DNA from: Wolbachia endosymbiont strain TRS of Brugia malayi
GTDB taxonomy: Bacteria; Pseudomonadota; Alphaproteobacteria; Rickettsiales; Anaplasmataceae
Direction of reading: 5' to 3'
Assembly: GCF_000008385.1 (NCBI RefSeq)
Contig: NC_006833.1
Span: forward strand, 120,001 to 152,000
Length of the DNA: 32,000 nucleotides
Shown: positions 1 through 32,000 of the stretch, in pieces
Layout of the letters: every line of letters begins with the position of its first letter
How positions within the stretch are numbered: position 1 is the stretch's first letter
Program-made: the position numbers and the translations under genes
The notes under the pieces: generated by a model
What the model was told of the DNA's origin: nothing
Seen by the model: the letters and a program-made list of their open reading frames with translations, nothing else
The model's database searches: none

Positions 1-739
1 ACTTGCAAAACAGTTAGCAAAGAGTATGGGCATGAACCTCATACGTTTTGATATGTCTGAATATATGGAGTCTCATTCTATATCTAGAATAATTGGTTCT
101 CCTCCTGGATATGTGGGTTACGATCATGGTGGACTACTTACAGAATCTGTGTCTAATAATCAGTATAGTGTTGTTCTTCTTGATGAAATTGAAAAAGCTC
201 ACAGTGGTATTCACAATATATTACTACAAATCATGGACTATGGTTGTGTTACAGACACTTATGGACGTAAAATTAATTTTTCCAATATAATTTTAATTAT
301 GACAACCAATGCAGGGGTATTTGAACGCAGTAAGAACTCTATTGGCTTTGGATATAAAAATTTCAATATTAGTGATAGCGAAAAAGTAATGGAACAGGTT
401 TTTAGTCCTGAGTTCTGTAATCGTCTTGATGAGGTTATTTCTTTTTCTGACTTAAATATGGATGTGATTTTGCATATTGTGGATAAATTCGTTCAAGAAT
501 TGAAAAAACAACTTGCACAAAAAGGCATAAGCTGCTTAGTGGAAGGAAAAGTAAACTCTTATCTTGCGCAAATCGGTTACAGTAAGAAAATGGGAGCACG
601 CCCAATAGAGAGACTGATTGAAAAGGAGATAAAGAGTTACTTAGCTGAGGAAATACTGAACCGTCGACTAATTAAAGGAAGAAATTTAAGGGTTTATATG
701 AATAGGCAAAAGGATAAAATTTCCTTCGATATAACTTAA
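1..739 (+). CDS. clpA: ATP-dependent Clp protease ATP-binding subunit ClpA, C-terminal part (5' end lies outside the window)
   Basis: The frame is open from base 2 (LAKQLAKSMGMNLIRFDMSEYMESHSISRIIGSPPGYVGYDHGGLLTE...LLDEIEKAH...). This is the second AAA+ module and C-terminal domain typical of ClpA/ClpB. Stop at 737-739. Confidence 0.85.
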   Translation, partial: LAKQLAKSMGMNLIRFDMSEYMESHSISRIIGSPPGYVGYDHGGLLTESVSNNQYSVVLLDEIEKAHSGIHNILLQIMDYGCVTDTYGRKINFSNIILIMTTNAGVFERSKNSIGFGYKNFNISDSEKVMEQVFSPEFCNRLDEVISFSDLNMDVILHIVDKFVQELKKQLAQKGISCLVEGKVNSYLAQIGYSKKMGARPIERLIEKEIKSYLAEEILNRRLIKGRNLRVYMNRQKDKISFDIT

Positions 740-800
740 AATTCTTGTGTTGAATTTCATCTTTGCTATAATTTATAATTTAAGTTCAATTTGAGTTATA

Positions 801-1703
801 GTGATAATAAGTGATAAAGTAAGACAAATCCTAAGCTACTATGAGAGTGAAAATCCTGGGGTGAGAGCAAACCTCACTCGTATTCTCATGCATGGAAAGC
901 TTGGTGGTACTGGTAAATTAGTAATTCTCCCTGTAGACCAAGGATTTGAGCATGGGCCAATAAAGAGCTTCGAAGTTAACCCTCATGCTTATGATCCGCA
1001 TTATCATTTTCAGCTTGCAATTGATTCAGGAGTGAGCGCGTACGCTGCTCCACTTGGTATGATTGAAGCTGGTGCTTCAACTTATGCTGGAATGCTTCCA
1101 CACATTTTGAAACTTAATAGTTCCAACTCTTTGCATTCAAAAAGTTTGACTTCCGATCAAGCAGTCACTGCTTCTGTAAAAGATGCACTACGTTTGGGCT
1201 GTACAGCTGTTGGATTTACTATATATCCTGGTTCTGCTAAGTGTTTTGATATGATAGAAGAAGCTCGTAAAATCATTGCTGAAGCTAAGTCTTATGGGCT
1301 TGCAGTTGTATTATGGTCTTATCCACGTGGTGAAGGCATTTCCAAAGAAGGTGAGACGGCAGTTGATGTTATTGCTTATGCTGCACATATAGCAGCTTTG
1401 CTTGGTGCTAATATAATAAAAGTAAAACTTCCAACTAACCACTTGGAAAAAGAAAAAATAGAAGCTGGAAATATTAAGTCATTATCCAAAAGGATTGAAT
1501 ATGTCAAAAAATCTTGCTTTGCAGGAAAAAGAATAGTAGTTTTTTCTGGTGGTGAGTCGAAGTCAGTAAATGATATATATAATGAGGCAAAAGAAATTAA
1601 ACAAGGTGGGGGTAATGGTTCAATTATTGGGCGTAACACTTTTCAACGAAAGAAAGAAGAAGCTTTATCTATGCTAAAAGATATAATGGATATCTACACA
1701 TAA
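801..1703 (+). CDS. fbaB: Fructose-bisphosphate aldolase, class I (DhnA/FbaB type)
   Basis: 300-aa ORF with a GTG start. It has the N-terminal block GTGKLVILPVDQGFEHGP, the internal IIKVKLP region and the GGGNGSIIGRNTFQR tail typical of DhnA-type class I aldolases. Confidence 0.75.
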   Translation: MIISDKVRQILSYYESENPGVRANLTRILMHGKLGGTGKLVILPVDQGFEHGPIKSFEVNPHAYDPHYHFQLAIDSGVSAYAAPLGMIEAGASTYAGMLPHILKLNSSNSLHSKSLTSDQAVTASVKDALRLGCTAVGFTIYPGSAKCFDMIEEARKIIAEAKSYGLAVVLWSYPRGEGISKEGETAVDVIAYAAHIAALLGANIIKVKLPTNHLEKEKIEAGNIKSLSKRIEYVKKSCFAGKRIVVFSGGESKSVNDIYNEAKEIKQGGGNGSIIGRNTFQRKKEEALSMLKDIMDIYT

Positions 1704-1708
1704 AAAAC

Positions 1709-1780
1709 GGCTGGGTGGCAGAATGGTTTATGCGGAGGACTGCAAATCCTTTTATACCGGTTCAATTCCGGTCCCGGCCT
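1709..1780 (+). tRNA. tRNA-Cys (anticodon GCA)
   Basis: Cloverleaf folded by hand. Acceptor GGCTGGG/CCCGGCC (one G.T pair), D stem GCAG/ATGC with G13:A22, anticodon stem GAGGA/TCCTT, loop CTGCAAA (GCA), T arm ACCGG-TTCAATT-CCGGT, discriminator T. No CCA is encoded. Confidence 0.9.
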
Positions 1781-1849
1781 CTTCTATAGCTTGTAAAGGT
1801 TGCTTAATTTGACAGTAACTTTAAGTATCTATTTAGGAGTGCGGCAGAG

Positions 1850-2210
1850 AGAGTTTTCAAGCAAGCACGACTAAGTAGGTTAAATGTAGCAATAAAAAAC
1901 AAGACTAAAAAACTACTTGACAAGCTTCGCTAGCCTTCTTACCACAAAACTGGAGCTATTTTATATAATTTTCCAGTCGCGCAGATTAAAATGACAAGAA
2001 GATCTTTTATTTGGTGTACTATGTTACCGTATGTCTTTAATAAAATTTTTAGCTTCTTGCCTATAAAAGCTGAAGCTCGCTTGTAAAGCATTTAAGATAT
2101 CACCCAACGTCAAATTTTTAAAATGAAGAGTTAGTAACTAGCTACTTTGGATTTTTTTGCCTTTTTTTTATTTAGTAAATTTCTTAAATATTTTTAGCTA
2201 CCGCCATCCC
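1850..2210 (+). repeat. Copy 1 of a modular dispersed repeat (A module plus one B unit)
   Basis: Aligns by eye with 11232-11700, 18500-18975, 30265-30830 and the reverse complement of 25812-26300. Contains AAAAACTAC-TTGACA (1917-1922), 17 bp, then TACCAC (1940-1945). Ends with TTTTTTGCCTTTTTTTTATTTAGTAAATTTCTTAAATATTTTTAGCTACCGCC. Confidence 0.85.
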
Positions 2211-2423
2211 AATTAATAAAATAAAAAATATTTCTCCTGTCTTTGAGAAATTTGTTATATTAGCTGTGGCTACTGGCTTTCATTTTTAATAGCATATTTT
2301 TTCTTAAGTAGTTAAATGGCCATTTTACAATGAATTTTGTCAGTAACCACACTAAGTTTCTTGGTTGCTATGCAACAAAGTTCAGTAGCTATATATAACT
2401 TGAATTTATCTATGGTGTGCATT

Positions 2424-2839
2424 ATGAGGTTGTCTTTCTTAGATTCAAAAATTACTGTCTACTTTACTCCATGAGAAGATTATGCTCAGCAAGTAATTAA
2501 TACAATAGATCAATCTGAGAAATCCATTTTGGTTCAATAATACAAATTTACTCTTGAGAAAGTGGCTAATTCTCTAGTTGAAGCAAAAAAACGTGGCGTT
2601 GATATTAAAATTATTCTAGATAAATCACAGCACATTCAAAACATAGTGTTATGCACAAGTTATTTGAAGAAGGAATACCAATTTGGGATTGATTACAAGC
2701 CAGAAATCGCTCATAATAGAATATTAATTATGATGACCACAAGGTTATTACAGGGTTGTCCAATCTCAGTGATACAGCTGAAGAAAGAAATGCTGAAAAA
2801 TTACTAACTATTGCGAATTATCCTGAGATTACTGGGTAA
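2424..2839 (+). pseudogene. nuc: PLD-family endonuclease (Nuc-like) pseudogene
   Basis: Conceptual translation gives ...KITVYFTP*EDYAQQVINTIDQSEKSILVQ*YKFTLEKVANSLVEAKKRGVDIKIILDKSQ...IAHN, then a frameshift to DDHKVITGLSNLSDTAEERNAEKLLTIANYPEITG*. The HxK-type PLD nuclease architecture is recognisable. In-frame TGA at 2472-2474, in-frame TAA at 2538-2540, and a frameshift near 2735-2745. Confidence 0.75.
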
Positions 2840-3123
2840 TATAGAAAAAATTGGGAAGTGTAGCAGTTATAATCTCACAGTACCCATTCCAGCAATTGTG
2901 TAGGAAGTTAATAGAAAAATATTGAAAAAAGTATCCGTTTAGAGGTGTAAGCAAAAAAAACCGTCAAACAAACACAGGTGTTAAAATAAGGTAGGCTAAA
3001 CATAAAAAAAATATGGTTTCTAGTATTTTTGGGATAAAAAATGGACTTTTAAAACCTTCATAGTAGGCCTTTTATCTACACTCCTGAATAGATACACTTT
3101 AAGCATGTTTGATAAGCCTAAGT

Positions 3124-3940
3124 TTACTTAGCCACATACGAGTTTAAAAATTCAACTCCTTTGATAAATCGATAATTCTTTCTATCGTTTTGGTTTATAA
3201 CTATTATATTCAGTATTACATCTGTTATAAGGTTACCAGAAGGAAGATAATATAATTTATTTGTTACCTAATTACACTACCATTTTCGTAGAAGAATTGT
3301 TCGTTTAGAAGCCTTGCCATATGATCTCACCTCAACAATTTTAGCGCGTTTATTATTCTACAAAGCAGCAGCAACTATTTCAGATGCAGATGCAGATTTT
3401 TCATTAATTAATACTATTACAGATAATCCAGAAAATATATCTCCTTTGCTTGCTTTGTAATATTTTTTCTCTTTACTTTCCTCAGTAACTGTTTCTCCAC
3501 CATCAAAAAAACTATCGCATATTAATACTGCTTGAAAAAATAATAAGCCGTAATTATCTCTCAAATCTAGAATTATATCTTTTATGGTACTGTTATTTTC
3601 TTTAATGTTGAACCATTGCTTTCTGAAATGATTGTCAGAGTTTTCATTAAATTCAGAAATTTTAATGTAGACTATATTGTCTATAATCTTATTTGAAACA
3701 GTATTTATTTGAAGTTGCATTGTCTTGAATTCTTCACTATCAAAATAGTAAGAATATGAATCTAGTTTAGAAAATATTTCATCTATTGCATATTCAAAAC
3801 AAGAGTTTTTTGATTAATGGGCCAGACATACTCCTTTTCTATTTTTTGATTATGTTCTCGAATAATTCAATATGGTCTATTTGTTGAGCAAATGAACCAT
3901 AAGTAAATAAGGATAAAATAATAACAATAATAAATTTCAT
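3124..3940 (-). pseudogene. ctpA: C-terminal processing peptidase (S41, Ctp/Prc type) pseudogene
   Basis: Reverse-strand pieces: MKFIIVIILSLFTYGSFA (signal), EYAIDEIFSKLDSYSYYFDSEEF, IVYIKISEF...IILDLRDNYG...VIVLINEKSASASEIVAAAL*NNKRAKIV..SYGKAS, and ..TNKLYYLPSGNLITDV. There are several frameshifts, an in-frame TAG at 3358-3360 where Q is expected, and the PDZ-domain region appears to be largely deleted. Confidence 0.7.
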
Positions 3941-4062
3941 GAAGAGAGTTTATCTATGATTCATAAGTAGAATCAACGAAAATGTCTTCTTTTAAAGTTA
4001 TGGTTATACTCTGCATTTTGTGGTAGAAAATAAGCTAAGAGTAAGTAGAGTGTTTTACAAAA

Positions 4063-5103
4063 ATGATACTACGTAATTTACTGTTTTTGCTGCCGCCTGA
4101 AATTGCTCACTCCTTAGCGATCATGATGTTGAAAAGGATCTCTTATAGAAAACCTATAGAACTACCAGAATCTTTAAGTGTGAACTGCTTTAATAATAAA
4201 TTTAGGAGTCCTGTAGGTCTTGCTGCAGGTTTTGACAAAAATGCAGAAGTTATCAGGTCCATGCTTTCATTTGGTTTTGGGTTTATTGAAGCTGGTACTG
4301 TAACTAAGCATCCTCAATATGGAAACGCAAAACCGAGAATTTTTCGGTTAATTGAAGATCAAGGAGTAATAAATAGATTGGGATTCAATAACAAGGGAAT
4401 AGACTATTTTTTAAAGCAAATAAGTGAAACCAAGCTTGATGACTGTATTTTAGGTATAAATATAGGGAAAAATAGTGCATCGAAGGACCAAGTCAGTGAT
4501 TACATTGACTTAATAAAGATGGTGTATGGGAAAAGTAGTTATATAGTGCTAAACATCTCGTCTCCGAACACACCTAATTTACGCAATCTGCACAATAGGC
4601 AAGAATTATCAGAGTTGTTAAAATCCATAACCCTAACCAGAAAATCAATTGATAATTCCGAATCTGTTCCAATAATGTTAAAAATTTCTCCAGATATAGA
4701 TCAGCAGACAAAGGAAGATATTGCTGGGCTTGCGTTAGAGTATAAAATTGATGGCTTGACAATAAGCAACACTACAGTCAGTCGAGATAACTTACATTCT
4801 CACCATAATGAAAGTGGTGGATTAAGTGGCAGACCATTGTTTAAGCTTTCAACAGAGTTATTGAGTGACATATACAAACTTACTCAAGGCAAGATATTAT
4901 TGATAGGGTGTGGAGGCATTTCAAGTGGTGCCGATGCATATAAAAAAATAAAGGCAGGGGCATCTTTAGTGCAATTATACACTGCTCTCATATATCACGG
5001 ACCTCGAGCTGTGAATAAAATTAATCTGGAACTTGCAGAGTTAGTGAGGAAAGATGGACTGAGTAATATTGGTGAGGCAGTGGGTTGTGATTGTAGATTC
5101 TAG
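4063..5103 (+). CDS. pyrD: Dihydroorotate dehydrogenase (quinone), class 2
   Basis: 346 aa with the motifs GLAAGFDKNAE, GFGFIEAGTVT, NISSPNTPNLR, GGLSGRPL and IGCGGISSG, plus an N-terminal hydrophobic anchor. Confidence 0.92.
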   Translation: MILRNLLFLLPPEIAHSLAIMMLKRISYRKPIELPESLSVNCFNNKFRSPVGLAAGFDKNAEVIRSMLSFGFGFIEAGTVTKHPQYGNAKPRIFRLIEDQGVINRLGFNNKGIDYFLKQISETKLDDCILGINIGKNSASKDQVSDYIDLIKMVYGKSSYIVLNISSPNTPNLRNLHNRQELSELLKSITLTRKSIDNSESVPIMLKISPDIDQQTKEDIAGLALEYKIDGLTISNTTVSRDNLHSHHNESGGLSGRPLFKLSTELLSDIYKLTQGKILLIGCGGISSGADAYKKIKAGASLVQLYTALIYHGPRAVNKINLELAELVRKDGLSNIGEAVGCDCRF

Positions 5104-5147
5104 AAGCTTGTTTTAATAGAATAAAACTAATTTTTTGGTATAAAGAT

Positions 5148-5882
5148 ATGATGGGTGATACTCCTTTTAAAGCAACAAGCATGGAAGACTTGAACGACAC
5201 TATATCTAAGATCATTAACTATAGATTTAAAAATGATGCGATATTAGAGGAAGCATTAACTCATCCAAGCTTAAATAAAAGAAATAGTAAAAATCAAATT
5301 GAAAATTACGAAAGGCTAGAATTTTTAGGCGATAGTATTTTGAATATGATTGTATCTGCTATACTGTTTAGATTATTTCCTAAAGAAAAAGAAGGGGCGT
5401 TGGCAAGAAGAAAAACGGATTTAGTTTGTGGTAATACCATTGCTAATGTTGCTAAAGAAATAAAGTTGGGTAACTTTATTATCATGAATAACAGTGAACG
5501 TTGCAATGGAGGAAAACGTAACCTAAAGAATTTAGAAAATGCACTTGAAGCACTAATAGGTGCAATTTACATTGATGGCGGATTCGCAAATGTTAAAAAA
5601 TTTGTTACCAAGCATTGGGAAGAGCGGGCCAAAGGCATGCTCAGTCTCCCTCAAGATCCTAAAACTTCACTGCAAGAGTGGACTCAGAAAAATAAGTTAC
5701 CCTTACCAGAGTATGAGCTTATGAAACAAACTGGACCAGCACATAGTCCTGAATTCACTATATCAATTTGCATAGAGAATTATGGTAAAGTTTTTGCATG
5801 TGCTTCTAGTAAAAAGGTTGCTGAACAAAAAGCTGCTGAATTAATGCTAGAAAAGATTAATAATAGTGAAAAGACAATTTAG
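5148..5882 (+). CDS. rnc: Ribonuclease III
   Basis: 244 aa with the RNase III signature ERLEFLGDSILN, the catalytic-domain motif EALIGAIYIDGG and a C-terminal dsRNA-binding domain (KTSLQEWTQKNKLPLPEY...KKVAEQKAAELML). The true start could be a nearby downstream Met. Confidence 0.92.
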   Translation: MMGDTPFKATSMEDLNDTISKIINYRFKNDAILEEALTHPSLNKRNSKNQIENYERLEFLGDSILNMIVSAILFRLFPKEKEGALARRKTDLVCGNTIANVAKEIKLGNFIIMNNSERCNGGKRNLKNLENALEALIGAIYIDGGFANVKKFVTKHWEERAKGMLSLPQDPKTSLQEWTQKNKLPLPEYELMKQTGPAHSPEFTISICIENYGKVFACASSKKVAEQKAAELMLEKINNSEKTI

Positions 5883-6015
5883 CTTGAACAAAAACGGACA
5901 AGTTTTAAGAAAGCTAAGACCACAAGTTTTAGTATTTAGCGTTGCTGCTGCCTGATGAAAACAAAATTAAATACATTTTTAATATTTTTATAGAAACCTA
6001 TTAGAATGGTTTTGT

Positions 6016-7536
6016 ATGCTTTTTCTAATGGCTATTTTAAAATGCTTGATGCTTCTTTTTATCATTTTTTGTGTATGCCTACCTACTCAAGGATATGATA
6101 AAAGCCTTACTGAAATAGAAGGTGAAGATCATCATGATATAAGTGAACACGGCTGTTCGGTAGAGCAATGTAAAAATGAAATCTCTCTTTCAGAAGGCAA
6201 CGGACCAGCAGTACCAGAAATTGTGCCTTTGCCTGTAGAGTTTCCTGATCTTACAGTCAGCAGTCAACTTATTTCTATTAATGTTAGTGAAGAAGTGTCA
6301 GTAAAGGATTTGCTGATTGAGATAGGAAAACTCTCTGATATTAACTTGGATATAAACCCCAAAATATCAGGTAATATTATTTTAAAGCTAAAAGATAAAA
6401 ATATAAATGAAGTAATCCAGAGTATAGCTGATAGCGCTAAACTGCGTTATTCAACAAGTAATGGTGTGATTAAAATTGAGCAGGATTTACCATACGCACA
6501 AAACTACTACGTAGATTTCATCAATATTCAACATTCTGCTCAGAGTAGTTTTATTGTTAATAACAATATTACTAGCGGCAATAGAGGCAACGCTGATGAA
6601 GATTGCAATAGTGTTATAAAGTCTCAATATAGCAGTGATTTGTGGAATTCATTGGAAAAAGGTCTTAATGCAATAATGGACATTAACGGGGTGGATAATA
6701 AGGAATTTCTTTCATCCAACAGAGAAACAGGTGTTATTATTTTAAATGCTAGAAAAAGTATCCATAAAGCTGTTGAAGAATATATTAATAAGGTTAAACA
6801 ATTGGCATCTTCTCAAGTGATGATAGAGGCAAAGATAGTTGAGGTTGTGTTAGACGACAAATACCTTTCTGGTATTAACTTAAATGATTTATGCAATGTA
6901 AATAAACCTGTGGTGAATCAAGATAATTCTATTATTGATCTTGCGGTAAATTTCGGTGCAAGTGACCTAGGGAATTTAGTGAAAAGTTTAGACAAATTTG
7001 GCACTTCAACTATAATTTCAAGCCCCAGAGTACATGCCATAAATAATTAGCAGGAAATGATTTCATTCACTAAAAATCACATTTATTTTACTTATGACAT
7101 ACAAAAAAATACTAAAAATTCAAATCAGATCTTAGTGACCAAAATGAATAGCGTGCCAATAGGTGTCGTGTTAATAGTTCATCCAAGCATTAATACTGAT
7201 ACTAGTGAAATATTCATGAATATACACCCAACTTTATCAAGAATTAACGGCTACACTAAAGATCCAAATATAGAGTACATCGCACAGCAGAGTAGAACAA
7301 AATTGAATAGCAATATTCCAATTGTTGAAATTAGAGAAATGAACTCTATGTTAAAGATCAAGAGTGGTGAAGTTATGGTAATTGGTGGACTTATAGAGCA
7401 TAGAGAAGATAAGCAAAGCTTTAAAGCCGCATTAAGTCAGAAGTCAAAGAGACTAGCAGACAACATGAGAACAGTAGAAACTGTCATCTTTTTAAAAGCA
7501 ACAATTGTGCCAACATTTAATTTGTTGGATAAATAA
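6016..7536 (+). pseudogene. Secretin-family outer-membrane channel (GspD/PilQ-like) interrupted by one in-frame TAG
   Basis: ORFs 6016-7050 and 7057-7536 are in the same frame and are separated only by TAG at 7048-7050 (...SSPRVHAINN*QEMISF...). The secretin domain shows VMIEAKIVEV, ISSPRV and KSGEVMVIGGL. The N-terminus looks like a signal or lipoprotein peptide. Confidence 0.7.
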
Positions 7537-7570
7537 AGATAATAAGACTTGTATATACATTGAATCGTTA

Positions 7571-8386
7571 CTAAAAATTAAATATTAAGCCAATTTCAAT
7601 GTTATGGGTTGATATGTCATCTGCAATAGGTATCGGAATGCTAAAATAACGGTAGCCGAGGAAGGTTTTAATTTCTGGGATTATCGAGTAACTAACACCA
7701 AGCTTTACTTGATAAGCAAACCAAGGAACGTTCAGTGGCATCGAGTTTTGAGGTGACCCATTGATCTTTCTTAATCTAAAAACCGTTGGTCCTATACCAA
7801 GGCCGACGTAAGGAGCAATTTGTGTATCTTGAATACTGGGATTATAGTAAAAGTTTAACAAAAATGCAAATATACCAGCTGATCTATCAAATATCGGAAA
7901 AGAATTGCCATTTTTAATGTTGACCTTAGAATACATGGTTTCGAAATCAATACGGCCGTTTTCTCCAGCATAGTAGCCTAAAGATATACTGTTAAGCCAC
8001 TGGAAATCAATTTCATCATCAAACTTTTTTACGCTTTCAATCTCATCTGCTACCATATTTTTTATTATAGTACCATAACGGCTCTCAACTAAAGTAGGAA
8101 CTCTTTCTCCAATTGCTTTTATACCATTCACAAATGTTTCTGAGTTATCAGAGTATATTTTACCGCTATTAGCGCTAACATAAAAATCAAGTTTTTTATC
8201 CTTTACTGATATAACCTCTCTTCCATTATATTTTCTAGATTTGTGGCATGTAGATTCATCTGCAAGCATTAAATTTTCCACAAACTGTCCATCATTTGAA
8301 CAACTTTCATTAGCATGAATAGGAAAAAAGCTAATACATAAGATTAGTAATGCATCAAAAACAATAGATCTTTTCATCATAAACAA
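7571..8386 (-). CDS. Outer-membrane beta-barrel protein, Anaplasmataceae surface-antigen (Wsp/Msp) family
   Basis: 271 aa with signal peptide MFMMKRSIVFDALLILCISFFPIHA, the blocks PYVGLGIGP and FAYQVKLGVSYSI...FLGYRYF, and a C-terminal IGLIFNF ending in Phe. Confidence 0.75.
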   Translation of the reverse strand: MFMMKRSIVFDALLILCISFFPIHANESCSNDGQFVENLMLADESTCHKSRKYNGREVISVKDKKLDFYVSANSGKIYSDNSETFVNGIKAIGERVPTLVESRYGTIIKNMVADEIESVKKFDDEIDFQWLNSISLGYYAGENGRIDFETMYSKVNIKNGNSFPIFDRSAGIFAFLLNFYYNPSIQDTQIAPYVGLGIGPTVFRLRKINGSPQNSMPLNVPWFAYQVKLGVSYSIIPEIKTFLGYRYFSIPIPIADDISTHNIEIGLIFNF

Positions 8387-8422
8387 GTTTACAATTTATA
8401 GTGCTTTCCTCATATCAAAAAA

Positions 8423-9658
8423 TTAGGGAATAATACTTCCAACTAAGTAACCACTTTCCATTCCTATAATGGTAGCTTTTACAATACTTTTAGCTTGAAT
8501 CTTTGATGTAAACTTTACTAATGCAAAATTTTCTGCTCTACCAATATTATTTTGCTCAACTAGAACACTTTGTTTAGTGCCTATCAAAGATTGATAAAAG
8601 TTACTCATCATTGCTTTATTTATTTTCCTTAAGTTTTTTACTCTTTCTTTACGCACATTCTCTGGCACTTGTGGCATTCGTGCAGCTGGTGTATTTTTCC
8701 GCTTCGAATATGGAAAAGCGTGTAGATAAACTGTATTTGTTTCTTCAAGTAGATTAACTGTATCCTGAAACATCTCATCAGTTTCCGTAGGAAATCCAGC
8801 AATAATATCAGCACCATATGCTATATTAGATCTCAAACTTTTCACTTTATGACAAAATTCTATCACTTGTTCCCTACTATGACGACGTTTCATTCTTTTT
8901 AGAATTAAATTATTACCAGATTGTAAGCTTAAGTGTAAATGTGGCATAAATCTTGATTCATTAACTATTAAATCCATTAATTCATCATCAACTTCAGCAA
9001 CATCAATAGAAGAAAGCCTGAGCCTCTTTAGTTCTGGCACATCCTTTAAAACTCTTCTGACCATTAAACCAAGTGAAGGTTTGCCAAATAGATCTGTACC
9101 AAAATCAGTAATATCAACTCCTGTAAATACTACTTCTTGATAGCCATTTGCTACGAAAATCTTGATTTGCTCAATAATATTGTTTATTGGTACGGATCGG
9201 TTATTCCCTCTTGCTTCAGTAATCGAGCAAAATGTGCAGCTATGATCACAGCCATTTTGAACTTCAATGAATGCTCTTGATTTATCTTTGAATTTATCAA
9301 TTAGAGCAGGTTCTGACTTACTTGCCTGGTTATCGTTAACTAATATTTTATTGTTACTTAATAAGTAATTTTCGGTCTTTAGCTTATCTTGATTACCTAA
9401 CACTTTACTCACACCAGGAATATTACTATACGATTCAGGGTCTAATTGAACGGCACAGCCAACTACGATAATTTCTTTATTTGGGTCATTTTTATAAATC
9501 TTACGTATTTTTTGTTTTACTTGACGTTCTGCTTCATTTGTCACTGCACAGCTGTGTACCACTACAACATTTTCTCTCTCTGCTTTTCTTAATGCTTCCT
9601 TAATTAACTCACTTTCGTAAAAATTTAGGCGGCAACCAAATGTCACTACTTCATTCAT
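8423..9658 (-). CDS. mtaB: Radical-SAM methylthiotransferase, MiaB-like (MtaB type)
   Basis: 411 aa with an N-terminal MTTase domain (TFGCRLNFYESE), the radical-SAM cluster motif CDHSCTFCSI and a C-terminal TRAM-like region. Confidence 0.85.
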   Translation of the reverse strand: MNEVVTFGCRLNFYESELIKEALRKAERENVVVVHSCAVTNEAERQVKQKIRKIYKNDPNKEIIVVGCAVQLDPESYSNIPGVSKVLGNQDKLKTENYLLSNNKILVNDNQASKSEPALIDKFKDKSRAFIEVQNGCDHSCTFCSITEARGNNRSVPINNIIEQIKIFVANGYQEVVFTGVDITDFGTDLFGKPSLGLMVRRVLKDVPELKRLRLSSIDVAEVDDELMDLIVNESRFMPHLHLSLQSGNNLILKRMKRRHSREQVIEFCHKVKSLRSNIAYGADIIAGFPTETDEMFQDTVNLLEETNTVYLHAFPYSKRKNTPAARMPQVPENVRKERVKNLRKINKAMMSNFYQSLIGTKQSVLVEQNNIGRAENFALVKFTSKIQAKSIVKATIIGMESGYLVGSIIP

Positions 9659-9836
9659 GCTAGGCTTTAATAGGCTTTACAATTTAATTATTATATCAGA
9701 CATCCAGGTAAAGTCATTAAACCTCTTAACCATAACAAGTGGTAACCCTATGTTTCTATAGACCTGTTCTTCTACATAAACCCTGAACCTATATCAATCC
9801 ACTCTCTAAATCTTTCTTTGAAAAATGAGCCTTATT

Positions 9837-10190
9837 TTAATCATTTATAACCTTTGGCACTACAAAATACCCATGCTCAGATTTTGTATTAGATAGTATC
9901 TCCTCTTTCATGCTCTGGAAATTGACAACGTCGTCGCGTACGTGAATATCCTTATCTATACTGCCATAGCGTATAGGGGAAACGTCTTTAGTATTAACTC
10001 GCAATAAAATGTCATGTATCCAATCTAACATTGTCAGTTCTTTGGAGTAATGCTCTATTTCGTCATTTGATAACTTAATTCTTACAAGCTGTGCGATTTT
10101 AAGCATTTCTTCCCTAGTGATTGTTACTTTTCTCTTATTTACAAATTCTATTAGCGAAGTGATGACATCTTCTGCTGACCTAGCTGGCAT
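9837..10190 (-). CDS. gatC: Asp/Glu-tRNA amidotransferase subunit C
   Basis: ITREEMLKIAQLVRIKLSNDEIEHYSKEL..LDWI...VRDDVV....EEILSN......GYFVVPKVI matches the GatC pattern. The longest ORF overlaps the end of prs by 11 nt, so the real start may be further downstream. Confidence 0.8.
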   Translation of the reverse strand: MPARSAEDVITSLIEFVNKRKVTITREEMLKIAQLVRIKLSNDEIEHYSKELTMLDWIHDILLRVNTKDVSPIRYGSIDKDIHVRDDVVNFQSMKEEILSNTKSEHGYFVVPKVIND

Positions 10191-11106
10191 CTTTACCTCC
10201 TTGAATGAAATGAGTCAAAATATTTGCAATTGAAACAATTTCTATTTTATCAGTCTTTTCAAGCTTGTGAAATATGGTATCTGTAGTCACTAATTTATCT
10301 AGAGAAGAGGAAGAGATTTTTTCAATTGCATTCCCTGAAAGTACGCCATGTGTTATGCATGAAATTACAGACCTTGCTCTACGATTTTTTAAAGCGAGAG
10401 CTGCATTACATAATGTTCCACCGGAGTCGACTATATCATCAACAATGACACAATTTTTATTTGTGGCTTCTCCTATTACATTCATTACATGAGATGTGCC
10501 TGCTTTCTCCCTATATTTATCTATTATGATAATCTTATCACTCAATTTTATCTCGTACTTTTTCTCTAAAGTCTTTGCAAAAGCACGTGCTCTACCGATT
10601 GCTCCAACATCAGGTGCAACTATTGCCAAGTTTTCTATATGTATAGAGTCAGCGAATGCTTCAAAACAACTCAAATTAGTTAGTGGTACATCAAAAAACC
10701 CTTCAATTTGACTTGAATGCAAATCAATGACTGCAACACTGCTTGCACCTGCAGTCTGAATAAGATTTGCGACTAATTTGGCGTTTAAAGCAGATTGCAT
10801 GTTGTTGTTTTTAATGATTCTGTCCTGCCTACTATACCCATAGTAGGGAATAATTGTCGTAATTCTTTTAGTTCCTGACCTCTTTACTGCATCAATTATG
10901 AACAGAAGCTCCATAAGATGGTCGTTCACAGGGGGAGAAATGGACTGTATTATATATACCTCTTGACTGCAGAGGTTACTTTCCACTTCCGCATTTATCG
11001 CACCATCGGCAAACTTTGATACCTGAGCGGAAAATGGCTGAACATTCAGCTTGTTAGCTATTAATTTTCCTAGCTCTTTACTAGCATTACCTATTATTAT
11101 CTTCAT
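10180..11106 (-). CDS. prs: Ribose-phosphate pyrophosphokinase
   Basis: 308 aa with IIPYYGYSRQDR, DLHSSQIEGFF and the PRPP-binding loop CVIVDDIVDSGGT. Confidence 0.92.
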   Translation of the reverse strand: MKIIIGNASKELGKLIANKLNVQPFSAQVSKFADGAINAEVESNLCSQEVYIIQSISPPVNDHLMELLFIIDAVKRSGTKRITTIIPYYGYSRQDRIIKNNNMQSALNAKLVANLIQTAGASSVAVIDLHSSQIEGFFDVPLTNLSCFEAFADSIHIENLAIVAPDVGAIGRARAFAKTLEKKYEIKLSDKIIIIDKYREKAGTSHVMNVIGEATNKNCVIVDDIVDSGGTLCNAALALKNRRARSVISCITHGVLSGNAIEKISSSSLDKLVTTDTIFHKLEKTDKIEIVSIANILTHFIQGGKDAS

Positions 11107-11231
11107 AATATACCAATTAAACTTGTAAGATTATACAGAAATTATGAGATGATAGAAATTGAGTTTCTTTATTTTAACGTTCTTGTCAATGAATTAGTTG
11201 CATAGCTGTCGATCGTTCAGTAACTCACACA

Positions 11232-11700
11232 GAAATGCAAAAACTACTTGACAAACCTCGCTAGCCCCCTTATCCCGATACTGGAGGTATTAAGTTACCT
11301 TCAATCTGTGCAGATTAAAATAATAAAGTGTTATATAGTTAGCATCTTATGTTTAATTTTTTGCACTATATGTACCTTATGTCTTCACAATATTTCTAAT
11401 TTTTTACCTATATAAGTTGAAACTCGCTTATAAAGCGTTTAGGACAGTATAATATACTAATTTGCAGGATTAGAGAGTAAATACTATCACCATAATATAT
11501 CTTTTGCCTTTTTTTTGCCTAGTAAATTTCTAAAACATTTATGACTAAAGGTTAGTTGCAATAAAAAACAACTAAGTCGCGATTACTAAGTATTTAAAAC
11601 ATAAAAAAACGCTAGTGTTTTTAAATAGATATTAACTAGGGCTTCTTTTGTCTTTTTCTTACTTGGTGGATTTCTTAAATATTTGTAGCTGAAGCAACTT
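11232..11700 (+). repeat. Copy 2 of the modular dispersed repeat (A module plus B-C-B units)
   Basis: GCAAAAACTAC-TTGACA (11248-11253), 17 bp, then TATCCC (11271-11276). B units lie at about 11500-11575 and 11640-11698. Same subfamily as copies 1 and 4. Confidence 0.85.
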
Positions 11701-11723
11701 ATGAGCAAACGAAAATGGTACAA

Positions 11724-11744
11724 TTCCAGCGCGCGACGCTGGAA
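11724..11744. repeat. Short GC-rich hairpin element (TTCCAGCG-CGCGA-CGCTGGAA)
   Basis: Perfect 8-bp stem in an otherwise AT-rich context. The CCAG(C/T)G...C(G/A)CTGG core recurs at 16130-16155, 25726-25766 and 27199-27225. Confidence 0.6.
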
Positions 11745-12147
11745 TAGCTTTGTTGCATAGCACACGAAAAAAATATGGTGGTTATCGACAAAATTCATTA
11801 TAAGATGGCCACTTAACCACTTAACAAAAAACATGCCAGTAAAATGAAAGTCAGCAACCAAAATGAATACAATAAATTCCTCAAAGAGAGGAGAAATATT
11901 TTCTGTTTTATCAGATGAAGCAATTGACAATTGATATGAACAAAAGTGCAAGGTGGTAACTATGTTTACAGTGATAAAGTCAGTAGGAATTGGTATTAGT
12001 AATAAATTAGTAAAGTCATATTAAAATGTGACTGAAATTTGACTTAAAAATTTTTTAATACTTAATAGGTAACTCATATTCATAAATAACAAGGAACCCA
12101 TTTTATGCACTACAAGCTGAAGCAGAAAATTTCTCATTTGACAAGTA

Positions 12148-12929
12148 GTGACTGATAAAAAAGATAATGCTAAAGCAAATTCTGGTAAGATAATGTACCC
12201 AAACTTTTTTGAAATAGACTTTATTATCAACGAAAAGGAAATAGATTGTAATGTGACTCGCATGTTAATTGAAAAAGCTAAGAAAGGTCATAAATTTGGT
12301 GAAACATGGGAAGATTATTATAGATCAATTTCTGATAATAAAAGAATTAGCATATACAAAAATGTTTGAGTATGCTGATCATTATGGGATAGTACCTAAT
12401 GAGACCATTACAGGGGAATTAATCACTAATTGTAATGACGCTGGTATTTTAATAGACTAATTTTTAGCGATTCACTTAAAACTCGGTTTGGGTTACGACT
12501 TTATGATTGCAAGAAAATGGTAAATATTCATTATGATGGTACTAATGTTATAGCAGTGAGATCCAAAATCGTAGCAGATGTAGAAGACCTTAATCCATCA
12601 GAAGTGCTTAATCAAGAAAAGAAATGGGTAGTCAGTTAGATGATTCACTTGAATCTGTGCTTGAAGCCAAAGTTAATGAAAACACAAGCGATATAAGAAT
12701 ATAGAATGGCAAACTATTGCTCATTGTTCCTAAAGAAATGAGGGATTACACTATAGGAAGTGGCAGAAGTTTGCTCGATATTATTACTGAGTATTTCCAA
12801 GAATTATGTGAAAAATCAGGATTTATTAAGAAGGAATATAGAATAGAACGTAATGTTGATAATACTTTCGTGCTAGATAGAAGAGTAAATGAACCTGCTG
12901 TTACTAATAACAGAAAAGAAATAAGCTGA
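12148..12929 (+). pseudogene. Decayed gene of unknown function (ORF fragments in three frames)
   Basis: Adjacent + strand fragments (12148-12369, 12269-12460, about 12520-12640 and 12717-12929) read on from one another after frameshifts. I recognise no motif. Confidence 0.3.
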
Positions 12930-13034
12930 GTGTAGCGAGTAGAAGACTTTTTAATAACAGCTCTGGATTAGAAGGAGAATATTTAAAGATAGGAAAAGTA
13001 TCTATTCTACGCTGAACAGATAACTTGAAGAAAA

Positions 13035-14178
13035 CTAATTTTTAATTTGCGATATAGCAACCAGCCCAATTAATGCACAAAAAATCATACAAAAACTAGC
13101 TGAAGTCTCTTGTCCTGTAACCCCTTGATAACTGTTGTGCATATGAATGGTGTACCAATAATCCATCAGATATATTTCTTGATAAACTAAATCCGCTGTA
13201 CTGCACCTTTGTTGGAAATAATCGCACATAAGTGCACCGACAGGATCAAGCAATGCGGCTATTGGGATTATAAAAGAATGTGTACCATTATAATCAGCAA
13301 ATCATTACCACTTAATATTATTGAAAAAACTGGATAACTTGCTATTTACAAAAGTTATGAATACAAATTTCATGACTTTTTCTCTTCCTATCTTGTCGAA
13401 AGTATTGCAACTAATATAGTTAATCCTCCGAACGCAATTTGGCTCAGTATTTTTACTATATGGGTAAGAATGAGTATTTATTGTTAATGTAAGCACATTG
13501 AAAAATACTAGGTACATGTAAAGGGACGAATTTTCAACTATGTCGACCCCTATTGATACCAGAAAAGTTTTTTATAGCAATTCAATAGTTCTTTTAATGG
13601 TAATTCAGGTGGATTTTTCTGCTTTTTATACTCTGGGCTCTCATCAAGTATATACCTTGGTATTATGCTGATTAATCCCACTACTAAATTAAAACTAAAA
13701 GGTAACCTCCATTCCCAAGATTTGAAATCAGATACTTTTTTGCATATGAGTACTGCTATAAGACTCAGGATTGACCCAAGAATTGCGCTTAATACTTCAA
13801 TACTGCCAAAGAATTTCTTCTTGTTTTTAGGAGCATGCTCTAAAAATGGAATATTTCCTGCCTCTCTTCCAAAAGATATACCCTGCAATAACCTTAAACA
13901 TACCACCAGTATTGATGGCAAGTATTCCGAGATTTTGATACCATGGCATAAAAGCAATTAATACGGTTGATAGAGTCATCAATATAATTGAGAGCAATAG
14001 GGTAAACTTTCTTCTATGTTTATTGGCCAATATGGCTAAACATAGCAGCACCGGTTGTCCCATCAGGGGAAACCCACTACAAATATTCCAAAAGCCTTTG
14101 GTAGGCTAACCAACTGATCGCATAATGAAAAAAATATCGCCGATTATGTTTACTAGATGACCAAAAAGCATGTGACAT
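13035..14178 (-). pseudogene. MFS transporter (ProP/proline-betaine type) pseudogene
   Basis: Reverse-strand fragments: SGFPLMGQPVLLCLAILANKHRRKFTLLLS (compare RPxGxxxFGxxGDxxGRK), LRLLQGISFGREAGNIPFLEHAPKNKK (compare RxxQGxSxGGE....E.AP...RG), and WEWRLPF...ESPEY. They are split over at least four frames. Confidence 0.75.
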
Positions 14179-14456
14179 ACCACAGTACAGTGTTACAAAT
14201 TAAACTTGATAATATTACTTTTGTAATTTACCACACAATTTTCTACATTCAGAATGTGAAGGGTAGGATAAAATAAATTAGGAGATTTTTCTACTGATTA
14301 CATATAACTAAAAGGAGGTGAGAGTTTTGAGTCTTTTTGCATAATTACAAACCATAACAAAGTCGTAGATTTTGAATTGCTGATGCGACTGACTTCCTAA
14401 CCGTAGCACCTTTTAAAGTTTTGTTCATATGCTCAACTTGCTAAAGGCAAGAAAAT

Positions 14457-14485
14457 TTGACATCTCTCGATATTCTGGCATAATT
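14457..14485 (+). promoter_or_regulatory. sigma70-like promoter candidate (TTGACA - 16/17 bp - CATAAT/ATAATT)
   Basis: TTGACA lies at 14457-14462 and CATAAT at 14479-14484. An ATG at 14490 opens a short frame that stops after 16 codons. Confidence 0.35.
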
Positions 14486-14489
14486 ATAT

Positions 14490-15130
14490 ATGCAGAAAAA
14501 ATCTGAAAAATTTTTGTCTAGTACAGTTTTTTTAAAGTAGAATATTTTCCAAATATAAAGAAAGATTTGTATCTAATAAACAGATAAATTTAATGAATAT
14601 CATTGAATCTGACAAACAAATGTTTCAAGACTATTAGAGCATTTGATAGTATTGAGAAAAGAGATTACTAGTAGATAATTTAATCAAGAAAGTTAAGGAT
14701 ATAGTATTGCTTCAGATGGAATAAATTATCAGGAACGGGTGCAGGAAGTAAGCAACAGTTTTGATGAAATAAAAGTTTTTATAGAGCAGAAAAAAGAAAT
14801 ACTAAAATATATTGTGTCTTGGCTTAAAGAAGATAAACAAGAGAATTTCTTAAAAGAGTTTGAACAAATACAAATAGATTTCTCAGAAAAAGCAAAAAGA
14901 TTAACTTCTTTAGCAATGAAAAAGCTAAAAATATTAACTATAGCAGACCTAAATCTAGCAGTAATAAGTCAAAATCAGTATATGAAAATATCTTATAAGT
15001 CTGTTATAAGTCGAAATTCTGTACATATTATGCTAATAAAGAAAAATTCAGATAATAGTTTTGCATTTTATGATCCTAATTTATGGTGCAGTTTTTGACC
15101 TAACAGAAGAACAGCTATGTGAGGTTATAA
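14490..15130 (+). pseudogene. Decayed hypothetical gene; the C-terminal part has a His...(F/Y)YDPN.G motif resembling papain-fold (YopT/C58-like) proteases
   Basis: The longest piece (14739-15098) ends in ...SVHIMLIKKNSDNSFAFYDPNLWCSF*. A 1-nt shift continues as YDPNLGAVFDLTEEQLCEVITQSFYGY. The upstream part is broken by several stops. The family assignment rests on this motif only. Confidence 0.3.
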
Positions 15131-15789
15131 CTCAATCATTTTATGGCTACTAAGAATGAGCAAATTATATATTGTCGAGCTGTTTATCTTATTTACCTCA
15201 GTTGTTGCTAGAATTGTTGTAGCAGTATATGGTTATAATCCAGCGTATCGCTTATAATTTGTTTAGTAGATTTGTCAATTTTGTGTTGCTTAAACGAAAA
15301 ATTAATGCCGCAAATGTATAACACTATTATATAAGCTGATAGTATAACAGCTTTTCGTAGAGAGCATGAGGCTGAATTGGAAAATCTTATAGATAAGTAT
15401 TGCGGTAATGATAGCAAATCAAAGGATGTAGCTATTATAATCGACCCACAAGTAAAAAGTATAACTGAGGAAAATTTAATTTTGGACAACGTTCATAACT
15501 TATATGCGTCGAGTTAACCCATAACTCCTTTTTCGGTGGTATGATCTTCTCATTTATTATACCATCACACTCAGGGACTATACATCACGGTTTGTTTTAT
15601 ATCATAATGGTATGTTTTATTTTTCCAAATATGGAAAGAAAATGTGAGCATGACATAAATATTATATTAATAACAATATTTTATTAAATCTTAATATTTT
15701 TATATTATTGCCCATGTATTTCTATAGTATACTATACTTAAGTAAAAAAGTTATTTTTATATATATACAAAATCTTTCAATAGAACGCT

Positions 15790-16791
15790 ATGGCACATAT
15801 TCCAGTCTTATTAAAAGAGATGCTATTACAACTTTCACCACAAAATGGTGGTATATATGTGGATGCTACATTTGGAGCTGGAGGATATAGCAAAGCAATA
15901 CTGGAATCAGCTGATTGCAAAGTGTATGCGATTGATAGAGATAAAACTGTTATTAAATTTTATGAGGATTTAAATATTAAGTACCCCAGTAGAGTAAAGC
16001 TATTTATTGAAAAATTTAGCAATATAAGAAGTATATTAGATAGTAATAGCCTTGAATACCTTGTAGAGCCCTCTGCTGTCTCAAAACTCTCTTCCATTAT
16101 CTCATCTGGGATTCAGAAAAAAAATATATGGATCTCAGCGTCAAGCACTGGAGTGACACCAAGTAATACTGTAGATGGAGTTGTATTTGACATAGGAGTT
16201 TCATCTATGCAGCTTGATGACGGAGATAGAGGATTCTCATTTTTACATGATGGTCCACTTGACATGAGAATGGATAACTCTTCTCATACAAACGCTTCAA
16301 CATTTGTTAACGCTTTACGCGAAGAAGAAATTGCAAACACTATATATAACTATGGAGGCGAGCGTCATTCTCGTAGAATTGCAAGAGCAATAGTAAACGC
16401 ACGGAAGAAAAAAACTATCAAAACTACATTTGAGCTTGCAAATATTGTGCGTTCTGTAGTGTTTCGTGGAAAAAGTAAAATTGATCCTGCAACTAGGACA
16501 TTTCAGGCAATTAGAATATGGGTAAATGACGAACTGGGAGAACTTGAAAAGGGCATTAAAGCAGCATCTGAAATTTTAAATAAGAATGGCAAGTTAATAG
16601 TTGTCACTTTTCATTCTTTGGAAGACCGTATAGTCAAAACTTTTTTTAAAAGTTTATGTGAGCCAAGATCTATCGATTGTAAGGTATTCTCTCTCCTAAA
16701 TAAAAAAATGATCAAAGCAAGCGCAGAAGAAGTAAATGCAAATCCACGTTCGCGTTCAGCAAAGCTAAGAGCTATACAGAGGTTATCGTGA
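15790..16791 (+). CDS. rsmH: 16S rRNA (cytosine1402-N4)-methyltransferase RsmH (MraW)
   Basis: 333 aa with HIPVLL, DATFGAGGYS, DIGVSSMQLDDGDRGFSF, FHSLEDRIVK and NPRSRSAKLR. It carries about 36 extra residues between the FSNI and VDGVVFDIGVSS blocks. Confidence 0.9.
   Translation: MAHIPVLLKEMLLQLSPQNGGIYVDATFGAGGYSKAILESADCKVYAIDRDKTVIKFYEDLNIKYPSRVKLFIEKFSNIRSILDSNSLEYLVEPSAVSKLSSIISSGIQKKNIWISASSTGVTPSNTVDGVVFDIGVSSMQLDDGDRGFSFLHDGPLDMRMDNSSHTNASTFVNALREEEIANTIYNYGGERHSRRIARAIVNARKKKTIKTTFELANIVRSVVFRGKSKIDPATRTFQAIRIWVNDELGELEKGIKAASEILNKNGKLIVVTFHSLEDRIVKTFFKSLCEPRSIDCKVFSLLNKKMIKASAEEVNANPRSRSAKLRAIQRLS
16051..16165 (+). repeat. Palindromic hairpin-type element inserted in frame inside rsmH
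   Basis: The segment ...CATCTGGGATTCAG-AAAAAAAATATAT-GGATCTCAGCGTCAAGCACTGGAGTGACA... encodes the extra LVEPSAVSKLSSIISSGIQKKNIWISASSTGVTPS stretch. It shares TGGGATTCA and CCAG(C/T)G..C(A/G)CTGG cores with 25726-25766, 11724-11744 and 27199-27225. Confidence 0.6.
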
Positions 16792-17081
16792 GAATTTTCT
16801 GTATTATCTTAATAATTATGTTTTTTTAATATTATAGACCTGTTTAAGGTAAAATTACATGTTCAGTCATTAAATAAAGAGCTAATAGAAATAAGAAGTG
16901 AGATTAGTTTGGTGTGTAAAGCGATATAAGAGTTCTACAAGCAGAATGGAGCTATTTGAATAATCTGAAAAGGCTTGTAAAGCTTATGAAGAAATATTTG
17001 AGAGATAACTCTTTAGTGTTAGCTGGTTAGATTAAAAACCTTGACGCTATAAATGGTCGCAGTGTATCAGCCACAACTTAA
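16788..17081 (+). pseudogene. ftsL: Cell-division protein FtsL-like pseudogene
   Basis: A GTG at 16788 overlaps the rsmH TGA (GTGA). It reads MRIFCIILIIMFF*, then after the 7-T run (16821-16827) NIIDLFKVKLHVQSLNKELIEIRSEISLV, then after a second shift DIRVLQAEWSYLNNLKRLVKLMKKYL...LAG*IKNL. The AEWsYLnnP.RL block is the alphaproteobacterial FtsL signature. In-frame TAG at 17028-17030. Confidence 0.6.
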
Positions 17082-17179
17082 AAACCCAGGTTGATGATTT
17101 TGCGACTCTCTGCTTAAATGTAGAGCAAGTTTTTCAGCATAACCTTAATTTTTTTATATATTTTACTTCTTTGCACTTA

Positions 17180-18366
17180 CTACGTAGCTCTTTTAGTGAA
17201 GCAACAAAAATTTGCAAAAATTTTTATAATTTTTTTGATGTCTTTTGTGCTATTAGCTTTGCTGATAGACATATCTATTGCAGTGTAGCCATCATTGCAC
17301 TTAATGCTCAGGTTTGCTCCCTTTTCTATTAGCAGTTAAGCTATATCAAAAAATCTCCTTAAACAGCAAGATGTAGAGGCATATAACCCTGCTGCTCACA
17401 AATATTCATATTGGCTTTAATTTTCAATAACATTTTTACAACTTTTGTATGGTCTTTTTTAACTGCTAAGTGTAAAGGGACTCTGTTACATCTACTGACA
17501 GCATTGATCTACTTTAAGCTTCAATAGGAACTTAACTGCTTTAGTGTTACCACTATAGCTAGCCTTATGTAACCTGGTGTCATCATTAAAATCTTGATCA
17601 TTTGTTTCTATTCTCTTTGAAACAAGAAATATTACCATCCTCTTAATTATTATGCTCAATAGCATAATCTAATGCATCAAAACCATGATTGTTTTTTGTA
17701 CAAATAAATCCTTTAAAGTTAGCTTTTGCTTGCTGTTTCTTTACAATGGGCTTAAGTATTTGCATTTTATTGTTATATCCTGCTAGGAAAAGCGTAGTAT
17801 TATTTTTGTATCTTTTGCTTCTATGTTTGCACCTCTTTTTATCAGATATTCTATAATTTCTGCTCTACTTTCGTAATACGCAATGCATTGATAAATAGTC
17901 AAAAATAAAGGAGTGCGGAAATTATTATCTTCACATTCAAGATTTGCTTCCCTATCAATTAAAGTTTGAACACTTTTTTTAGAAACGCATAGTGAAGCTA
18001 TATAAAGAGGAGTATAGCCTTCTTAGGCATCTTTTTCATTGATTTTTGCGTCTTTTCTATCAAAAAACTTATTAATTCTGTATCATCTTGTAGTGCGCGA
18101 AGTAAATCCATTTTTATCCTTAGAATTAATTGTAAGTTGATTAACAAGGAGTTTATCAATTTTCTTGTGCCCATGCATAATGGTATGGATTTCTATTTTC
18201 ATAGTCTATTACATTAAAATCTGCTTCGTGCTCTAATAATGATTTTACTTTAATTACATCACCTTCTTTTGCAAATTTACGCAAAAGAGTGATTTCATTT
18301 GCATCTTTTTAGTTAATAATCAAATCTACTTTTCACTAATTGGTTTATATCTTCCTCATGTGCCAT
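17180..18366 (-). pseudogene. Ankyrin-repeat protein pseudogene
   Basis: The reverse strand shows repeated ANK units (GYTPLYIAS, RTPLFL...IEYLIKRGANIEAKD, PLHLAVKKDHTKVVKMLLKIKANMNI, GYMPLHLAV, LLIEKGANLSIKCNDGYTAIDM) broken by many stops and frameshifts. The ATG is at 18366. Confidence 0.8.
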
Positions 18367-18499
18367 ATTACTTAAATCTCCAAACTCTTTTCCTTATTAA
18401 TAGTACTCCTACTTAATTGAGTTTAGATGAATCTGTGAGAAATATATCATAGCTGAGATATTGCACATGGTTGTACGAGTGCCCTTCGCCAAAGCGAGG

Positions 18500-18975
18500 G
18501 TATTTTCAAGTAAGCTGGCCAACATCTAGGTTCTTTAGCAAAAAAAATGGATTAAATGCAAAAATACTTGATAAACTTTGCCAGTCTCCTTATCATAGTA
18601 AGCTTAATTATTTATCTTTTCTATACAGGTTAAGTAACAAAAAACTTAATGTATTTAGTATTTCGCATTTAATTTTCTGCACTATGTGCACTTTATGTTT
18701 TTTATATTGTTATCTATTACCAACTAGTACTGTAAATTGCGCTTGCTAAAAAACGCCAACTGATAAAATGATAGTGAACAACTAACTGTTCTAGGTCTTT
18801 TTTTCTATCAGTAAGTTTCTTAATATTTATAATTTAGATTAATTGCAGCTCAAAAGCAACCTAGTCATGATTATTAAGTGTTTAGAATAAAAAAACGCCA
18901 TATTTAAAAATTAAATATAAATAAGTAGTCACTCACTAGGTTTTTTTTACCTTTTTTCTACTTATTAAATTTCTT
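18500..18975 (+). repeat. Copy 3 of the modular dispersed repeat (A module plus B-C-B units; last B truncated by an IS)
   Basis: Collinear with the reverse complement of 25812-26300 (same subfamily). The last B unit stops at AAATTTCTT, exactly where the IS inverted repeat begins. Confidence 0.85.
18568..18596 (+). promoter_or_regulatory. Best-preserved promoter-like box of the repeat family (TTGATA - 17 bp - TATCAT, preceded by an A-tract)
   Basis: GCAAAAATAC-TTGATA (18568-18573), then AACTTTGCCAGTCTCCT, then TATCAT (18591-18596). The equivalent box sits at the same place in all five copies. Confidence 0.45.
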
Positions 18976-20434
18976 ATAACCGTTCACGGAGATAAGGGAT
19001 TTACAAAGTGATTGTAAAAGTGTAAAGACATGAGAAGCTAAGTATAGAGTGGGTATGATAACAGGGCTGCAGAAAAGATTGTGGCGTACAAATCAAAAAA
19101 CGCTAATCTCAAAGAAGAAATAAAGGCTCTGATTATAGAAAATGATGGCTTAAAAGCAAAAATAATTGAGCTAGAAGATAAACTGGGTCTGAACTCAAAA
19201 AGTTCATCTCTACCACCATCGCAAGATATATATCGCAAAAAAACAAAAAAGAAAAGTGATAAAAAACCAGGAGGTCAGCCAGGGCATAAGGTATATAAGT
19301 GAGATTTGATGGTAGCAAATATAGTAGTAGACTATACAATTTTATCAGGTTTGTGTGTGTGGAAATAAGGTTGTTTTAGAAGATGAAATTGTCCATTAAA
19401 AGGTAGAATTACCAGAAATCAAACCAATCGTAACTGAGTACAGGTTGCAAAGAAACTATTACAGAGCTTGTGATAGGAAGGGTTCAGCTAGTTTAACCAT
19501 GGGGGTTTCAAGAGGTCCTCTAGGGTTCAATGCTAAAACAACAATTAGCAGCCTAAGTGGCTTTTTTATTAACTCGAAAAGAAAAGTACAACAAATTTTA
19601 AGCAGTATATTTAACCTCAATATAAGTCTTAGTTTAGTATCAAAGACTGAGCACAGAGTATCAAAAGATGCGCATCTGAATATGAGAAAATGAAGGAAGA
19701 ATTGAAAGAAACCTGCATATAGATGAAACATAGCACAGAAATCAAGGAGAAAGAGGCTGGGTTGGGTAATAACAACAAAGCGCTCTGACACTTCTAAAGA
19801 TGACCGAGTCTCGTGGCAAGAAGGTGTTGCAAAGTTTACTGCCAGAATACAATGGCATAGTTGTAAGCAACAATACGCTGCGTACAATTATTTTAGTTTG
19901 AAAATAGATAGATATGTTGGACACATTTGACAAGAGATTTTCAAAGATTTGCGTATAGTAAAAATATTGAAGTGAGCAAAATTGGCCAGGCGCTCAAGTC
20001 ACTCAATAACAGAGTATTTGTGGTACAAAAGCAAAAAAATAAAATTTGGTAGATGATTTACGATTTTATCAACTAATGTAAAAATTTTGAAAAAGGGTAG
20101 AACATCTTTTGTGTAAAATGACTAGGGTTATAAATGGTACTCAAACTTTGAGGATGGCTGCCAAGATGTTAAGATCTGAGGATATGGAAGTTTTTACGAA
20201 AACTTGAAGTGATAGATACAACCAATAACCTTGCAGAACGGTAAATGAGGCGCTATGTAATCTATTGTAAGAACAGCTTTTTCACTTGGTCAGAACGTGG
20301 AGAAAGATTCATAAAGATGTTGTCGATATTTTAACTTCGCGTCTAAATGGCCAAAATTCCTTTCAAAAGTTACAGAATCTAGTAACTGTTACTGCTTAAT
20401 TCTTTATTCATTTCCACAATTTGTAAACGGTTAC
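18976..20434 (+). mobile_element. Degraded IS66-family insertion sequence (transposase pseudogene)
   Basis: Imperfect terminal inverted repeats ATAACCGTTCAC (18976-) and GTAAACGGTTAC (-20434). The N-terminal ORF 19081-19302 has a coiled coil plus SSSLPPSQD...KKPGGQPGHK, typical of IS66 TnpC. Later frames show LHIDET, TTNNLAER.MRRYVIYCKNSFFTWSERGERF and many stops or frameshifts. Confidence 0.8.
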
Positions 20435-20461
20435 TACTAGATTAGTAACTACTCACTTGAG

Positions 20462-21622
20462 CTATACCTCCAAAACTAACCTGTTTGGATCTTCTATATA
20501 ATTTTTTATTTTGACGAGAAAAGTTACTGCTCCTTTGCCGTCAATTATTCTATGGTCGTAGGAGAGGGCAATGTACATCATAGGTCTAATTTCAATTGAG
20601 TTGCCCACAGCAAATGGCCTATTTTGTATTGAATGCATTCCAAGTATTCCAGATTGTGGAGGGTTTATTATCGGAGTGGAAAGGAGCGAACCGTATACTC
20701 CACCGTTTGAAATAGTAAATGTTGCATCTTCCATTTCTGATACTTGTAGCTTACCTTCTCGTGCTTTTTTACCGAGATCAGCCAAAGTTAGCTCAATTTC
20801 AGCAAATGACATCTGATCAGCATTTCGAATAGCTGGCACAACAAGACCTTTGTTAGTGCCAACGGCAACACCTATGTCATAGTAACGTTTGTATATGATT
20901 TCATCACCTGAAATTTCAGCGTTAATTTCAGGAATTTCTCTCAGTGCTTGCACCGCTGCCTTTATAAAGAACGACATGAAGCCAAGCTTTATTCCATATT
21001 TCTTTTCAAAGGTTTCTTTATATTTTGCCCTGAGATCTATAACATTTTTCATGTCAATTTCATTAAATGTGGTCAGTATCGCAGCTGTATTTTGTGAAGC
21101 TTTTAAACGAGCAGCAATTACTTGCCTTATTTTGCTCATTTTTACTCGCTCTTCTCTCCGTTCCCCACTTGCTGCACTTTTTGGCAATTCATATTGTTTT
21201 ATAGTAGGTTGTTCAGCTTTTCTCATATGATCTATCACGTCTGCTTTGGTTATCCTGCTTCCCATACCAGTCCCTTTAACACTTTCTGTACTGATTGCAT
21301 TTTCCTCCATAATTTTACGAGCTGATGGAGCGTCTCTTTTAGCAAGGTTCTCACTTTTATCTTCTTTCTTCACCTCTCCTACGGAAAGTTTTGCCAACAA
21401 TTGATCAGGGCTTATCACATCGCCTTCACTTACAAGAAATTCAGTTATTTGTCCTGAAGCTTCTGCAGTTAGTTCGAGTGCTGTTTTATCAGTTTCAATT
21501 TCAAAGATTAAGTCATCTACTTCTATTGCTTCGCCAATACTTTTCTTTATTTTGATTACACCTTCTGTGATCGATTCACCACCAAGAGTCTTTGGTGCTC
21601 TAATTTCTATAATCTTGTTCAT
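20462..21622 (-). CDS. sucB: Dihydrolipoamide succinyltransferase (E2 of 2-oxoglutarate dehydrogenase)
   Basis: 386 aa with a lipoyl domain ([11 protein letters not shown]), an E3-binding domain ([12 protein letters not shown]) and a catalytic domain ending in [10 protein letters not shown]. Confidence 0.92.
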
Positions 21623-21716
21623 AAAACAACCTTTCGTACAAACTTGCTATAAATTTATACATGAAAAGAAACATATAATAAACTAATAAATTTATTTAGG
21701 ATTAAAAAGGGGTTTA

Positions 21717-22476
21717 CTATAACTCACTTTTAATTAGCCTGGCCCACACGCGCCAATCTCTCTCACCAAGATTGTTTTCGAAAGACAAAAGATCCTTTAC
21801 AGCTTTTGAGCAAACTTCTTCACTTAGAATTGATAATTTCCTATTCACTTCTAACGCTAAACATTTAGTTTTACACGCTTGCTCTAAGCGATACGTACAA
21901 AACATTGCTTCTTGCATAGTCCAACCACACGTTATAGATCCATAATTACGCATTAACATTACAAAATTTTCTTTCAGGTCAGTTATTAATCTCTTTCCCT
22001 CTGCATCATCAAGCGCAAGGGAGTTATAATCATGGTAAGGCATCTTGTTATAAAAGTGTATTGCCCACTGACTTATAGGAAGTATTCCATCTTTAAAAGA
22101 GGAAACTGCTACAATAGAAGATGTATGCAAGCGAAAAATTGCTTAAATGTCCTTCCTTACTTGATAAATAAAACCATGGATTACATAACCAGTTCTATTG
22201 TATTGATACTCTTTGCCCTCAATTGTACTTCCATCAAATGATACTTTCATTAATGAATTCTCATTCATTTCATTAAAGTGAATACCAAATGGATAGATAT
22301 AAGATGACTTTTGATCCTCAGAACACACTGAAAGGTAAGTATGTATGGCCATCTAGTTCTAGGTAAGAGGCAAAATCTGATAGATATATACTAAGTCTCT
22401 TTTTACCTTGCTCTTTGTTAACAATGCAATTCTTAGTCAAAACCTTCTGAAGGTTTATACAAGAAAAGAGGTTCAT
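21717..22476 (-). pseudogene. Class II aldolase/adducin-domain protein pseudogene
   Basis: ORFs 22143-22352 and 21717-22130 are in the same frame, separated by TAA at 22143-22145 (...[14 protein letters not shown]...). The N-terminal 40 codons (ATG at 22476) are in another frame. Confidence 0.7.
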
Positions 22477-22669
22477 AGTAAACTTATACTTTTAGTTTGA
22501 AATTAAGTATATCAAGAAATAAACTGTTAATTCTTAGTAAATAATCCGTTGCTACATAATCTATGAAGCCTATATAGAATTTATGCTCTCAAATGCATAA
22601 TATCTTAACCATAAAAATAATTTTCTATATAATATTTTAAATGTTTTAAAGCTTAAGTTTCATGTTATT

Positions 22670-23320
22670 ATGAATATAGATTTTAATATTATAAATAATA
22701 TGATAAACATTAATACAAAGAGACAGATAACAGGATTTTTCGTATATATTATTGGCTTTTCAGGAAGTGGTAAGCTCTCTACAGCAATAGAATTATCCAA
22801 TATGATAGATGCATTGATTGTAAACAGCAACTTTTCCAACAATACTCAAGTTTGCTCCATATATGATAATGTTTTTGAGCATAATCATATCCCTGAAGAA
22901 GTACAAGATAGAATATATAACATTGCACAAATTATGCTCCAGGCAATAGAAGCTTACCTAATTCACTCAAAAAACTATATATTTATCGATGAGCTAATGA
23001 AAAATAACGACCACAACACAAAGATGTATAACTCAGTAGTAGAGCTTAGTAAAAGGATGAACACACAAATTCTCCCTATAGTGCTGAGGTGTGACTTACT
23101 TACATTACAAAAGCGCATTAAATTAAAAAGGCAAAGGGAAAACAAGAAAGCCACTAATATAAGCAGCATTATAGAGAACTTTAGGACTCACGATTCATTT
23201 ATACCACCAAATGCCATAGAAATAGAAAATTCGAATATGAGTATAAAAGAAGTAGCCGAAAAAATAACAAGTCAGATGCATAAACTTAGCCAGATTAATA
23301 GCATTTATACAAAAGGATGA
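22670..23320 (+). CDS. P-loop kinase-like protein (AAA_33/shikimate-kinase-like fold), function unknown
   Basis: 216-aa ORF with IIGFSGSGKLSTAIEL resembling a Walker A loop, but Leu follows the Lys. The start is probably at an internal Met (MINININ...). Confidence 0.55.
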   Translation: MNIDFNIINNMININTKRQITGFFVYIIGFSGSGKLSTAIELSNMIDALIVNSNFSNNTQVCSIYDNVFEHNHIPEEVQDRIYNIAQIMLQAIEAYLIHSKNYIFIDELMKNNDHNTKMYNSVVELSKRMNTQILPIVLRCDLLTLQKRIKLKRQRENKKATNISSIIENFRTHDSFIPPNAIEIENSNMSIKEVAEKITSQMHKLSQINSIYTKG

Positions 23321-23321
23321 T

Positions 23322-23939
23322 CTATAACAATTTCATATACTGAAGCTCATTTAAATATAGAGCTTCAACTTCATTTAATTTTTGTTTATTCTTTAGTCTA
23401 TAATGGACTAATAGCCCTGCATGGCTAGCATCTAATTTTGGTAGATTGCAGTCCATATATGTAATGTAGTTATTGCCTGATGTCCTAGTGCCTAGACACT
23501 GGGCGTCATGCGTTGTAGTTGGATCTGATAATGGCAATAAATTGCAATCAAACAACTGCATATAAAATCCCTGAGAACTTTTAATCATAGCTCTAATATT
23601 TTTTTTGTTATTTGCACAAAGCAAAGACATTGCGTATGCCTGAACTTCTAATGCATTAACTCCATACAATGGCTTATTCGTAACGAGATTTATACCTTTC
23701 GCAGCTGATATACCAACTCTAATTCCATTGAAACTTCCTGGTCCAACTACTACCGCTAAATGGTCTAACTTACTGTAGTTATAGTTGTGCTTATTGAACA
23801 GAGTGTTCAAAATTTGAAAAAACGATTCTGCATGACTATTGCTGATGGAATTGTGTTCTACAAAACAATTACCATCGTGATCAATGATCGCTATTGAACT
23901 ACCACCAGTACCTACAGTATCAATTGCTAGAATAGACAT
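23322..23939 (-). CDS. tsaB: tRNA threonylcarbamoyladenosine biosynthesis protein TsaB (YeaZ)
   Basis: 205 aa with MSILAIDT..., VVVGPGSFNGIRVGISAAKG and YGVNALE, typical of TsaB. Confidence 0.85.
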   Translation of the reverse strand: MSILAIDTVGTGGSSIAIIDHDGNCFVEHNSISNSHAESFFQILNTLFNKHNYNYSKLDHLAVVVGPGSFNGIRVGISAAKGINLVTNKPLYGVNALEVQAYAMSLLCANNKKNIRAMIKSSQGFYMQLFDCNLLPLSDPTTTHDAQCLGTRTSGNNYITYMDCNLPKLDASHAGLLVHYRLKNKQKLNEVEALYLNELQYMKLL

Positions 23940-23970
23940 TATCTGAGTTTATCATAGAGTTTTGTAAACC

Positions 23971-25029
23971 TTATAGTAAGGCACCACTACTCATAATATT
24001 TGCTGAAGTTATTATTGAGTCAAACACTAAATATAATGCTGTGACTAACGAGAGCATTTTCGGAAAGAACTTAAAGTACTTTTTAAGCACAGGCAGCATT
24101 ACCATGATTCCTCCCGCCGAACTGCAACAATAGCAAATTTAAATAACAAAAAATAGAGAAGGAAAGTTATATAGTACATTATATACATAACCGGAAGTAA
24201 TTATCATTGATAATATTATAATAAAAACAATTCCCATTAAGTAAAAGCCAGCAGTTATTTGGTACAACAGATAATACAAGATCAGGTTGCTTTACATTTT
24301 TTTGCTCTCTTCAAGAGTAAAGGGCATAGTTGCATTACTAAACATTGCACTTATTACGATAATAAATGCCGGTATCATATTGCTTATGCTAATTATCCAG
24401 CTCGTGATCTTGAATGAATTTGCAGCTCCATATAAGAGAAAAATATAAAAGGTAAGTTGCGAATGTAATAACCACAAAAATTATTGAGCAACCTTTAAAT
24501 ACTGCAGATATAATCTAATCATGCTGCATTTTTAAAGTAAGCCCAAGTGCAAATACCGGAATAACCGGCGTCAAGAGTACTTTCAGAATAAACAGAGCTA
24601 AACCTGACATTTTGTGCGAGAGCTCTTTGCTCTTTTTGGGTAGCAAAACAGACACCACTATGCCGGATATAAGTTCACAAATGAGAGCATAAAAGTTAGA
24701 AAGCAGTGCAGGTAGTGTAAGCAACCATAAGGGAATAATTGTTTCTTCATACGTTATATCTTGTATTGAATAAGTGTTTTGTAGTATAAAATACCCAATT
24801 AAATAAGCTATTGAACTTGAAGCCAGGTTTGATAAGAAGATTGTCATAATAAGTAACAATATAAACTTTTAAAGATTAACATAAAAATAATAAGAGGCAT
24901 TATAAACAGCAAAGTTTCTTTGATGCTTAAGCTCATTGAGTACAAAAAGGCTTTCGTTTCTACTGGAACCAAATGACCAAAAAATACAACTGAAGTGATA
25001 ATAATAAGTAAGGTTAGTAGTTGTAACAA
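23971..25029 (-). pseudogene. Dicarboxylate/amino-acid:cation symporter (DAACS, GltP-like) pseudogene
   Basis: Reverse-strand fragments: SIKETLLFIMPLIIFMLIF, ALFILKVLLTPVIPVFALGLTL, and after frameshifts CSSAGGIMVMLPVLKKYF...LVFDSIITSANIMSSGALL*. They are split over at least four frames. Confidence 0.6.
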
Positions 25030-25039
25030 GCCCTAATAC

Positions 25040-25690
25040 AGCGATATTCTACAAATAGAATGCGGCAAGTTATTTTTCAAGTAAAGCAAAACTATCTGAA
25101 CTGCTGCAGAATATTATATCTATCTTCATCTTGCTCAAATCTTCCTGATGTAGCCTATGCATCACAAGCACAATTATTCCTTTTTTCTATTGTTGAGCCT
25201 AGTTACTAAAGTCTGATCAAACCAGCTTGTGGCACGCTTTCTAAGCGTTTCGCTTAAAGCTTGAGCGGAACTCAGTTGGTCGTTGACAATAATAAAATCA
25301 CCTTCTTTGCTGGTTAATGTTCCCCCAACAGACGTTGCAATTTTGTATTCTCTCCGCACTGTTTGAAATTTATACTTAGTATTTTGTTCTATGGATAGTT
25401 CTACTTCTAGAAATAGCTTTTTATACCAATCAGACTACATTACGCACCTAGTATCGAGCGAGTGCTTTTCGCTGGGAATAGCTCACAATTATTACTCTTA
25501 CGCATATGGGCTTCTTCGAGCGTGAAGGCATACTAAATATTATTCGTCTCACTGCACCAGTGCCTGCCGCTTCAAGTCTGTTCGCTATGACTTTTATATA
25601 TTAGTAATCATTATATTCACATCCCGTACTACCGTTTTGAAAGCATAACTCAATGAGTTTGAGAAAGTTTATATTTTCTATGTTAGTGAG
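25040..25690 (-). pseudogene. Phage-type terminase large-subunit (ATPase-domain) remnant
   Basis: The reverse strand reads EYKIATSVGGTLTSKEGDFIIVNDQLSSAQALSETLRKRATSWFDQTLVTRLNNRKKE, followed after a frameshift in an A-run by GIIVLVMHRLHQEDLS. This matches the G..tG.g.D.iiiDDP....a.S...R....W....l.tRL......iv.v.qR.HedDL pattern. The upstream part is fragmented and the nuclease half is absent. Confidence 0.55.
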
Positions 25691-25725
25691 CGTTCTTGCT
25701 GTTTATTCCACTCCCCTCTTTTTGT

Positions 25726-25766
25726 CATTCCAGTGCTCCGACATTGGGATTCAACACACTGGAATG
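25726..25766. repeat. Hairpin element CATTCCAGTG - 21 nt - CACTGGAATG
   Basis: Perfect 10-bp stem. The loop contains CATTGGGATTCAA, which shares TGGGATTCA with the rsmH insert. Confidence 0.6.
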
Positions 25767-25811
25767 GCAATTCCTCATCATACTCCACAGTATCTTTAGA
25801 TCTCGCTAAGG

Positions 25812-26300
25812 AACGACGGTAGTTACAAATATTTAAGAAATTTTTTAAATAGAAAAAAAGGCAAAAAACCCGTTGGTGGCGAGTTATTTATATTAACTTT
25901 ATAGTTAGCATTTTTTTATTCTAAACGTCCAATCTAGCTCCTTTTAAGTCATAGCTGATCTAAATTTAAACGTTAGAAAAATTACTAAGCAGAAAAAAGG
26001 TAAAAAACCCTGTTAGCTAATTATTCACTACCTATCTTTTTAAATTGGCATTTTTTACTGTGTCAAATGCTTTAACAAGCGCATTTCAATTATATTAAGT
26101 AAAAACCTGAAAGGTTATAAAGATATACGGTGCACATAGTGCAAAAAATTAAATATGAGGCATCAAGTACATTGAGTCTTTTGTCGTTTAAATCTGTATA
26201 GAGAAGATAAATAATTAGCTTCAATGTTACAATAAGGAAGCTGGTGAAGTTTGTTGAGTAGTTTTTTGTAGTTCCATTCCCTGTTTTCAAATCATAATAT
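25812..26300 (-). repeat. Copy 5 of the modular dispersed repeat (inverted orientation; A module plus B-C-B units)
   Basis: The reverse complement is collinear with copy 3. The box is AAAAAACTAC-TCAACA (26257-26252), 17 bp, then TATTGT (26234-26229). It ends in ...AAATTTCTTAAATATTTGTAACTACCGTCG. Confidence 0.85.
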
Positions 26301-26320
26301 TTATATAGTTGTGAAAGAAT

Positions 26321-27103
26321 CTAGTTATAAGGCGGAAAATGCCAATTTTTAGGTGATAATGTGAATATTTCAACACCATCCTCTGTTACTCCAAGCGTAT
26401 GTTCAAATTGTGCAGAGAGCGAAAGATCGCGTGTTGTTACTGTCCAATTATCAAGTCTACTAAGCAGAGTTTCATGTTTTCCAGCGTTGATCATTGGTTC
26501 TATTGTAAAAAACATCCCCTCCTTTAATACAAGGCTTTCACCTTGATCATAGAAATGTACTACATTAGGCGGCGCATGGAAGACTTTTCCTATACCATGT
26601 CCGCAATAGCTACGTACTATAGAATAGCCAAAATCTCTAATATACTTTTCTACAGCAAGCCCTATCTCGTTCAATTTATTACCAGGCTTAACTTGTTTTA
26701 TTGCTTCCATCAATGCAACATAAGTAGCATCACATAAGCGTTTTGCTTTTATTGATGGTTTGCCAGCCCAAAACATGCGGCTTGTATCACCATACCAACC
26801 ATTTAAAATCACCGTAACGTCGATATTTAAAATGTCCCCATCTTTAAGTGGTTTATCATCAGGAATACCATGACATACAACAGCATTTTTCGAAGTGCAA
26901 ATCGACTTGGGGTATCCTTTATAGTTTAATGGTGCCGGAATTGCACCTGCTTTGACTATAAAATCATGACATAGATCATTTAATTTATTAGTTGTTACTC
27001 CTACCTTTACGTATGGTGCAATGAAATCAAGAGTTTCAGCTGCTAATCTTCCAGCTTTACGCATAAATTCAAAATCTTTTTGTGAATGTAAAGTTATGCT
27101 CAT
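26321..27103 (-). CDS. map: Methionine aminopeptidase, type I
   Basis: 260 aa with VVCHGIP, DILNIDVT, YCGHGIG, FTIEPM and QFEHTL metal-ligand blocks. Confidence 0.93.
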   Translation of the reverse strand: MSITLHSQKDFEFMRKAGRLAAETLDFIAPYVKVGVTTNKLNDLCHDFIVKAGAIPAPLNYKGYPKSICTSKNAVVCHGIPDDKPLKDGDILNIDVTVILNGWYGDTSRMFWAGKPSIKAKRLCDATYVALMEAIKQVKPGNKLNEIGLAVEKYIRDFGYSIVRSYCGHGIGKVFHAPPNVVHFYDQGESLVLKEGMFFTIEPMINAGKHETLLSRLDNWTVTTRDLSLSAQFEHTLGVTEDGVEIFTLSPKNWHFPPYN

Positions 27104-27339
27104 ATTTTCTGTATATTATTGTAGTTACCATACACATTCTTATGCAAAATTAACAGCCTTGCTTATAGCTCGTCAGTTATCAAAGTAAGTCCCATAGGCT
27201 CCAGTGTCAAGCGTGTAACTGCACGAGCATTGCAATATGCTTCCACTAGACCAGAAAATCAGTGCGTAACGCATAACCATACGTATCAAATTAATGACAA
27301 ATGCTCAAAATTGTAAGTTAAAAATCAGATTGAATATTT

Positions 27340-27371
27340 TGTGTAATTCATAAACTTCTATGAATTACACA
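27340..27371. other. Perfect 13-bp inverted repeat (TGTGTAATTCATA-AACTTC-TATGAATTACACA) in the ftsA-map spacer
   Basis: Seen directly in the sequence. It lies 108 nt downstream of the ftsA stop. No clear U-run follows on either strand, so a terminator role is uncertain. Confidence 0.4.
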
Positions 27372-27478
27372 TCTTAGGCGTATCTTTACAGATTTGATAA
27401 AACTACTGAGGTTTTTATGGGACTCTCAAATCCTGTTAGGGCTCTTATGTTGCTTCTATAAAATCTTGTCCATAGGGC

Positions 27479-28717
27479 CTAGACTGTGACTTTTGATTTC
27501 ACCCAGTGGTACAATTTACTTATTTTACCATCCTGACCCAGCATATCAGGATTATTTTTATAAAAAGTGTCAACTATTAACTTTATAGAGCCTATGGCAG
27601 CAGAAAACACAGGATTCTTATTATATTCACCATCAAGACCACCGTACGACTCAGGGCACCCAATACGGACTTGTTTATTGAATATATAGCTTGCAATCTC
27701 CTTCATACTTGCCAGCCGACTGGTGCCACCTGTGATAACCACTTTATTAATTGGATCTTTCTGCTTCCTAAATTGCTCTTTCACCAACTCAAGTATTTCT
27801 TCAATCCTTGGTCTTATGATGTCAACAAGTTCAGATTTGGGTATTCGAGCCTGTTCATCATTCTCATTACTTTGCACTGTAATGTATTCATTCTCATCTA
27901 TTGAAGTTACAACAGTGCTACCGTACAGTATTTTTATACGCTCTGCATGTTCTATGCTTGTACATAGTCCATAAGCTATATCTCGAGTAATATGAACACC
28001 ACCGATTGGGATGCTGTTTGCATATATAAGTTTGCTTCTTTTGAAAATTCCAATTGCAGTACACCCACCTCCTATATCAACAATAGCAGTTCCAAGCTCT
28101 TTTTCATCTTCACTAAGACAAGCAAAACCTGCAGAATACGCGGAAGCAATGCAACCTGCCATACTTATACCGCTATTATTGGTTATGCAATTTTCAATGT
28201 TGGTAAGTGCCGGACGCGAAGCAGTGACAACATTAACATCAGCAGATAATCTCTTTCCATACAATCCACTAACTTCCCTTATATCAGTCATATCATCCAA
28301 GTGGTATCTCAGCGGTATATTGTGAATAATAACATTTTCTTCAATATATTTCTCAAACGTTTGAAAAATTACACGTTTTATATCCCGGTCAGAAATTTCA
28401 TGATTAGCTGCAATAATCTCATTGTGCACATTGAAAGATAAGATTCCACATCCGGCAATATTAACATATATTTGGTCTATAGTTTCCTCTGACACTTGCT
28501 CAGCTAAACCTATAGTAGATGAAATAGAGTAACTTGCATACTTTATGTCAGTTATTAATCCACCATTTATACCTTCTGCAATCTTATAACCTGTGCCTGT
28601 TATTTTATAGTTGAAGTTGCCACTTACCTTAACAATTAGACAGATAATTTTCGTTGTACCTATATCTAAAACAGCAAAAACATTTCTCTTGGGTTTTACT
28701 ATTACTGCAGAGTACAT
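27479..28717 (-). CDS. ftsA: Cell-division protein FtsA
   Basis: 412 aa actin-like ATPase with VLDIGTTKI, IVDIGGGCT and VVITGGTSRL. Confidence 0.9.
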   Translation of the reverse strand: MYSAVIVKPKRNVFAVLDIGTTKIICLIVKVSGNFNYKITGTGYKIAEGINGGLITDIKYASYSISSTIGLAEQVSEETIDQIYVNIAGCGILSFNVHNEIIAANHEISDRDIKRVIFQTFEKYIEENVIIHNIPLRYHLDDMTDIREVSGLYGKRLSADVNVVTASRPALTNIENCITNNSGISMAGCIASAYSAGFACLSEDEKELGTAIVDIGGGCTAIGIFKRSKLIYANSIPIGGVHITRDIAYGLCTSIEHAERIKILYGSTVVTSIDENEYITVQSNENDEQARIPKSELVDIIRPRIEEILELVKEQFRKQKDPINKVVITGGTSRLASMKEIASYIFNKQVRIGCPESYGGLDGEYNKNPVFSAAIGSIKLIVDTFYKNNPDMLGQDGKISKLYHWVKSKVTV

Positions 28718-28852
28718 TAGTTGACCTTATTATATAATTTCATTTAGGCAGCTTCCTTTAATAATTTATATTTCCATTACAAAAATACAGCAACATTTTA
28801 ATATATCCAAATACTGGACAAAGGAAAAAATAAAACATAGAATTATAATTTT

Positions 28853-29392
28853 ATGCCTAAATTATCAATTGTAGTTGCTCCCGATGAAAGGTTAACTACA
28901 CGTGCCAGTGAAGTAACAGGTATAAACGATAAAATTAAAGAACTAGTAAATGATATGTTCGAAACTATGTACAATGCAGAAGGTCTTGGTCTTGCTGCGG
29001 TGCAAATTGGAGTGCTAAAGAGAATTTTCGTCATGGATATCCAGCTAGAGGATATTAAAGGTGAACCAGTAGGATATGAATCCACTGGTAAATTTTGCAT
29101 GATTAATCCTGAAATTACAGAATTATCAGATGAACAAGTCATTCTCAAAGAAGGATGCCTTTCAATTCCAGAGCAAAGTCATGAAATTAGACGCCCAAAA
29201 TATTTAACTGTGAAATATAAGGACTTAAATAACAAAGAACAGACACTAAAAGCTAGTGGTTGGCTTGCAAGGTGTATCCAGCATGAGCTAGATCACCTAA
29301 ACGGCATATTATATATTAGACATTTATCTAAATTGAAGTATGATATGGCTATGAAAAAAGCAGAAAAGTTTAAGAGACACTATGAGAGATGA
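28853..29392 (+). CDS. def: Peptide deformylase
   Basis: 179 aa with GLAAVQIG, EGCLSIP and HELDHLNG motifs. Confidence 0.93.
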   Translation: MPKLSIVVAPDERLTTRASEVTGINDKIKELVNDMFETMYNAEGLGLAAVQIGVLKRIFVMDIQLEDIKGEPVGYESTGKFCMINPEITELSDEQVILKEGCLSIPEQSHEIRRPKYLTVKYKDLNNKEQTLKASGWLARCIQHELDHLNGILYIRHLSKLKYDMAMKKAEKFKRHYER

Positions 29393-30182
29393 AGATTTAG
29401 AATTACTAAAATTTTACTATGAAGTGGGTATTGATTGTACACTAACAGAAGGTAACGAGGAAAAAAAAGTGGAAAAAGAGAAAAATAGCAAAGCTATCCA
29501 ATCTCCTACCATTCAAGCTGAAGTCCAAAAAAAAGAACAGCAATCCATGTTTCCAAGTGACTGGATAATTGAAGCAAGGAAACTCGCAAGTAAATGTAAC
29601 AGCATGGATGAACTAAGAAGTGCAGTTAAGTCATTTGAAGGTTGTGAGATAAAAAAAACTTCAACCAATACTGTTTTTTCCGATGGTAATCAAAGTGCAA
29701 AAATTATGCTTGTTGGCGAAGCTCCAGGAGCAAATGAAGACCTTAAAGGCATACCATTTTGTGGTGCAAGCGGAATGTTGCTAGATAAGATGCTTAGTGC
29801 AATCAATCTTGATCGCACTAAAGTATACATAAGCAATACTGTATTTTGGCGTCCACCAGGCAATAGAAAGCCAACTGATCTAGAACTCGACATGTGCAGA
29901 CCATTCGTTGAGAAACATATCGCACTAATTTCACCACACATCCTCATTTTAGTTGGAGGTATCTCATGTTATAGCCTTCTTGATAACACAAAAACTATAT
30001 CAACTTTGCGTGGCAGATTCCATACGTATACTAATCAATACTTATCCTATTCGATTACCACAGCTGTTATATTTCATCCAGCTTACTTACTTCGTCAACC
30101 AGCGCAAAAACGTTTAGCTTGGGAGGATTTAAAAAAGATTAGGGAGTACCTTAATAGTACCAATAACTGTACAGGCGTCTAG
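29382..30182 (+). CDS. Uracil-DNA glycosylase, family 4
   Basis: 266 aa with GEAPGANED, PFCGASG and HPAYLLR motifs and an N-terminal extension of about 90 aa. It overlaps the end of def by 11 nt. Confidence 0.85.
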   Translation: MRDEDLELLKFYYEVGIDCTLTEGNEEKKVEKEKNSKAIQSPTIQAEVQKKEQQSMFPSDWIIEARKLASKCNSMDELRSAVKSFEGCEIKKTSTNTVFSDGNQSAKIMLVGEAPGANEDLKGIPFCGASGMLLDKMLSAINLDRTKVYISNTVFWRPPGNRKPTDLELDMCRPFVEKHIALISPHILILVGGISCYSLLDNTKTISTLRGRFHTYTNQYLSYSITTAVIFHPAYLLRQPAQKRLAWEDLKKIREYLNSTNNCTGV

Positions 30183-30264
30183 CAAACTGATAAGATAATG
30201 GACTCTTATATTATTCACTCCTCAAGCACAGCTATTATAGTAGTCATTCAAATAGTTTACCCAG

Positions 30265-30830
30265 AAACGCAAAAAATTACTTGACACACTTTGTCAGCTC
30301 TCTTAACCCTAGCAATAGGGCTATTTTATATAACCTCCTAATCTGTGCAAATTAAAATGACAAGAAGGTTTTGTATTTGATGTACTATTGTTTAATTCCT
30401 TGTACTACGTACGCCGTATGTCTTTATAAAATTTCTATAGTTCTTACCTAATACAAGCTGAAATATACTTATAAAGCGTTTAAGACATCATCTAACATCA
30501 AAATTTTTAAACAAAGAGCTAGTAACTAACTACTCTGTTTTTTTTGCCTTTTTTTCTGCTTGGTAAATTTTTAAAATATTTATGACCCCAATTAAGTTGC
30601 ATTGAAAAGCAGCTAGACTGCAGCATTTAAGACTTAAGAAATGCCAATACTGAAAATAGATACTAACCAGAGCTTTTTTATCTTTTTTTTATTTAGTAAA
30701 TTTCTTAAATATCTATAACTAAAGGCTAGTTGCAAAAAAGCAGCTAGCGTTTAGAATAAGGAAACGCTGAAAAAACATAAATACTATAGAGTTTCCTCTG
30801 CCTTTTAGGCTAAGTCATACAAAAAGTCTA
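30265..30830 (+). repeat. Copy 4 of the modular dispersed repeat (A module plus B-C-B-C and a partial B)
   Basis: GCAAAAAATTAC-TTGACA (30281-30286), 17 bp, then TAACCC (30304-30309). B boxes lie at about 30562 and about 30695 (period about 133 bp). Hairpins are AGTTGC-AAAAAA-GCAGCT (30728-30745) and GCGTTT-AGAATAAGG-AAACGC (30747-30767). Confidence 0.85.
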
Positions 30831-31078
30831 CTAGTTATATAAGAGTTCAAGAAAGATATCATGAAAGTACTGGAATCTTGCTCCAATGTTAAACAACACA
30901 AAGTTGAAAAAGCAGAGCAAAAAACGTTACTTACAATTTAGTAGTTCTCCAAAGTCAATTATGTTTAAAAATTAATCTCTGTCTATAACATCATCACTTG
31001 TCCATTAATGTGAATAAGGACTGGATGGCATGAAAAGCCTTTAGGATGCTTTAGTGTATCTATTTTCTTTTGTACTTC

Positions 31079-32000
31079 TTACATTATTGAATGACCAATT
31101 CTATTTTTTGAAAACTTGATTTCGCAAATGTAAAGAGTGTTAAATTTAGTTCGAATTATATAATCAATTTGATAAATAGCACTATTACCTGTCTTCCTCT
31201 GGAAAAATAGATTTTCGCTTATTATTTCATCAATTCCTAAGATATTAGGTATGCTCTTTCTATTGTTAAGCATCAAATTTTCAAATTGAAGTCCGATGAT
31301 TGTATGCCCCTCTGGTAGAGATGCAAGTAGTCCCATAGAGTAGTGCTAAGATTAATTTTCCTAGATTTTTTTAATATATTTCAGATAAAACCTTAAATAA
31401 TTATCTTGAAGTCTGCAGCTCCTTAATCGTGAATCAGTACCTGCTTGCATATTCCAAGTGTGATCCTTTGCAATAAAAAACAGGCAAGCTCAAGCTCATG
31501 TAGATACTTAGAAATGCGTCCATGTTGCAATATCTAAACTAAAAAGACACCTTTTGTAAAACAAAGCTTTTTGATATTTTCTTTAGCACAGTGTTTAAAA
31601 TTTACCTCTTCTAAATACTTCATAATTCCACCAATTACTGCAAGTACCTTAAATTTTTCATATGCTGAAATATTTTTTGGCCAAAACCTATTGCAATCAG
31701 AAAGTAATAACTCCTTAAGCGTTATAGTCAATAATATCCTTCCTACAAAACTAGCACTATTAAGTATATTTTTTTCGATCCAGGATGAAGCCGATCCACA
31801 AATAACAAAAATTAGCTTGGTATTATTTTTTAGCTGTGTATCCTAAAAATTCTTTATTTATCCTAAAAAAGTTGGATCTTTTGAGCCCATCCAAGAAATT
31901 TCATCAAAAAGTAATAACATTTTTCCAGATAGTAGATATTTACCAACTGTTCACAGTAAATCACTCCAATCACCATATCTAGCAAAAGACGTGCTAAATT
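31079..32000 (-). pseudogene. AAA+ ATPase (COG1672-like, with a C-terminal nuclease-like DUF) pseudogene; 5' end lies outside the window
   Basis: A single reverse frame reads ...GKMLLLFDEISWMGSKDPTFLG*IKNF*DTQLKNNTKLIFVICGSASSWIEKNIL...VIGGIMKYLEE... with in-frame TGA, TAA and TAG. Further downstream it reads GLQFENLMLNN...QIDYIIRTKFNTLYICEIKFSKN. Confidence 0.6.

Follow-up and report, generated by a model that had tools for sequence, protein, structure and literature searches.

[quoted passage not shown] The BOX elements of pneumococci are modular repeats of less than 350 bp with the order boxA-boxB(n)-boxC; to our knowledge, none of them carries a consensus promoter. The Wolbachia element described here is also short, non-coding, TIR-bounded, intergenic, multi-copy and promoter-bearing; however, it is three to four times longer than the Correia elements, contains a complete internal promoter, whereas the promoter of Correia elements is created at an end, possesses tandem tail modules and lacks sequence similarity to them. 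It resembles the BOX elements in that an internal or terminal module is present in variable number, but the sequences are unrelated.

Five segments of this kind are located in a 32,000-nt stretch of the chromosome of the Wolbachia endosymbiont of Brugia malayi, strain TRS (wBm; NC_006833.1, positions 120,001 to 152,000; hereafter referred to as the window). They are likely, with a probability of about 0.75, to be old, decaying copies of a genus-wide, non-autonomous, MITE-like DNA transposon of around 450 to 600 bp. The copies are an informative, yet fairly ordinary genome fossil and do not represent a new kind of biological system.

Traces of the element can be found in the literature on wMel. 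Class C11 is the most abundant wMel repeat in Table S1 of Wu et al. 2004, with 89 pieces of up to ~510 bp, and the text of that study mentions a 'repeat family 8', described as a new element of 45 copies with inverted repeats on its flanks. The element coincides with C11 by coordinates and, indirectly, by RACE clone sequence: the 5'RACE start of the intergenic region IGR-1047 (1,216,539) falls inside C11R78-83 (1216516-1217060). C11 pieces are also present in three further intergenic regions that were chosen for their RNA-seq signal by Woolfit et al. 2015 (PMC4349823). Class C11 is probably the same as 'repeat family 8', and the element agrees with them in size, copy number and inverted-repeat flanks; RepeatFinder divided the family into several classes in that study. 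The table and the text passage on C11 and family 8 give no anatomy, promoter, distribution or name. The element has thus been listed as an uncharacterised repeat in wMel and mapped there by RACE without being recognised as a repeat. No paper describing its anatomy was found in a literature search, and a full-text search for its conserved motifs revealed no paper that prints them in the main text. The transcripts ncrwmel01, ncrwmel02 and WsnRNA-46 are intergenic Wolbachia transcripts as well, and the element RNAs stem from the same 2015 screen; however, the Rfam family WsnRNA46 has no match to the element, and two element-derived RNAs, in contrast to ncrwmel01 and ncrwmel02, were set aside as possible 5' UTRs in the 2015 study.

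A high-copy repeat family of Wolbachia

The window has a G+C content of ~27-37% by 1-kb window, many of its ORFs are fragmented, and the nearest named protein matches of its genes are found in the Wolbachia of Wuchereria bancrofti (97-99% identity). Two adjacent same-strand ORFs at 6016-7050 and 7057-7536 (+; 344 and 159 aa) resemble a single secretin-like gene interrupted by a stop codon and are a probable pseudogene. The five segments are mutually homologous, with pairwise identities of 62-73% and E-values down to 1e-59 in a self-BLASTN comparison. A failed formal multiple alignment had been named in the initial annotation as a possible refutation of the alignment of the five segments; MAFFT aligned them end to end, and a profile HMM, which was trained on 85 family members and run on the window with nhmmer, recovers all five with E-values of 1e-43 to 2e-104. 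The shared order proposed there, consisting of an A-run, a TTGACA box, a core, T-runs and a AAATTTCTTAAATATTT box, was correct, as was the statement that the copies make up ~7% of the window (~2.25-2.3 kb). The boundaries required revision: the homology itself stands, but the starts of copies 1 and 3 had been placed too far upstream, and the true 5' edges are ~50 nt further in. The stretches upstream of these edges represent a shared sub-terminal region. Beyond the five copies, the HMM detects only extra tail modules within copies 3 and 4; 'extra fragments' at 1815-1846 and 2930-3110, which had been assigned to the family, are not members even with nhmmer --max and E<=100.

The copies differ in the number of their tandem tail modules of ~133-144 bp each, with one module in copy 1, two in copies 2, 3 and 5 and three in copy 4. 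Copy 1 (1902-2202, +; nhmmer E = 1e-57) lies 3' of tRNA-Cys (1709-1781) and has an internal deletion of ~20 nt; its -35 box TTGACA is located at 1917-1922 and a degenerate -10 box, TACCAC, at 1940-1945. Copy 2 (11233-11698, +; E = 2e-104 over 11235-11698) is in divergent orientation relative to prs, with a -35 box TTGACA at 11248-11253 and a degenerate -10 box TATCCC at 11271-11276. In copy 3 (18542-18987, +; E = 1.5e-43 over 18559-18908, tail match at 18872-18987), TTGATA (18568-18573) and TATCAT (18591-18596) are separated by a 17-nt spacer. Copy 4 (30264-30830, +; E = 1.5e-81 over 30264-30689, tail match at 30674-30824) is found directly 3' of udg, extends with its three modules to ~30830 and carries the boxes TTGACA (30281-30286) and TAACCC (30304-30309). 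Copy 5 is the only one on the opposite strand (25815-26287, -; E = 1e-81 over 26272-25819); it has a -35 box TCAACA at 26257-26252 and a -10 box TATTGT at 26234-26229 and is located directly 3' of and co-oriented with map, which encodes a methionine aminopeptidase (26321-27103, -), at the edge of an inverted block.

The family extends far beyond wBm. Four of the five window copies contain a degenerate 34-nt pattern derived from the most conserved block, where chance would predict no match, and the same pattern occurs at no fewer than, that being at least, 120 reference-genome loci. Among the matches listed, all are from Wolbachia or from 'Rickettsiales bacterium' MAGs; the named hosts are insects (beetles, a cicada and a bird louse) and the filariae Mansonella and Litomosoides, and at least ~32 of the listed loci belong to a single Wolbachia strain of Cantharis. 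The initial annotation had described a five-copy family; the family is genus-wide and present in high copy number. In a comparison of 85 copies with flanks of 250-550 nt, conservation rises and falls sharply at shared boundaries, which delimit a unit of ~445 nt. The window copies are up to 83% identical to copies elsewhere and thereby more similar to these than to each other. The two subfamilies proposed previously (copies 1, 2 and 4 versus copies 3 and 5) have to be replaced by three sub-types, {1,4}, {3,5} and {2}. Each of them recurs in other Wolbachia strains by sequence comparison, and the sub-types therefore predate these lineages. The median identity within a genome is 0.93 in the Psylliodes Wolbachia, 0.82 in the Cantharis Wolbachia and 0.67 in the window, and 45% of the pairs in the Psylliodes Wolbachia and 18% of those in the Cantharis Wolbachia are more than 95% identical. 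These values fit recent bursts in the insect strains and ancient copies in wBm.

No Rfam family matched at the gathering score and E<=1 when the window copies and consensus-like copies in loci L009, L012 and L018 were scanned. The initial annotation could not place the element in any known class, which holds for Rfam, but is contradicted by its MITE-like hallmarks and its coincidence with wMel C11. Sub-threshold matches to Rfam WsnRNA46, which are unrelated to the element, were observed at L018:3787-3935, there on both strands, and at L012:4549-4715, and suggest a palindromic repeat related to that small RNA. In the window, a weak sub-threshold match to the Rickettsia sRNA47 family is located at 3349-3412 (+; E = 9e-4, 28.6 bits with the gathering score at 60), within the gap that precedes ORF 3358-3720. 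Phage-borne spread of the element was also considered and rejected. The viral contigs of IMG/VR contain no match, and the sole match in a phage collection is a 90-nt fragment of the promoter end, located between ruvA and rnhB in locus L132 (MN180249.1, 22664-25754). This record is labelled 'unverified Wolbachia phage WO'; however, it carries ruvA, ruvB, rnhB and mraY and looks chromosomal.

Termini, insertion sites and a candidate helper

A perfect 17-bp inverted repeat, TAGACTTCTTGCATAAC ... GTTATGCAAGAAGTCTA, delimits many of the copies, with TA as the outermost bases on both sides (flanks of ~70 copies listed). Both TIRs are present in 16 of 96 evaluable copies, many of them perfect and with a span of 450-900 bp (mostly 450-500); the left TIR only was found in 20, the right TIR only in eight and neither in 52 within the distances searched. 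Because of these 52 copies, a TIR-less ancestral form is possible. TA flanks every TIR-bounded copy on both sides, and it may represent terminal bases rather than a 2-bp target duplication; no longer flanking direct repeat was seen at TIR-bounded copies. In the window, the copies other than copy 4 have no TIR at up to four mismatches. Copy 4 retains the T-run, AGG and a remnant of the right TIR at 30814-30830 (+; GTCATACAAAAAGTCTA, 14/17 matches), and the TIR-bearing form is therefore old.

Orthologous loci in sister strains, whose comparison had been proposed as a check, include both filled and empty sites. At the clpA-fba-tRNA-Cys site, a copy is present in wBm and in the two MAG loci L045 and L102; the site is empty, even at nhmmer E<=10, in two filarial-strain loci, L127 and L128 (taken as supergroups C and J), and in a supergroup A genome (L129-131). 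wBm carries a copy 3' of both map and udg; the Psylliodes Wolbachia (L030) carries none 3' of map and an orthologous truncated one 3' of udg. The presence of the element at orthologous sites in some lineages and its absence in others argue for a MITE-like, non-autonomous element of ~450-600 bp.

A candidate helper is a ~900-bp IS of the IS5 family, which is located at L126:790-1697 and also in L019, L089 and L119, with several copies in the Cantharis Wolbachia. It contains two ORFs, HTH_Tnp_4 followed by DDE_Tnp_4, which are apparently joined by a frameshift, and has perfect 19-bp ends (TAGACTTCTTTCAAAATTC; the ends are given as TAGACTTCTTTCAAAATT). The element shares the termini TAGACTTCTT with this IS of the same genomes; however, the common part is restricted to the first 10-11 nt, the remaining TIR bases differ, the element lacks a transposase, and its interior shows no similarity to the co-resident IS outside the termini. 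IS5-family relics have been reported in wBm (Cerveau 2011). ISWpi1 was rejected as a partner, since its published TIR features differ, with TTGTCC at positions 5-10. Retroposition was rejected as well, since all copies contain the promoter and the A-run, which lie ~45 nt upstream of the mapped transcription start site (TSS).

An intact copy begins at its left end with TA, the 17-bp left TIR TAGACTTCTTGCATAAC, a short variable sub-terminal stretch and the A-run. These are followed by a near-consensus sigma-70 promoter (TTGACA-17 nt-TAYCAT) and a non-coding core of ~250 nt, in which a 5' hairpin, the hairpin TGCAC-TAT-GTGCA and a long-range pairing of TTGGCG with CGCCAA are predicted. Next come one to three tandem tail modules of ~140 bp, all of which contain a T-run and GTAAATTTCTTAAATATTT, and the right end is completed by AGG, the right TIR and TA. 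Such copies were presumably moved in trans by an IS5-family transposase acting on TAGACTTCTT ends, and the number of tails probably changes through slippage or unequal recombination. In wBm, which lacks a functional IS, the copies would be inherited fossils with eroded ends and mostly damaged -10 boxes.

The decay of the wBm copies can be followed at prs. An orthologue of copy 2 is found upstream of prs in the Wolbachia of Litomosoides sigmodontis (wLs; L133:6564-6878), which is among the closest named relatives of wBm by prs identity (88%). Copy 2 and its orthologue are 78.6% identical with 28 gap columns; the corresponding values are 81.8% for the 4-fold sites of prs and 84.8% for the spacer next to prs, and the promoter of the wLs orthologue is destroyed. 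The divergence of these two copies amounts to neutral decay in supergroup D. Because the wBm copies are present at orthologous sites in wLs and other supergroups, they can be used as dated neutral markers.

Promoter, transcript and possible functions

The promoter is conserved in the 111 full copies: TTGACA is intact in 105 of them, and a -10 box TAnnAT, with A2 and T6 kept, is present in ~100. A consensus-like copy scores 11/12 in a promoter scan. Transcription from this promoter is documented in wMel, not in wBm. Woolfit et al. tabulated 5'RACE inserts for IGR-1021 and IGR-1047 (PMC4349823, S1 Table C), and a motif search of this supplement revealed that both inserts are sense-strand copies of the element, which begin with GAAGGCATTCAG... 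and GAAGCTATTG..., respectively, right after the RNA adaptor. Aligned with the locus and the window copies, both 5' ends correspond to a G 7 nt downstream of the -10 box. The IGR-1047 product is longer than 330 nt and passes the first tail T-run, and the IGR-1021 RNA extends into the downstream CDS, with which it is co-transcribed (PMC4349823). The authors set both RNAs aside as possible 5' UTRs, and their repeat membership went unremarked (PMC4349823). The IGR-1049 primers of the same study also fall within a copy, and of the 13 wMel intergenic regions picked for RNA-seq signal, at least six carry the family by sequence or coordinates. No intrinsic terminators were detected in the T-run and tail regions, and the T-runs are not canonical; a role of the tails as terminators was rejected on these grounds and since wMel RNA reads through them. 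According to the published wMel RACE data, the internal promoter fires rightward; the transcript crosses the tails and can enter the next gene, so that each insertion would plant a new transcription start. In wBm, the predicted starts are ~1952, 11283, ~18603 and ~30316 on the + strand and ~26222 on the - strand.

A mapped start and a conserved promoter could also mean that the core is a functional non-coding RNA family, either a multi-copy sRNA or a 5' leader, which is kept by selection and for which the TIRs are a mere vehicle; some wBm copies, such as copy 3, would then still yield a working RNA. This explanation is unlikely, but it accounts for several observations. Apart from the promoter, which is conserved in more than 90% of the copies and has a mapped TSS in wMel, and the presence of the family in at least six of the 13 RNA-seq-selected regions, the 5' hairpin and the long-range helix reach 93-97% pairing, and many G-U substitutions fit only the sense strand. 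The central TGCAC-TAT-GTGCA hairpin is swapped for a different hairpin in one subfamily. RNAalifold predicts only the 5' hairpin right after the TSS and the long-range TTGGCG/CGCCAA helix on the sense strand and nothing on the antisense strand; however, the consensus structure is almost nil, with ~-2 to -5 kcal/mol. A hand-built structure of five elements (29 pairs, counted by the tool as seven helices) was scored on a MAFFT alignment of 35 non-redundant copies, which are phylogenetically related and represent few independent events. It is 88.5% paired, its number of paired cells was beaten by one of 500 shuffles, and 12 pairs change on both sides versus 7.5 expected (12/500 shuffles); in contrast, the covariation score is no different from shuffles, 95 of 500 of which reach it. 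A brute-force search for helices among all pairs of columns gave too much noise to be useful. The orthologous element of L045 and L102 is 86% identical, compared with 70% at the 4-fold sites of the adjacent fba, which would be unexpected for pure junk and suggests selection or gene conversion; gene conversion between copies could, however, mimic constraint. A functional RNA is further disfavoured by the lack of a defined 3' end and of a terminator, by the widely varying copy number, by orthologous sites that are empty in several supergroups and by the neutral decay between wBm and wLs. A functional RNA thus seems possible from the sequence comparisons, but is unproven. The version restricted to insect Wolbachia, in which a mobile transcription unit produces a functional ~300-nt sense RNA with the 5' hairpin, the central hairpin and the long-range helix under selection, is equally doubtful.

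It is considerably less probable that the wBm copies have been co-opted as promoters or regulatory cassettes of the neighbouring genes and are kept for that role. The entry of the wMel IGR-1021 transcript into the downstream CDS would be in line with this idea, as would the position of copy 5 upstream of and co-oriented with ORF 24515-24859 and the promoter of copy 3, which is the best surviving one and the only one in the window that scores 10/12. However, the invariant final T of the -10 box has been lost from copies 1, 2 and 4, the -35 box of copy 5 is weak, and the regions downstream of copies 1, 2 and 4 consist of pseudogene remnants or other repeats. Across loci, the downstream neighbour is co-oriented in 41 versus 33 cases only, and the significant bias is instead for a location 3' of a co-oriented upstream gene (65 versus 35); the missing preference for facing a downstream gene argues against a general use as promoter, with the reservation that the copies are not independent. 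The neutral divergence from wLs speaks against domestication, too. Hardly tenable is a decayed protein-coding gene or a pseudogene family derived from an IS interior, which could have been suspected given the many pseudogenes and degraded IS copies of wBm (Cerveau 2011). A conserved ORF was sought in 111 copies and none was found, even among near-identical copies of the insect strains; the median longest stop-free stretch is 59 aa, and an ATG within the -10 box is not conserved. In addition, the indels are not multiples of three, and the consensus is unlike the co-resident IS beyond the termini. The element is thus non-coding, as already concluded in the initial annotation, and old copies of a MITE-like transposon remain the preferred reading.

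Rearrangement at the copies and meaning for Wolbachia genomes

The copies adjoin or lie near pseudogenised regions, in agreement with the initial annotation, which had placed each of them next to a pseudogene or a break in gene order. Such a break exists at copies 2 and 5, between which lies a block that has the opposite orientation in another Wolbachia. The gene order in the Psylliodes Wolbachia (L030) is udg, def, ftsA, map, geneY and rsmH; in the window, a geneY remnant (13018-14269) and rsmH are on the + strand and map is on the - strand at 26.3 kb. The block from 11.7 to 26.3 kb, which comprises the geneY remnant, rsmH, sucB and tsaB, is therefore inverted with respect to map-ftsA when compared with L030, and its edges coincide with copy 2 plus a second repeat, termed X, and with copy 5. 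When the segment between copies 2 and 5, which are in opposite orientation, is re-inverted in silico, the order ftsA-map-geneY-rsmH is restored. The earlier proposal that the copies are substrates for inversion is thus plausible, but only one junction could be confirmed; a search in wLs and wPip did not reveal the reciprocal junction that this model predicts next to prs. A repeat-mediated inversion between copies 2 and 5 is thus no more than a plausible possibility, and the wBm copies would remain possible substrates for homologous recombination.

Several further repeats accompany the element. Repeat X is ~165 bp long and follows directly after copies 1 and 2, at 2216-2380 (+) and, inverted, at 11748-11911, with 81% identity between the two. 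One of its ends reads GCTTTGTTGCAT, copies of ~80% identity are present in five other Wolbachia loci, and in L016 and L028 it again abuts the 3' end of the main element. The two 'extra fragments' contain a 17-nt inverted-repeat pair (1825-1841 and 3079-3095, 94% complementary), which brackets copy 1, repeat X and a pseudogene-like stretch at 2400-2840 and may represent the ends of another decayed element; wBm has ~90 nt more between tRNA-Cys and copy 1 than L045 and L102. In insect strains (L009, L013, L053, L102 and others), short hairpin repeats GTCATCCCAGTG...CACTGGGATGAC are frequent in the flanks, and the element has GTCATTCCAG motifs in direct orientation on either side. Some copies are extended at the 3' side by a stretch that contains a perfect 10-bp hairpin, AACATTTGTT-TTTAC-AACAAATGTT.

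The analysis provides a name and an anatomy for what is apparently the most abundant repeat of wMel, which also fills many intergenic gaps of wBm, and links three literatures, the repeat tables of 2004, the sRNA screen of 2015 and the MITE census of 2024. Rearrangement analyses in filarial Wolbachia should account for the copies, and lists of sRNA candidates need to be checked against the element family. A good share of the 'intergenic transcription' of Wolbachia probably starts at a transposon-borne promoter, and RNA-seq or TSS studies that drop multi-mapping reads will miss the starts within the element. If the RNA were indeed functional in insect Wolbachia, the element would be a multi-copy regulatory RNA spread by a transposon or a portable promoter, which rewires expression in an endosymbiont poor in transcription factors, and filarial strains such as wBm would be losing a functional element.
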